Shown: positions 1 through 64,000, counted from the stretch's first letter. The stretch: DNA of 64,000 bases from an uncultured Bdellovibrio sp. (GCA_963932905.1 CAWVRN010000005.1:119293-183292), one strand, 5' to 3'. Notes: a model not told the origin generated them from the letters alone. Made by a program: numbers and translations.

Positions 1-1277
1 ATTCACGATAATTTCGGCCCCTTTATTGGCTAAACCCACTGAAAATTCCGGGAATAGGCCTTCATAACAGATTTGTGCACCAATATGGACGTAATCGCTC
101 TTTGTCTGGTCTTTTGGATACATTAAAATCGTAGGGCCAGGGCCGCGTCCAAAATTGGAAACGAACGGCAGAATTTTTCCTAAAATAGGGAACTGTTCGC
201 TAAATGGTAAATATTCTCCAAATGCAAGTAATTGGGTCTTGTGGTAAGCCCGCGTGAATTCATGTCCTCTAGAGTCCATCAAAAAGAGCGCATTAAAAAC
301 AGATCGTTCAGGATCGGTGATCGTCGTATCTTTTGAAAAAGCCCCGGTTAAGAGTGCTTTTTGATTTTTAGCTAAAAATTCTGAAATCAGTTTATGATTT
401 TTTTGATGAGTAAACGCTGAATTTAAATACTCGGGGATCGCAACTTCCGGCCAAATAATTATGTCTACGTCGGAATTTTCAGCTAATGCTGCTTCACTCA
501 TTTGTATGTATTTTTTTGCAATTTCGTCACGAAAACCTTTGCCCTTTTCCGCAAACATTCGTTCTAAATTACCAATATTGGCTTGAATTTGAAGAATTTT
601 AAGTTCGCTGTCTGTGCTTCGCCATTTTTGTGCATGGATATAACCAGCCACATTTAGAACGACAAACACGGCTAAAGCAATCAGTACAGGTTTAACAATC
701 TGCTTTGTCGAAAATTTTTCAGACGAGGTACGAAATGCAAAATAGAAAATGGCTGCTTGGGCTACGTAGATCAAGAATGACAATCCATCAAAGCCGATAA
801 CGTCAGCAAATTGATACACGGGAAGTTTGGACCAGAAAATGGTGTAACCTAAGTGCCAGGGAAATATGCCCGGCCAAAGAGTTTCACATAAAAATGCAAG
901 CGCCGCAAGGGACACAATGCTGTGGCCAAAGCTCAAGCGGAACTGTCTTCGAATCAAGAAAATAAAATAGGTCGATATGGCGATGTAGATATGGGCCAGA
1001 GCGCAGAACAGCAGCAATACTACGATCGCTACGGGCCATGGAAATCCTCCGAACGCCTTGGCTGTGTAGGCGATCCAGTGAAAACCAATCAGCGTTAATG
1101 TGAATTGAGTCACCCAACCCGCAATAAATGCCTCGCGTGGTGTTTTCGCTTGAAAAAATACCCAGTACCACAGCGGAAGATAGCTGAAAAACAGTCCCCA
1201 GGGATAAAAAGGGATGTAACTTGTGCCGATGATCAAACCACTTAAAATACCTAGACGATATTTCTTGAAAAACCCAT
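1..1277 (-). CDS. lnt: Apolipoprotein N-acyltransferase (3' end beyond window)
   Basis: Not in ORF track. Manual minus-strand translation from ATG 1277 (MGFFKKYRLG...) gives a multi-TM N-terminus, then CN-hydrolase motifs IQANI, IIWPE, FNALF, YHKTQLLAFGEYLP and ICYEG. Confidence 0.93.
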
Positions 1278-1312
1278 AAATCTTGTTCATGATTATTATA
1301 TTGAATGGATAT

Positions 1313-2134
1313 ATGGATAAAATAACAACTGAAAAATTAAACACTCCGGAAGATTATTTAACGATTCGCTGCCCACAGTGTTTAAAACTTTTTATGGTTC
1401 AAGAAGTACAAATCAAGACCGTTTATCCTGAATTCACTTGCACAGGTTGTAAATGCCATTTTGCATTTGAATATCCGGTACCAAATCGTGACTCAATCAT
1501 AACATTTCAAGTAGCTCCGACTCAGTTTGAATTCAAAAAGAAATGCCCTAAGTGTGAACATCTGCAAAACGAGAAAAATGAAATTTGCAGTGCGTGTGGA
1601 GTAGTTATTGAAAACTTCCTATTGATGAAAAATGAAACCTACCCACGAGTCAGCGTTGATTTGATCAAGTTATGGAATGACGTACTTCAGGAATTTGAAA
1701 ATGGATATAATCACGAATTGTTTATAAACCAATGTCGATCAAAACAAAAATTAGATTACGCTGAATTTAAATATAAAGAGCTGGGACGACGTGCTGGCGA
1801 TGAAACGATGGTTACGCCGTGGTTAGAAAAGATCAATCCGCCAAAGTACGATGTGAATTACAAAGAAAAGGTGATTGAAGAGCAAATCAACAACGCTACT
1901 ACGGTTTCAGACAAACCAATGCCTCGAATTTTAGGCTATTTGGTGTCAGCGTATTCTTATTTAGTTAAACACAATTATTTCTATCTGATTGGAACTCTGG
2001 CGGGAGTTTTATTAATTGTGATGGGTATTTCGACACCGGGAAAGCGAAATCAAATCGGCTTAGGAATCGCTTTACTACTAAGTTCAATTGGTTTCTATGT
2101 TTTTAGAAACAATCCTCAACAAAAGAAAAAATAA
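1313..2134 (+). CDS. Zinc-ribbon membrane protein (several CxxC pairs, two C-terminal TM helices)
   Basis: CPQC/CTGC and CPKC/CSAC pairs, hydrophobic C-terminus. ATG 1313 preferred over TTG 1283. Confidence 0.7.
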   Translation: MDKITTEKLNTPEDYLTIRCPQCLKLFMVQEVQIKTVYPEFTCTGCKCHFAFEYPVPNRDSIITFQVAPTQFEFKKKCPKCEHLQNEKNEICSACGVVIENFLLMKNETYPRVSVDLIKLWNDVLQEFENGYNHELFINQCRSKQKLDYAEFKYKELGRRAGDETMVTPWLEKINPPKYDVNYKEKVIEEQINNATTVSDKPMPRILGYLVSAYSYLVKHNYFYLIGTLAGVLLIVMGISTPGKRNQIGLGIALLLSSIGFYVFRNNPQQKKK

Positions 2135-2139
2135 TAGTA

Positions 2140-3507
2140 CTACTGGATCTGATTGTCTTTCTTGTCACCCAAACGCTTTGTTGGGGTATTGGATTTTTGT
2201 ACAGCTTCCATCAAGCTTTTGCCAAATGGATTTTGTGTAAGTTCTCTGTTCCCTTTGGTCGTTGTGCTGAATTCATCATGCACAGGACCGCTGACCATCA
2301 CGCCATTGGCAGACATTCCTTGATCTAAAATTGTTAGTGCTTTGAATAGATTCAAAGATCTTGATGTGCGAGTCTTTAATGCTAACGTTGGCGAAGCATC
2401 ACCCGTTGATAGAATATATTTTTTAATATCATCAAATTTGAAGTCAGGTTTGTTCGCTTTCACCAGAACTGCAGCCCCCGTTACAAACGCAGTGGCTTGA
2501 GATGTCCCCGTCATAAAACCGTAAGAATTTCCCGGCAGAGTCGAAATAATATTCTGTCCGGGTGCCGCGATATCAACTGTTTCCGTTCCGAAGTTACTTG
2601 TTGAAAGCACGTCTTTGCTGGGGTCCATGGCGGTAACGCTAATGATATTAGTTAATTTATAGTCAGCGGGGTAGTAGTGGAATTGATCAGAGTTTGACCG
2701 TTCGTTACCAGCGGCGGCTACGAACAAGATACCATTTTTTTCAGCTTTTTTAACGGCCTCAAATTCTTCTTGAGAATAGTCAGTTCCACCACCAGAATAA
2801 TTGATAATTTGGGCACCCATTTTGATGGCGTAATTAATACTGTTGATTGTATTTTTTAAATTGTCTGTGTTCGTTACTTTTGGATCATAATACTTGATGA
2901 TCATCAAGCTGACCTCAGGAGAAATTCCGCTAATACCTTTTTGATTACCGGCTTCAGCTCCGATTATACCTGCTATATGAGTACCGTGACCGTGATTGTC
3001 TGTTAGGTCGTTTGATGAAGCGACAAAGTTCCAACCGTAAACGTCATCTACATACCCATTTTTATCGTCATCAATACCATTTTTGGCCTTGTCTTTTCCG
3101 TTTTTATCTAGACCTGTTTCACCTGGGTTTTTCCAAAGGTTTGACTTAATGTCTTCGTGGTTGATGTCAATGCCAGTATCAATAACTGCGACAACAACAT
3201 TTTTGCTACCATGAGTTACTTTCCATGCGCGGGCTGCGTCTGATTTTTTCAAACCCCAGGCTTGTTTAATGGCAGGGTCATTAAATAAGGCACTCGGCTC
3301 ATTTTCAACTTTATCTTGTTTAGAAATAACTTCCGATTTTTCAAATTCACGTAGCCCCGATTTGCCTTTTTTCTTGGCTGCATCTGTGGATCGGCTAGCT
3401 AGACTTGAGAAATCGGCTTTGTCCTCGAGATTAAAAAATAAGGCGAGCGACACCAGCGAGAACAAGAAAAATAGTCCTAAAATAATTGTGGCTTTCAATG
3501 ATTGCAT
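2140..3507 (-). CDS. S8 family serine peptidase (subtilase)
   Basis: VAVIDTG, HGHGTHIAG, AAAGN and GTSQA catalytic motifs; N-terminal signal/TM. Confidence 0.93.
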   Translation of the reverse strand: MQSLKATIILGLFFLFSLVSLALFFNLEDKADFSSLASRSTDAAKKKGKSGLREFEKSEVISKQDKVENEPSALFNDPAIKQAWGLKKSDAARAWKVTHGSKNVVVAVIDTGIDINHEDIKSNLWKNPGETGLDKNGKDKAKNGIDDDKNGYVDDVYGWNFVASSNDLTDNHGHGTHIAGIIGAEAGNQKGISGISPEVSLMIIKYYDPKVTNTDNLKNTINSINYAIKMGAQIINYSGGGTDYSQEEFEAVKKAEKNGILFVAAAGNERSNSDQFHYYPADYKLTNIISVTAMDPSKDVLSTSNFGTETVDIAAPGQNIISTLPGNSYGFMTGTSQATAFVTGAAVLVKANKPDFKFDDIKKYILSTGDASPTLALKTRTSRSLNLFKALTILDQGMSANGVMVSGPVHDEFSTTTKGNRELTQNPFGKSLMEAVQKSNTPTKRLGDKKDNQIQ

Positions 3508-3592
3508 CTACAACTTTCCTTTTCTGCCTCTTATGATTAGTTTATCGGGAAGTTGTTGCTAAAAATAATGGGATCTTGAAAATAAATCGAAA

Positions 3593-4648
3593 GTGTATCA
3601 GTATGAGAAAACTATGATGCAATATTTTAAAATTTCGTTTCTATTCACATTTATTGGACTTGTTCTGGCAGCGTGGCTTGGTTTTTCGGCGCATGGCGTG
3701 GCAGGTCTAGTTCAAACTGTCTTTATCGCAGCCGTTTTAGCTGTACTTGAAATTTCACTCTCGTTTGACAATGCGATAGTGAATGCCGTTATTTTGAAAA
3801 AAATGACGCCATTGTGGCGTCACCGATTTCTAACCTGGGGTATTGCTATTGCAGTGTTTGGCATGCGGTTAGTTTTCCCAGTGGCCTTGGTCAGTATCGT
3901 AGCGCAAATTAATCCGCTGGCGGCATTGAACATGGCGATTTTTGATCCTAATGCCTATGCTGAACGAATGTTATCGGCCCATCTTGAAGTGGCGGCGTTT
4001 GGCGGCAGTTTCTTGTTGTTGGTTGGATTGAAGTTTTTCTACGACGAAGAAAAAGATGAGCATTGGATTAGTTTTATTGAGAAACCTTTAGCCAAGTTGG
4101 GTCGCTTGCGTGCCATTGAGATTGCAATTTCTTTGGTGGTTCTTGCTGTCATCACGACATTTTTACCCGACGAAGAAAAAATTCGATTCTTAAAATCAGG
4201 TGTGTGGGGTGTGATAACTTACGTTGCCGTTGATGGTATTGGTGCCTGGTTAGAATTTTCGGGCGAACAGCAAAATGATATCAATCGCGCCAGTGCCGGG
4301 ATGTTTTTGTACCTGGAAGTTCTTGATGCTTCATTCAGTTTTGACGGTGTTATTGGCGCATTTGCAATCACTCAGAACTTGTTTATCATCATGATTGGTC
4401 TAAGTATCGGAGCTTTCTTCGTTCGTAGTTTAACAATCATGTTTGTTGAGAAGGAAACATTAGCCAAATTTGCTTACCTAGAACACGGTGCTTTTTATGC
4501 AATTCTGTCACTCGCGATCATGATGCTACTGGATCCATTTGTTCATATTCCCGAATGGATTACGGGTTTACTTGGCGCTGCCATCATCACAGTTTCCTTT
4601 ATTTGGAGTGTGAAGTTTGCTCCACTTTCAGAGTCAGATAAGTCGTAA
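3593..4648 (+). CDS. DUF475/TerC-like integral membrane protein
   Basis: LEISLSFDNAIVNA and LEVLDASFSFDGVIGAFA motifs. Start may be ATG near 3614. Confidence 0.88.
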   Translation: MYQYEKTMMQYFKISFLFTFIGLVLAAWLGFSAHGVAGLVQTVFIAAVLAVLEISLSFDNAIVNAVILKKMTPLWRHRFLTWGIAIAVFGMRLVFPVALVSIVAQINPLAALNMAIFDPNAYAERMLSAHLEVAAFGGSFLLLVGLKFFYDEEKDEHWISFIEKPLAKLGRLRAIEIAISLVVLAVITTFLPDEEKIRFLKSGVWGVITYVAVDGIGAWLEFSGEQQNDINRASAGMFLYLEVLDASFSFDGVIGAFAITQNLFIIMIGLSIGAFFVRSLTIMFVEKETLAKFAYLEHGAFYAILSLAIMMLLDPFVHIPEWITGLLGAAIITVSFIWSVKFAPLSESDKS

Positions 4649-5495
4649 TTAAAATGATAGCGGCTCCCATCAATTGCAGCGGAGCCAATGTTTCATTCAG
4701 AAATATATAACCAAACAAAAAAGCAAATGGCGATTCAAGTAGGAAAAACTGACTAGCTGTTTCTGAACTGATGGTTTTTTGCGCTCGCACCTGAATTGTG
4801 AAAGCAACAATACTAGATCCAATTGCCAGCTGAAAAATACCATACCATGAGATCAAAGATCCCGAATTCCAAGCCAGTTTATCTTGAGTTAGATAAAGTG
4901 GCAAAATACAGATCAGAGTCCAAAAGTTTTGAAAACTGTTAAATCGAAACGACGATTTCGATCGTGGAGCTAAGATACCCACAGCAATGATTTGTAAAGC
5001 AGCGATGACTGACGAACCCAGTGTCCACCAATCACCCGTGATGATATCTGGACTTTCAGAGAAAATATTGAGCAAAAACATAGTCCCGATAAGGGCAATA
5101 AACGCGAGACCATAAAATTTAATATCGACTTTGGCTCGAAAAAAAAACTGATTCAAAAACGGCAAGATTAGAACGTAGAGAGTTGTAATAAAGGCGCTTT
5201 TTGTTGCTGTGGTTGTTTGCAACCCGATCGTTTGCGGAATCATTAATAGTGCCAGCAAAATCCCCGGCCACAAGGCTAGGCTCCACTCGCTGAAGGATTC
5301 AAAAAATAGCTTTCGATCAAAGACAAGTAAACAAATTTCACCGATTAGAAATGCGAGCAAGTAACGATAAAAAAGAACATCGGCCACAGAGAAATCTATC
5401 AAAGCCCATTTTGTTGCAAGAAAGCCGAATCCCCACAATGCCCCTGCGAAAAGTAGCTCAAGCGCGGCTCGATTTTTAGAAATTTGTTTGTTCAT
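4599..5495 (-). CDS. DMT/EamA family transporter
   Basis: About 10 TM; LWG.GF..TK and LESPFA motifs. 3' end overlaps the DUF475 gene by 50 bp. Confidence 0.88.
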   Translation of the reverse strand: MNKQISKNRAALELLFAGALWGFGFLATKWALIDFSVADVLFYRYLLAFLIGEICLLVFDRKLFFESFSEWSLALWPGILLALLMIPQTIGLQTTTATKSAFITTLYVLILPFLNQFFFRAKVDIKFYGLAFIALIGTMFLLNIFSESPDIITGDWWTLGSSVIAALQIIAVGILAPRSKSSFRFNSFQNFWTLICILPLYLTQDKLAWNSGSLISWYGIFQLAIGSSIVAFTIQVRAQKTISSETASQFFLLESPFAFLFGYIFLNETLAPLQLMGAAIILITTYLTLKVEQTSHSK

Positions 5496-5548
5496 TCGGA
5501 GGAATCTATATCATAATGCTGAAGGATGTCCATGGAGAAAGGATTGTT

Positions 5549-7459
5549 ATGATTTTCAAGCGTGGGTTTGTTGCCATTTTGTTTACTTCGTCTGTTGTTT
5601 TTGCTCAAATAGGAGCAAAAACAGAATATACAAAATCGTCATATTTTGAACCAGGTGAGGGAATTGTATTTCCAAATTTAGAATTGGAATACTCTCTGGA
5701 CCCTAAAACCCCGAATCAATTAAAAGTAGGAAATGCTATTTTCAATCAAAGTACCTTTTTGATTGAATTGAAAAGTCTTTATCAGCTAGATCCCGTTTTT
5801 AGGTCTCCTTTAAATCAAAAAAATGAATGGTCTTTGATTCTTCACTGGCCAAAGCACTTGTTTCCTGCTCCCGAGATAGAAATCATCTCGGGTAGTGGTC
5901 AATCGGTTTGGAGAACGGCATTGACTGAATCAGATTTGAAAGCCTGGCGGGACCGCACTGATGGGTGGAAAAAGAAGTTAGGAACTCCAAAAATTAATCC
6001 AACAGTTTTGAATTCCAGTTTTGGTTTAATTGGTGGAAGTGAGGTCAATCGCCTGCGAGATTTGTTAGCTAAATCATTTAAGTTTTGTATTTTTAATAAA
6101 ACAGGAAAGGGTGATTCTCGGTATTGCTCCCCGTTGATGGCGATCAGACAAGGTAAGAAATTATATGCATACAACGATTTAAAAAATCGTGTGTTGATCC
6201 AAAATGAAGAAGCGAAATCTGAAGATATTGTAAAAATGGATCCGTCAATTCCCGCTACTTTCTATGCAGAGTTCGCACTTGGTGGGAGTTACGAATTTAA
6301 AACAGAGGTACCGAAACCAGATTTAGTGGACATTGCAGAAATTAATGAAAAAACGTTGAAACTAACTGGCTATGGTAGCAAACCGAATATGCCGGTACGA
6401 ATTATTTCAAAAGAGGAAACCTCGAAATTAACTCGTTTTTTCGGTTTCGAAGCAACGATTAAAGACGATCGCGAATTTTGGGAAATTATGATTCCTAAAT
6501 CTTCACCTTATTTGTACTTCCCTGGACCTGCCGGAGGTGTTTTTCGCCAAGTTATTGCGGTAGATGAGGTGCCAAAAGCTAAATCACGTATCTGGGTTCA
6601 CGAAAAAACGCCCACATCCATTTATGGAAATGAAATTGCGATCAAGGCTGTAAAACCGCAAGGATCGACCGTAGAATCAGATCAGAATTCTATTGCTCCA
6701 GGTGCTACACCAAGAGAATTCATCTGGAATTTTCGCGCTGATAAAAAAGGTGAGTTAAACAAGAGTTACCTAACAGTCACACAAGGTGGAAAGAAATTCA
6801 CATCGTTTTACGAAGTCTACCGATCTCAACCAAACGAAATTTCGGGCCGCTTCACGGGTATCTTGTCGAGTTCGGGCCAAGTTATTCTAGGTGAAGTGTC
6901 TTATAATCGCTGGTTTGAATCATTACTGGGAAAAAACTCATTCTCGTTCCAACGATGGGGTTTAAATGTCCGTTATTTTAAATCATTCAACCCATTATAT
7001 GTATCAGACAGCCAAAAAGAAAATCTGACGTCATTTACAGGAGACATCAAATATAGATTCACGCCAGGTGTGTGGACTCGCGACGCTTCCATGGGTGTTA
7101 TGTTTGGATACCAAGACTTAGTCTTTGGTGATTTCAAAGCCACAATGGCCGGAGGTGGTTGGTTCTGGGCCCGCTCGATGCCAAGAGTCTTCGATAGCAT
7201 ATTCAACTTGATACCATTCATGAGATATCCAAAATGGGTTGATATGGAAGTCATCTATTACTTCTCGTCATTGAACTCGAACATCACACTCGATTCTCCG
7301 TTCAGTGTAAACTTCCATGGGCAAATTCTTTGGAGCAAAAGTTTCTTCGGCGAAGCGGGATTTGGTTTAAAACGTTACGCGTTCGTCGATAAAGACCTAA
7401 GTCAAAAAGCCGAGTTAAATACTTTCTATGGGACGGTTGGCTTAGGCATTAAATTCTAA
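5549..7459 (+). CDS. Secreted hypothetical protein with probable C-terminal outer-membrane beta-barrel
   Basis: Signal peptide after ATG 5549 (RBS AAGGA), amphipathic beta strands, terminal GLGIKF. Paralog of 45436-47166. Confidence 0.7.
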   Translation: MIFKRGFVAILFTSSVVFAQIGAKTEYTKSSYFEPGEGIVFPNLELEYSLDPKTPNQLKVGNAIFNQSTFLIELKSLYQLDPVFRSPLNQKNEWSLILHWPKHLFPAPEIEIISGSGQSVWRTALTESDLKAWRDRTDGWKKKLGTPKINPTVLNSSFGLIGGSEVNRLRDLLAKSFKFCIFNKTGKGDSRYCSPLMAIRQGKKLYAYNDLKNRVLIQNEEAKSEDIVKMDPSIPATFYAEFALGGSYEFKTEVPKPDLVDIAEINEKTLKLTGYGSKPNMPVRIISKEETSKLTRFFGFEATIKDDREFWEIMIPKSSPYLYFPGPAGGVFRQVIAVDEVPKAKSRIWVHEKTPTSIYGNEIAIKAVKPQGSTVESDQNSIAPGATPREFIWNFRADKKGELNKSYLTVTQGGKKFTSFYEVYRSQPNEISGRFTGILSSSGQVILGEVSYNRWFESLLGKNSFSFQRWGLNVRYFKSFNPLYVSDSQKENLTSFTGDIKYRFTPGVWTRDASMGVMFGYQDLVFGDFKATMAGGGWFWARSMPRVFDSIFNLIPFMRYPKWVDMEVIYYFSSLNSNITLDSPFSVNFHGQILWSKSFFGEAGFGLKRYAFVDKDLSQKAELNTFYGTVGLGIKF

Positions 7460-7474
7460 ATAAAAAATCCCAAG

Positions 7475-7713
7475 TTTTTTCGGGGGCGATAGACTCCCTT
7501 CTTAAGAAAGATTCCAGGTGTAAATGGGGATCTTTCTCTTGAATGGGAGTTTTCTTTTTTGGAGGACGCCCTCCAGGCTCGGCCACCGGTTGGCTACGCC
7601 AACAATACCGCATCCATGCGGCGGTGGAGCCTCCAAAAAAGAAAACTCCCATTCAAGAGAAAGACCGAGCTCGAATCGTTTCTTAAGAAGGGAGTCTATC
7701 GCCCCCGAAAAAA
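7475..7713. repeat. 239-nt double-stem inverted-repeat element (element 1)
   Basis: Perfect 35-bp arms 7475-7509/7679-7713 and perfect 35-bp arms 7531-7565/7630-7664, with a branched apical region. Confidence 0.95.
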
Positions 7714-7912
7714 TTCTCCACACCGCAACCTTTTTTATGACCATAGTTGTTGTTCCGTTCTTGAGATGCTTTTGGATCATAAAAAAAATGTCGGATAAAC
7801 CACGAAACCCACACAAGGCAAAACCCTCGCTTTCAAAATCTCGGGGGATTTTCCTCTCACTGCGCCAAGTCCTCTAGTCCCAAAACAATTCCGAAAACTT
7901 CGTGAAAAAAGT

Positions 7913-7928
7913 TGGCGTGCACATTGCT
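7913..7928 (+). promoter_or_regulatory. Putative sigma54 (-24/-12) promoter
   Basis: TGGCGTGCACATTGCT matches TGGCACG-N4-TTGCW with exact spacing, about 70 bp upstream of the GTG at 7996. Confidence 0.65.
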
Positions 7929-7995
7929 AACATCTATCCCGGGTTCATCAGCCAGATAAAAAAGAGTCAGTTTGGCTCTTCTACCGGGGGGTAGC

Positions 7996-10900
7996 GTGGG
8001 TTTAGGTCACTTCTTTTTGCTTACATTTTTTTACTGTTTCTTCACCTTCGCGGACAGTGTAAATATTCCAATAAAAACTGTAAAAAAACCAGCGGCTGAT
8101 TTAAGTTATCAAGGCAAAAAAATTGATCCATCCGAAGCGGCTGACTTGATGTCAAAGCAAATTGATATCAGCCGATTGAACCCTGGCGACAATAAATTCT
8201 GGCAAAACAAAACATATGAAGTTAAAGATGCTTCGCTCAACGCATTCCCATTAGGCTCTGCGGGGGTAAATTTTCAAGCAACCGAAGCAGTTATCAATGA
8301 ATTATTAACCATCACTATTCGGGTACAAGATGCGACAGTTAAAGATCGTTTTTATCGTTTAGCTATCAGCCGGTATTCACCTTCATTTATGATGAGAGCC
8401 GCCATGCTAAGAAAGCTTGGGTATTTTATCCCTGCACTCAAGCAATACTCAGATATGAAAGTGCGTTTTCAAAGTGAAGCTGAAAAAGATTTATTCCTAG
8501 AAAACATGCAAAAGGCGATGGTTCTAGACGTTAGCGATACTAAGTGGATCAAAGAGAATAACAAAACGGATCACTCTCTGACATTCAGTGACTGTGTTTT
8601 AGAGACGCCGTCAAACGAATACTACGATCTACATTGGGGTACGACTCCAAACCCAAAAAACCCTGCGATGATATCTATTTTAGAATTGTTCTCAAAAAAT
8701 CGCGCCTTCCGTGCCTTGATAGTTCCGTATGTATTAGTTGATCTGCCAGAAAGTGTGAATCGGTTTTTGCCGAAATCAGCGAGTGTGGTTTCAGGGCATA
8801 TTGTATTGAATCATCCTTTTGGTGCCGCATTCAGTGGAACAACATATGAGGACGTGAAATGGTTGCTGCTTCGTATGCAAAACTGGACTGAAAAAGACGT
8901 CCGTGAAATCGTCGAGAACGCTAGCCTTCCAAAAGACATCAGTGAATTGGTATATCGCAAGTTGCTTTACAGAATTAGCAACATGTTTGAGTTCTTTGAC
9001 ATGAAGACAAGCTTTCAAGCGGCGTTGCCAACCTTAGAATATGATGCCGCAGGTGGGATCATTAAAAGTGGTAAAGTCACACAAGAAACTATCGCGCCTT
9101 ATCCATTCCGTTTTGCTCATGGCGACCCAGAAGCTCCGTTTCAAGAAGGCGATTACGTACGTTACTTTAAAATTCGCGGTATCACGGCCGTTGTGGCCAC
9201 AGCGCTGGCCGAGATGTCTAAGAAATTACAAATTCAAGATGTCGGTGACCTAGCAAAACAACGGGCATTAGATATTCAGAATAAAATCAAGGATCATATT
9301 AAGAAAAACCCGTTAGAACCACTTTATCAAAAAGTAGAAGCCTGGGGTGGCCCAGTGGCTGGCTTTAATGTGTCAGCGACCCGTCACGTTTCAACAGGAA
9401 CATACTTTGAAAGTACGGCGCCTCTGCAGTTGGTAGATAACGTTACAGTGTCGGGTTCACTTGGTTATTTTATGGGAATCGACGGTGTCAATTATGTAAA
9501 ACCATTTGCCGGTGTGAACGTGTCGTTGCTGCGTGACTACACTCATGTTCGTCCTATTTTATCTATCAAAGAAGGTGACAAAGAAAGTTGGGCCAATTTA
9601 TTAATTCCTAAATATATGGCGAACATTTCAAAAATTTTGAAAGAGCCAAATATCGTCAGTACGTCAGAAACCGTAACCGAAGAAAAAGCCAGTTTAGACC
9701 AATTCTTAAATGATTTACGTGAGGGAGAAGTATTCACAATCACTGATTCCGTCGCAACCTCTGCGTATGCCCAAATTTCATCGTCTTTAGATGTATTGAT
9801 GGGTATCGCACCGTTGAATTTCTTGAATTCGATCAGTTTAGGTGCCGACGCGTCTCGCATCATTTTACGTCAAACCAGCATCATGAAAACTAAAGATGGC
9901 GTTCAGATTTTTGTTCGTAATCAAAAAAGTTCAGTCTATGGCCTAACTGTCGACGTCAATTACTTTATCAAAGTTTTACAAATCCGTTCTCAGACTAACA
10001 ATAGTGATTTATCGACTCATGCGTTCGTAGTGAACTACTACCCAGCTTTGCAACAATCGATTGATTCAAATCAAAGCCAAATTGAATTCGTAAATAAAAA
10101 CAACGATACAAAAGAAAATCTACGTCCGGTTTTATATAGTCTATTTAATTCGCAATCAAAAGATCTGTTATACGAAAAATTTAAATACAATAAATTTGAG
10201 ATTGATCACAATTTGAATACAGAGGAACTGCGCGCAAAATTCCTATGGTTCCGCACCACAAGTATGGAAGAAGACCACACGGTTAAATTACGATATCCTC
10301 GAGCCGAAGCTTATCCAGAGTTAGATCCAAAAGATGAAGAGATCGTTCTTTTCTCTGCTAAAAAAGGGGAATTGAAAGGGCGTGATTATTTAGGATTTGG
10401 TCTAGATATTTTGCAAGCGATTTTAAATCGTAAATCGAATGTTAGTTGGGATTTAAGCAACGATTTCAATCCGAACCCATCAAGCACGCCGTTCGGTAAT
10501 TCATACTGGCGTATCGTAAATTCTGAAGGCGATCTGAGCACAACTCAGAAAAAACCATATCCGAATATTGCTACAATTCAGCACGTGTGGGGTGGTTGGA
10601 ATTTATCTAAAGACAAGTTCTTTAAAACGTTAGATGAAGTCGAGGCGGCAATTAAAGGTGTTAATTTATCATCGTACCGGTTACTTGAACGAGAAAATTT
10701 TCATCAGGTAAAATCGGTGGATTTCTATCGTATCACGGCTCAGTTATCATTGATGCCAAGCGCGCTGACAAAAATTCAAGATCTAATCAATCCAAAAGAA
10801 TTTAAAGTAGATAAACAAAACGTAAACTTTATCGTTTCAAGATTGTTCAAAAAGTTATCCGAAACTTTAGGTTCGAAAGAACGCGATGCTGATCGCGCCA

Positions 10901-11397
10901 TGTTTATCGGTATTATGTCAGTTTTTGGTAACGGTGACTATCAAAAGGGCTACACGCAATACTATTATGAATGTAAGCAGTACCATGAAAATAAAAACGG
11001 AAGGGGTGGATCGCCGCAAAATACGTATGCTTGGTACAATGGCAGTTCTTATGAATGCTTAATGCCATGGATTCAGAAACTGATCGATCTGTCGACAAAA
11101 TTCCCTAAAGAGAAAAAAGAGCAGATTAAATGGTTAACCGAAGTTCTTTACGTGCTTGATGAGCGTATTCCGCTGCAACAATTATTAAAGTACTTAACTC
11201 CAGAAAACTACATTTACCTTGTTCGTGTGAATGGTTTTAGAACAGGTGATGAAGATGGTGAAATCCAATATTTTTCTAATACGTTAGGTGATCCAACTAA
11301 AAATATCGAATATTCGAATGGTCTAATCCAGATGTTCAGTCAAAGAACGGGGATTACATCCGTAGAGTTAGATCGATCACAAGGGAGTTTCCGATGA
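7996..11397 (+). CDS. Large secreted hypothetical protein (~1130 aa)
   Basis: Long ORF with a signal-like N-terminus after GTG 7996 (GGGGG RBS). ATGA overlap with the next gene. Confidence 0.8.
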   Translation: MGLGHFFLLTFFYCFFTFADSVNIPIKTVKKPAADLSYQGKKIDPSEAADLMSKQIDISRLNPGDNKFWQNKTYEVKDASLNAFPLGSAGVNFQATEAVINELLTITIRVQDATVKDRFYRLAISRYSPSFMMRAAMLRKLGYFIPALKQYSDMKVRFQSEAEKDLFLENMQKAMVLDVSDTKWIKENNKTDHSLTFSDCVLETPSNEYYDLHWGTTPNPKNPAMISILELFSKNRAFRALIVPYVLVDLPESVNRFLPKSASVVSGHIVLNHPFGAAFSGTTYEDVKWLLLRMQNWTEKDVREIVENASLPKDISELVYRKLLYRISNMFEFFDMKTSFQAALPTLEYDAAGGIIKSGKVTQETIAPYPFRFAHGDPEAPFQEGDYVRYFKIRGITAVVATALAEMSKKLQIQDVGDLAKQRALDIQNKIKDHIKKNPLEPLYQKVEAWGGPVAGFNVSATRHVSTGTYFESTAPLQLVDNVTVSGSLGYFMGIDGVNYVKPFAGVNVSLLRDYTHVRPILSIKEGDKESWANLLIPKYMANISKILKEPNIVSTSETVTEEKASLDQFLNDLREGEVFTITDSVATSAYAQISSSLDVLMGIAPLNFLNSISLGADASRIILRQTSIMKTKDGVQIFVRNQKSSVYGLTVDVNYFIKVLQIRSQTNNSDLSTHAFVVNYYPALQQSIDSNQSQIEFVNKNNDTKENLRPVLYSLFNSQSKDLLYEKFKYNKFEIDHNLNTEELRAKFLWFRTTSMEEDHTVKLRYPRAEAYPELDPKDEEIVLFSAKKGELKGRDYLGFGLDILQAILNRKSNVSWDLSNDFNPNPSSTPFGNSYWRIVNSEGDLSTTQKKPYPNIATIQHVWGGWNLSKDKFFKTLDEVEAAIKGVNLSSYRLLERENFHQVKSVDFYRITAQLSLMPSALTKIQDLINPKEFKVDKQNVNFIVSRLFKKLSETLGSKERDADRAMFIGIMSVFGNGDYQKGYTQYYYECKQYHENKNGRGGSPQNTYAWYNGSSYECLMPWIQKLIDLSTKFPKEKKEQIKWLTEVLYVLDERIPLQQLLKYLTPENYIYLVRVNGFRTGDEDGEIQYFSNTLGDPTKNIEYSNGLIQMFSQRTGITSVELDRSQGSFR

Positions 11398-14300
11398 TTA
11401 AATCATTCTTGACCCTAATCGGGATTACGTTACTGCTGGCTCCGTCAGCTTATTCGATCGAGCGTGCGATTTTGTCTGTGAAGCCTCATCACAAAATCAA
11501 ATCTAAGGATTTGAATTTGATTTTGGATTCTACGCTGATTGTAAATCGCAAAAATCTTTGGACCGACAAAGAAAAGGAACTATTAAAATCTTTAAATCTA
11601 AATAAATTTTCAAAGGCATGGATCGTGGAGGTGAATACTTACGCCGATCTTTTAATGCTTGAGCGTAAGATTAATCAAAACGGATTGCCGTTAAACGTGG
11701 ATGACTACGAATTACCTATTCAGAGTCTAAATGCTGACTGGCAATCTTTGCAATGGGGTATGAAGAATACCGGACAAGCGCAGAATTTAGATTTGGATCC
11801 CGTGCAAACATTCCGTGTTCCTGGTGTTGTAGGTGAAGACATTCAAAAAATTCAAAATAAAATAGGCACACTGAAACGCAAAGTGCGCGTAGCCGTATTA
11901 GATACGGGAGTCGATAAAAAGCATCCCAATTTAAAGAACGTTCTTTATAGAAACGAGCTGGAATGTAAACAATTAGAGGCATTTGAAGCGTGTCTAGTTG
12001 AAGATGGGATGGATCGCGACAGCTGCGAAAAGAAATTCATGACGTCGGAAAATCCTAATCTGGATCCTGACCATAACGGCTATCCGTTGGATTGCACAGG
12101 CTGGAGTATCTTAGGTAATGCTGACAATCCAAGTGGCATATTGGGTCGTCCTGATTTTGGCGATGATCAAGGCCATGGAACTCATGTGGCGGGTATTATC
12201 GGTGCGCAAATGGATCCTCAATTCCTGGGCGTCAGCGGTGTTTCTAGCAACGTTGAAATTATTCCGATCCAAGTAATTGGTAAAAATCCATCTGAGCCAG
12301 TAAAACCTTTGTCGACAGATATCAATATGGATACGTTGTCGCCAGTAGAATTAAAGCAAAAATGGGCAAAGAAGTCGTTGGGGGATTTAGTCGCACGTGG
12401 GTTATTGTACGCGTTCAAAGCCAAAGCCGATGTCGTGAACCTATCGTTAGGTTGGCCGGCCGCACGTGATTCTGAATTAATTCGCGGATTGATCACGGAA
12501 ATGATCAATCGCGGAATTATCATAGTGGCAGCCGCCGGCAATGATTCCACGAAGGCATTGCTACATCCGTGTGCTTACGAAGGCGTTATCTGTGTAGGTA
12601 GTCATGGACCAGACGGATCTGTAAGTCACTTTTCTAATTATGGTAGCGGGGTTGATATGTTAGCTCCGGGCCTAAATATTCTAAGCACATTCCCAGTGGA
12701 TCAACGTCCTGTTCGCTTTAGAAAAACGTGGGGCTTTGAATATTTATCGGGAACATCCCAAGCGTCGCCATTTGTCGCTGGTGTAGTGGCAGAGATGATT
12801 GCACAAGGTATTCCAAGAAATGAAATTTACCCGCGATTGATGGCAACGACTCGATTGCCAAAAGTGAACCAGGGTTTGTTTGAAGGTGTTCCGCATCTGC
12901 CAGATAAATTGGTAACATTGAAATCCACTGTAGAGGCAAAAATGACATTAGCAGGTAATATGGACTTCCGTAAAGCGATGGATGTTAAACCAGCGATTGT
13001 CATCCTTCCTACAATCAAAGAAAAAACAACTTTGAATTGGAATGGGAATGATAAAAAACTGAAATTTAGTTTCGGACTTAAAAATTATTGGCAAGACACG
13101 GATTTTTCTCGCGTACAATTACGTGCAAAATTTAAAGACGATGAGAAATCTCATCGCCCATCCGTCGTTTCTATTTCTGGTTTACCAAAATCAGGAAAAT
13201 GGGAAGGCGGTCAAAAAATGATTGTTACCGTTGATGCCGAGCTTTATAAAACAGAAGCTCAACGAAATATGGTTCCATCTGATCTGGAACTTGAAGTCTG
13301 GGTGATGGTGGATACTAAGCTCAGCAAATATTTTGTTCAAGAGTTTGAATTAGTCGTTCCGTTTACGGCCACAACTCTGTTGCCAGAGATGACGAAATAC
13401 CAAGTGAAGCAATTTCCGACAGGACGAGTTGAGTGGAATCCTGTGGATGAAACATACGATTATACGCCTAACAAACGTGATTATATTTTGTCGTCACAAA
13501 GTAAGAAAGAAACTTCGTTTTCGTTGTTAACTCAAGATCGTTCGGGTGCCTATCAATTAGTGGGATCAAATGTTCTGAAATTGCCGAAACCGGTAGAGCA
13601 ACTTCGTTCGCAGTACTTGGTACGCATGCTACAAGGTAACGAGGCGATTTACGCACTTGGTTTCCTAGATGAACCAGAAGATGACGACGACAATGCACTT
13701 CCTAAAGTGTATTTTTCGATCTTTGATCATAATTTTAAATTGGTGGAAGAGTTTGCGTACGATTCTGATAAAGCTGTAATGCCGTATCAAATTTATTGGA
13801 TGACGATCGGTGATAAAAAACGACCGGCTTGGGTTGGGTACGGAAAAGACCCATCGAAAAAACCAAGCTTAATTAACTTGTGGGAAAATCCGGCCGGTAA
13901 CGAAGAATTAAAAATTCGTTTCTACTTTGTCGATGACAAAAATCAGTTAAACGCCGTCGACGCCGGTGAAGAATACGAAATCATCGATGTCCTTGAACCA
14001 AGTCTTGATCAAAAAATACGGGGCATTATTCCCGTGTTGATGGCCAAAAATCAAGGGTCAGAAATCAAGCCATCCTATATCTATGACTTTGCTCAAGCCG
14101 AAGTGGTTAATGGAACAGTTCAAAATCTAAAAAAATTAGATGCACTGTCAAAGAACTATCAGTATCGCAACTTGATCGAAACTAAGGTCGACAAGATTTT
14201 AAATTTGGATGCTAGCGAAGAAGAGTTTGCAGGAACTTATTGGTTCAATGAAAATGGAAACCGCGAACAACGTGTAACTTTTATCCATTTCCAATCGAAA

Positions 14301-14822
14301 AAATATGTCGATCAAGTTTTAAAACCAATGAATCCACTTTACGATTCCGCGTTGTTAGTTCGCGCGTCATTTTTGGGTGAGCAACGTGCGGGAACATTCG
14401 TGTTAACCAATAGTGAAATTCAATATCATGATTTGTTGTCGGGCCAGACGGTTGGGCGCAGTTTAGAGCGTTATACGTTTTATCCTGACGATTTCTTTAC
14501 CAGTGTGTATATGCCGATCACGGTTTTTGATTCCAAAAACCCAAAACAAAAGATCCCTGCGATTTTTACGACGGAGAGCAGCGAAATCAATCGCGGTGTC
14601 AAAATAGTTGTCCCGATTTTTGCAAAGGCACAAGGATCGAATCAAACTTCGTTAACAAAAGAGAAAGTGGTTGAACTTATGACACCAGCGAAACTAAGAC
14701 TTGAAACGCAAAGAACTTCTGGTTGTCGTCCACTCAACACACCCGTTTTCTTGGGCGAAAAAGGATACGCATTTGATTATTTCTGCGGGGATAGCATTTT
14801 AAGGGTACCGATAAAATTATAA
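11394..14822 (+). CDS. Large secreted S8 serine peptidase with long C-terminal beta-rich extension
   Basis: VAVLDTG, HGTHVAG, AAAGND and GTSQA motifs; signal peptide. Confidence 0.9.
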   Translation: MIKSFLTLIGITLLLAPSAYSIERAILSVKPHHKIKSKDLNLILDSTLIVNRKNLWTDKEKELLKSLNLNKFSKAWIVEVNTYADLLMLERKINQNGLPLNVDDYELPIQSLNADWQSLQWGMKNTGQAQNLDLDPVQTFRVPGVVGEDIQKIQNKIGTLKRKVRVAVLDTGVDKKHPNLKNVLYRNELECKQLEAFEACLVEDGMDRDSCEKKFMTSENPNLDPDHNGYPLDCTGWSILGNADNPSGILGRPDFGDDQGHGTHVAGIIGAQMDPQFLGVSGVSSNVEIIPIQVIGKNPSEPVKPLSTDINMDTLSPVELKQKWAKKSLGDLVARGLLYAFKAKADVVNLSLGWPAARDSELIRGLITEMINRGIIIVAAAGNDSTKALLHPCAYEGVICVGSHGPDGSVSHFSNYGSGVDMLAPGLNILSTFPVDQRPVRFRKTWGFEYLSGTSQASPFVAGVVAEMIAQGIPRNEIYPRLMATTRLPKVNQGLFEGVPHLPDKLVTLKSTVEAKMTLAGNMDFRKAMDVKPAIVILPTIKEKTTLNWNGNDKKLKFSFGLKNYWQDTDFSRVQLRAKFKDDEKSHRPSVVSISGLPKSGKWEGGQKMIVTVDAELYKTEAQRNMVPSDLELEVWVMVDTKLSKYFVQEFELVVPFTATTLLPEMTKYQVKQFPTGRVEWNPVDETYDYTPNKRDYILSSQSKKETSFSLLTQDRSGAYQLVGSNVLKLPKPVEQLRSQYLVRMLQGNEAIYALGFLDEPEDDDDNALPKVYFSIFDHNFKLVEEFAYDSDKAVMPYQIYWMTIGDKKRPAWVGYGKDPSKKPSLINLWENPAGNEELKIRFYFVDDKNQLNAVDAGEEYEIIDVLEPSLDQKIRGIIPVLMAKNQGSEIKPSYIYDFAQAEVVNGTVQNLKKLDALSKNYQYRNLIETKVDKILNLDASEEEFAGTYWFNENGNREQRVTFIHFQSKKYVDQVLKPMNPLYDSALLVRASFLGEQRAGTFVLTNSEIQYHDLLSGQTVGRSLERYTFYPDDFFTSVYMPITVFDSKNPKQKIPAIFTTESSEINRGVKIVVPIFAKAQGSNQTSLTKEKVVELMTPAKLRLETQRTSGCRPLNTPVFLGEKGYAFDYFCGDSILRVPIKL

Positions 14823-14892
14823 TTCAGTCCGCATTTATGTGGGCATAAAAGTAAAGTGAAACAAGTTATCTATAAAGGAAAAAGGGGGAAAA

Positions 14893-15831
14893 ATGTTTAA
14901 TATGAGTTCTAAGTTCAAAGGGGCAATGCGTTTAGTGCTAGTCACGGGCTTTGCGATTGGTTTTTTTGGCTGCGGCGGTGGCGGCGGTAGTTCGCCTGTG
15001 AATGTTCTTTACTATCCGTACCAGACGATATTTGAAAAGGTTTGTATGACAGTTGAACCGACTCCAGGCTGTACATTCGACGCTAGGACGGGGGAGCGAA
15101 TTTCAGTTAGCGCGGATCCCGCTTATGACCGCAGGGGCCATGCGACGGACGACATGTGGTTTGTAGAATTTGATGAATATGGAATGGCCGCAGTCTACGA
15201 TCAAGACCGAATTCTTCGGGAATACAAAGACGTAAGCGAATTCGGCGGCTATTTAGGGACTTACGATATAGGTACTGGCGGGTACAATGTTGCGACTGGT
15301 GAAACAAGATTAGTTTGGGAAGATATCCGTAACGGTGCTTACTACTTAGGTAAAAACGGAGTTCTTTACTCTGCCAACTTAATCGAATCTAACTTCGGTC
15401 AAGCGATCAACAACAAGAATGCGTCTAAAGCAACAGACACTAACTTTGCGGCTTTAAACTCTGATGCTAACAAAATCTTAGTAGCTAAAGGTGCTGAAAA
15501 GTTAATGAAAGAATATGGTTTCAAAAAAGCTCAAGCGACAGCGGTGGCTAGTGTTCTGAACAACTTCGCAGTGACTACATCACTTCGTGGTAAAGTAACA
15601 ACTAAAGACATCGACGTAACTTTCAAAGGTGCTTTTGGCGTTCCATTCTCGGATGCATTGACTGCTGTTAACAAACTACGTGAAGGTGATAAATCTTCTA
15701 TGAGAGAACTAACAAACCGGTCAGCTTCAGCGTTGGGTTTAAAACCTCACCAAGCTCAACAATTCATCAAAGGTATGTATAAAAAAGCCCTAACTCAATG
15801 GGGTTACGATGTGGATACGATCAGCTGGTAA
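14893..15831 (+). CDS. Putative lipoprotein, hypothetical
   Basis: Lipobox-like FFGC followed by GGGGGSS; GGGGG RBS. Confidence 0.7.
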   Translation: MFNMSSKFKGAMRLVLVTGFAIGFFGCGGGGGSSPVNVLYYPYQTIFEKVCMTVEPTPGCTFDARTGERISVSADPAYDRRGHATDDMWFVEFDEYGMAAVYDQDRILREYKDVSEFGGYLGTYDIGTGGYNVATGETRLVWEDIRNGAYYLGKNGVLYSANLIESNFGQAINNKNASKATDTNFAALNSDANKILVAKGAEKLMKEYGFKKAQATAVASVLNNFAVTTSLRGKVTTKDIDVTFKGAFGVPFSDALTAVNKLREGDKSSMRELTNRSASALGLKPHQAQQFIKGMYKKALTQWGYDVDTISW

Positions 15832-15892
15832 CCTCCAGGTGATCACGTGTCAGCTAGCTGGTAATTTCTACCGGTTAGTTTGTTTCAAACCA

Positions 15893-15922
15893 CAAAAAGC
15901 CTGCAGAAATGCAGGCTTTTTG
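15893..15922 (+). terminator. Rho-independent terminator
   Basis: CAAAAAGCCTGCA-GAAA-TGCAGGCTTTTTG hairpin with T-tract. Confidence 0.85.
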
Positions 15923-15980
15923 CTTTGAGGGCTCTATCCTTTCTTGCCTAATCGCGTCGTGCGTTTTAGAATAGGCCTCC

Positions 15981-18146
15981 ATGTCTGTGATCGTACTACC
16001 TGAAAAATACTATCTAACCCATTTCTTTGAGCTTATTCAGCATTTAGAAGCTCACTACCAACAGGTATTTGAACCGGCCCACGTAGACTTCCTGAAATCC
16101 TTTTATGCGCTTTCCGAAGATGCCAAGTGTGCCTATGTTCGCATGATCAATCGAAAAGGTTTGGTTTTTAGTAATGTTTCGTTCACTAAATATCCCGAAA
16201 TCGCAGATCCGATGGCGGCGTTAAAAGAGTTAGACGAAGCTCGATTTCTTTCTCGAGTGAACGAGTCAGATAAGCCTCTTTTAACAGAATTTTTAACCAA
16301 AACAGATTTGGCCAAATGGTTGAAAAAATCGGGATTACGGGTGGCCTCGTCGGAATCTCGTGGTGATTTAATTATCAAAGCGCAAACACATCAAGATCAA
16401 CTCCTGCTAAGTAATTTGGACATGCATACTGATCTTTTTGTCCAACGTCGATTTGAAGAATTAGATTATTTGTTATTTTTATATTTTGGAAAAATTCAAC
16501 GAAACTTAACGTTATATACATTACGTGATTTGGGTATTCGCCAAGCCCATTCATTAAAGAATGATTTTAAAGCTCGATACACAGATTTGTCGTCAGCAAA
16601 ACAAGACTATTTTTTCTATTCAGAAATTGAACGTCTTGGTGAGGTTCAATCTGAAGCAGAAATTTTAGAAAAACTTGAGTTCAGTCGTTCCGCTCCATCC
16701 AATCCTATTAAAGATCAATGGTTGTTGGGCGTGGCGATTAAATTTGAAGATTTGAATCGAGACATTACGCTGTTGGCTTTGAATAGCTGCCAAAGTCACC
16801 CGGCGCGTGAGCGGAAGGCTCGATTGTTGTACAAATGGGAACAAGTAGAACAATCGAAGGCCGTTTTGGACGCGATAATAGAAGATCCACATTGTGACGA
16901 AGAACTTTTATTCGCCGAAGATTTTTTTGCGAGAAAATTCGGTAAAAAACGAACGGGTTCATTGACAGATATTTTAAATAATTCAAAACAGGTCACACTC
17001 AGTGATATTTTTTTAAAAAAACCAGAGCAAGGCGTAATCGATTTATATGAAAAACAAGGTTACACCGGTCAGTTTGTTGAAAACTATCTTTGGGTAGGTT
17101 TGTTTGGATTGATTTTCTGGGATGAATTGTTCACCGGTCCTATGGCTAAATTGTTTAATCCTTTTGATCGTAAACCAGCAGATCTGACTGGTCCGGATTT
17201 CTACAATCGCAATGAAGTACTTTTAGAATCAAAATTAGTTCAAATGAATGACTATAACGCGATCGAATTTATTATCCTTAAAACAGTGACGGAACACTAT
17301 GGTAAGATGAATGATTTGTTTCAATGGTCCACAAACCTAGCGCCAATGGTTTTGGACTTCGTCAGAAAGACCAGAAATAAAAATGTCGCTCATATCTTAA
17401 GAACTATGGCACGTCGGTTTGATGTTTATCACAGTGGTTACCCTGATTTGATGCTTGAGAAAAATGGCGAGATTAGTTTCATCGAGGTAAAGGCTGATGG
17501 GGACTCATTAAAATATAAGCAATTGTCAAAAGCTCGTTTGCTTCGTGAAGCTGGCTTTGATGTTGAAGTTTTAAGGGTCAAATGGCAAAGCGATCCTAAT
17601 CAAGTTTATGTAGTTGTAGATTTGGAAACGACGGGTGGTGCTCCTCATTCTCATCGTATTACCGAAATTGGTGCTGTCAAAGTTCAAGGTGGAAAAATTA
17701 TCGATGAATTCCAAACTTTGATTAATCCCGAGCGACCGATTCCCCCGTTTATCGAGAAACTAACTGGTATTACTAACGAGATGGTGGCAACGGCTCCGAA
17801 ATTCTCTGAAGTGGCTGAACGATTTAATCAATTTACGGACGGTGCAATTTTCGTCGCACACAACGTGAAATTTGACTATGGTTTTATTCAAAAAGAGTTT
17901 TCTAGAATTGAACAAGATTATTCGCGCACACATTTGTGCACCTGTATTGGCATGAAGAAAAGTTTCCCTGGGATTAAATCTTATGGATTGAAAAACTTAA
18001 CCAATCATTTTCAAATCTCGTTGACCCAACATCATCGCGCGTTGTGTGATGCTCAAGCATCAGCAGAACTATTATTATTAATGACAGGCTATAAGGAACC
18101 TAATCCACGCAAAACGGAAGAACCCGTAGCTGAACAAGAAACCTAA
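15981..18146 (+). CDS. FAN1-like VRR-NUC nuclease fused to DEDDh (DnaQ-like) 3'-5' exonuclease
   Basis: N-terminus YYLTHF..L like bacterial FAN1; GYPDL..FIEVK..GD.L...Q PD-(D/E)xK motif; C-terminal DLETTG, AHNVKFD and HHRALCDA. Confidence 0.88.
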   Translation: MSVIVLPEKYYLTHFFELIQHLEAHYQQVFEPAHVDFLKSFYALSEDAKCAYVRMINRKGLVFSNVSFTKYPEIADPMAALKELDEARFLSRVNESDKPLLTEFLTKTDLAKWLKKSGLRVASSESRGDLIIKAQTHQDQLLLSNLDMHTDLFVQRRFEELDYLLFLYFGKIQRNLTLYTLRDLGIRQAHSLKNDFKARYTDLSSAKQDYFFYSEIERLGEVQSEAEILEKLEFSRSAPSNPIKDQWLLGVAIKFEDLNRDITLLALNSCQSHPARERKARLLYKWEQVEQSKAVLDAIIEDPHCDEELLFAEDFFARKFGKKRTGSLTDILNNSKQVTLSDIFLKKPEQGVIDLYEKQGYTGQFVENYLWVGLFGLIFWDELFTGPMAKLFNPFDRKPADLTGPDFYNRNEVLLESKLVQMNDYNAIEFIILKTVTEHYGKMNDLFQWSTNLAPMVLDFVRKTRNKNVAHILRTMARRFDVYHSGYPDLMLEKNGEISFIEVKADGDSLKYKQLSKARLLREAGFDVEVLRVKWQSDPNQVYVVVDLETTGGAPHSHRITEIGAVKVQGGKIIDEFQTLINPERPIPPFIEKLTGITNEMVATAPKFSEVAERFNQFTDGAIFVAHNVKFDYGFIQKEFSRIEQDYSRTHLCTCIGMKKSFPGIKSYGLKNLTNHFQISLTQHHRALCDAQASAELLLLMTGYKEPNPRKTEEPVAEQET

Positions 18147-18156
18147 GGAGTGAAAT

Positions 18157-18687
18157 ATGAATTGCCCATGTGGAAATTCCAAACCGTATGAGTCATGCTG
18201 TGAGCCATTTATCAAAGGTACAGCGTTTCCTGAAACGGCGGAACAATTAATGAGATCGCGCTATACTGCTTATGTAAAAGGTGATGTTCAATATATTCAC
18301 GATACGTTAGCGCCAGAATCACGTCATGATTTCGATATGGCCAGCACTAAAAAATGGGCTCAACAATCAAAATGGTTAGGGTTGAAAATTCAATCGGCTC
18401 AGGGCGGAGCGAACGATAAAAAAGGTAAAGTAGAATTCACGGCGACCTACAATGATAAAAAAGAAACGCTAGAACATCACGAGGTGTCTGAGTTTCGTAA
18501 AGATGAAAATAATCATTGGGTGTTTGTCGGCGGTGAAGCCCACACGCATAAAGAAGGTGAGGGGCACCACCATCATCATACTAAAGTGGAAACTGTGGTT
18601 CGTGCAGAACCTAAAATTGGTCGCAATGATCCGTGCACCTGTGGAAGTGGTAAAAAATATAAAAAATGCTGTGGAGCTGCGGCGTAG
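18157..18687 (+). CDS. ychJ: YchJ family protein with N- and C-terminal SEC-C motifs
   Basis: [30 protein letters not shown] and [18 protein letters not shown]. Confidence 0.88.
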
Positions 18688-18705
18688 ATTTTTTGAACCC
18701 CCCGG

Positions 18706-18945
18706 TTTTTGGGAAGGGAAGAGACTTCTTCTTTTCCTTGAAGCTTGGTTCTGGGTGGTGCGGGGATCTTCCTTTTGAGATGCTTTTTTAAAAAGATATA
18801 AAAAAGCCTCGGCAGTCCTCGTCCGCGCTGAACGCGTGTCTGTGGAACTCATTTTTTTATATCTTTTTAAAAAAGCATCTCAAAAGGAAGACCAGGCTTG
18901 AATTGGCGCTTCGAGGAAAAGAAGATGTTTCTTCCTTTCCAAAAA
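18706..18945. repeat. 240-nt double-stem inverted-repeat element (element 2)
   Basis: Perfect 39-bp arms 18767-18805/18853-18891 and near-perfect outer arms 18706-18744/18908-18945. Confidence 0.95.
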
Positions 18946-19095
18946 TTACCCAAATACCCAAAAACTTAGATTTCGTCCATTTTCTTGGCTCTTCACAAGC
19001 TTGGCCGCCTCATTTCCTATATAATGGCTTTGGTGGCAGCGAATTCATTGATTAATTTCACGGGGGAAATTTAGAGTCGAATTGCCTAGGTAAGT

Positions 19096-19623
19096 ATGCT
19101 AAACAGCGAGTCTATGAGTTGTATTAGTTGCCAAGGTACGAAAGCTTTATTGAAATGTGGTTGCTGTGAGAGTGAAGTATGTAAGTACTGTGCTCATATC
19201 TTGCCAGAAGATAATTTTTCCTTTCTGACAGAAGTGGCGCCTGAATTAAAGCATTCAGTTTACTGTCCACCTTGTTACAACACCCACGTATCTGACGTTT
19301 GGGATGATTATCAGGCAACTATGGAAAAAGCGAAAAATATTAACGTTTATTTATCAAATCAAGGTAAAGAAACTCGACTAATTAAGCGGATTCAAAAACC
19401 AATCAAAGTGTCGGGCTGTCAAGATCATGATGAAACCCTTCTTCGTCTTGCTTTCCAGGCTGTAAAAGCCGGCTTTAATGGCTTAGTCGATGTCGATTTA
19501 GTCTCTCAAAAAGTGAAAATCGCTGGCTATCAAACTCAAACATGGAGTGGCAAGGGAACTCCAGTTAATTTGTCTGGGCATCATATAGTAAAAGATAGAT
19601 CTATCTGGCAAAATCCAAACTAA
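19096..19623 (+). CDS. Cys-rich zinc-binding protein with YbjQ-like C-terminal domain
   Basis: CxxC x4. The C-terminal LRLAFQAVKAGFNGLVDVD..GTPV resembles the YbjQ/heavy-metal-binding family. Confidence 0.6.
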   Translation: MLNSESMSCISCQGTKALLKCGCCESEVCKYCAHILPEDNFSFLTEVAPELKHSVYCPPCYNTHVSDVWDDYQATMEKAKNINVYLSNQGKETRLIKRIQKPIKVSGCQDHDETLLRLAFQAVKAGFNGLVDVDLVSQKVKIAGYQTQTWSGKGTPVNLSGHHIVKDRSIWQNPN

Positions 19624-20036
19624 GTAGCCCTTATATCGTAATTTCCTGGGAAAGTTGTCGATAGAAACATTTTAGGCAACAAGAATGTCGCAATCGCAAT
19701 GGCAAAAAGGGCAAGACCAATCATTAAAAATTTTTTAGCTTTAACGTAGTTTTTCTTAGCATTTATTCGTGCGATGAAAAAAACAACCAAGGTTCCTGCA
19801 CAAAAAATCAACGAAATAACGTACGAGATTTTTGCGTACATTTGATTTCGTTCGGAAATTCCATAACCCCCATCGAGTTTCGAATTGTATCCGCCCACCA
19901 TGTTGGCGCTTTCAGGTAGGGTGGCTGCATCCGATGATATTTTTGCTTTGGCAACATCTGAAGAATCGACAGCGTCCGCAAAACAAAAGCCAGTAGCAAA
20001 TAAAAAGAAAGTCAGAAAATATTTAAAAAAAATCAT
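19620..20036 (-). CDS. Hypothetical membrane protein (signal peptide + 2 TM)
   Basis: ATG 20036 with AAGGAA RBS; hydrophobic segments. Confidence 0.6.
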   Translation of the reverse strand: MIFFKYFLTFFLFATGFCFADAVDSSDVAKAKISSDAATLPESANMVGGYNSKLDGGYGISERNQMYAKISYVISLIFCAGTLVVFFIARINAKKNYVKAKKFLMIGLALFAIAIATFLLPKMFLSTTFPGNYDIRAT

Positions 20037-20379
20037 AGTGGGTTCCTTTTCCGTTAGCATTTACAGAATTGAAATTCGAGTCAATTTTTTTTCCTTTTGT
20101 ACCAAAAATAAAATCCCAAAAAGAAAATAGAAATCCATAATTGGTTTCTGGATTGTTGGAATCATGATGAATTTTATGAGAATCGGGGAATACGAAAACC
20201 TTTCTTAAGTTTTGGGTCACAGTGGTATTCGGAATGGAGTAATCCAGATGTGAAAGTAGAGCCTGTACTGAAAATATATGGGCAGCCAAAAGTACATGCC
20301 ATTGATTAATGTTGAGCATGACAGAAACAGCTAGCATGGCAAAACTTCGTGTGTCATTTACATAGGCAGTGTCTATCAT
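20023..20379 (-). pseudogene. 5'-truncated sterol desaturase/fatty-acid hydroxylase family fragment
   Basis: C-terminal signature P..HKIHH...NYG..FSFWD.IFGT is present; the N-terminal His boxes are absent and there is an in-frame stop immediately upstream. Confidence 0.65.
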
Positions 20380-20613
20380 TTACTCAATCCTGGAGACTGG
20401 TAACGAATAGAATCTACTTCTATTTTCCAAGTGAAATGGCCTTTAGGTCAGGCTCATCCGATGACAAAACAGATCACCTAAAAAGTCTTTTAAATCGCTT
20501 TCACTAGCCTCAATGCAAAGCGATCGTCTCAAACCAAGACTAAGGCAGAATTTTAGAGTTCTGCCTTTAGAAAACCCCTAAAAATCACGATAGAGGAGGT
20601 AGGGGAGATTCTC

Positions 20614-21261
20614 ATGTCATGGGGCGATATTCCAAGTTGGGCGAATAATACTGCGTTAGCATTGATGCAAACTCTTAGCTATGTGGATCCGATTACCTAC
20701 GAACACTGTTGTCGTGTTGGAGCTTTAAGCCGCAAACTTGCTCTCAGTGCTGGTTTGAATGAATACGAACAAGCGGTTGCCGAGTACTCAGGTTTATTTC
20801 ATGATCTAGGTAAAGTCGGAATTTCGAACGAGATTATTGCTAAACCTGGTAAGCTTGATCCAAAAGAGATCGATATCATGAGAAATCATCCGATCATTTC
20901 CGAAAATATTTTAAAGCCGTTGGCTGAAAAAGATTCCTTCTTTCGCCAGCTTTTGGCGCCCGTTCGTGGTCATCATGAGCGTGTGGATGGTGAAGGTTAT
21001 CCGGATCGTCTCGTTAGCGATAAAATCAATTTACTAGCACGTATCATCCTGATTGTAGACACCTATGATGCTATGTCGCAGACTCGTTCCTACCGCAAGG
21101 GTTTGCCTAATGAAGTGGTATATGCTGAACTAAAACGCTGCTCGGGTACCCAGTTCGATTCGCAATTAGTAAAGACATTCTTGGACGCCCACAAGTTTTG
21201 GTCGCAATCTAAAGAAACGGACGAAAACTCAATTGTCGAGTACTTAAAGCGGGCAGCTTAA
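20614..21261 (+). CDS. HD-GYP domain cyclic-dinucleotide phosphodiesterase
   Basis: HDLGK, HHERVDGEGYP, DTYDAM..R.YR and GTQFD. Confidence 0.92.
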   Translation: MSWGDIPSWANNTALALMQTLSYVDPITYEHCCRVGALSRKLALSAGLNEYEQAVAEYSGLFHDLGKVGISNEIIAKPGKLDPKEIDIMRNHPIISENILKPLAEKDSFFRQLLAPVRGHHERVDGEGYPDRLVSDKINLLARIILIVDTYDAMSQTRSYRKGLPNEVVYAELKRCSGTQFDSQLVKTFLDAHKFWSQSKETDENSIVEYLKRAA

Positions 21262-21388
21262 TCCCGCTCTCTGTTTAATGTCTTTACGAGCTAGTTTTGC
21301 GGCACCAATGAAAATGAATCCCAAACTGATGTTGTATTAATATGACATCAATTATGTGAACCATGATATGCCCCTGAAGCTACCCGGA

Positions 21389-22183
21389 CTAAGACTTATT
21401 AGTACTTTCAAATATTTTATCTGCCGATTTCGCAATAAAGCCTTGATATAATTTACCGTCCGCCATCGGATAGCGTTTCGCAAATTCATAGTAACACGCG
21501 GGAATTTTATACGTACCGTCTTCAAACAAAATGGCAACTTCTTTCGCCATGGTTGAGCTTTGTTCCAACATCTCTTCAGGTGTGCCTTTGATCTCGCCAC
21601 CTGATTGGTTCAATTGAAAACCGTTTGTTTTGATAAAGTTGTTCAATTTAGAAAGATCGTTGAATTTCTTTAGGCGGTTCACATTCACGGTGAAATGATT
21701 TGCTCGGAATCCATACGCATACGTCCAGGCAGCATATTCACTATCTTTGTAAAGTGCCTCGTATACTTTGTGTGATTTTTTCCAAGTTGTTCCTGAATAC
21801 AAAAATTCTGGCTTTTTCGTAATACTGTAATCGAAATCTTTAAAGTGAGCTTCAATAGTTGTGCGTACAAAGGGAGTAGTTTTCTCAAGCTCTAATTCAC
21901 TGATGAAAACTTTAGGCTGATTTGTATCCGGATGTTCATAGTGTTTTGCGTAGAGTTTCTTTTCTTTGAAAATATAGTCATTTTTTTCTATGTAACCTAA
22001 ATCGATAAAGTGTTTGGCTAATACGGCAATACTCATACCCGGCAGATTGAACGTACGAAACGCCACGTGATCATTCAAAACAGTTTCATGTTGGTCACTC
22101 AGGAGGCGGTAGATCTTAAGAGCCTCTGGATTAAGAGATGTGTAGTCGTCCCAGAGTTGATTGAAGATGGGTAAGCTGGTCAT
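21389..22183 (-). CDS. DUF1338 family protein (2-oxoadipate dioxygenase/decarboxylase-like)
   Basis: NDHVAFRT, PKVFISEL, SEYAAW, NHFT, LEQSSTMA, YYEFAKR and ADKIFEST. Confidence 0.88.
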   Translation of the reverse strand: MTSLPIFNQLWDDYTSLNPEALKIYRLLSDQHETVLNDHVAFRTFNLPGMSIAVLAKHFIDLGYIEKNDYIFKEKKLYAKHYEHPDTNQPKVFISELELEKTTPFVRTTIEAHFKDFDYSITKKPEFLYSGTTWKKSHKVYEALYKDSEYAAWTYAYGFRANHFTVNVNRLKKFNDLSKLNNFIKTNGFQLNQSGGEIKGTPEEMLEQSSTMAKEVAILFEDGTYKIPACYYEFAKRYPMADGKLYQGFIAKSADKIFESTNKS

Positions 22184-22341
22184 TTGAACTCCGCTGGTTG
22201 GTAACGTATTTTTCGATAGGCATTTTTATACCTATCTTTAACAATAAAATGGATTTTATCGTAAAGTCTAGCCCGCCCATGGACTGACTCCGTATCTAAT
22301 ACGGGGCATTAAGCCTTGGTTGTTCGCTGTGATACCGGACA

Positions 22342-23364
22342 ATGAAATATATGAGTCGAAAAACAATTCCTGAGCTGGAACTAATCAATCAATTGAAAGA
22401 GGAATTGGGTCACATCGCTCGATTTGAAATCATCGGTGAATCCCAAGAAGAAAATCTGCGCATGCCGATTCACAAAATCAGTTTTGGCAGCACCGATCCA
22501 AAAGCACCGGTATTGGGTTTGGTCGGAGGCGTTCACGGGCTGGAACGTATCGGATCACAAGTGACGATTGCTTTACTAAATTCATTTTCGCAGCTCTATC
22601 AATGGGACGATACCATTCGTCACAATCTTGAAAAAATCAGAGTGTTTTTCATTCCATGTGTGAATCCCATCGGAATTTTGAAAAAACGTCGATCTAATCC
22701 AAACGGTATCGATATTATGCGGAATGCGCCCATCGATGCAGAAGATAAAGTCCCGTCTTTGTTAGGTGGTCACCGTATTTCGAATTTACTTCCTTGGTAT
22801 CGCGGCGAGCATATGGAATCAGAAACAGCGGCGCTTGTGAATCATGTTAAAAAAGAAATAGAACATGCAAAAGTCGCGGTCACAGTGGATTTCCATTCGG
22901 GCTTTGGTTTTCAAGATCAAATTTGGTTTCCTTATGCGAAAACGCGAAAACCATTTGCCGATTTAGGTTATTTTGATTCGTTCATCGGGTTGATGAATAA
23001 AACGTACCCTAATCATTTTTATAAAATTGAACCTCAAGCGTACCTGACTCACGGAGATGTTTGGGATTATTTATATGACTGGAAAAGGAGTTTAAATCAA
23101 CAGGACAGCGTTTTTTTACCAATGTGTTTAGAAATGGGTTCGTGGATGTGGGTGAAGAAAAACCCTCTACAAATTTTTACGCCTGAAGGGGCTTACAATC
23201 CGGTTAAAACACATCGATATCGTCGTGCTTTACGTCGCCATAATACATTTTTTGAATTTCTAATTCGTGCCTTGTATTCGCCGCAAAGTTGGTACCCGCT
23301 GGCTCCCGATGAACTTGAACTTCACAGAAAACAAGCAATGGAAAAATGGTATGCAAAACGTTAG
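22342..23364 (+). CDS. M14 zinc carboxypeptidase family protein
   Basis: GGVHGLE, NP.G....RSNPNGID.MRN and DFHSG. Confidence 0.88.
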   Translation: MKYMSRKTIPELELINQLKEELGHIARFEIIGESQEENLRMPIHKISFGSTDPKAPVLGLVGGVHGLERIGSQVTIALLNSFSQLYQWDDTIRHNLEKIRVFFIPCVNPIGILKKRRSNPNGIDIMRNAPIDAEDKVPSLLGGHRISNLLPWYRGEHMESETAALVNHVKKEIEHAKVAVTVDFHSGFGFQDQIWFPYAKTRKPFADLGYFDSFIGLMNKTYPNHFYKIEPQAYLTHGDVWDYLYDWKRSLNQQDSVFLPMCLEMGSWMWVKKNPLQIFTPEGAYNPVKTHRYRRALRRHNTFFEFLIRALYSPQSWYPLAPDELELHRKQAMEKWYAKR

Positions 23365-24106
23365 GAATTGGGTCCTACTTCGAGGTTTAATTCGCGGTAG
23401 TTTTCACTGGCATAAATTTCCGGATAAATTAGCGAAGGCCTTTCCAAATGATAAAATTCACCTGTTTGATTCACCTGGAAATGGAGTCAGAAATAACGAA
23501 ATCAGCCCGATGCGAATCGAAGGATTCACTGAAGATCTGCGATTTTTGGCGCGTCGTCTTGATAATATCCAACTAGTGGCCATTTCCCTGGGGGGAATGG
23601 TTGCGTTGAATTGGCTCGCGACCCATCCGGAAGAAGTCGAAAATGCGTTTGTTATGAACACGTCCCTAGGTGACACCGGGCCATTTTATAAACGGCTCAA
23701 CTATACAAACTATCCACGCATTGTGAAATCATTTTTGAAAGATGAAACGGTGGTCGAAAAAATGATTTTAGATTTCACCTGCAACAGTATCGATGTTCAA
23801 GAAGAGTTACTGGATCACAACATCGCGATGGCGCGCAAATATCCGATGAAACGCTTGAATTTCTTTCGTCAAATCGTGGCCGCTGGGCAGTCGCGTTTTG
23901 ATTCACGGCTTTTAAAGTATAAAAAATTGCACCTACTTGTGTCTGCGAATGATCGATTGGTGCATCCACAAAACACGTTCAATTTGGCTCATAAATTGGG
24001 AATTACACCCATGGTTCACCCATGGGCCGGTCATGATTTAACACTCGATGATCCGGACTTCGTGGTGGACTATTTGCGTTCCCAAATTTCCCCAACTAAG
24101 GGGTAA
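23351..24106 (+). CDS. Alpha/beta hydrolase
   Basis: LLRGL, DSPGNG, AISLGG nucleophile elbow, D.LV and AGHD. ATG 23351 chosen as start. Confidence 0.88.
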   Translation: MQNVRNWVLLRGLIRGSFHWHKFPDKLAKAFPNDKIHLFDSPGNGVRNNEISPMRIEGFTEDLRFLARRLDNIQLVAISLGGMVALNWLATHPEEVENAFVMNTSLGDTGPFYKRLNYTNYPRIVKSFLKDETVVEKMILDFTCNSIDVQEELLDHNIAMARKYPMKRLNFFRQIVAAGQSRFDSRLLKYKKLHLLVSANDRLVHPQNTFNLAHKLGITPMVHPWAGHDLTLDDPDFVVDYLRSQISPTKG

Positions 24107-24292
24107 CTGACTAAGGATTAGGCATTCCTGTAAAAAAGGGGCATAAGTGGACCTTTGTACAATCTTTTGACGCGAAAAAATTACACCTCATTGCGATTTA
24201 AGTCGAAAATTAGTCCTAATTCATTCAAATATTGACTGGAGTTTAAATTCCATTTTTACTTCCAACTGCTTGATATGAGAGAATAAAAAAGA

Positions 24293-25723
24293 ATGATCCT
24301 AGACCACCGTGGGCGCTATAAATTTCTGCTTCTTTCCGCATTATTATGTCTAACATTTAAGGCAAATGCGTCTCTTTATTCAAATCAGTTTACTAAATTA
24401 GATTCTGTATCTAAAGCTCCGGCATCGAATAATTTTTTCGGCGTGATCCGTTTTGAGAATATGGATTATCTGACGATGCTCCCCGATGAAGATAAATTCA
24501 ATCGTCAGCAATATCTGTCGGCTCGTTTAGGTTTAACCGGTTTAAGCTATGATACCTATTGGGGTTATGGCCTAGATGTGCAAGCTGGTAAGTATAGTTA
24601 CGGTGGTTCTAACTATTCCGTTCAAGAAGCATTTTTATTTTATCGCTTAGAAACTTTTTTTAAAATTTCAGTGGGCCGAAAGAAAGTCGAATGGAGTGTC
24701 TTAGATAACTATTGGAAAACAAGTCTGTGGCAACCTAAATACGCTATCGATTATTTACGTCCCGAAGAGCAAGGGTTGACGGGTGCTTTCTTTGAATACA
24801 AACGTTCGGATTTTCAATTCGTAGCCTTAACAACGCCAATTTTCATCCCGAACATGGGTGTCGATATTCGTGAAGAAGATGGTGAGTTGCGCGCCGATAG
24901 CCGCTGGTTCCGCCAACCTTCGAACAAATATGATTTCAACGGACGAATCAAAACAATTACGTACGATATATCGGTTCCAGAAACTCGCAACTTGGTTTCA
25001 AGGCCAGGTGTCGGGTATAACGTCGCATTGGGTGATCGCTCTAAAGGTTTTTGGGCTAATCAAAGTGCTGGATACAAACCAGTTAATGATTTGCTATTGA
25101 AACGTGAAGGCTATGCTCAGGCGGCAGAGAAGAATGTAAAAGTGGTGGTGTCGCCGGATGTAACCTACCATTCCGTCCTGTCTTTAGACATCGGGTATTC
25201 ATTCCAAAACTTCAAAGTCATTTCATCCTACATCGAGGATAATCCAAAAACTAAAATTCCAACAGATGAATGGGTTATTCAAAACCTAGAGTCGATGAAG
25301 GGCTATTCGGTGATGATTGAAAATAATATCGATTATTCTTTGATTCGTGATCTGAAGATTCAATTGGGATACTTGCGTATCGATGGTGGAACAATTAGCG
25401 ATATCAATGCCAGTTCGGAGAAAGATTCTTTTACTTTATTTGATGAACGATTCTATTTCTACAATTCACTTCTGTTTAAAACGGAAGGTAAACTATTTAA
25501 ATTATTCAATCGTGATTTTACGACTAAGGTTTCTTACTTACGTGACTTCAGTCAAAAAGGTTCTTTAGTAAATACCGAATTTCAATTCTATCCCGTTCAG
25601 AACTGGGCTGTACTTGTCGGCGGCGATTTAATTTCTGTTGATGAAGAAAACGATTCTTCCGGTTTCTTGAATCAAAATCGTGCTAATGATCGTGTTTATG
25701 CGGGAGTTAGCTATGTTTTCTAG
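24293..25723 (+). CDS. Outer-membrane beta-barrel (porin-like) hypothetical protein
   Basis: Signal peptide, GRK...W motif, alternating beta strands, terminal YAGVSYVF. Confidence 0.75.
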   Translation: MILDHRGRYKFLLLSALLCLTFKANASLYSNQFTKLDSVSKAPASNNFFGVIRFENMDYLTMLPDEDKFNRQQYLSARLGLTGLSYDTYWGYGLDVQAGKYSYGGSNYSVQEAFLFYRLETFFKISVGRKKVEWSVLDNYWKTSLWQPKYAIDYLRPEEQGLTGAFFEYKRSDFQFVALTTPIFIPNMGVDIREEDGELRADSRWFRQPSNKYDFNGRIKTITYDISVPETRNLVSRPGVGYNVALGDRSKGFWANQSAGYKPVNDLLLKREGYAQAAEKNVKVVVSPDVTYHSVLSLDIGYSFQNFKVISSYIEDNPKTKIPTDEWVIQNLESMKGYSVMIENNIDYSLIRDLKIQLGYLRIDGGTISDINASSEKDSFTLFDERFYFYNSLLFKTEGKLFKLFNRDFTTKVSYLRDFSQKGSLVNTEFQFYPVQNWAVLVGGDLISVDEENDSSGFLNQNRANDRVYAGVSYVF

Positions 25724-28700
25724 GTTGTCTTGGGCTAGAGTCATCGTAACAAGCCTTACACTGCTAGCTTTATCAGCGTCGCTTTTGTCCTGTGGATTAA
25801 AAATTGGTGAATCCCCTCCCGCAACACAGATGCCGGGTTATCGCACGGATTCATGTTTTGATACAGCAACAACCAAATTTGGAGAATTCTTCACGGGAAC
25901 GGCTAAAGATGAAGAAGTTAGTGCTTCTTGGGACTGTTTCTCGACGATGATTAAGGATTTTAAGTCTAAAGTTCGTTGTAAAGTCAGAGACAAATGTTCG
26001 CCCGGCGAAATTGCACAGTTCGTAGAAGATAATTTCATGGACGAGAATACCGGCGAAGTGAAGCAAAAAGTCATTTCTGCGGAACTTCAAATACAGTTGA
26101 TGAAAGTTAAAAAACTATTTCTGGGTGGAAATACCGAGTTCATCAGCGGGGCAGAATTAGATCGCTTAGTAGATCTGTTAAATAATCTAAAAGGAATTTC
26201 TAGAGACATTAATCCTTCCATGAAGGTATTAACACTAAACTGGGAAAATAAACTACGTTCTAATGAGGTCAGTCTTTTAGATTTTGAAGCGGTGAATGAG
26301 AACCTTGTTAAAATCGCGCAGCGTTTTGCGGGCCTTGTAGATAAAGACGATAATGTTTATCGTTTTGATGATTTTGAAGGTTTAGTTACGGAAATGGGCC
26401 GTTTTGCTGGTTCGAATTGGTCTTGGGTGGCAACCGTTCAAAACTACTTGCCAGCGATTAAGCAGCTGAAAAAGTCGATCAATGGCGGCGATCAGGAATC
26501 GCTAAAAGACAATGAATGGAATTTGTTCCTGCTTTTGGGATCGCGCGCATACATTCAATTCCTACGTTACTATTATTTCATCAAAGATCTTGATCCTGAA
26601 TTTACTAGTCTTCGTTTAGCCTATACGGCACGTACTATTGAAGAGACTTTCGAAATGTTATACGATTTGCTAAGTTACAAAGAATCCAATCAAGTTACAA
26701 AGGCCGAGATCGAAGACCTTTTAAAGAGTTTTTCAAATATTTGGCCAGTGCTTAAAACATCGCCTGCATTGATTTCTGAAGCGATGAAAATTAAACAAGT
26801 TCTGATCGGTGGTTCGGAAAAAGGTTTTGAAAAAGACGATTTCTTACGCGCTCAAAAGAAAGTGAATCTAATCAAACAGATCGTTGAGAAGTTTACACCA
26901 TATTACCAATTTTACGGATTGAGCTGGCATCCAGAATTGTTGAAGCAAACAGAAGCGTTTGCTTATTTTGGAAAAGCGACAAAGAGTTTTGACGATATGA
27001 TCACCAAGATCAATGAAGAATTTAAATTTGAAAAAGGCTATGACTTTAAGAGCTTAATGAATTTAATGGCTGAAATCGAAAAGCTATATCCGGGGTTAAG
27101 CACAGATATGCCGTTAGGTAAACGTGTGGCTCAGTACGCCTGCTTGGCACAGTTGGGTAGTGATGTATTGTTAGACAAACAAAGCAATCAATCTAACAAT
27201 GCCTGCGAAATTATTGAACTTTCAAGTAGTGACCTGACTAAGTTGGTAAAAAAAATCGGACAGGCTTTAAATATTTTCTGGGACTACTACTACTTTATTA
27301 GTCGAACCAAAGTTGTTTTCAATGATCTAGAATGGCAGACGAAGTTAAAGGATTTTGGATACAACGTTGTTACCTTCTTGAAGTCGGCAGTTGAAGAACG
27401 AAAATCAAAACGTATTTCAAACTATGAAATTAAGGCGTTCATTAACGAACTTTCAAGTATTGATGTCATTCCTAAATCGATTAAGAAAACGACGATCGAA
27501 GCCGCAATTCAGCTAGCGATCACGAAGATTTTAGTGCCTGAAGAACTTAAAGGAAAGGTCGCTCGTTTTGATGGTTTTGAGCCTTATCATATCGAACAGT
27601 TGTATCGCGAAATTGATAACTATCTTGGCGTGAATATTTTTATTCACCAAGCGTATGAAAACAGAATTAATCAAAAGTATGACTATAAGTTTTTACTAGG
27701 TAAGTTTAAACAGTCGATCGCCAGTTCAACTAACCCGAATTTCAAACTCGGGATGACAGAGTTTGTGAGTAACTTCGAAACAAATTATCCTATGATTTTA
27801 ACTGCGGACAACCGACTGTTCTTTAATCGTAATGCAAGTCCGATCTATGATAAGCACACATTAGAAGCTTATAATATGCATCGCTTTTTGGCCGGGTTGC
27901 TACTGCGATCGTATGCGAAGCGTGATCCAAGCACGAAAGTTATTAGCAGTGTTTTATCTGAATGTGAAGTCAAGTCGGTGTTCTTAGAGCTTAAACCGAT
28001 GTTGGTGGATCTGGACGTTATTTCGGACAGTTCAGGTACAGGATTCATCGATGCCCGTTTTATTGAGGCAAACCTGTTCCTGCCTAAATCGGATGGCAAT
28101 GATACTGTTAGTTTCGGTGAGTTGGCGGAATTCGTAAGTTATATTTTGTCAGGTTTCACAATTGATGATTTAGCAAAAGCATCGATCGCGAAAGATTGTA
28201 AATTGGCGACAGTGGGTACCGACGTTCTTGTTGATCTGGCGTGTTTACGTGGTTCATATAAAAAGAATATGCCAGCGGTGCTGAACTCGATGCCTTCGTA
28301 CGTCACATATAGCCAAAAGGAAAATCCAACTGATTGGGATAATGCATTTTTAAATAACCTGAAAGCCGCGGGTTACAAAGTTAGACAGGATGCCAGAATT
28401 TCGCTTTCAGATGCCTCTTTGCTGCCACATATCTTGCAATATGGTGAAACTATATTTACAAAATTTGACGTCAATGCCGATGGTGTTATCGACAAAAAAG
28501 AAGGTATCCGTGCGTTTCCTTCATTTGCATTCCTTTTGAAAAAAGTAGCGCGTAAACAATTGGAAGCGGGCGACATTAAAGAGAGCGAACTTGAAGCTAT
28601 GTTCACATACATCCTTAAGTATGGGAAAATACCAGAGTGTAACAAGCCTTTCATCCTGCTTTGCCTATTTGATCGCAGTGTAACGAACTGGTTAGACTGG

Positions 28701-28829
28701 AAATCAAACTACCGCAAAGACGATTATACGCTGGCGGCTAATCGGTCTCAGATTTCCAAAATTTTAGGTATCATTTCAGATATGGTTACGACCAGTCCTT
28801 CAGTCCAAGAAGACACCTGCAAGCCATGA
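25713..28829 (+). CDS. Large helical lipoprotein with C-terminal EF-hand-like motifs
   Basis: Lipobox LLSC; DVNADGVIDKKE EF-hand; recurring K...GG motifs. Confidence 0.75.
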   Translation: MFSRLSWARVIVTSLTLLALSASLLSCGLKIGESPPATQMPGYRTDSCFDTATTKFGEFFTGTAKDEEVSASWDCFSTMIKDFKSKVRCKVRDKCSPGEIAQFVEDNFMDENTGEVKQKVISAELQIQLMKVKKLFLGGNTEFISGAELDRLVDLLNNLKGISRDINPSMKVLTLNWENKLRSNEVSLLDFEAVNENLVKIAQRFAGLVDKDDNVYRFDDFEGLVTEMGRFAGSNWSWVATVQNYLPAIKQLKKSINGGDQESLKDNEWNLFLLLGSRAYIQFLRYYYFIKDLDPEFTSLRLAYTARTIEETFEMLYDLLSYKESNQVTKAEIEDLLKSFSNIWPVLKTSPALISEAMKIKQVLIGGSEKGFEKDDFLRAQKKVNLIKQIVEKFTPYYQFYGLSWHPELLKQTEAFAYFGKATKSFDDMITKINEEFKFEKGYDFKSLMNLMAEIEKLYPGLSTDMPLGKRVAQYACLAQLGSDVLLDKQSNQSNNACEIIELSSSDLTKLVKKIGQALNIFWDYYYFISRTKVVFNDLEWQTKLKDFGYNVVTFLKSAVEERKSKRISNYEIKAFINELSSIDVIPKSIKKTTIEAAIQLAITKILVPEELKGKVARFDGFEPYHIEQLYREIDNYLGVNIFIHQAYENRINQKYDYKFLLGKFKQSIASSTNPNFKLGMTEFVSNFETNYPMILTADNRLFFNRNASPIYDKHTLEAYNMHRFLAGLLLRSYAKRDPSTKVISSVLSECEVKSVFLELKPMLVDLDVISDSSGTGFIDARFIEANLFLPKSDGNDTVSFGELAEFVSYILSGFTIDDLAKASIAKDCKLATVGTDVLVDLACLRGSYKKNMPAVLNSMPSYVTYSQKENPTDWDNAFLNNLKAAGYKVRQDARISLSDASLLPHILQYGETIFTKFDVNADGVIDKKEGIRAFPSFAFLLKKVARKQLEAGDIKESELEAMFTYILKYGKIPECNKPFILLCLFDRSVTNWLDWKSNYRKDDYTLAANRSQISKILGIISDMVTTSPSVQEDTCKP

Positions 28830-28834
28830 TTATC

Positions 28835-28861
28835 TAAGGTCCTACTAAGGCCTTCCGATAA
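28835..28861 (+). promoter_or_regulatory. Putative sigma28 (FliA) promoter
   Basis: TAAG-N15-TCCGATAA upstream of the MBOAT gene. Confidence 0.55.
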
Positions 28862-28878
28862 AGCTTGTAGGAGATTTT

Positions 28879-30294
28879 GTGTTATTTCCTACGTTAGAAT
28901 TTGCGATATTTTTTACAGTAGTTTTCTACTTCAGTTGGGAATTGGTATTTAACAATTCTTATCGCAAGCTATTCTTATTGTTAGCCTCTTATTTTTTCTA
29001 TGCGACTTTAGATTTTAGATTTCTTCCGATTTTGATTCTAAGCCCGACACTTAATTTTCTTTTTGGTTTGTGGATTGGTGTTGAAGAACAGCCTAAAATT
29101 AAAAAGTACATCCTGGCATTTACGGTCGCATTAAATTTATTGCTGCTGGGCGTATTTAAGTATTACGACTTCTTTGCAGGGACGGTAGTTGAGGTCATGA
29201 CTAGGATTGGAATCACGGCCACTTGGCAAGACGATGTATTTATGAATTTTGTTCTACCATTAGGTATTTCATTTTTTACATTTCAAGGAATTTCGTACTT
29301 GGTGGATATTTACAAAAAGGAACTTACTTATAAGAACTCATTGTTAGATGTATTGCTGTACATTTCTTTTTTTCCGCACCTGGTGGCTGGGCCAATTGTT
29401 AAAGCCAGTGAGTTTATTCCTCAGTTAAAACAACCGCCAAAAACTACAGAAATTCCGTTTCTTTTTTCTATTACATTGATCGTTCTCGGTTTGTTTAAAA
29501 AGACGGTGATTGCTAACTATTTGGGTGTCGATATCGTTGACCCGGTTTTTGAAAATCCAAAAGCATATAGTTCCGTAGATATGTTATTTGCGGTCTATTG
29601 TTATGCGGTTCAAATCTTTTGTGATTTTAGTGCGTATACCGATATGGCCATAGGTTTGGCGTACTTACTGGGATATCAATTTCCACTGAATTTCAATCAG
29701 CCGTATCGTGCGACAAGCTTAAAAGACTTTTGGAATCGTTGGCATATTTCCTTAAGCCGATGGCTAAAAGAATATCTATATATTCCTATGGGGGGCAATC
29801 GCGTTTCAGAAAAACGCACCTATCAAAACTTGCTCATCACCATGGGACTGGGGGGCTTGTGGCATGGGGCTTCGTGGAACTTTATTACGTGGGGTTTGCT
29901 TCACGGGATTGGATTAGCTTTTGAAAAACGATTTCAATGGGATTTGCAGGCGGAATCGTTGGGCAAAAAAATCATTCGCGGATTTTTGGTGTTTAACTTT
30001 GTTTGTTTTGCGTGGATATTTTTCCGGGCGGAATCGTTTAATAAAAGTTATGAAGTTTTGATTCAGCTGTTTGATTTCTCGAAGCCGGTAACGAAATTGA
30101 CTCCAGTGTATCTAGTTTTGTTTTTTATTGGAATGAGTTTTCATTTTGTCAAGCCACTGCGAAGCTGGAATATTTCAGATCGACTATTGCAATTGCCAGC
30201 ATTGGCGTACGCCGTGATTTTTGCCGTGATGGTGACGTTAATAACCGCGCTTATGCCGGAAGGTATAGCGCCATTTATTTATTTTAGATTTTAG
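28879..30294 (+). CDS. MBOAT O-acyltransferase (PatA/AlgI family)
   Basis: PLGISFFTFQ, FFPHLVAGPI, DFSAYTDMAIG, DFWNRWHISLS, GLWHGA and C-terminal FIYFRF. Confidence 0.93.
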   Translation: MLFPTLEFAIFFTVVFYFSWELVFNNSYRKLFLLLASYFFYATLDFRFLPILILSPTLNFLFGLWIGVEEQPKIKKYILAFTVALNLLLLGVFKYYDFFAGTVVEVMTRIGITATWQDDVFMNFVLPLGISFFTFQGISYLVDIYKKELTYKNSLLDVLLYISFFPHLVAGPIVKASEFIPQLKQPPKTTEIPFLFSITLIVLGLFKKTVIANYLGVDIVDPVFENPKAYSSVDMLFAVYCYAVQIFCDFSAYTDMAIGLAYLLGYQFPLNFNQPYRATSLKDFWNRWHISLSRWLKEYLYIPMGGNRVSEKRTYQNLLITMGLGGLWHGASWNFITWGLLHGIGLAFEKRFQWDLQAESLGKKIIRGFLVFNFVCFAWIFFRAESFNKSYEVLIQLFDFSKPVTKLTPVYLVLFFIGMSFHFVKPLRSWNISDRLLQLPALAYAVIFAVMVTLITALMPEGIAPFIYFRF

Positions 30295-30308
30295 GACGAA
30301 CAGATAGA

Positions 30309-31400
30309 ATGAGTTTAGAGAAAAGTTATAAAAGCATTTCGGAGTCCTCGAAGATAATCAAGATGACCTTGGTTATTACTCTGCTTTTGAACTTGTCGAC
30401 AATTCACGAATGGTTGCAACAGAAAGAGGCCAGTCCAATGACATCGTCGTTTCTAAAGTTAACGGAGGCCTTAAAAGAGATCGGTGGTCAGTTTTATTTG
30501 ACGGCCTTACGCGAAGGTGTGCGGTCTCGGTTTATCCGTTATACCACGGGAGTTGCTCAGATTCCATTGCTGGAACAAAAACAGAATCCGTTGATCCCAG
30601 ATATAGGTGACCGCCAGGTGGCCGCAGTTGGGCCCCGCAGTGAAGATCCTATCGTTGAAAAAATAGATTTAACGGAATTAGGTTTGTTAGATGAATTGAT
30701 AAGTACGCCGACGGCTGAATCTGCGTCCATCAAGCAAAAAGTGGAAGATCCGCCATCACCGAAGGCTCCGGGGACTCAGAAAAGTATTCTGATCATTGGT
30801 GATTCAATTTTGAAATCGGGCTTACAAGAACATTTCGAGCGTAATCTGGTTCAACGTAATGAGAACACAACGATGGAAATCAAATCTAAATCTGGCACGG
30901 GTCTGTCTAGACCCGATGTGTTTGATTGGGTCAATTACGTGGACAAACAAAAAGACAAGTATGAGAAAATGTTGATATTCCTTGGTACTAACGATGCTCA
31001 AAGTTTATTGATCAATAAGAAAGCTATTCCATTTGATTCTAAAGAATGGAAAGACGAATACAGCCTACGAGTGAGAACGTTACTACAGAAAGCGTGCAGT
31101 AAATCGAAACAAGTCTATTGGGTCAGTTCCCTTAGAATGCGTTCTGATTCATTCGATGCCAAAATGCGATCGTTGCATGAGGTCGTTCGCAAAGAAATCA
31201 AAACTCAGTCGTCTTGTGCGCAGTATATTTCTGCCTTTCAATGGTTCACTAAGAAATCAAAATACACAGACACTTGGACGACGGAATCTAAAAAGAACGG
31301 TAAAAAGACCATCAAACTTAGAGTCGCCGACGGAATTCATCTGACTTATTGGGGCGCTGATTTATTTTCACAGAAAATAATCGAGTCCATTTATGAGTAA
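30309..31400 (+). CDS. Membrane-anchored SGNH protein (PatB/DUF459-like)
   Basis: IGDS, SGTG, LGTND and DGIH blocks; N-terminal hydrophobic segment. Confidence 0.8.
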   Translation: MSLEKSYKSISESSKIIKMTLVITLLLNLSTIHEWLQQKEASPMTSSFLKLTEALKEIGGQFYLTALREGVRSRFIRYTTGVAQIPLLEQKQNPLIPDIGDRQVAAVGPRSEDPIVEKIDLTELGLLDELISTPTAESASIKQKVEDPPSPKAPGTQKSILIIGDSILKSGLQEHFERNLVQRNENTTMEIKSKSGTGLSRPDVFDWVNYVDKQKDKYEKMLIFLGTNDAQSLLINKKAIPFDSKEWKDEYSLRVRTLLQKACSKSKQVYWVSSLRMRSDSFDAKMRSLHEVVRKEIKTQSSCAQYISAFQWFTKKSKYTDTWTTESKKNGKKTIKLRVADGIHLTYWGADLFSQKIIESIYE

Positions 31401-31992
31401 ATTAAAAGTAAACTTCATCGGCGATTCACATACGGCACTGACTTTCGGACAAACTATAATTGAACGCATTTCAAATGATGTCGATTTGCATTTGATTGCG
31501 TTTAGTGGTTTGCGGTTGCAGTTCTTAACAGAATGGATGAATCAGAAAAGTGAATTGAAGATTCTAAATTGTGAATTCAAATTTCGAGCTCCGGCAGGGT
31601 TTAGTAAAAATCCCGAAGATGTGGGGCTGGATTTTGACATGAACGATGCGGATGTTTTGGTCGTGGCACTGGGAACAAATGATATCGTAAAATGTGTCGG
31701 TGCCAAAGCGACGTTTAAATCTTTTTTAGAAAAGCCTATTCAGGCACAACTAGAAAAGATAACGGTAGAGAATGTAATTTTCATCGAGCCGCCGTTATTA
31801 AGTATCGATAAGGATGCTAAGATTCGTGCCCCGTTAATGGAGTTGATAGAAAGTTTTGATTTTAAGGTGATTTCGTGCGGAAATTTCAAAGCAGATCAAA
31901 GTGATGGTATTCACATGAAAAAAGAAATGGCTCAGTATTTTGGGGATTCGGTAGCTAAAGACCTATTAAAACTGATTCTTCCACATCATTGA
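31393..31992 (+). CDS. SGNH/GDSL hydrolase
   Basis: FIGDSH, ALGTND and DGIH; no evident signal peptide. Confidence 0.78.
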   Translation: MSKLKVNFIGDSHTALTFGQTIIERISNDVDLHLIAFSGLRLQFLTEWMNQKSELKILNCEFKFRAPAGFSKNPEDVGLDFDMNDADVLVVALGTNDIVKCVGAKATFKSFLEKPIQAQLEKITVENVIFIEPPLLSIDKDAKIRAPLMELIESFDFKVISCGNFKADQSDGIHMKKEMAQYFGDSVAKDLLKLILPHH

Positions 31993-32502
31993 TTCGACGG
32001 GAATAGCTTTTACTTCATTATATTTAGCTGATTTTTTGGTGTTGTATGGAGTTAATAACTCGCCATCAATTTCAAAATAGATGACTTGTCCAACCGGCAT
32101 ACCAGCATAGATACGAACTGGTTTTTTCACAGAAATTTCAAGTGTCCAATGATTGCAGAAACCAACATCGCCTTTACCAGCGGTAGCGTGGATATCTATA
32201 CCCAATCGACCAACCGACGATTTACCTTCCAAGAAAGGAACGTGTTTGTGAGTTTCTGTGTACTCTTGAGTCACACCTAAATAGAAATTTTCGGGAGTCA
32301 GTACATAGCCTTCTGGTGGGATTTCGAAGGTTTCGATTTCGTTATGCTTTTTTGCATCCAAAACGGAGTCTTTGTACACCGCTAGAGTTTTACCTAAATG
32401 CACATCATAACTATTACTGCCTAAACACTCACGACGAAAAGGCTCTACCTTGATAGAACCTTCTGCGATACATTGTAGTATTTTTTGGTCAGTAAGAATC
32501 AT
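31966..32502 (-). CDS. dcd: dCTP deaminase
   Basis: SYDVHLG, GKSSVGRLG, AGKGDVGF and TLEI. Confidence 0.93.
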   Translation of the reverse strand: MILTDQKILQCIAEGSIKVEPFRRECLGSNSYDVHLGKTLAVYKDSVLDAKKHNEIETFEIPPEGYVLTPENFYLGVTQEYTETHKHVPFLEGKSSVGRLGIDIHATAGKGDVGFCNHWTLEISVKKPVRIYAGMPVGQVIYFEIDGELLTPYNTKKSAKYNEVKAIPVESMMWKNQF

Positions 32503-32506
32503 TAAA

Positions 32507-32686
32507 TTACTTAGTTTCTCTGTGAACAGTGTGTTTTTGTAGATTAGGGTTGTACTTTTTTAATTCCATACGTCCCGGAGTCTTTTGTTTGTTCTTAGTT
32601 GTAGTGTAACGAGATACTGGTTTACCAAGAGCGCGAGCTTCTGTGCATTCCAAAGTTACGATAATACGTCCTGATTTCTTAGCCAT
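32507..32686 (-). CDS. rpmG: 50S ribosomal protein L33
   Basis: Not in ORF track. Manual translation [67 protein letters not shown]. Confidence 0.95.
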
Positions 32687-32829
32687 AAAAACCTCTTTAA
32701 TTCAAAAATACAGCCTTTAGCTAGTAACAAATGAACCCAGGTTTAGCAACACGAAATGTAAATTTGTTTTTAATTTCCCAGCTTTAATTCTTTTGAGTAA
32801 AGTGACAAGGGACAAACTCAGGGGGCCTT

Positions 32830-33684
32830 ATGAATCTTTTAAGCACATTAATCCTTTCTGTTCTATGGATTTTTCAATCCTCGGCGACCCCCTTAGGTTA
32901 TTTTTCAGGCAGTCAGCTTCAACCAGAATCGATCGCAACTTTGGTCTCTCGGGTAAAACCAGGCAGCGTCGTCATTATTGGTGAAAAACATGATGATCCC
33001 AGGGCGCAAGCGGGCCAGTTAGAGGTCATGAAGGCACTTCGGGCGGCAGGTTTGACGGTTTCTGTCGGTATGGAATTTATTTCATACCCGGTTCAAGCGG
33101 CTTTAAATGGTTACCGAGCAGGCGCTTTATCTGAAGCCGACTTTTTAAAACAGGTTTCTTGGGGGAGTGATCCGTTTGAGATTTACCGCGACCAAATACT
33201 TTTTCCCCTTGCCAGCGAAGGAGGGGTTACACTGGGAATAAATGCTCCGCGTTACTTGACGACTAAGATTCGTCAAAAGGGTTTCGACAGTTTGACTGCG
33301 GAAGAGAGGGCCCTGCTGCCACCTAACTATCAAGGTGGCAATGCGGGTTATCGTGAACGTTTTGTCGTGGCAGCGGGTGGACATTTAACCCCGCAAACAG
33401 TTGATGGCTATTTCAATGCCCAAAGTGTTTGGGACGACACCATGGCTTGGCAAACGGCGCAGTTTTTAGCAAAGAATCCAAATCATGTGTTTGTGATAGT
33501 AGTGGGCGAGTTTCATGTGCAGTATGGCGGCGGATTACCAGATCGTCTGAAAGCACGTGGGGTGTCTTCGGTACTAACCTTAAGTCAAGTTGACCATAGT
33601 GTTTATTCTGATGAAGAATTAGAGAAAGAGTTAATTCCACATCCCAAGTATGGCCCTCGCGCCGATTTTATTTGGGTATTTTAG
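32830..33684 (+). CDS. ChaN family (haem-uptake/TIKI-like) exported protein
   Basis: GEKHD, GMEF, AQSVWDDTMA and G.FHV.YG.GLP. Confidence 0.85.
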   Translation: MNLLSTLILSVLWIFQSSATPLGYFSGSQLQPESIATLVSRVKPGSVVIIGEKHDDPRAQAGQLEVMKALRAAGLTVSVGMEFISYPVQAALNGYRAGALSEADFLKQVSWGSDPFEIYRDQILFPLASEGGVTLGINAPRYLTTKIRQKGFDSLTAEERALLPPNYQGGNAGYRERFVVAAGGHLTPQTVDGYFNAQSVWDDTMAWQTAQFLAKNPNHVFVIVVGEFHVQYGGGLPDRLKARGVSSVLTLSQVDHSVYSDEELEKELIPHPKYGPRADFIWVF

Positions 33685-33693
33685 AGGAGCTGT

Positions 33694-34101
33694 ATGTTTC
33701 CCACGAACACGCGTGTATTGATTGTTGATGACATGGCATCTATTCGCGATCTTGTTCGTAATCAATTGAAGGTGATGGGTTTCACTGAGATTGTTGAAGC
33801 GGAAGACGGCGTACTGGCATGGACGGCACTTGAAAATCAGTATGCTCAAGCCAATCCTATCGAGTTAGTTATCTCGGATTGGAATATGCCGAACATGAAA
33901 GGGTTGGATCTTTTAAAGAAAGTTCGCTCTAGCCAAGTGTTTGTTCAATTGCCATTTATTTTATTAACGTCAGAAGCGGAACGTGAGCAAGTTACGGAAG
34001 CCGTCATGGCGGGTGTATCCCAGTATATAGTTAAACCGTTTTCAGGAAAAGTATTTGAAGAAAAATTGAAAACGGCCTATCAGAAACATTTCAAGAAATA
34101 G
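33694..34101 (+). CDS. CheY-like single-domain response regulator
   Basis: VDD, SDWNMP, LT and KPF. Confidence 0.9.
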   Translation: MFPTNTRVLIVDDMASIRDLVRNQLKVMGFTEIVEAEDGVLAWTALENQYAQANPIELVISDWNMPNMKGLDLLKKVRSSQVFVQLPFILLTSEAEREQVTEAVMAGVSQYIVKPFSGKVFEEKLKTAYQKHFKK

Positions 34102-34122
34102 CATTTTGAAAATATAGACGGC

Positions 34123-36045
34123 CTAAGCGGCTTTTTTTGTACCGATAGTTTTTGTGTCAGGGAACGGTAGCTGGAAAATAAATTCAGTGTATTTGCTGAC
34201 TTCGGTATTTATTTGAATCGTACCACCTAGTTGATCCACTTCGTATTTCACGGCATCTAAGCCAACGCCGCGACCACTTGTTTCGGTAACATTGTCGCGA
34301 GTTGTGAACGAAGGATTAAAGATGTAGAGAATGACTTCGCTGTCAGATAGATGCGAGTGCGGAATTTTTTTCTGAATTAATTTGGCGCGAATGCGACTGG
34401 CATTTACACCTTGGCCATCATCACGATATTTAATTTGCAGAATTTTTTGATTTTTTTCAATGATCGAAAATTCGATCGATAGTAATCCCTTTTTGTCTTT
34501 CCCAAAATTCGTGCGAATATTGGGTGCTTCAATTCCATGATCGACGGAATTGCGAATAACGTGAATGAAACTATTAAAGAAACTGTCGAATACTTTGTGC
34601 GGGATAAGAGTGTTTTCGTTTTTTACAACAAGTGGGTATATCGATTTTTCTAAGAGTTGCGCAGTTTTTTCAATTACGATAGGGAACTGACTGACTAGGT
34701 TTTTTACCGGCTGGAAATACACCTTTTCTTCCAAAAATCTTTTGATGTCTTCGATTTTTTGAAAACTAAGCAGGCTCTGAATTTCAAGTTGATTGAAAAC
34801 TACATTTTCATCATCGTGAGTGTTCAATTCGCCAAAGACTTCTTTGTAGAATGAAGTGATGTTTTTTGATTCAGATTCAATTTTTTGTTTCAATTGCAGA
34901 ATCGATTCGTCGAGACTAGTTGCGGCTTCTGACGGCTGCATTTTTTCTTCAAGTTCGTGCGTTACTTCTTTTAGAGTATTGTAAGAAAAAGTGGCGGCAC
35001 CGCCTTTGATGGTGTGTAGCACACGCAAAATGGAATCGCGGTTGTGAGCGGGATTAGTTTTTAGAAGGGCGAACTCAGAATTCAATGTTTGAAGCTGGTT
35101 TTTTGTTTCTAGTAAAAACATGCGAAGTTCTTTTTTATTTTGGATCATTTTCAAAATAGATTGAACTTTTTCTCTGTCGTGTTCCGCTTGTTTTTGAGCG
35201 GCCACTAAATCGGTAACATCAGAACCAACGCAAACGACTTTTTCGATTTTACCGTCTTCGCTGCGAATAGGGTAGTAGTCTAGCGAGATTGTTTTCAAAT
35301 CATGGGGGATTTTATCTGGCCCTAAGGGTTTAAGATCGTCAAATGGTAACATTTCGCTGAATACAGTGAAAAGCCAGTTTCTAAATCCGTCTACTTTAGT
35401 CGGCTTAATTTTTAAGACATCCCAAATATTTTGTCCGCTGGGTGCAGAACCTAAAATTTCTATGCAAGCGTTTGAATACAGAGGGGCGCACAGCCCGTTA
35501 ATATCGAAAACAAAAAACGCCTGATTTAAACTATCTAGCAGAGCCTTCATAAGAACATTCAAATCTTGGATTTGTGCGGTTCTTTGGCGTACGATAGATT
35601 CCAAATCTTTTGAATACAATTCTAACTGATTACGAGCCGCTTTCAGTTCTTCGATATAAGATTCTTTCTGTTCAAGTTCAGTGCGATATTTTTTTTGTAG
35701 CCGTTCCTCTAGGGTCACGTCACGGAAGAAAACGATGTATTCATTTACTTCTGGAGTCGGTGAGTAGGGCTGAATTGTGATCTGTGCTTTGCCGTTTTCA
35801 TAAGTGTCAGTGCTAAATTTCAATTCTTTGTATGGTGTCGCAGTTTCAATTATTGAAAGTTGAGTTAGGTATTCAAAAGGCTCTTCAAAACGAATCGCTT
35901 GGGATAAGGTTGTTTTGTTGCGAACCAGCTTGCGTGGATTTGTGCCGCAGATAGTAGCGCCAGTTTCATTGCAATAAACAATTTGGCCCTCGGGATTTAG
36001 GACAAATACCGGTTCCAACAAAGAGTCAAAAAGCGAGTAGCTCAC
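34123..36045 (-). CDS. PAS-PAS-Hpt-HATPase CheA-like histidine kinase lacking a CheW domain
   Basis: LHTIKG, HVIRNSVDHGIE, DDGQG and SGRGVGLD; the protein ends right after the HATPase domain. Confidence 0.85.
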   Translation of the reverse strand: MSYSLFDSLLEPVFVLNPEGQIVYCNETGATICGTNPRKLVRNKTTLSQAIRFEEPFEYLTQLSIIETATPYKELKFSTDTYENGKAQITIQPYSPTPEVNEYIVFFRDVTLEERLQKKYRTELEQKESYIEELKAARNQLELYSKDLESIVRQRTAQIQDLNVLMKALLDSLNQAFFVFDINGLCAPLYSNACIEILGSAPSGQNIWDVLKIKPTKVDGFRNWLFTVFSEMLPFDDLKPLGPDKIPHDLKTISLDYYPIRSEDGKIEKVVCVGSDVTDLVAAQKQAEHDREKVQSILKMIQNKKELRMFLLETKNQLQTLNSEFALLKTNPAHNRDSILRVLHTIKGGAATFSYNTLKEVTHELEEKMQPSEAATSLDESILQLKQKIESESKNITSFYKEVFGELNTHDDENVVFNQLEIQSLLSFQKIEDIKRFLEEKVYFQPVKNLVSQFPIVIEKTAQLLEKSIYPLVVKNENTLIPHKVFDSFFNSFIHVIRNSVDHGIEAPNIRTNFGKDKKGLLSIEFSIIEKNQKILQIKYRDDGQGVNASRIRAKLIQKKIPHSHLSDSEVILYIFNPSFTTRDNVTETSGRGVGLDAVKYEVDQLGGTIQINTEVSKYTEFIFQLPFPDTKTIGTKKAA

Positions 36046-38189
36046 TTAAATACACCTTCGTTCTTATTATGAATAAGTTGGAATTCGCTTGGCTCTGTCC
36101 ATTCGGAAATACGGGCGGCTTCCGCGTCGATTTGCCGAACGCGCCAGTAGACTTTCCCAAGAGGTAATTTCGTTTTGATTAAGAACTTGGCTTCGTTCAG
36201 CTTTTGGCGCGTATGAATGTTTTTGAAATCCTTATCGAATGCAATTTCTAGTTCATAATCCTTTTGATCAGACGAAGATTCCCAGTTTAACCAAATAAAT
36301 GGTTCGATTTCTTTCTGTAAAAATACTGTCATCTTGTTTTTTGGCTCAATCAGAACTGGTTTTGGTAAACGTTTGATGTAGCTGTAAGTAGAAGACTGAA
36401 TATTAGATGGTTCAGACTTTTGTTGCATGCTTGAATCTGATGCAATGACACGGAAATGGAACTCACCGGTCTTTTTAACATTGTAAGTTAGGCTTGTAGA
36501 ATTTAATTCAAACTTCTCTGGAGCTTGGAAGTCTTTGGAATCCGAAACCTCCACCACATATTTGCTGGCTAGATAAACAGGGTTCCAGCTTAACTTCATT
36601 GTAGCTTCTGGTGCTGCGCCGTCTGGATTGTCGCCGCGTAATACAACGGGTGGAACCGTATTTAATTTTGGTGCGTTGAATTTGGTTTGTAGTTCGCCGA
36701 CTTCACTGAAATCGCTAGAAACGTCTTCGCTGTTAATAGCGCGTACACGATAGTAGTGTGGGCCATAGGCTTTGGGAACAAAGTTAACCTGAGTTGTCTT
36801 CGATGAAAGCTTAACCGGTTTTGAAAAGTTTGGATCTTTGAATGACATTTCGACTTCGTATTTAGTCGCTTGGGCCGACGGTTGCCATTTAACGACAATA
36901 GGATTGATTGAAGACGGTGATCGCGAAGCTGACGTATTGAACGTTAGCTTTTTAGATAACAAAATGGGAACGTCTGGTTTAACGATTTCTTTAAGATGGA
37001 CGAAAACTTCAAATGTGCGTGTTTCGCTCCAGTCGCTAACGAGTGCCTGCTTCTTACCGCGTGCGCGCACGTAGTAGGTTCCATTTCCTAACATTTGATT
37101 TAAAGCATACGATTTGATTAACTCTTTGTCATAGATAGGCTGACTAAAATCGGGTGTCGTTGCCAATTGTACCTGAATGGTTTCGTAGATATTTGTCCAC
37201 GAAATTTTTACTGGTTCACGGTGAGCCGAAGTGTCGCCTTTTACCTCTACATCAAATTTTTTACCTTCGGTGGGTTCAACGATAGCTAATTTTTCTAAGT
37301 ACTGAACTGTGAATGTTCTTTCCGGTGTGGTGATGGTAGCGCCACTACTTTCTTGGCCTGATATTTTCCAGAAATAAGTGCCGGCTGGTAGATCTTTTAC
37401 TAAAACTTTGGATTTAATATTAGATGCTGTTAAGACTACGGTTTTGAAGTCTTTGTCTTTACCAATAGTTAATTCATTTTTCTCTGTACCTTGGCTATGC
37501 CAATCTAGATAGAATGTTTTTTCAAGAGAGCTTTGAAAGAACGTAGTTTTGTCGTCCGTAATTAGAGTGATAGATCCCGGAACTAGTTTTTGAACAACCC
37601 CCGTGGGTTTGATAACCAAAGGCTGTTCTGGCACTAGTGCTTCAACATTCGAGTTAGTCGTTTGTTTAACAGATAGTTTGCCTGAAATAAGTTTGATTTT
37701 TGTTAAGCCAAATTTGGTTTTTTTGATTTCAAGTTTGGAAGTTTTGGATTCCTTGTTAAGAAGGATTTTTTGTGAACCAGCTTTAAGTTCTAGTTTTGAA
37801 GACTGAACGATTTCAGTTTGAATATTACCGTAACGTAGATTTAGTTCTAAGTTTCCATTTTTAGAAACAAGGGTTACAAGCGAATTTTCATTTAGGAAGA
37901 TTTTCGAGCCGTCTACCAGATCGATTTGTGTTTGTGAACGTTTTCCAGTGAATACGCTATCGCGTTCAAATACGACTTCTGATTTATGTGCTGAATTCCA
38001 TGTAAAGCTATCGCTGGCACGCAGACGCACATCATTTTTTGCTTGATTGATATAACCGATTTTGGAATTTCTAGATTCGCGATTTTGAAAAAGGAACGAA
38101 TCATCGTATAAAAAATACGAAAACACGCACATGATTGCGATGGCAAGAACCAATATTACTTTGTCGGTACGATTAAACTTCAATGGCAT
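36042..38189 (-). CDS. FecR-domain protein with FN3/Ig-like repeats
   Basis: N-terminal TM; DSVFTG..S......DGS.I.L.ENS FecR motif; repeated Y..E....DF / G.YYWRV units. ATG 38189 chosen as start. Confidence 0.8.
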   Translation of the reverse strand: MPLKFNRTDKVILVLAIAIMCVFSYFLYDDSFLFQNRESRNSKIGYINQAKNDVRLRASDSFTWNSAHKSEVVFERDSVFTGKRSQTQIDLVDGSKIFLNENSLVTLVSKNGNLELNLRYGNIQTEIVQSSKLELKAGSQKILLNKESKTSKLEIKKTKFGLTKIKLISGKLSVKQTTNSNVEALVPEQPLVIKPTGVVQKLVPGSITLITDDKTTFFQSSLEKTFYLDWHSQGTEKNELTIGKDKDFKTVVLTASNIKSKVLVKDLPAGTYFWKISGQESSGATITTPERTFTVQYLEKLAIVEPTEGKKFDVEVKGDTSAHREPVKISWTNIYETIQVQLATTPDFSQPIYDKELIKSYALNQMLGNGTYYVRARGKKQALVSDWSETRTFEVFVHLKEIVKPDVPILLSKKLTFNTSASRSPSSINPIVVKWQPSAQATKYEVEMSFKDPNFSKPVKLSSKTTQVNFVPKAYGPHYYRVRAINSEDVSSDFSEVGELQTKFNAPKLNTVPPVVLRGDNPDGAAPEATMKLSWNPVYLASKYVVEVSDSKDFQAPEKFELNSTSLTYNVKKTGEFHFRVIASDSSMQQKSEPSNIQSSTYSYIKRLPKPVLIEPKNKMTVFLQKEIEPFIWLNWESSSDQKDYELEIAFDKDFKNIHTRQKLNEAKFLIKTKLPLGKVYWRVRQIDAEAARISEWTEPSEFQLIHNKNEGVFK

Positions 38190-38359
38190 GACAGGGTCTT
38201 TATCGTCCGATTGTAAAGAAATCATTACCAAATAAAGGTCCAGACATTTTAAAATTCCAAAATGGCCCGGCTCTATTTAGGTCCAGGTATACTAGACCTT
38301 TCCCTGACCAGCCTCTTTATTAGTTATCTTTTGAGACAGTTCCTTTTAAAATCAAAGGT

Positions 38360-40195
38360 GTGAAAAAAAGAACTTTCTCCTTAAAATACAAGATTTTACT
38401 ATTATTAACAGTTATCCCTAGTATCGCCTTATTTACCTATGTGTTATTGGCGATGAATATTTTTACTAAAGATAAGATAGCTTACATTTACGACTCGTCC
38501 GGTAATTTGTCTCAGGCGTTGTCACAGCAGTTGAGGGTTATGATAACGGGTGTGATTTCAAATAATAAATCCGTCTTTCAAGAATTTGTGACATCCAAAG
38601 TTTTCGGAAGTACAGCACAAGCCCATTTTGAAAACGAAAATGCCACGGACGCTATTCTTGCCTATGAGATAGATGAAACGACCAAGCAAATTACGTTTCT
38701 TTCTATGATGGCCCGAAACAAGACAGACTATGGTAGTCTGCAAAAGAAGATCGACACTCAAGTTCAATACGAAGTACAATATATAAAGGGAAATCAACGT
38801 ATTCTTTATAACTTAGATCAAAATGACAAAATCTATTTTTTAGAAAAGACCACACCTATCGCAGGAACTAAGGCCATCTACTTTGTAGTAGTTATTAAAG
38901 CTGAAGAATTTTACGACACATTTTCTACTAGCTCGGCTCAACAGTTATTCCTGATTAATCAATTTGGCCAAGTAGTTTTAGGGCCTGGCCAAGTTCCTGA
39001 AAAAGATATCTCAAAAGTTTTTGATCTAAAGTTTTTAAAAAATAAAGATAATCGTTTCCAGCAGGGGGTAGAAGAAACTACCGATATGGATAAGAAAGAA
39101 ATGATCATTTCTTTCTCGGAGATTGGCTTTGGAGATTCTTATGTATTGGCGGCGGTAAAGAAAGAATTGGCGTTGTCTGCGCTGGATCAATTGTTGAAAA
39201 AATCCATCGTGTTCTTCGTGTTGCTTGTTGCTGTGATCGCGATCGTATCGCTGTTTGCGTCAGGCTCTGTGACGAATGCATTGACTCAATTATTTGAGGC
39301 AACTGAAAAAGTCAGTCAAGGCAGATTCGATATTCAAGTTAAAGTGAAAACATCTGACGAGATTGGCGTCTTGGCAGACAATTTTAATTTGATGGCCAGA
39401 GAAGTTTCGCGTTTGTTAGAGCAAACAGCAGAAAATGCACGTATGCAGAATGAATTACAGACGGCAAAAACTGTTCAGGAAACACTCTTTCCTGAACCTA
39501 ACGCTCTATTGGAAAAAATTTCTATATCGGGATTTTATGAGCCAGCCAGCGAGTGTGGTGGTGATTGGTGGCATTATTGTACGATCAATAATCGCGTGTT
39601 CTTCTGGATTGGGGATGCGACTGGGCACGGAGCTCCGTCCGCATTAATTACTAGCGCGGCCAAGTCAGCAGCGGCAATTATCGAATCTTTAGATGTTGGG
39701 CCGGGTAGTGCGATGGAGTATTTGAACCGTTGTATCTATGAGGTTTCGCGCGGTCGTCTGATGATGACATTCTTCATTGCCTGTTATGATCCCAAAACAA
39801 AAAAGCTAACGTACGCAAATGCGTCTCATGAATCACCTTATTTAATCAAGAAGAAATCGGGTCCAATTAAGAAGAAAGATTTGATTCCTTTAAATGAAGT
39901 TAATAATCCCAGATTGGGACAGGGTCGTAGTACGAAATATGATGAAACAACAGTGGACTTTGAATTTGAAGATTTCATTTTCTTCTACACAGACGGTGTG
40001 CCTGACGTAAGAAATGGATCTGAGACGGCTTGGGGCGAGCGTGAGTTCCTTAAAACAATCGTCGAGACTCAGACTGATTTCCCTCCTGTAGATGTTTTTA
40101 TTGAAAGATTTGTAAATAAAATGCAAACTTATAGAAGTGGCTCTACACTAGTGGATGATGTCACTTTTTTCGGAATTAAAAATTTAAATGGCTAA
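38360..40195 (+). CDS. Membrane sensor PP2C/SpoIIE phosphatase with HAMP domain
   Basis: 2 TM, DEIG.LA..FN.M, GGDWW, GDATGHG, YTDG and DDVT. Confidence 0.9.
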   Translation: MKKRTFSLKYKILLLLTVIPSIALFTYVLLAMNIFTKDKIAYIYDSSGNLSQALSQQLRVMITGVISNNKSVFQEFVTSKVFGSTAQAHFENENATDAILAYEIDETTKQITFLSMMARNKTDYGSLQKKIDTQVQYEVQYIKGNQRILYNLDQNDKIYFLEKTTPIAGTKAIYFVVVIKAEEFYDTFSTSSAQQLFLINQFGQVVLGPGQVPEKDISKVFDLKFLKNKDNRFQQGVEETTDMDKKEMIISFSEIGFGDSYVLAAVKKELALSALDQLLKKSIVFFVLLVAVIAIVSLFASGSVTNALTQLFEATEKVSQGRFDIQVKVKTSDEIGVLADNFNLMAREVSRLLEQTAENARMQNELQTAKTVQETLFPEPNALLEKISISGFYEPASECGGDWWHYCTINNRVFFWIGDATGHGAPSALITSAAKSAAAIIESLDVGPGSAMEYLNRCIYEVSRGRLMMTFFIACYDPKTKKLTYANASHESPYLIKKKSGPIKKKDLIPLNEVNNPRLGQGRSTKYDETTVDFEFEDFIFFYTDGVPDVRNGSETAWGEREFLKTIVETQTDFPPVDVFIERFVNKMQTYRSGSTLVDDVTFFGIKNLNG

Positions 40196-40203
40196 GGGAA
40201 CGT

Positions 40204-40677
40204 ATGTCTAAATTTGAGCTGAAAATAGATAAAAATGCCGATGCGGCTAAAATTACTATTGCTGGAGTTATTGACGAGGATGTTGATTTTAACGAGTTCA
40301 GTCTAAACGGTATAAATCAAATGGAATTTGATTTAAACAGCGTTAAAAGCATTAATTCCTGCGGTATTCGTGAATGGATTAAATGGCTTGGGACCAACTC
40401 TAAAGCTAAAATGACTTATGTAAATTGTCCTAAAATCATTATTGACCAAATCAATATGGTGGATGGATTTCTGCCACAAAATGGAAAAGTTCTATCGTTT
40501 TACGTTCCTTATTATAACGACGATAGCGGAACTGAAAAAAATGTTTTGTTTCGACACGGTACTGAGTTTACAGACACGTCGGTGACGCCTCCTGAGAAAG
40601 TCCTGGACGAAACTGGTAACCCTATGGAGATGGATGTGATCGAGTCTAAATATTTCAAATTTTTGGCTAAAAAATAG
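40204..40677 (+). CDS. STAS-like protein
   Basis: G.IDE and DL..V.SINSCGIREWI resemble the anti-anti-sigma phospho-Ser region. Confidence 0.65.
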   Translation: MSKFELKIDKNADAAKITIAGVIDEDVDFNEFSLNGINQMEFDLNSVKSINSCGIREWIKWLGTNSKAKMTYVNCPKIIIDQINMVDGFLPQNGKVLSFYVPYYNDDSGTEKNVLFRHGTEFTDTSVTPPEKVLDETGNPMEMDVIESKYFKFLAKK

Positions 40678-40760
40678 ACCGACGCCTCTAGTCTCTGGTC
40701 CAGTAGAAAACTCAATGCTGCCCTTATTGAAACATAACGCCGTTTTTGGGCTTAAAATTC

Positions 40761-40788
40761 TAAAGTTTAAGATTTCAAAGACCGAACA
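40761..40788 (+). promoter_or_regulatory. Putative sigma28 promoter
   Basis: TAAAGTTT-N12-ACCGAACA just upstream of 40795. Confidence 0.4.
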
Positions 40789-40794
40789 AGTAAT

Positions 40795-42717
40795 GTGGCA
40801 AAAAATAAGATTTTAATTTTAGAAGATGATAAAACTCTAAGCCAATCCCTCCAGGAAGCGCTAGAGAAGCGCGGCTTTGAGGTCGTGTCGGCTATCAATT
40901 CTGAAGAAGCCAATGCTTTGTTAAATCAACATAAAATCGAATATATTTTTGTAGACTGTTTGTTGCCAGGTCTTTCCGGGGACGAATTTGTAATTAAGCT
41001 TAAAAGAGAAAAATCGGATAGGAAATTTAAAGTCATTCTGATGTCCGGTATCTACACTGACAAATCTACCATTCAAGATTTACTTAAACGTACTCAGGCG
41101 TCTGCTTTTTTGAAAAAGCCATTTGATTTGGATCAAGTTTTCAGTATTGTAAAAGAAAAAGATGAGCCTAAGAAAAATGAGTCTCCTCGAAAAATGTTAT
41201 ATCAAATTTTTTCTAAGGATATGGTGTCGACTCGTGAAAAGCGTAAATTAATCGAAAACATCGAAGAAATTCCTGCTTATGATTTACCATTCGTATATAG
41301 CTTGTTAACAGAAACTAAAAGTTCTGGTTATTTAAATATCTATTTTAATGATGGTAGTGTTTCAGGGATAGCGTTCTCAAATGGATGTATTGTTGCTGTA
41401 GATGTGGAAGATAAATCGACATACATCGGTGAGTTATTGATCCAAAGTGGTTATGTTAGTCCAACAGATATCCAAAAAGCATTGCAATCGAAAAACAATC
41501 AACGTTTAGGTCAACGTTTGATTTCATCAAACTTGATGAGCCCTCACGCTCTTGATTTAACTATGATTGAACAAATGAACGTGCGTTTATCTAAAACGAT
41601 ATCGGAAAAAACAGTGAAGTTGAATTTCTCTGCTAGTGAAGTTGAGTTAACTCAGCCTAATATCGACTCGGAATTGCTGTTAAATTACTTGCATGATTGG
41701 ATTGCTTCCAAACTACCCGCGAACTGGTTAAAGAATCTATATGTTATGTGGGCTGGGCATCAAATTATCCCTAATGCGCAGTTAAAACCAGATCATCCAT
41801 GTATGCAAATGAGTTTGATTCAAAGCTTAGATGGCATTTTGGATAAGTTAAGCAAGAAAACTACATTGAGTGAATTGTTAAGTGTTCCTGAATACAATCA
41901 AGCGGCACTCTATAAAGCCCTACATTTCTTAGTTACCAAAGGATTGATTTACTTCTCGCGTAATATTTCGTTTGATAATGTGGATGAGCACTTTGACTAT
42001 TTAACCAAGCTCAAAGCGCAAATCGAAAATAAGTCAGATTTTGAAATGTTAGAATTACTTGGTCTTGCTCAGTATAATGATGCGGAATCAGCCGCCAGTG
42101 AAATTGAAACTCTTCTTGGTCAAGAACCAATGAAGAAAGAAGAGAAAAATTTTGGTGTTTGGTACGAGCTTTATAATAAGATTTCGACAGCTATCAATTC
42201 ATTGAATCCAGAAGCTAAAATTCAGATGAAAAAAGCCAGCGAGAAAAACGAAGCCGAAAACAGAATTAAAGCGAATCAATTGCTGGATGAATCTAAAAAA
42301 GAATTGATGTTAAGTCAGTTCCAGTCAGCGTTGGTGAAGTTAAAAGAAGCGGGGAAATTATCAAGCACATTGTTCCAATACAATATCTACATTGCGTGGG
42401 CTCGACTTGGAATGAACATGCAAAAGAAAGATAAATCCGTTATCAAAGAGATCGAATTCGATTTGATGCAGATCCCAGCCGACGAGCGCTACGATTATTT
42501 ATATCCATACGTTATGGGTTTGTACTATAAAGCTACTAACGACTATCTAAATGCGAAAAAATCATTCGATAAAGCTTTGGCTATGGATAATACATTTCTG
42601 GCTGCTAAACGTGAATTGAGTTTGATCGAACAAATGATGAAGAAAACTCGCAAGAATGAAAATCTATTCACAATGGATTTAAAAGACGTCGTGACCGTAT
42701 TATTCAAGAAAAAGTAA
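40795..42717 (+). CDS. Response regulator with DUF4388-like and TPR domains
   Basis: N-terminal REC (LEDD, DCLLP, KPF); KSSG.L / IGELL segment; C-terminal TPR-like helices. Confidence 0.75.
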   Translation: MAKNKILILEDDKTLSQSLQEALEKRGFEVVSAINSEEANALLNQHKIEYIFVDCLLPGLSGDEFVIKLKREKSDRKFKVILMSGIYTDKSTIQDLLKRTQASAFLKKPFDLDQVFSIVKEKDEPKKNESPRKMLYQIFSKDMVSTREKRKLIENIEEIPAYDLPFVYSLLTETKSSGYLNIYFNDGSVSGIAFSNGCIVAVDVEDKSTYIGELLIQSGYVSPTDIQKALQSKNNQRLGQRLISSNLMSPHALDLTMIEQMNVRLSKTISEKTVKLNFSASEVELTQPNIDSELLLNYLHDWIASKLPANWLKNLYVMWAGHQIIPNAQLKPDHPCMQMSLIQSLDGILDKLSKKTTLSELLSVPEYNQAALYKALHFLVTKGLIYFSRNISFDNVDEHFDYLTKLKAQIENKSDFEMLELLGLAQYNDAESAASEIETLLGQEPMKKEEKNFGVWYELYNKISTAINSLNPEAKIQMKKASEKNEAENRIKANQLLDESKKELMLSQFQSALVKLKEAGKLSSTLFQYNIYIAWARLGMNMQKKDKSVIKEIEFDLMQIPADERYDYLYPYVMGLYYKATNDYLNAKKSFDKALAMDNTFLAAKRELSLIEQMMKKTRKNENLFTMDLKDVVTVLFKKK

Positions 42718-42803
42718 ATCGCAAAGAACCCGGTGGCCGTCGCGGCTACGGTGGCGGACCGGACACGGAAAGACCTTCTTTTGAAATACAAACCTACAAA
42801 CAA

Positions 42804-42971
42804 CTAGTTCTTAGGATCCTGAGTCGATTCCTCAGGCGTTTGGTGAGACTCAATAACTTCTTTTGCCTTTTTGCCGGTAATCCCAAGCCATTCTGGTAAA
42901 AAGACAGCTACAGCTACGAAGATGGCCGTGATGATGATAAAAAATATGCCTAAACCTACGATGACTTCCAT
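42804..42971 (-). CDS. Small single-TM protein
   Basis: Hydrophobic helix followed by PEWLGITGK; ATG 42971. Confidence 0.55.
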   Translation of the reverse strand: MEVIVGLGIFFIIITAIFVAVAVFLPEWLGITGKKAKEVIESHQTPEESTQDPKN

Positions 42972-43035
42972 GGCCCCAGTGTACCTCAATTGATAGAAAT
43001 GGACAAGGTTACTAATCTCAGATATGCGTTAATAT

Positions 43036-43626
43036 ATGGGGTATAATCCTAAAGATCATTTTTTCAAAAAAGCTAAGGCCGAAGACTATTTGGCTCGTTC
43101 TGTTTACAAACTTCAAGAGATCGATCAGAAGCATAAACTGATTCATAAAAACGACATCATCGTAGATTTGGGAGCTTCGCCTGGCTCGTGGTCGCAATAC
43201 TGTTTGAAGAAGCTAGGGCAAGATGGTCGATTGATTGGGATTGATTTGACCGAAGTGACCGTAATCAAAGATCCTCGCTATACGTTTTACCACGAGGATA
43301 TCTTTCGAATGAATTGGCCGGAAGCGCTGGCTAAACTTGATGTTTTGAAAGTTGACGTTGTTTTATCCGATATGGCCCCTAAAACAACGGGCATTCGTTT
43401 AACTGACCAAATGCGCTCACTTGAGTTGTGCGAAATGGCGCTACAGTTCTCTACAAACTACTTACGTAAAGGTGGTAGTTTTGTATGCAAGTTATTTCAC
43501 AGTGATGAATTTAAAGACTTTCAAACTGCGATGAAAAAACAATTTAAACGAGTCGAGGTGATGAAGCCAGAATCGACTCGTAAAATCAGTAAAGAAATTT
43601 TCCTAATTGGTCTTGAGCATATTTGA
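43036..43626 (+). CDS. rlmE: 23S rRNA Um2552 methyltransferase RlmE
   Basis: ARSVYKL.EI, DLGASPGSWSQ, SDMAP and KP.STR..S.E. Confidence 0.93.
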   Translation: MGYNPKDHFFKKAKAEDYLARSVYKLQEIDQKHKLIHKNDIIVDLGASPGSWSQYCLKKLGQDGRLIGIDLTEVTVIKDPRYTFYHEDIFRMNWPEALAKLDVLKVDVVLSDMAPKTTGIRLTDQMRSLELCEMALQFSTNYLRKGGSFVCKLFHSDEFKDFQTAMKKQFKRVEVMKPESTRKISKEIFLIGLEHI

Positions 43627-43632
43627 GGTTTT

Positions 43633-44163
43633 ATGAAAACTATTGCATTGTTTTGTGGTGCACGATCTGGAACGGCCGAGCATGCTAAAACAGCCAATGA
43701 ATTTATAGACTGGATGAAGAGTAATAAATACAGCTTAGTTTACGGCGGTGGTAGCACCGGGATTATGGGCTCGGTATCAAACGCTCTGATCAAAAACGGC
43801 AGTAAAGTCATCGGGGTTATTCCTCACTTTCTATACGACTGGGAGGTGGGTAACGATGACTGCACAGAACTCATTAAAGTTATTTCGATGCATGAACGAA
43901 AAAAAATCATGTTCGATCGTGCCGATGCATTCGTTGTTTTACCCGGTGGGTTTGGGACGTTGGATGAAATTTGCGAGATGATCACCTGGAAGCAGCTAAA
44001 AACACATAACAAACCAATCGCATTTTTAAATTCTTCAGGTTATTTTGATAAGTTTTTTGAGTTCATCGAGTACGGTGTAAAAGCGGAATACATTTCTGAT
44101 ATCGATCTGACACGCATTCAAAAATTAACAGATATGAATCAATTCAATTGGGAAATAGTATGA
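43633..44163 (+). CDS. LOG family protein (TIGR00730-like)
   Basis: VYGGG..GIMG, MHERK and PGGFGTLDE. Confidence 0.92.
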   Translation: MKTIALFCGARSGTAEHAKTANEFIDWMKSNKYSLVYGGGSTGIMGSVSNALIKNGSKVIGVIPHFLYDWEVGNDDCTELIKVISMHERKKIMFDRADAFVVLPGGFGTLDEICEMITWKQLKTHNKPIAFLNSSGYFDKFFEFIEYGVKAEYISDIDLTRIQKLTDMNQFNWEIV

Positions 44164-45422
44164 AGCAACTTGAGCGGAGCGAGCGCAAAACAGTGTTGAG
44201 CTGGGGGTTGTATGACTGGGCGAATAGCGCCTTTTCAACGACCATCATGGCTGGATTTTTTCCCGTGTTTTTCAAACATTTTTGGAGTCAGGGATTTTCC
44301 GCAGTGGAAACAACCGCTAAACTTGCAACCACAGTCAGTGTTTCTAGTTTTATCATCGCTATGATTTCACCCACCATCGGAGCCGTGGCCGACCACAAGG
44401 GGCAGAGAAAAAGTTTTCTGATCCTGTTCATGCTTATTGGCGTTTTAGGTTCAGCTACTTTAGCCTACATTCCCGCTGGTGAGTGGTTTGCGGCAGCCAT
44501 TGTCTACGGTATTGGTATGATGGCTTTCAATATCAGCTGCGTGTTTTACGATGCGCTCTTGCCGGTGGTTGCACGTAAAGAAAATTTGGATTTTGCGTCT
44601 TCTTTTGGTTATTCATTAGGCTACTTGGGTGGTGGTATTTTGTTCGCGTTGAACGTTGTGATGTATTTAAAGCCGGACATGTTTGGTTTTGCTAGCGGTG
44701 CCAGTGCCGTTCAGTTTTCATTTTTAAGCGTCGCGATTTGGTGGTTTGTGTTTTCAATACCACTTATGATGTTTGTAAAAGAGCCACCACTAGCCACAAC
44801 AAAAAAGGAAAGTTTGGCTTCATTGACGAGAGCTGCATTGATGGCCATCAAAGATACTTTTCTTGAAATTCGTAAAGATAAAAATCTGTTCACATTCATG
44901 CTTGCGTTTTGGCTATACATTGATGGCGTCTACACCTTGATCACGATGGCGGTGGATTATGGAATTTCCTTAAATTTTGAATCTAAAGATTTAATTGCGG
45001 CATTGCTGATCACTCAGTTCGTAGGATTCCCTGCGACCTATGTTTATGGGGTAATTTCTAAAAAGTGGGGATGCCGAAAACCGATTTTGTTTTGCATCGC
45101 TGTATACGCATTGACGGTGATCTTGGCATCGCAAATGAAAACCCCCCTGCATTTCTATATTTTGGCTGGCATCATTGGATTGGTTCAGGGCGGAGTTCAA
45201 TCCTTAAGCCGATCGCTTTTTGCAAAAATGATATCCGTTGAAAAAAGTGGTGAGTATTTTGGTTTTATGAATTTAATCGGTAAATTCGCATCGGTGTTAG
45301 GCCCTGCGATTGTGGCTCTAACGGTTACAGTTGTTAAAAAGTCAGAATACGGTTTGATGGGGTTATTAATACTGTTCGTAGCGGGGGGATATCTGCTCAT
45401 GCAAGTAAAAGAACCGGCGTAG
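44160..45422 (+). CDS. MFS transporter (ATG22/BtlA-like)
   Basis: W.LYDWANSAF, FYDALLP, GYLGG and QSLSRS. Confidence 0.9.
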   Translation: MKQLERSERKTVLSWGLYDWANSAFSTTIMAGFFPVFFKHFWSQGFSAVETTAKLATTVSVSSFIIAMISPTIGAVADHKGQRKSFLILFMLIGVLGSATLAYIPAGEWFAAAIVYGIGMMAFNISCVFYDALLPVVARKENLDFASSFGYSLGYLGGGILFALNVVMYLKPDMFGFASGASAVQFSFLSVAIWWFVFSIPLMMFVKEPPLATTKKESLASLTRAALMAIKDTFLEIRKDKNLFTFMLAFWLYIDGVYTLITMAVDYGISLNFESKDLIAALLITQFVGFPATYVYGVISKKWGCRKPILFCIAVYALTVILASQMKTPLHFYILAGIIGLVQGGVQSLSRSLFAKMISVEKSGEYFGFMNLIGKFASVLGPAIVALTVTVVKKSEYGLMGLLILFVAGGYLLMQVKEPA

Positions 45423-45429
45423 CCGGTTC
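45411..45429. terminator. Short hairpin between convergent genes
   Basis: GAACCGGC-GTA-GCCGGTTC spanning the MFS stop codon. Confidence 0.4.
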
Positions 45430-45435
45430 CGATTT

Positions 45436-47166
45436 CTAGAACAGATAATTTAAACCAAGATTTAAATTCATTTGAGTGCTTTTTAACGTATCTAAATTAG
45501 ACATCGAAATATTTTGCATCCCTAGTCCGTAGTTGAAATAAAACGTTTTTGTGAAAGCTAGATACAATTTGTACTCAAGTAACATCAGGCTTTTCAGTTC
45601 AATCTCGTTTGATTTTGAACCTGTATAATAATCGAAGTTCCAACCATACCAATCAGCAAATTGTTTTATAAACGACCATTGAAATTCTGATTTCTGACCA
45701 ATACCCAGACCCATTAAGGAGAAAGATAAATTACCAAGAGCCATGGTACGCATATGCGCTGTCCCATAAAACGAGGGGTCAATAAAATTTAAGCCCGATT
45801 TAAATCTGTGCCAGTAAGTGAATTCGGTGACTGACCATTTATCAATAGTATCTGATTTAGTCAGAGCTTGTTCCATACTGATGCCCAATCCTGAACGTTT
45901 ATTTCCAAGCCAGTAATTTAATCCAAAATTTGCAAAACTGAGTTTCTCGGCTGAAAAATAACTTGCGCCCAACTGCGCCTCAAAACCGGGAGCACGGTAG
46001 ATGGACTGGTAAATTGCGTATTCGTTGGCATCTTTTTTAAGATAAAGAATACGTTTACTGTCTTGGCCTTTTTCTAAACCCGTAACAGACCATTCGATTT
46101 TTTGACCGACTTTGGTTACTTTGGAATTGGGATCTTTTGACAAGACCTTGACGCCTTTGGGAAGCTCTAACGACATTTTTTCTGACGAAGAATACGTCGA
46201 TGCCACTAGGTCGCTAGAAACCGTTCGTAAGCTTTCCGTTGGCAGAGGGCCACGAACAAAGAATTCTTGGCGCATGGGAATGCCGCCTTCACCTTGGATA
46301 TAAAACACAGGAAAGTCAGCCGGTAGTTTAATCTGCCATAAAGAATCGTTTAACATAGTTACATCTTTATCACTTACGGGGCGTGAACCTAGACCAGTTA
46401 ATGTTAGTGATTTGCCGTCGTCAGAAATAATGATGTCTTTGAAATCCACTGGGCGATGACGAGTTTCAATTTCAAGCCTGGCACCAGATTCACTTTGACC
46501 AAGAAAATTGATGCTCTCAGTGCTGTCATTCAAAAAGATAATTCCTTGTTCACCCACGTCCGCGTTGTTAACCAGAATTTGTGCTTTCTTTTTGTTCTCA
46601 GAACGCATTTTGATTGTTGGGTTACCATCTTTGGACGACAGGTAAAGTTCTACGGAACATAAATCGATGCGAGTGTTTTCTTCTTGGCGTTGTAGACAGA
46701 ACTTAAAGAAAGGCAGGTATTTAACCTGTTCAATTAATTCTGTTTCGAGAACTGTTTTGAAAAAAGCTTTATCTTTACGAAGTAAACCGTCAGCTTCTGA
46801 TTTTTCACCTTCTTTGGTATTTTTGATCAGCTCTACATCTTCTTTTTTGATCGTGTAGTTCTTGATGGCCTTACCGTAATTGTTAAAAAGAACTAGCTCG
46901 GCATGTTCGAATAATCCCGCAGGCCAATTAAATGTGAACGAATATTGTCCGCGTTCTTGTGCTAATTCTAAAGACAGATTTTTAGAATCGATGACGATAT
47001 CGCCAATTTTTATCGTCGAAGCGTTTAACAAATTATATTCAAATTTTTGAGGCAAGATTTGTAAATTGTTTTTTTCCGGCAAGAAATAAACAGGATCTTT
47101 GGCAAATGCTGCCGTTGTGAGTAAAGAAACGCCAATCAGTATAAGATTTATGATATGATTTTGCAT
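45436..47166 (-). CDS. Secreted hypothetical protein with probable C-terminal beta-barrel; paralog of 5549-7459
   Basis: Signal peptide, shared collinear motifs, terminal GLNYLF. Confidence 0.7.
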   Translation of the reverse strand: MQNHIINLILIGVSLLTTAAFAKDPVYFLPEKNNLQILPQKFEYNLLNASTIKIGDIVIDSKNLSLELAQERGQYSFTFNWPAGLFEHAELVLFNNYGKAIKNYTIKKEDVELIKNTKEGEKSEADGLLRKDKAFFKTVLETELIEQVKYLPFFKFCLQRQEENTRIDLCSVELYLSSKDGNPTIKMRSENKKKAQILVNNADVGEQGIIFLNDSTESINFLGQSESGARLEIETRHRPVDFKDIIISDDGKSLTLTGLGSRPVSDKDVTMLNDSLWQIKLPADFPVFYIQGEGGIPMRQEFFVRGPLPTESLRTVSSDLVASTYSSSEKMSLELPKGVKVLSKDPNSKVTKVGQKIEWSVTGLEKGQDSKRILYLKKDANEYAIYQSIYRAPGFEAQLGASYFSAEKLSFANFGLNYWLGNKRSGLGISMEQALTKSDTIDKWSVTEFTYWHRFKSGLNFIDPSFYGTAHMRTMALGNLSFSLMGLGIGQKSEFQWSFIKQFADWYGWNFDYYTGSKSNEIELKSLMLLEYKLYLAFTKTFYFNYGLGMQNISMSNLDTLKSTQMNLNLGLNYLF

Positions 47167-47747
47167 ACGTCGTCGTAGGATTTGCCTTTCACAATGCTTT
47201 TAATAACTTGGATGGATTTGGTGATTTTTGCTAAGAAATCACCATCGCTAGCGATGGTGATTCTGCGAGGGTGTCCATTCCAGGCCATTTTAATTTTTTC
47301 ATTTAATAATAGTGCTTCCGTGTGAGTTTCTGTGCGAATCGGGTTAGACAAATCATAGTTCTCGTTAGATGCCGTATCTAAATGCATGACCCAGTCATAG
47401 CGAGCTAATTCTTTGGTTTTAGTCGAATGAATATTGCTGAAAAAGTCTTCTTCATCGTTCGGCCAGTAGGCAATGCTATCTAGTGAGCCACGATCAAATA
47501 CAAGAAGTGACTTTTCCGATTCGCCGATAGCAATCATTTCTAATTCACGTTGTGTGTAGTAGATTGCTCGTTGGGTAGCAATTCGACCAAGAATAGATTT
47601 TTTTCGTGGAAAACCGCCGCTATAAAGAATACTCGCCGCTTCAGGAACCACTGCGATTTGTGAACCAAATTCTTTTTTTAGTGTTTCTATAAGAGTCGTT
47701 TTTCCACCAGATGGGCCACCCGTGATGGCCACTTTAATTTTATCCAT
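47148..47747 (-). CDS. AAA_28-type P-loop NTPase
   Basis: ITGGPSGGKTT, VPEAA and DRG.LD..AY. Confidence 0.8.
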   Translation of the reverse strand: MDKIKVAITGGPSGGKTTLIETLKKEFGSQIAVVPEAASILYSGGFPRKKSILGRIATQRAIYYTQRELEMIAIGESEKSLLVFDRGSLDSIAYWPNDEEDFFSNIHSTKTKELARYDWVMHLDTASNENYDLSNPIRTETHTEALLLNEKIKMAWNGHPRRITIASDGDFLAKITKSIQVIKSIVKGKSYDDVCKIIS

Positions 47748-47787
47748 GGAATTATCTTAGAGCTCAAAAAATCAATTAGCAACAGGT

Positions 47788-49077
47788 CTAGTGATAATAT
47801 TTTGCAACCGCATCGTGACCAATCCAACGGGCCGGGGAAGCTGGTTTTAAACTATCGTTCAACATTATTCGGCCGCAGGATTTAAACACCACTTCGCTCA
47901 GAACGCTAGTGATCAATTGCTTCGGCGTTTCGTGCAACTCAAACACGTCATCAGAACATTTTAGCATAATTTCCATTTGTGTTCTGGTTGATTGCATTGG
48001 CCAACGAGCGAATTCGCGGTTCATCGCAATGATTTCTGGTTCCGCATAATATTTTTTCATCACATCAAACACGTCGTCCAAAGTTTTGCCGGCCTTGAGT
48101 AAAGATTGGCATTGTGACCTTACTTGCTTTGCAATTGTCGGGTTCTCTGTATCTAACATATGGATCAATGGGTAAAGGGATACTTCCACGCCTTGGAAAA
48201 TCGAGCTCGAATTTGTCAAAATCTCTGGGCAGTTGTAAACACAGGAAGCGATGCCTTGATTGAAGAATGATTTCGAAATATCTTCGAGTTTCATTTTTGC
48301 CCAGCCTTGTAAATAAGGCGTGTAGGTCTGCCATTTTAACTGTCCGTCAATTAGAATTTCAGTTCCATGGTAACCATAGGCCAAGTACGAAACATGACCA
48401 CCAGCTTGTTTTACTTTTTCGCGGAAACCAGCAGTGCCTTCAATAAAATGACGATAAGTTTCGGCAGTCACTTCGATAAAGTTCAACTGGCATAAACGGC
48501 CTAAATCACTAGTCCAGAATTTTTCTGACTCTAAATAACGATCGCCAGTGCCTTTGAAAACACGGTTCATTAACGGCATGATAATTTTTGCACGAGGAAC
48601 GCCGCCTGCCATTAAGTGCGCTAGCAGAAAATTGCGTCCGGGAACGATATGTTTTTCTAATTCGGCGACGTACAGCGCTAGTTGTTTTTTGAATCGAACT
48701 ACACCATTCTTGCGGCATTCTTCAATAGCGCTAAAATCGAGTTTGGCTTCTTCCCAAGCGCTAAGCTTGATGTCTTTAAGCATATCCACTGGGCTGATGC
48801 CTTTTGATGTTTTATCCATATCAAAGCCAGCTTCTAAAGGCACATTAATGATTGGCCCTTGAACCAAGGCCAATTCTTCGGCGTTCAAAGGACGCAATTC
48901 ATCCTTTTCGCGGCGACCGACGGTGCCTTTGATGACTTGCATTTGGTGTTTTTCAGCTTCTTCGACAAGACCATTCGCATAGCCGCGCTGAAATAGTTCA
49001 CCAAACAGAACTAAAGCATCATTTTTTTTCCAAACGTTTTCGCTATCCAGTTTTCTAAGTGGGTTCAAAGGCGTCAT
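47788..49077 (-). CDS. Probable FabMG-family enoyl-ACP reductase
   Basis: LFGELF.RGYANGL, TVGRR, PLEAGFD, MAGG.PRAK, YGYHG and PEILTNSS, recalled as typical of this family. Confidence 0.7.
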   Translation of the reverse strand: MTPLNPLRKLDSENVWKKNDALVLFGELFQRGYANGLVEEAEKHQMQVIKGTVGRREKDELRPLNAEELALVQGPIINVPLEAGFDMDKTSKGISPVDMLKDIKLSAWEEAKLDFSAIEECRKNGVVRFKKQLALYVAELEKHIVPGRNFLLAHLMAGGVPRAKIIMPLMNRVFKGTGDRYLESEKFWTSDLGRLCQLNFIEVTAETYRHFIEGTAGFREKVKQAGGHVSYLAYGYHGTEILIDGQLKWQTYTPYLQGWAKMKLEDISKSFFNQGIASCVYNCPEILTNSSSIFQGVEVSLYPLIHMLDTENPTIAKQVRSQCQSLLKAGKTLDDVFDVMKKYYAEPEIIAMNREFARWPMQSTRTQMEIMLKCSDDVFELHETPKQLITSVLSEVVFKSCGRIMLNDSLKPASPARWIGHDAVAKYYH

Positions 49078-49100
49078 GCAACTCCTTACATCTTTATTAT

Positions 49101-50180
49101 CTATCTATCGATCGACATCAACCAATTATGACGATCTGGAATTTCTCCGTACTGCATTTGACAAATTTCTTCGTACAGTTTGTTCGACAATGTATCCGAA
49201 TCGGCATTCAGTTTAAATGTTTGATCTTTGTATTGAAGTTCACCAACGGGAGTTATGACTGCCGCAGTACCGGTACCAAACATTTCTAGGAACTCACCAC
49301 GTGCATAACGTTCTTTTAGTTCCGTCATTGTGATTTTTCTTTCTGTGATTGGCAACTTCCATTCTTTTAAAATAGTTAAGGCGCACTCGCGAATGCCGCC
49401 CGCCAGTATAGAACCATTGAGTGCGGGTGTTACGATTTCATTTTTGAAAACGAAGAACACGTTCATTGTTCCGACTTCTTCGATTTGATCTTTAGTGACC
49501 GCGTCTAACCATAAAACTTGGTCGTAACCGCGCTTCTTTTGTTCAGCGGCTGCAGCCAATGAACTGGCGTAGTTAGCGGCGGCTTTTACGGCTCCTAATC
49601 CACCCGGAGCGGCGCGAATTTGTTCTGTTTCAACCCAGATGCGAACAGCCTTACTGTTGTTTGAATAATAAGATCCAACAGGTGAAAGCAAAGTAAAGAA
49701 TAAGTATTTTTCACTTGGGCGCACACCAAGAAAGCCTTCGGTGCCCACAAGTGTAGGACGGATATATAGGGCTGAACCACGTTCTGACGGAACCCAATCG
49801 CGTTCTACATTTACAATTTCTTTCATTGTTTGAACAAATAAGTCCGTAGGAACCGCTTGCATGGAAAGACGTTTAGTTCCAAACGCCATACGAGCGGCGT
49901 TGAATTCAGGTCTGAAGATTACGATTTTTCCATTTTTTTGGCGAAAGGCTTTTAAGCCTTCAAAAAGCGCTTGGCCGTAGTGAAAAACACATGCCGCGGG
50001 ATCCATACTTAGATTTGAATAGGGAATAATACGATGGTTCTTCCACTGACCATCTGAATAATCCGACGCAGCGATATGATCAGTGAAGTATTTGCCAAAA
50101 CCCAAGACCGTGTTCGGAGCGGGTTTAGGCAAGGGTTTGCTGGTTTTAGTGATTGTGAATTGATTAGTCCCAGTACTCAT
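49101..50180 (-). CDS. ilvE: Branched-chain amino acid aminotransferase
   Basis: FHYGQALFEGLKA, LYIRP, K.AANY, EVGTMN and GTAAVI. ATG 50180 with GAGGA RBS. Confidence 0.95.
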   Translation of the reverse strand: MSTGTNQFTITKTSKPLPKPAPNTVLGFGKYFTDHIAASDYSDGQWKNHRIIPYSNLSMDPAACVFHYGQALFEGLKAFRQKNGKIVIFRPEFNAARMAFGTKRLSMQAVPTDLFVQTMKEIVNVERDWVPSERGSALYIRPTLVGTEGFLGVRPSEKYLFFTLLSPVGSYYSNNSKAVRIWVETEQIRAAPGGLGAVKAAANYASSLAAAAEQKKRGYDQVLWLDAVTKDQIEEVGTMNVFFVFKNEIVTPALNGSILAGGIRECALTILKEWKLPITERKITMTELKERYARGEFLEMFGTGTAAVITPVGELQYKDQTFKLNADSDTLSNKLYEEICQMQYGEIPDRHNWLMSIDR

Positions 50181-50267
50181 ATAGTCCTCAATGTGAACTA
50201 AATCTGACATACTCAATATATTATTGCAAATAAAACAATAACCCTTTAATAATTTTCAGCAATTACT

Positions 50268-50828
50268 ATGAAGACCACTACGGAAAATATTAAAACCTAT
50301 TTAAAGTTCACTCATCAAGTCCTAGGGGTTTCACATATTTTCACGCCTGCTTCTAATGAAGCAGACGCGGTTCTAGGGATAGAGGCAAAGAAGATTTTTA
50401 ATTTTTATTTTTGGCTCGAAAATAGAGCTTGGTCTGAATTTTCATTTGATAATCAATCTAGTGATCTAAAAACTCGATTTCAAAACGTATTTGTATTTTT
50501 TAGTGATGACACCGATTTTGAAACGCGCATGCGTGGTCAATCCGAAATGTTATCGAAAATGAATCAAGCTATAGGTGGTCATGACCACAATGTTCTACTG
50601 GCCTGGTTGTCGCCAAATGCGGAGCGAGATTTTTTTGCTCGGGCAGCACAGTGGTCCTTTCCCCTGCGAATTGTTTTCTTTCGTGAGACGTCCACGGCTC
50701 AAGAGACTATATATTCATCTGGGCCCCATAAGGTTTTGGAAACTTTGTCTCCGCTGGTGGATCCTAACGATCAGCAGCGTAAACGATTTGTCTGGAATGA
50801 CTTTAAACGTCTTTTGGCGAATTCTTAG
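50268..50828 (+). CDS. Hypothetical protein (possible degenerate UDG-like fold)
   Basis: C-terminal KRFVWNDFK resembles the family-4 UDG end helix; catalytic motifs are absent. Confidence 0.55.
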   Translation: MKTTTENIKTYLKFTHQVLGVSHIFTPASNEADAVLGIEAKKIFNFYFWLENRAWSEFSFDNQSSDLKTRFQNVFVFFSDDTDFETRMRGQSEMLSKMNQAIGGHDHNVLLAWLSPNAERDFFARAAQWSFPLRIVFFRETSTAQETIYSSGPHKVLETLSPLVDPNDQQRKRFVWNDFKRLLANS

Positions 50829-50918
50829 CAGCTGCGTCCCGACTAGGCTGGACCGACCTTTTTCCTAATTTACTCAACTAGACTGGATCGAGATCAAGGC
50901 CAGCTCTAGGCTGATAAA

Positions 50919-52070
50919 GTGCGCTTAAAAAATCATCACATTCTTTGTTTTTTCATCTGTTTTTCGTTGGCGGAGGTATCGTTTGCCGTAACGTCTAAGA
51001 GTCATTTATCAGCCCCAAAAGGCATCGATAGTTCGTGGGTGCGCATCCGTATTTTTGAAAAGATGAAACAGGTTTCCATTCGTGGTGATCAAATGGAAAT
51101 TGTAAATAAAGCGGATTCGTTCCGTAACGTGGCCATAGCTCCATTGTCGCAAAAAAAACTATCGATAGAGCTGAAACGTAAGTGGGACCAGAGCATTCTG
51201 TTTTTGAAGAAAGATGACGGAACGCCTTCGATGCAGACAGAATCTTTATTTATCAAAGGTAACGATTTAAAAATTGGGGCCCAGTCAATTAATGATTTCA
51301 TCCAGATATATAAACGCAGTGATAGCTTTGACGTGATTGCTTATGTGAAATTGCGTGACTATTTAAAGGGTGTCGTATCATCTGAAATGCCAACTAATTG
51401 GCCCGAGGAAACATTAAAGGCTCAGATCGTGGCGGCCAGGTCGTATGCTCTATTCATGTCTGAAAAGAGAAAAAATCAAGTGTTTGATGTTGAATCCTCC
51501 ATCAAAGACCAAGTGTACCGACATACCGATGATCCGCGACTAGAGCCACTTTTGGATGCTACAGCCAACACGGTTTTGTTTGATGAAAATAGAAAATTGC
51601 TGAAAGCCTACTATCATTCCGAATGTGGTGGTCAAACCTCATCGGCAAAAAAAGTGTTTGGTGATTCCCAATTGGATGTGGAAGTTCGAGATCCTTATTG
51701 CCAAGGTCGAACATGGCGATTGGAAATACCTAAACACGAAATCGAAAAATATTTTGGTCCATTTAAACAACTGGTTAGTGCATTTGATCCCGTCCAGCGC
51801 TCATACGCTATTGGTGTGGAACGCAAGGATAAAAAAGTCGAAGCAATTGATGCGCAGAAATTGAGAATGCAAATCGGTTCGACAAGAATGAAAAGTACTT
51901 GGTTTGAGTCGCGGGTCCATGGAGATAAAATTGAATTTATCGGCAAAGGCTATGGTCATGGTGTTGGGCTATGCCAGTGGGGTAGTCGTCAAATGGGAGT
52001 GATGAAGAAGAATTTTCGCGAAATTCTGTCTTTCTATTACCCAAATACAAAAATCGTTTCGCTCAATTAA
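50919..52070 (+). CDS. SpoIID/LytB domain lytic transglycosylase-like protein
   Basis: YLKGVV.SEMP..W..E.LKAQ.VAARSY, DQVY, YHS.CGG.T and GHGVGLCQWG. Confidence 0.93.
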   Translation: MRLKNHHILCFFICFSLAEVSFAVTSKSHLSAPKGIDSSWVRIRIFEKMKQVSIRGDQMEIVNKADSFRNVAIAPLSQKKLSIELKRKWDQSILFLKKDDGTPSMQTESLFIKGNDLKIGAQSINDFIQIYKRSDSFDVIAYVKLRDYLKGVVSSEMPTNWPEETLKAQIVAARSYALFMSEKRKNQVFDVESSIKDQVYRHTDDPRLEPLLDATANTVLFDENRKLLKAYYHSECGGQTSSAKKVFGDSQLDVEVRDPYCQGRTWRLEIPKHEIEKYFGPFKQLVSAFDPVQRSYAIGVERKDKKVEAIDAQKLRMQIGSTRMKSTWFESRVHGDKIEFIGKGYGHGVGLCQWGSRQMGVMKKNFREILSFYYPNTKIVSLN

Positions 52071-52091
52071 GCTAGATGGGCTAGAGTTCGA

Positions 52092-52178
52092 TTAAACTTT
52101 CAAGAAGATGCGTAGTGTGAAAAATAAAACTACGAATAGTACAAATACTTGATAGCGATTGATCGAATTAATTTCCAT
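52092..52178 (-). CDS. Candidate 28-aa single-TM small protein
   Basis: MEINSINRYQVFVLFVVLFFTLRIFLKV with AGAGG 9 nt upstream of the ATG. Confidence 0.45.
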   Translation of the reverse strand: MEINSINRYQVFVLFVVLFFTLRIFLKV

Positions 52179-52302
52179 TTCTAAAAGCCTCTTTCTTCTT
52201 AGGTAAATGTTTAACTAAAAACTAAATTTATTGTGTTTATTGGCTAGGACCTATAAAACAAAAGATAGTTTTTAAACTCGACTTCAGTCAAGAGTTTTAT
52301 CA

Positions 52303-53139
52303 GTGCTTTATCAAGAGGTTTTCAATCCGATGAATACAAAATCAAATTCAAGAATCAGTAAAAAAATGAATAAGCCGTCCATCAAGCCGGTCGCTATGAT
52401 CACGGGAGCGAGCTCGGGAATTGGCAGGGCGACAGCCCAGCGATTGGCCAAAGATGGGTTCTCGCTGGTGCTTGTGGCGCGTCGGTTGGAAATTTTAAAA
52501 CAGGTTAAAGCCAATATAGAAAAGGATTTCCGCGGATGTTCGGTGACGGTTGTAAAGCTAGATATCGCGGACTCGAAAGCCGTTCAGAAATGGCAAAAAG
52601 AAAATTCTGATTTGATTTCGATGGTGGACGTTTTGGTTAACAATGCGGGTTTGGCCAAGGGCACAGACAAGATTCAGGATTTAAAATGGGATGATGCCGA
52701 AGTTATGATCGACGTGAATGTGAAGGGGATGCTGTCCTTTGCGCTGCCTATTGTTAAGGCGATGGCCAGCAGGAAATCGGGACATGTAGTGAATTTAGGC
52801 TCAGTGGCCGGTCGCTGGGTTTACCCCGGTGGTGCGGTATACTGCGCGACTAAATTTGCGGTTCGTGCTATCAGCGAAGCTATGCGGCAAGATTTGCTGG
52901 GATGTCAGGTTCGCGTCACTAATATTGAACCCGGTATGGTGAACACAGAATTTTCCACCGTAAGACTTGGCAATAAAAATTTAGCTGATAAGGTGTATGA
53001 CAAAATGACGCCTCTGTCGGGTGACGATATTGCAGAATCGATCAGTTGGTGTTTGAATCAACCCAAGCACGTCAATGTGCAAGAACTGGTGATTTACCCT
53101 ACAGATCAGGCTCACGTAGGTATGGTACACAGAAGTTAG
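52303..53139 (+). CDS. SDR oxidoreductase (YdfG-like)
   Basis: TGASSGIG, NNAG, YCATK and IEPG. True start is probably ATG 52330 or 52366. Confidence 0.92.
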   Translation: MLYQEVFNPMNTKSNSRISKKMNKPSIKPVAMITGASSGIGRATAQRLAKDGFSLVLVARRLEILKQVKANIEKDFRGCSVTVVKLDIADSKAVQKWQKENSDLISMVDVLVNNAGLAKGTDKIQDLKWDDAEVMIDVNVKGMLSFALPIVKAMASRKSGHVVNLGSVAGRWVYPGGAVYCATKFAVRAISEAMRQDLLGCQVRVTNIEPGMVNTEFSTVRLGNKNLADKVYDKMTPLSGDDIAESISWCLNQPKHVNVQELVIYPTDQAHVGMVHRS

Positions 53140-53163
53140 ATTTGAAAAATGTTAGGAGATTTT

Positions 53164-54588
53164 ATGAAAAAAACGTTAGCAGAAATTAAGGCCGATAAAG
53201 AATTCCGTACAGAGAAAGACACGATGGGGGATGTAAAAGTTCCAGCGAGTGCATTATGGGGAGCTCAAACTCAACGTTCTATTGAAAACTTTAAAATTGG
53301 GGGCGATCGATTCCCGCGTGAGATGATCAAGGCTATGGGTTTGCTTAAGAAAACAGCAGCTATGGCCAACCAGAAATTAGGATTGTTAGATGCTAAAAAA
53401 ACGGACTTGATCGTAAAATCATGCGATGAAGTCATCAAAGGCGAATGGGACGATCATTTCCCGTTAGTTGTATGGCAAACAGGTTCGGGCACGCAATCGA
53501 ACATGAATGCGAACGAGGTGATCGCCAATCGTTCGATGCAGATGTTAGCTTTAACTCTGCCCTCAAAAGATGTTCACCCGAATGATGACGTAAACAAAGG
53601 GCAATCATCCAATGATACATTCCCAACGGCGATGCATATTGCCGTAGCGGACCAGATTCACAATCGACTGTTACCTGCAATGGAAGCGTTCTATACGTCG
53701 ATGGTCAAAAAGCAAAATGAATTTCAGAAAATCGTAAAAATTGGTCGCACTCATTTAATGGATGCAACGCCGTTAACGTTGGGCCAAGAATTCTCGGGCT
53801 ACGCAACGCAAATTAAGCACGGAATTGCGCGCGTGAAAAATACTCTGCCTCATTTGCATGAACTAGCTATTGGCGGAACGGCGGTCGGTACGGGTTTGAA
53901 TGCGCATAAAGATTTCTCGCAAACGGTGTCTCAGTTCCTAGCTAAAGAGACGGGAATTCCATTTGTATCGGCTGAAAATAAATTTGAAGCTCTAGCGACT
54001 CATGATGCTTTAGTTGAAGTGAGTGGTGCGCTGAAAACACTAGCTGTATCATTAATGAAAATTGCCAACGACATCCGTTTGTTAGGCAGTGGTCCTCGCA
54101 GTGGTTTTGGTGAATTATTATTGCCAGAAAACGAGCCAGGCAGTTCGATCATGCCAGGCAAAGTAAATCCGACTCAAAGCGAATCCATGACGATGGTGTG
54201 TGCGCAAGTGATAGGTAACGATGTGGCGACAACCATCGGTGGTTTAAATGGTCATTTCGAATTGAACGTTTTCAAACCAGTGATTGTATTCAACGTACTG
54301 AACAGCGTGCGGTTACTATCTGACAGTTTAGATAGCTTCCGTGTAAACTGCCTTGATGGTATCCAAGCTAATACAGTTCAAATCAAAAAACATTTGGACA
54401 ATTCTTTGATGCTTGTCACGGCACTGAATCCACATATTGGTTACGACAACGCAGCGAAAATTGCGAAAACCGCACACAAAAATGGTACGACATTAAAAGA
54501 CGAAGCTGTGAAGCTAGGGCTAATGACGGCAGAGCAATTTGATCAATGGGTTAAGCCAGAAGAAATGACGGGACCTTTAAAAGCTTAA
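53164..54588 (+). CDS. fumC: Class II fumarate hydratase
   Basis: [24 protein letters not shown] and [13 protein letters not shown]. Confidence 0.96.
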
Positions 54589-54879
54589 TTAGTATTTTAG
54601 AAAGCAAATTAAGATGGGCAAGGTAGCTGAATCACGGTTTATGGCTACCTCGGCTCTCGGTTTATGACCTCACCACAGAATTCAAACGTTTGCACTCAAT
54701 TGCGATATGGCCCGAACGCTGTCTAAAAGTTTGAGACGTGTATCAATTTTAGACGAAAAATGGTTTTCGAAATTGTGGTAAGTATCTAATATTCCAAATT
54801 TTTCAGTTTGTTAGAAAGTGGCTCGCCTTTTGTATCGTAGCCGTACAAGATTAGTTGGCATTTTTACAAAGGTGAGAGA

Positions 54880-55677
54880 GTGAAAAACATTTTTTGTTCA
54901 ATTTTATTTTTAACTACGATAAATGGCTTTGCCGCTCAAATGTCTACTCAAGACTTTAATGTTAATATAGAGTTCAACAAACATTCCGACCCTAAGGACT
55001 TCAAGATTGTTATTGATCGTTACTGCCAGGCTTACTCAATATTGGGCGATACCGAGTGTAAGGCAAAGGGCGCCGAAGTTCAGGCTAGTAGAAATAGCGA
55101 CAACAGTTTCTATGTTCCTGCTTTCGTGTTTCAATCCGAAACCAGTGGATACCTGGTTAGTTCATATGAGATGACCACCAGAGTGAGACTTTCCACTAGT
55201 AGAGATAGTGCAGTTCTTTTCGGTATTTCTTCGGAGGACAGAAGTAAAGATATAACGGATGCCGTTAGGAAGCATTTTGACAATCCTGTTTATATTACAA
55301 CTGTTCCAAAATTTGAATTTGACACGTTTGGAACTTTGGTTTCGTCAAAAGTTAGCGATTCAACTTTAAAAAACGTATATGTGACGCTTAAATATTTTCT
55401 TCAGGATCAAAACGGAAAAGTTGTTGGTGATTTAGATTGGGTAAGATACGATTCGTCTCCAGCTGGTGACGGAATAAAGACGAAGGCTAATGAAACAATC
55501 ATTTCATCGCCAAGCAAACCAAGTGCTCTAAGAGTTGAAATTGTTTACACTGTTAGGTACTTCGGAAAGACCAAAGAAATTCGAAAGAACTATTTATTCA
55601 ATAACCTGGATAATCTGGATTTAGGTGAGCGTTTAAAACAAATTAAATTTGAAATTGTTGATGAAGATATTCAGTGA
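54880..55677 (+). CDS. Secreted hypothetical protein
   Basis: Signal peptide, 265-aa ORF. Confidence 0.65.
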   Translation: MKNIFCSILFLTTINGFAAQMSTQDFNVNIEFNKHSDPKDFKIVIDRYCQAYSILGDTECKAKGAEVQASRNSDNSFYVPAFVFQSETSGYLVSSYEMTTRVRLSTSRDSAVLFGISSEDRSKDITDAVRKHFDNPVYITTVPKFEFDTFGTLVSSKVSDSTLKNVYVTLKYFLQDQNGKVVGDLDWVRYDSSPAGDGIKTKANETIISSPSKPSALRVEIVYTVRYFGKTKEIRKNYLFNNLDNLDLGERLKQIKFEIVDEDIQ

Positions 55678-55781
55678 TAGTTTCTAGTTGCCCCGTCATT
55701 GAGTAGCTCATTTTCCCGCCTGTGAGTGAGGGCATACGAAAATCTATTGAATTCAGAACTTAATCTATCGGCCTAAAAATT

Positions 55782-56513
55782 TTAGCTAGCAAACGTTTTT
55801 ACAAATGCCTCTAGTTCTGTTTCGTCTTTTTGCCTTAATCCTAGAAGACTATCCAACGCATTTTGTTGCGAATATGTTACCTTTTTGAATTCTATGCCCA
55901 CACCTGGAACCTTTCCGGGGCATTGGTTCCATCTCAGTTGCCAACGTACTTCAGCGTCAAAAGGTTCTGAATTTTGGAGCTCTAATATTTCTAACTTTAG
56001 TGAGTCTCCAAGTGAGAAAGAATTTTGGGTTGCGATCATAAAAAGTCCGTTTGAAGAAATATCCTTGGTTATAAATTGGTTTTGATCGTTAGGACTTTCA
56101 AGAACTCTGATGCTTAAGTTTTTTTCGATTCGTTCTGATTTTCTGATCTGTCGGCCTGTGTCTGAACTCAGCGCTTTTTTTATAAATTGGCTTAGTAGTT
56201 CGTCACCTGCTAAAAAATCAGATTTAATTTGTCCCGAGAAACTGAAATCTTTTGGGTCTACTCTAAATCGGCAAACAGGCAAGTGTCGTTCGATCGTATA
56301 CAAAAATTCACGTGCAACGGCACTTGCTTTTGCTCCACATAGAAAATCAACCAAAACACCATGTAGTTTTTTACCTAAGACCCAACGGTGAAATGTGTCT
56401 ACATCAGAAAATTGTTTTAATTCGAGCAAGTTCTTTCGAGCTTCGACCTCTAAAAGTGAGATCATAAGCTCGCTCTTTGTAATTATGGCAAGAGTTGGTA
56501 GACCTGATTCCAT
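55782..56513 (-). CDS. PilZ domain protein
   Basis: RKSER (RxxxR), DISSNG (DxSxxG) and GVGIEF. Confidence 0.85.
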   Translation of the reverse strand: MESGLPTLAIITKSELMISLLEVEARKNLLELKQFSDVDTFHRWVLGKKLHGVLVDFLCGAKASAVAREFLYTIERHLPVCRFRVDPKDFSFSGQIKSDFLAGDELLSQFIKKALSSDTGRQIRKSERIEKNLSIRVLESPNDQNQFITKDISSNGLFMIATQNSFSLGDSLKLEILELQNSEPFDAEVRWQLRWNQCPGKVPGVGIEFKKVTYSQQNALDSLLGLRQKDETELEAFVKTFAS

Positions 56514-56520
56514 GCCTACC

Positions 56521-56547
56521 TCATCGGCAGGTGTTAAAAAACTGTTA
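56521..56547 (-). promoter_or_regulatory. Putative sigma28 promoter of the PilZ gene
   Basis: Minus strand TAAC-N15-GCCGATGA immediately upstream of ATG 56513. Confidence 0.55.
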
Positions 56548-57000
56548 AGGTGAATTTATTTGTTTTGAATTGATACATGGGACTTCATTTGGGACATTAT
56601 GTAAGCACTCTGTTGACACGTTTTGGTAGGCTATGCCTACAGACTTTGAAGCTTTTCTGAAAATCGATGAATGAGTCGAAAACTTTTTGCATTCAATCCC
56701 TTTGCAAATGTGTTCAAGAAAATATCCTGAGCGTGTTTTGCATTCTTTAACTTCTAGTTCCTTAGTCTGAACAAAACTTCTTTCCTCCAGAGAACAAAAT
56801 ATAAAAACGGGTTAGTTTGATGGCCGGTCAGCTCTTCTGATTAAGAGTCTGTATTCTTCCGCAGAACCGAGGAGCGGCTAGATGAGCTGGATGCTACTGC
56901 TTTTGACAAATTAGATCGCTAAAAATTTCCTTATGCTCCTCGTCGCAGCAGAACAAAATTAGGACTTGGAGATAAACATCTTTAGACTCATAATCAGAGG

Positions 57001-57876
57001 GTGGATGTAAATCAAATATTCAAAGATAAAGTGACCTGGTTTCAGAATCCTGACATCGTCCCATACGTGTTTGTGCGTGATGAAAACCTGATCAGTCAAC
57101 CAGGCAAAAAACATCGCCTGGATTGGTTCTCGAAAGCGCCTATCATCAAAGATCCGCTCGATTTAAAAGAGCTTCCGTTTGCCGAGTACATTTATCATAT
57201 TGAAAATATTGCATTTGGACCGTCGGCGATGCCGATGCCTCGCTGGGTGTTTTATGATTGTGCGGTTATGCCTGGGTTTGTTTGCGGTTTTGCCTACAAA
57301 AAAGACAAAATGCCGGCGAGCTTAAAAGCTAAGCTTCCTGATTACGGCGACATTGATTATGTGCCGCTTTCTTTATTTATCATCATTCCGACGATGCATA
57401 AAGGCGAGTGGGTTGCTCATAATTTATGCTCTGTAAATAGTTTTCTAGATAAGCAAGATCAGTTTTATGGCCTTGGCTTTTTATCGAAGGCCTTTGGTTT
57501 ATGGTACGCCAATGTGGAATTGTGCTCGGGAATGACTCAATGGGGTAGTCCTGCGTTACGGCTGCATTCGCATTACGGGCATTTAGAGGTGATTGGGGCC
57601 TATGCTCCTGTGCATTCTCACGCGAAAACAGTGACCTATCGTGCTCAGGTGAATGCCAGCACTTGGGAATTGTTTTTTTCTAAAGATGTCGACCTGGAGT
57701 TCCTAGAGCAGTACGAGAAATCGGGTTTTGAAATAAATCCTTCCGATGAGAAATCAATGATTGAAATTCAGAACAAAATTCAGAATAATGAGGGTCCCTT
57801 TTACTTGAATGCCTCAGAGATCCTAAGTAGTGATTTGAAAGCACCTTTGAGCATATACAGACCTAAAGGGTTTTGA
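57001..57876 (+). CDS. Hypothetical protein
   Basis: 291-aa ORF with AGAGG RBS; no family recognised. Confidence 0.7.
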   Translation: MDVNQIFKDKVTWFQNPDIVPYVFVRDENLISQPGKKHRLDWFSKAPIIKDPLDLKELPFAEYIYHIENIAFGPSAMPMPRWVFYDCAVMPGFVCGFAYKKDKMPASLKAKLPDYGDIDYVPLSLFIIIPTMHKGEWVAHNLCSVNSFLDKQDQFYGLGFLSKAFGLWYANVELCSGMTQWGSPALRLHSHYGHLEVIGAYAPVHSHAKTVTYRAQVNASTWELFFSKDVDLEFLEQYEKSGFEINPSDEKSMIEIQNKIQNNEGPFYLNASEILSSDLKAPLSIYRPKGF

Positions 57877-57934
57877 TTGCATAGTTTGATAAATTTAAAT
57901 TAAAACCAGAATGGTTTTAATCCTAGGAGAGAGA

Positions 57935-58372
57935 ATGGCTGAAGAATTAACAGAATTACCACCGGTCGCGAAATCGTTTCATACATTTTGCAAAAAATGT
58001 GATATCGATCGTTACCACAAAGTCTTAGCACACACGAATGCGACGACAGCTAAAATTGAATGTGAAGTTTGCCATTCAAAAAAAACCTACAAACTACCAA
58101 GTGCAAGAAAAGAAGCGATGGCGAAAGCCCGCGCCGCTCGAGCACCGAGTGCGAATCAGCGTAAATCTAATCATCAAACTGAATACAACGATCTTTTGAA
58201 TTCGTTATCAGCCATGGAAGAAAAACCATACAGTTTGAAAGGAAAGTTTGAGATAGCTAACAAAATCAATCATCCAAAATTTGGGGTTGGCGTTGTTCGT
58301 TCTGTTCAGCCAGATAAAATCGAAGTGGTTTTTTCTGACGAAGTAAAACTACTTATTCATAACCGCACTTAA
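57935..58372 (+). CDS. Zinc-ribbon protein with C-terminal PcrA/UvrD-Tudor-like domain
   Basis: CKKC...CEVC; HPKFGVGVV.....KIEVVF....KLL. Confidence 0.7.
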   Translation: MAEELTELPPVAKSFHTFCKKCDIDRYHKVLAHTNATTAKIECEVCHSKKTYKLPSARKEAMAKARAARAPSANQRKSNHQTEYNDLLNSLSAMEEKPYSLKGKFEIANKINHPKFGVGVVRSVQPDKIEVVFSDEVKLLIHNRT

Positions 58373-58380
58373 TTTATTAC

Positions 58381-60375
58381 ATGTGGTACGCCGGACTTAA
58401 TCCCGAGCAACAACGAGCTGTGGCCCATAATTATGGGCCTCTTTTAATTTTGGCGGGTGCTGGTTCCGGCAAGACGACCGTTCTTGTATCAAGAACGGGA
58501 CGTATGATCGCAGAAGGCGTCGCCAAGGCAGAACAAATTCTGGTTCTAACATTCACGAACAAAGCCGCCCGCGAATTAAAACATCGGGTATCTGTTAAAG
58601 TTGGCAAGTCCGCAAAAAAAATATCGGCGGGTACATTTCACTCGTTCGGTCTTCAAATTATAAAAAAATATCACAAAGAACTCGAACTGGATGAAAACTT
58701 CGGTATCATCGACACATCAGATTCTTTTGCTATCTTGAAAGAGATGCTCAAAGAAATCAAAGTCGTTGGTCGTGATAAATACGATCTTGAGCATCTGTAC
58801 AATTTGATTCAAAATATTCGCAATAAAAAACACAATTCGACAATTGATGATGAATATCACCAAATGGCCGAGATTCTAGCGCCTAAGTATGAGAAGCGTT
58901 TAAATTTGTTGAGCGTCGTTGATTTTGAAAGTTTGTTGTTAAAACCTTTAGAGCTATTTAATAAATTTCCAGATATCAAAGCTCAGGTGCAAGCTCAGTA
59001 TACGCAGATCATGGTGGATGAATTCCAAGATACGAATTCAACTCAAATGAAGTTAATCAATCATTTGATCGGGCCCCATGATAATTTGTCGGTCGTGGGT
59101 GATGACGATCAATCCATTTACGGTTGGCGTGGGGCAGAAGTTCAAAACATTTTGAACTTCCCTAAATCACACAAGAACTGTGAAGTGATTAAGCTGGAAC
59201 GGAACTATCGCTCGATTTCGTCCATTCTGCATTTTGCGAACGATGTGATCAGTAAAAACAAATCTCGCCACGGTAAGATTTTAAAATCTGAAAGCAAGAA
59301 AGTTAAAGATCATATTCCTGAATTATTTATTTTGGAAAATGAAGAAGCCGAAAGTGAATTCATTGCTGCGGAAATTTTAAATTTTATCAAAGAGGGCTAT
59401 AAAGCCAAAGATATTGCTATTTTATATCGATCGAATTCCCAAGGCGCATGGTTAGAAAGTGCGTTAAAGAAAAATCGAATTGAATACACTATTACGGGTG
59501 GTTCGTCCTTGTTTGAACGTAAGGAAGTCAAAGACCTTGTGGCGTTCATTCGGCAGGCGATCCAAAGCAAAGATGTAACTCTAAAACGTATCATAAATGT
59601 TCCTCCGCGCGGGATTGGCGAAACCACGATTGAAAAGCTGAATGATTTTGCCAAAGCGAATGAAATTACATTCGGCGAATCATGCCGACGTTGGAGAGAA
59701 CAAGATATCATTGCTAAAGCGGGCGAGGGTATCGATGGATTGCTTTATTTCCTATCTGAATTGCCAAAGAAATTGGTTTCTCCGGGATCGAACGAAACTT
59801 CATTTTTGGAAGCATTTCGTGAAATGGGTTATCGTGAGTATGTGTACAGTTTATCTGAAGATGCGTCCGTTGGTGAACGTAAATGGGGCTTAGTTGAAAT
59901 CTTTGCCCGAATTTTGTTTTCGTTTTTAGAGAAGAACGGCATGAATTTGTTTATGTTGAAGGAATTTCTAGACCGTTTGATGTTACGTGATGAAATGCTG
60001 GCCGGTGATGAAGAAGAAAACAAAGTGCAGCTGATGACGTTGCATGCGTCTAAAGGGTTAGAATTTCCGGTCGTTATGTTATGTGGGATCGAAGAGGATT
60101 TGTTGCCGCATAAAAATCTGGGGCAAGACGTAGATGAAGAACGACGTTTATTTTACGTCGGTATCACGCGGGCTCAAGAGTATTTGCTGATGACGAAGTG
60201 TCTTGAGCGTAAAAAGAATGGCTCGTTTAAGAAAGTCGCTCTGTCGCGGTTTTTACTAGATGCTAATCCAGAGCTTTATAAAATATATCCGCGTGGAGTT
60301 CGCCCTGTTTCCGGCGAAAAACGAACTCAATTAGTTTCCGATTTTTTAAAGTCGTTGGATGCAAAAAAATTATAA
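58381..60375 (+). CDS. UvrD/Rep family SF1 helicase
   Basis: AGAGSGKT, TFTNKAA, VDEFQD, VGDDDQSIY, NYRS, TLHASKGLEF and EERRLFYVGITRA. Confidence 0.95.
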   Translation: MWYAGLNPEQQRAVAHNYGPLLILAGAGSGKTTVLVSRTGRMIAEGVAKAEQILVLTFTNKAARELKHRVSVKVGKSAKKISAGTFHSFGLQIIKKYHKELELDENFGIIDTSDSFAILKEMLKEIKVVGRDKYDLEHLYNLIQNIRNKKHNSTIDDEYHQMAEILAPKYEKRLNLLSVVDFESLLLKPLELFNKFPDIKAQVQAQYTQIMVDEFQDTNSTQMKLINHLIGPHDNLSVVGDDDQSIYGWRGAEVQNILNFPKSHKNCEVIKLERNYRSISSILHFANDVISKNKSRHGKILKSESKKVKDHIPELFILENEEAESEFIAAEILNFIKEGYKAKDIAILYRSNSQGAWLESALKKNRIEYTITGGSSLFERKEVKDLVAFIRQAIQSKDVTLKRIINVPPRGIGETTIEKLNDFAKANEITFGESCRRWREQDIIAKAGEGIDGLLYFLSELPKKLVSPGSNETSFLEAFREMGYREYVYSLSEDASVGERKWGLVEIFARILFSFLEKNGMNLFMLKEFLDRLMLRDEMLAGDEEENKVQLMTLHASKGLEFPVVMLCGIEEDLLPHKNLGQDVDEERRLFYVGITRAQEYLLMTKCLERKKNGSFKKVALSRFLLDANPELYKIYPRGVRPVSGEKRTQLVSDFLKSLDAKKL

Positions 60376-60376
60376 T

Positions 60377-62029
60377 ATGAAAATGCGTATTTTGTTTTTA
60401 GCCGCTTTGCTTTCAGCCTCAATGGCATGGGGCCATAATCCAGAGTTTTGGCAATCGTTTGATAACGAATTTGTTAAAATGGAAATGAGTTATCAGAATA
60501 ATCCCGATGTGAAATCTCGTTATCCAAAATTTTTGCGAAAAGCGTTGGAAGGCTTGTTGGGTTGGTATCCTGGGACGGTATGGGATATGACGAGTGATTG
60601 TTCTTTTGCGGAGTTGAATCACGCGCTGGCGGCAACAGGACCATTAAAGTCGAAATCACTTGTGTTGGATGATTTTATCCAGCGATGTCATCCTGTGTAT
60701 TCTAAAAATAACGTGATAAACGTACTTAAAATTATTTCGCAGCGTGGATCATTTCATCGTCATCCTTTCTTTAAATATTCATTTCTGAATTTTCCTAACG
60801 GTATAAAGACGCGCGCCTTGTGGGGAATGCGTTCGGAAGAAAAGCGCGATTTAATCGTCATTCGTCCCGGAGTTTACGCCAATGTCGATGAATTAATCGC
60901 TGAACGTTACATTCTGTTCATGTTAACGGAACTAAACGACTATCACATTCTTGTTTTAGAAAATTCAACTAGTGGTGATCATTTTGTAAATAACGAAAAT
61001 GTCATGATCGGTGGACCAAAAGAAGCTTTCGAGAACCTGTATTTGATTGAACAAATCAGAAAACATCCTCGATTGTCGGGCCTGGTAGGTAGAATTCATT
61101 TGATGGGTATGAGCCTGGGAGCGAACGGTGTATTGCTGTCTAGCTTAATCAATCAAAAAGAAAATCATAAGTATTTTGATAAAACAGTTTTGTTTTGTCC
61201 AGTAGTGGATTTAAAGGCTTCGTTCCAAGTGCAAATGCAAAGTGGTGTTAAACCATTTCTGATCGATTTGTGGAGCAGCCGTCGGTTTCAAGATCTAGAA
61301 CGAAAAAAGAACTTTGAATTGCCATCCTTCTGGTCGGCGTTGTTTTCACTGACTCCGCGTTGGGTGAATAGTGCCTGGGCGTGGTTTGAAAAAAATTATA
61401 AATTTCAACCAGACTGGCTAAAGTATGTGCCGTCCGAGTTTTACTCGGGTGATTTCACCAAGGACTACCAGTTTTTTGACGAACAAACTCGACTGCCTGA
61501 TAATTTCTATGCGATAGCAACCAAAACAGATCCGATTGTTCTCCCTGAAGATAATTATGAAAAGCTAGCCGCTAAGGCTCACGAAAATACGTTCTTTTAT
61601 AAATTCGAAGATGGATTTCATTGCTCGATGGCCTATGCGTATCAATGGAAATTTTTAGATACATTGTTTACCGGCGTTTTTGGGTTGCCGCCACAGACGG
61701 AAATCAAGCTGCCAAAAAAGTATCAACTGGCGATCGAAAAAGTACATCCCCATGCGGCGGAATCTATTTCTGGTGAATTACAAATTCGCTCTGTGGAAAT
61801 TGCAAAATTAGACAAAGATTCGGTAGAGCTATTAGTTTACTTCACTGGTGATTTTGCGGCCGAGATCCATTCCAGAAGCGGTCATGCCGTGATTCCACTG
61901 AAGGATTTGTATTTAGATGAGCACTTTGTAGAGTACGATATCGAAGTGATTCGCAATTACATCAAGCGTTTAATTCAAACTAAATTCACAATCGAAAAAG
62001 AGGGTGAATCTATCTTTATTAAAAATTGA
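60377..62029 (+). CDS. Secreted alpha/beta hydrolase-fold protein
   Basis: Signal peptide, GMSLG, DPIV and GFHC. Confidence 0.7.
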   Translation: MKMRILFLAALLSASMAWGHNPEFWQSFDNEFVKMEMSYQNNPDVKSRYPKFLRKALEGLLGWYPGTVWDMTSDCSFAELNHALAATGPLKSKSLVLDDFIQRCHPVYSKNNVINVLKIISQRGSFHRHPFFKYSFLNFPNGIKTRALWGMRSEEKRDLIVIRPGVYANVDELIAERYILFMLTELNDYHILVLENSTSGDHFVNNENVMIGGPKEAFENLYLIEQIRKHPRLSGLVGRIHLMGMSLGANGVLLSSLINQKENHKYFDKTVLFCPVVDLKASFQVQMQSGVKPFLIDLWSSRRFQDLERKKNFELPSFWSALFSLTPRWVNSAWAWFEKNYKFQPDWLKYVPSEFYSGDFTKDYQFFDEQTRLPDNFYAIATKTDPIVLPEDNYEKLAAKAHENTFFYKFEDGFHCSMAYAYQWKFLDTLFTGVFGLPPQTEIKLPKKYQLAIEKVHPHAAESISGELQIRSVEIAKLDKDSVELLVYFTGDFAAEIHSRSGHAVIPLKDLYLDEHFVEYDIEVIRNYIKRLIQTKFTIEKEGESIFIKN

Positions 62030-62077
62030 CCTTCGGAAATATCCTTCCTATGTTATAGATAACTACGGAGGGATTCT

Positions 62078-63052
62078 ATGATTCGAATGATTGAAGAGAG
62101 TCAGAGTTTAACATCGAAATCAGCGGTGTGTTTGTCGGCGATTGATTTGGCCGAAGTCGTGGGAATGTCACTAGCTGACTTGAAAGCGGATTTTTCAATC
62201 CATTTTGGATTGAATCAAAACTTAAGTTATCTGCCGGCCGAACTTGTTCGAGAATATTTAGGTAAGCGTGAATTTAAATACCCTAAAAAAGTAATTTCAT
62301 TTCAAATGTTAAAAGGTGGCGTGGCCAAAACTACATCCGCATTGAACATCGGTCTACGGGCCTCGATGCTGGGAGCGAAAGTTTTATTTATCGATCTAGA
62401 TCAACAAGCCAATCTGACGTTTGCTTTAGGTCATACGGACGAAACAGCACCGGTGTGGTTAGATATTTTTGAAAAGAAAGTATCGATTGAATCGGCAATA
62501 AAACCAATCAATTCAAATATTGACTTGATTCCTTCGAGTTTGAACAATTCCGTTTTGGAACGTGCGATGATCAATTCCAACAGAAATTGGTCAGAATCTG
62601 TAAAAAGTCAGCTCGATCAAATTAGTCTTAACTACGACTTAATTATCATTGATACTGCGCCCGCATTGTCGGCGACAAATACGGCGGTGACGGTGGCCAG
62701 TGATATGGTGATTCTTCCGGTGAACCCTGATAAGTTCTCGATCCTAGGTTTTGAGAAAAACTATCAAGAGCTGCAGGACATCAAAAAAGATTTCAAGATC
62801 AAAGCTGATATTAAGGTGCTTTTTACGAAATATGATGCGCGTGAGAAAATGAGCGGTGAGTATTTAGATGCATTTATTCAAAAATACCCGGATATTTTAC
62901 TTAAGAGCTATATTCGCGTCTCTTCAGACGCTAAAAACACCTTGGCGACATCGAAATCGATCTATTCGTCCAAATCGTCGGCGAAGGAAGATTACCATTT
63001 AGTCACAGTGGAGCTTCTAAAACTTGAGAAGGACAATTTATGCCATCTATAA
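62078..63052 (+). CDS. Orphan ParA family ATPase
   Basis: KGGVAKTT, IDLDQQAN and IIDTAP. Confidence 0.9.
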   Translation: MIRMIEESQSLTSKSAVCLSAIDLAEVVGMSLADLKADFSIHFGLNQNLSYLPAELVREYLGKREFKYPKKVISFQMLKGGVAKTTSALNIGLRASMLGAKVLFIDLDQQANLTFALGHTDETAPVWLDIFEKKVSIESAIKPINSNIDLIPSSLNNSVLERAMINSNRNWSESVKSQLDQISLNYDLIIIDTAPALSATNTAVTVASDMVILPVNPDKFSILGFEKNYQELQDIKKDFKIKADIKVLFTKYDAREKMSGEYLDAFIQKYPDILLKSYIRVSSDAKNTLATSKSIYSSKSSAKEDYHLVTVELLKLEKDNLCHL

Positions 63053-63657
63053 AAGACCACGAAAGTAAGAAAAAAAAGAAGCACGGGCATGCTCATCATG
63101 CTGCTCCAAAGAAGCATTCGAATGAACGTCTGCATGCGGATGAAGCTGAGGAAAATGAAGTTGAGGACGTGACCGCTGAAAAACCTAAGGCCGAAAAGCG
63201 TCGTCCGAGTCAATTGGATGCGGATGCCGTCGAAACTAAAGGTCAACCGGTAGGGGGCTCGGAAGAGTTTCAGACCTCATCGGTGGCCTCAGGCGTTGAT
63301 GACGAGGGATTTGTGAAACCTTCAAAGGGTGAAGGGAAACAGAATGAGGGTCACGATGCAGAACCTGAATCATTCCAATCGTTTTCTGAAGGCCAAAAAT
63401 TTGAGCTAAATTTCCCAGGTAGTTTTATTTTGAAAGCCAAGGCGCCAAAAGCATTTGATTTAGTTGAACGCGTCGCGGGTGACTGGGTGAATGATGGTAA
63501 ATTTGAATCGTTACCGGTAGGACATCCTCTCGCACAGATTTTAGCATCGAAGGCGTTGACTAAAGCAAAAAGCATTGAGAAAAATGTTTTGAATTCAACA
63601 CCAGTGACGCTGGCTAAGATCGGTCTTGAGTATGCGAAATCAAAGATTAAACGATAA
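63040..63657 (+). CDS. Hypothetical protein with charged low-complexity N-terminus
   Basis: Lys/His-rich then acidic region, folded-looking C-terminus. Overlaps both neighbours. Confidence 0.7.
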   Translation: MPSIKDHESKKKKKHGHAHHAAPKKHSNERLHADEAEENEVEDVTAEKPKAEKRRPSQLDADAVETKGQPVGGSEEFQTSSVASGVDDEGFVKPSKGEGKQNEGHDAEPESFQSFSEGQKFELNFPGSFILKAKAPKAFDLVERVAGDWVNDGKFESLPVGHPLAQILASKALTKAKSIEKNVLNSTPVTLAKIGLEYAKSKIKR

Positions 63658-63949
63658 ACTATCCGAAGAATTAAGGCCAACTTTTTTGCACATCGAAGAT
63701 GAATCGGGAAACCACAGTGTTCCTGAGGGATCCGAAAGCCATTTCAAAGTCATCGTTGTATCGCCAATGTTTGAAGGTTTGCCTAAAATAGCGCGTCATC
63801 AAAAAATATACTCTATTCTGGCCGATGAACTAAAATCGGGTCTTCATGCTCTTTCCATTCGAGCTTACACTGCTTCGGAGTGGGACAAAGAGAAACGACA
63901 TGGCGGTTATGACAGCCCCGAGTGTTTGGGCGGAAGCAAGAAATCATGA
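63626..63949 (+). CDS. bolA: BolA family protein
   Basis: ES.NH.VP.GSESHFKV.VVS, ARHQ.IY and GLHALSI. Confidence 0.92.
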   Translation: MSMRNQRLNDKLSEELRPTFLHIEDESGNHSVPEGSESHFKVIVVSPMFEGLPKIARHQKIYSILADELKSGLHALSIRAYTASEWDKEKRHGGYDSPECLGGSKKS

Positions 63950-64000
63950 ACTGGCCCCTTAGCCTGCGGCTAAGGCCAATTAAGATATCGTCAAATCAAG
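63946..64000 (+). CDS. Possible start of next gene (partial)
   Basis: ATGA overlap with the bolA stop; open to the window end. Confidence 0.3.
   Translation, partial: MNWPLSLRLRPIKISSNQ

Follow-up and report, generated by a model that had tools for sequence, protein, structure and literature searches.

Two nested palindromes in the window

The window of 64,000 nucleotides (G000:C5:119293-183292), which is the whole stretch of DNA analysed, belongs to an uncultured Bdellovibrio sp. whose assembly, G000, comprises 4.55 Mb in 58 contigs with 40.7% G+C. Two long fold-back structures, elements 1 and 2, are situated in this window, each starting 15-18 nt past the stop of a plus-strand ORF (Table 1). 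A sequence-only reading had placed element 1 at 7475-7713, and all of its fold-back coordinates hold in an inverted-repeat search of the 64-kb window. For the upstream ORF, the stop at 7459, 15 nt before the fold-back, was given correctly, but the start is located at 5516 instead of 5549. The three-way junction proposed for the apex is reproduced by the minimum-energy fold, and consists of a closing helix, CCACCG/CGGTGG, and two hairpins, GTTGGC-TAC-GCCAAC and CCGCAT-CC-ATGCGG. The folding energy of element 1 is -159.4 kcal/mol, compared with -73.4 +/- 4.8 for 200 shuffles (z -18.1), none of which folds as well.

The second element suggested at 18706-18945 exists as well, with a layout like that of element 1 and likewise after a plus-strand stop. 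Its right loop is GACCAGGCTTGAATTGG, and its folding energy of -128.3 compares with -67.1 +/- 4.8 for the shuffles (z -12.8, 0 of 200 as good). The other five of the nine inverted repeats found in the window are only 24-30 nt long, at 70-73%. Furthermore, ORFs of 91-127 aa overlap both elements on both strands (7502-7816 minus, 7524-7877 plus, 18469-18852 minus and 18503-18778 plus). As both strands have them and they cross the variable arms, they are most likely by-products of the palindromes that gene callers may annotate. Any nested-palindrome fold-back copy of the family to which elements 1 and 2 belong is termed a rod below.

Table 1. Coordinates of the two elements and their surroundings, counted from the first letter of the window
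Feature	Position	Strand	Basis or remark
Upstream ORF of element 1	5516..7459	+	647 aa, no Pfam match
Element 1 left flank, ATAAAAAATCCCAAG	7460..7474	+	variant of the family left-flank consensus TTTGAAAAACCCC(C)G
Element 1 outer-left arm, 35 nt, T-run at start	7475..7509	+	100% complementary
Element 1 left internal loop, 21 nt, conserved GGGGATC at end	7510..7530	+	
Element 1 inner-left arm, 35 nt	7531..7565	+	100% complementary
Element 1 apex, e1-type three-way junction	7566..7629	+	minimum-energy fold, alignment
Element 1 inner-right arm	7630..7664	+	inverted-repeat search
Element 1 right internal loop, 14 nt, CCGAGCTCGAATCG	7665..7678	+	within the family's most conserved block, AAAAGGAAGACCGAGCTTGAATTG
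Element 1 outer-right arm, A-run at end	7679..7713	+	inverted-repeat search
Element 1 tail, TTCTCCACACCGCAACCTTTTTT	7714..7736	+	variant of the family tail TT(A/G)CCCACGCCGCAGCC + T-run
Probable remnant: outer end and flank of a second, inverted rod	7828..7854	.	read by eye
Upstream ORF of element 2, YchJ-like with SEC-C motif	18157..18687	+	stop 18 nt before the fold-back
Element 2 left flank, ATTTTTTGAACCCCCCGG	18688..18705	+	
Element 2, e2-type	18706..18945	+	inverted-repeat search, fold, alignment
Element 2 outer arms, 38 nt, 87% matched	18707-18744/18908-18945	+	inverted-repeat search
Element 2 inner arms, 39 nt, 100%	18767-18805/18853-18891	+	inverted-repeat search
Element 2 apex, conserved core AAGCCTCGGCAGTCCTCG...GGAACTC	18806-18852	+	
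Element 2 degenerate tail, TTACCCAAATACCCAAAAAC	18946..18965	+	

Architecture and distribution of the rod family

The sequence-only reading had proposed a family and named a lack of further copies as a refutation; a family was found. BLAST, a whole-genome inverted-repeat scan and an nhmmer profile agree on 13 complete copies in G000, plus two cut by contig ends and one truncated, all of them intergenic. The nhmmer profile gives 14 strong matches together with two contig-end halves and the truncated copy. One copy is cut at a contig end (C13:110330-110471), another is divided over two contigs (end of C37, start of C18), and the truncated one is a left half (C19:63790-63944). BLAST of both elements against G000 returns family copies only. 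Altogether, 40 distinct full-length copies were collected from five genomes, namely G000 and four relatives.

The rod is polar. On its left end, a conserved flank, TTTGAAAAACCCCCG, precedes a T-run and an outer stem of ~35 bp; a conserved, asymmetric internal loop, with GACCGAGCTTGAATTG as its right side, separates the outer stem from an inner stem of ~35 bp crowned by the apex; the right end closes with an A-run followed by the tail, CCCACGCCGCAGCC, and a T-run. In the consensus of the 40 copies, the left half therefore reads flank TTTGAAAAACCCC(C)G, T-run, outer stem, left loop ending in GGGGATCTTCC, inner stem and apex, and the right half reads inner stem, GGAAGACCGAGCTTGAATTG, outer stem, A-run, tail TT(A/G)CCCACGCCGCAGCC and T-run, with GGAAGACCGAGCTTGAATTG as the most conserved block. 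The architecture first proposed was thus incomplete, as the conserved left flank and right tail also belong to the element. By eye, the tail is present in ~34 of the 40 copies, and the remainder show no recognisable tail except for one copy (G000:C19), the only one of the 40 in which the core is flipped relative to its flanks; polarity is kept in the other 39.

Two types of apex exist, e1 with the three-way junction and e2 with the core AAGCCTCGGCAGTCCTCG...GGAACTC, and the internal loops are the same in both. In G000, the e1 apex occurs in element 1, C32:19002-19243 and C8:~28395-28620, and the e2 apex in element 2 and nine others. Of 17 aligned copies, 16 retain the e1 apex, whose closing helix and hairpin 1 show covariation; the seventeenth proved to carry an e2 apex, and the MAFFT alignment of this set is too poor for the outer arms, which hence lie outside its consensus.

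The tail motif has 17 matches in G000 at up to 2 mismatches, two at rods and 15 in scattered, non-repeated sequences, so it is regarded as a part of the rod; its standing as an independent repeat was rejected because the non-rod matches are not repeated. A pairing of the left loop with the tail and one of the apex with the right loop were considered from the sequences and dropped as too weak. Some tails and two apexes also contain the motif GGGGGCGCC(TAG); the genome has 23 occurrences of it, the majority in unrelated contexts. In addition, the apexes of L101 and L102 (G003) contain an inserted short motif, GGGGGCGCCTAG, at times in tandem, which is also found in the tails at G000:C29:15136-15165, C9:49912-49945 and C19:40950-40990 and is seemingly a small motif that expands or moves by itself.

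Copies are present in four of the nine other species of the same genus and on 16 metagenome contigs. The four rod-bearing relatives are those closest to G000 by flanking-gene identity (82, 82, 78 and 77%, versus <=75% for the rest), a ranking that derives from one locus and has the same order at a second. A BLAST search with element 2 in 41 relatives matches seven genomes, of which five belong to the genus (G000, G003, G006, G008 and G009) and two have single matches of 29-32 nt at E ~1e-4. A 19-mer from the right loop, searched with up to 2 mismatches and with the reversed pattern as control, has 13 matches in G000, 10 in G003, 18 in G006, 6 in G008 and 3 in G009, none in the other five genomes of the genus, and 0 to 2 in each of the remaining 172 genomes of the family, which is the same order as the control. 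Four loop-motif sites in other genera (G017, G091 and G093) were examined and none is a rod. Thus no convincing copy was found in the 172 further family genomes by motif, or by BLAST in 16 genomes of the order's other families.

On a wider scale, an 18-base core motif scanned in one genome per species for 185,579 species matches 68 stretches; multiple copies exist only in two Bdellovibrio sp. assemblies (10 and 4 loci), and the remaining matches are nearly all single and in unrelated phyla, as by chance. The 18-mer scan of metagenome contigs yields 28 stretches, 16 of them with rods. The phage and plasmid collections contain no match to element 2, and Rfam has none in the window at gathering score. 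Below threshold, the highest-scoring Rfam models describe plant miRNA hairpins (58 bits where 245 is required, and 38 where it is 150); they were set aside as generic long-hairpin models, the permissive threshold giving nothing usable. The proposal that the family is undescribed agrees with its absence from Rfam and from the phage and plasmid collections, and literature searches on palindromic repeats and MITEs brought up no paper on such a repeat in Bdellovibrio. The rods are a real, well-defined new repeat family, restricted to a sub-clade of a Bdellovibrio-like genus.

Stems drift and stay complementary

The arms of the rods had been described as different from copy to copy. They do differ; however, they are homologous and diverged, not unrelated, with a hypervariable middle. 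The accompanying idea, that structure is conserved while arm sequence is free, is borne out, as changes in one arm are mirrored in the other. In the e2-type set of 23 copies, the RNAalifold consensus contains 82 predicted pairs, and for 56 of these one or more copies differ at both partners yet still pair. Paired cells amount to 93.0%, versus 79.5 +/- 0.5% in 500 shuffles, and double-changed cells to 250, versus 67.7 +/- 6.9; none of the 500 shuffles reaches the observed value in any of the five measures. Sliding the partner by 1-3 columns leaves 22-33 double-changed pairs and 45-66 double-changed cells, compared with the observed 56 and 250. In the e1-aligned set of 17 copies, 31 of the 52 predicted base pairs carry double changes. 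At one position of hairpin 1, nine copies have CG and eight have GC, and three kinds of pair occur at each of two positions in the closing helix.

The same pattern is present between species. Six orthologous comparisons contain 66 stem pairs that changed on both sides and are still Watson-Crick, versus 22 that changed on one side. For the element-2 copies of G003 and G006, 54 pairs are the same, 8 are doubly changed and 2 are singly changed. In both ~35-bp stems, sequence evolves at about the rate of the surrounding DNA, yet the arms stay perfectly complementary because changes appear in both of them.

Selection on an RNA helix is expected to leave many G-U pairs on the transcribed strand, with the mirror A-C avoided. 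Long helices could be scored in 39 copies, the fortieth lacking one of >=15; of their 2569 stem positions, 2491 are Watson-Crick (97.0%), 28 are G-T (1.1%), 22 are A-C (0.9%) and 28 are transversion mismatches. Wobble is as rare as other mismatches and equal on both strands, so the pairing is a property of the duplex palindrome, and the rare, symmetric stem mismatches point to palindrome maintenance at the DNA level, not to RNA selection. Among the three origins put forward by the sequence-only reading, arm-to-arm correction of a cruciform or palindrome is therefore favoured by the strict Watson-Crick pairing on both strands; the structured RNA or 3'-UTR dsRNA element is disfavoured, as wobble pairs are not tolerated; and the mobile substrate gains from presence and absence at orthologous sites, whereas its HUH partner was not found.

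Intramolecular template switching during replication (quasipalindrome correction) may copy each new arm mutation into the other arm or erase it, so that the stem sequence would drift while the palindrome stays perfect. The process has been described in E. coli, in yeast and in comparative studies, and is reported to homogenise the arms of inverted repeats, to invert spacers and to maintain hairpins (PMC7202029, PMC8604942, PMC8794818, PMC5941160). For the rods, template switching is deduced from the pattern of changes. It cannot account for the near-constancy, among paralogues and orthologues, of the left flank, GGGGATCTTCC, apex, right loop and tail, nor for the polarity kept in 39 of 40 copies, though perfect 35-bp inverted repeats would allow inversion. 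These non-drifting parts, with GACCGAGCTTGAATTG in the right loop, might be marks read by a trans-acting factor, most likely the enzyme by which the element was once spread and which recognises it as a folded single strand; if the rods influence adjacent genes at all, for instance by blocking transcription or as a 3'-end hairpin, this would be a secondary matter. The rods thus look like selfish or mobile DNA kept palindromic by copying of its own arms rather than a new RNA gene.

A different account regards the rods as structured 3' untranslated region RNA, that is a protecting hairpin, an RNase III site or a read-through barrier, with the pairing selected in the RNA; it is unlikely. A co-oriented ORF ends 10-61 nt to the left of at least 21 of the 40 copies, and a transcript-linked role fits this position as well; in 15 of 40, a convergent ORF ends 47-120 nt to the right (several loci are too short to judge on either count), but many copies are antisense to the only nearby gene end. 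The apex covariation in hairpin 1 and the closing helix and the kept polarity agree with an RNA, as do the core and loops preserved in orthologous copies across species, whereas G-T pairs in the stems are no more abundant than A-C, no Rfam model matches, and the stem is followed by an A-run, not as in an intrinsic terminator. Moreover, whole elements are absent at orthologous sites, where the only visible replacement is an ordinary terminator. Palindrome maintenance in DNA is the likeliest cause of the free but matched arms, in a mobile or once-mobile element.

Filled sites, empty sites and paired rods

An empty-site comparison, which had been proposed along with the family, shows that both loci of the window are empty in some relatives. 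All nine relatives have conserved flanking genes at the element-1 locus, between which the intergenic DNA differs: 126 nt in G008 and 144 nt in G009, each with an ordinary terminator and little else, 421 nt in G000, and about 970-1040 nt in G003 and G006. The latter two contain a plus rod, 330-430 nt of unrelated sequence and a minus rod, with the tails pointing inward and the left flanks outward. G000 keeps element 1, the start of the spacer and, by eye, apparently the last ~27 bases of the second rod, which is intact in G003 and G006. A rod occupies the element-2 locus of G000, G003 and G006, but that of G009 (61 nt) and G001 (83 nt) is empty. In G006 (L008) and G008 (L116), a minus-strand gene of ~1 kb lies there between the YchJ-like gene and the next; judged from its sequence, it may be an alpha/beta-hydrolase. 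It is a remnant in G003 and absent in G000, so the intergenic region next to the rod has lost DNA.

Orthologous copies keep the core, the loops and the polarity across species whose flanking genes are only ~81% identical. Such persistence is unexpected of decaying selfish DNA, and suggests a function at each locus or ongoing conversion between copies. Element 1 and its G003 counterpart have only 56% of arm positions in common; thus, replacement of one copy by another is possible. No target-site duplication or recent transposition is visible among the assembled copies: no direct repeat was seen by eye at the flank and tail ends of 23 copies, the empty-site flanks are 73-78% identical so that junctions are not base-precise, and the most similar non-orthologous assembled pair is 85% identical. 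However, the split C18/C37 copy departs from C13:40444, by eye, at only two mirrored changes in ~30 outer-arm positions, and many G006 copies are situated at contig ends.

The occurrence of rods as inverted pairs around cargo DNA escaped the sequence-only reading. Seven rod pairs were found (G000:C29, G003:C62, G006:C33, G003:C143, G008:C193 and the metagenome loci L150 and L157), and all seven are in plus-then-minus order with tails inward. As G003:C62 and G006:C33 are orthologous and L157 may repeat G003:C143, the independent pairs number five or six. The spacers of the five genome pairs, the ones compared, have nothing in common beyond the tails, except in the orthologous G003:C62 and G006:C33; hence there is no conserved cargo or hidden gene. 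In the spacer of L096 (G003:C143; ~41330-41610 in contig coordinates), there is an ORF of 93 aa with a signal-like N-terminus, which includes a stretch, ANTNTTRTPEGGPYK, that may resemble the flagellar rod protein FlgC.

These pairs bear on the reading of rods as structure-specific recombination or transposition sites that are recognised as a folded single strand, like attC or the ends of IS200/IS605, a reading that is quite improbable. It would assign the loop and apex to protein marks, the 35-bp stems to pairing spacers, and to tail-to-tail rods the movement of the enclosed DNA, an assignment that is equally doubtful. The inside-out conservation, with fixed loops and apex and free stems, is consistent with this, as are the uniform order of the seven pairs, their unrelated spacers apart from the one orthologous case, and the absence of the whole pair and spacer at the element-1 locus of G008 and G009; nevertheless, the pairs that count independently are no more than five or six. 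Rod orientation tends to follow the replication direction, agreeing with the sign of GC skew in 11 of 15 copies, but the trend is confounded with gene orientation. Furthermore, the attC-type GTTRRRY ends and a cassette array are missing at elements 1 and 2, and no candidate enzyme emerged from the Y1/HUH genes and the flanking proteins. The 24 proteins flanking 12 G000 loci are ordinary housekeeping proteins, among them UbiA, an ECF sigma factor, OsmC, ExbD, FtsW/RodA, DbpA, DivIVA, an ABC ATPase, thioesterases and YchJ; 10 are without a Pfam match, and none of the 24 has a transposase or recombinase domain by Pfam.

As to the HUH partner that had been proposed, genes of the Y1/HUH type (PF01797) occur in nine of ten genomes of the genus, rod-free ones included. 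The two RAYT-like, PF01797-like genes of G000, at C5:24792-25415 and C12:65796-66434, are flanked by two other REP families, the hairpin families GGTACCTCCTAACATTCTGGTACCC and GGTGCCAGCCTAC, which they apparently serve and whose arms are conserved between copies, in contrast to the rods. In G003 and G006, no RAYT match lies on the same contig as a listed rod.

The two families are observations in their own right. The first, GGTACCTCCTAACATTCTGGTACCC..., is a classical REP/REPIN family with ~17 hairpins of 67-106 nt and conserved arms (copies e.g. at C1:444687-444766, C10:71066-71143 and C2:4102-4180); it brackets the 207-aa RAYT-like gene at G000:C5:24792-25415, a weak PF01797 match located outside the window. 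The second, GGTGCCAG(G/C)CTAC..., forms hairpins of 51-53 nt (C9:46196-46248, C2:253888-253940, C24:40296-40348 and C5:103366-103416) and is linked to the 212-aa RAYT-like gene at C12:65796-66434. Separately, two 130-nt hairpins on one contig (G000:C3:181566-181695 and C3:188140-188269) have different arms of 19-23 bp and a similar GC-rich interior, the same pattern of free arms and fixed middle as in the rods, and both directly adjoin an apparent tRNA gene end.

That short-read assembly produced the rods as an artefact or chimera at palindromes is extremely unlikely. Contig ends do hold several copies, including many of those in G006, and one Logan contig folds back at the outer arm (joint 7509/7678, opposite strands), but orthologous copies with species-specific compensated differences occupy the same two loci in two other assemblies, rods occur on 16 metagenome contigs, and each half of element 1 is joined to its proper flank in Logan contigs from runs of two studies (7000-7614 with the upstream gene, 1 difference; 7668-7867 with downstream DNA). 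The concern, raised with the first description, that the arms might be assembly artefacts is thereby answered. A run of a third study, from a relative, covers parts of the element 1 region in its Logan contigs. No single Logan contig crosses the whole palindrome of element 1, so these contigs neither prove nor disprove the full structure.

Significance and comparison with known systems

In the rods, nature provides a clear-cut case of long palindromes with arms that have drifted between species without losing their perfect match, well suited for testing arm-to-arm correction by template switching in bacteria. They also carry a warning, since a functional RNA cannot be concluded from such covariation alone. 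A partner protein that reads the folded strand is hinted at by three features, namely conservation turned inside out, strict polarity and the placing of tail-to-tail pairs around foreign DNA; such a protein, if found, would add a new kind of mobile DNA defined by structure. In practice, Bdellovibrio-like genomes are affected by rods in two ways: short-read assemblies break at them, and they give rise to spurious ORFs.

Each rod runs from T-run through stems to A-run, and identity with an intrinsic (Rho-independent) terminator was rejected, as the short GC-rich stem with a U-run is lacking. A terminator scan found none formed by the rods on the gene strand; it reported a 5-bp hairpin at the left edge of element 1 on the minus strand and a weak one inside the end of the YchJ gene. 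Integron attC sites, 57-141 nt in length, are defined by structure, lie after gene ends, have unpaired marks in an imperfect hairpin and are recognised as a single strand; they have conserved RYYYAAC/GTTRRRY ends and stand in tandem cassette arrays beside intI. The rods resemble them in relying on folded structure over sequence, in their position after gene ends and in the unpaired marks within an imperfect hairpin. However, rods end in a T-run and an A-run and their copies are scattered over 11 contigs among housekeeping genes, and the identification with attC was rejected since neither the RYYYAAC/GTTRRRY core sites nor a tandem array is present. Should the recombination-site reading be true, the rods would extend the attC-like principle, structure instead of sequence, to a new, larger and nested form.

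Bacterial MITEs, e.g. Correia/NEMIS of Neisseria, are elements of 100-300 bp without an ORF, with hairpin-forming terminal inverted repeats, in intergenic positions near gene ends; they vary in presence between relatives and occasionally capture the DNA between two copies. The same terminal repeats recur from one MITE copy to the next and in a parent IS, and the copies are bounded by target-site duplications. Like MITEs, rods are short, contain no ORF and are present or absent at orthologous sites; in contrast, rod arms differ between copies, and neither a parent IS, by BLAST against G000 and among the 24 flanking proteins, nor a duplication, by eye in 23 copies, was found.

Quasipalindrome correction, a known replication error, is reported to make imperfect inverted repeats perfect, to homogenise their arms and sometimes to invert the spacer (PMC7202029, PMC8604942, PMC8794818, PMC5941160). 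It accounts for perfect, drifting stems without RNA selection; however, it is a mutational process and not an element family, and leaves the loops, apex, polarity and spread of the rods unexplained.

REPINs are REP doublets that form hairpins and are served by RAYT transposases (PMC3116915). Compared with REPINs as described there, rods are likewise dispersed, non-coding and extragenic, may form a long hairpin in single-stranded DNA or RNA, show compensatory changes, and occur as singlets, doublets and clusters (PMC3116915). Differences exist in the arrangement of the conserved parts: REPIN ends are conserved and the middle is free, whereas the ends and stems of rods are free and the apex and internal loops are conserved. 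Rods are also ~3 times longer, nested, with two ~35-bp stems, and polar, with a one-sided tail, and no RAYT adjoins a rod. Accordingly, of the features of a REPIN, the compensated, dispersed, extragenic hairpin is found, and the conserved REP ends and a flanking cognate RAYT are not. Taken together, elements 1 and 2 are probably REPIN/MITE-like nested-palindrome DNA repeats, with stems maintained by template switching and with loops and apex read in trans, and the family as a whole is REPIN/MITE-like with its conservation turned inside out.
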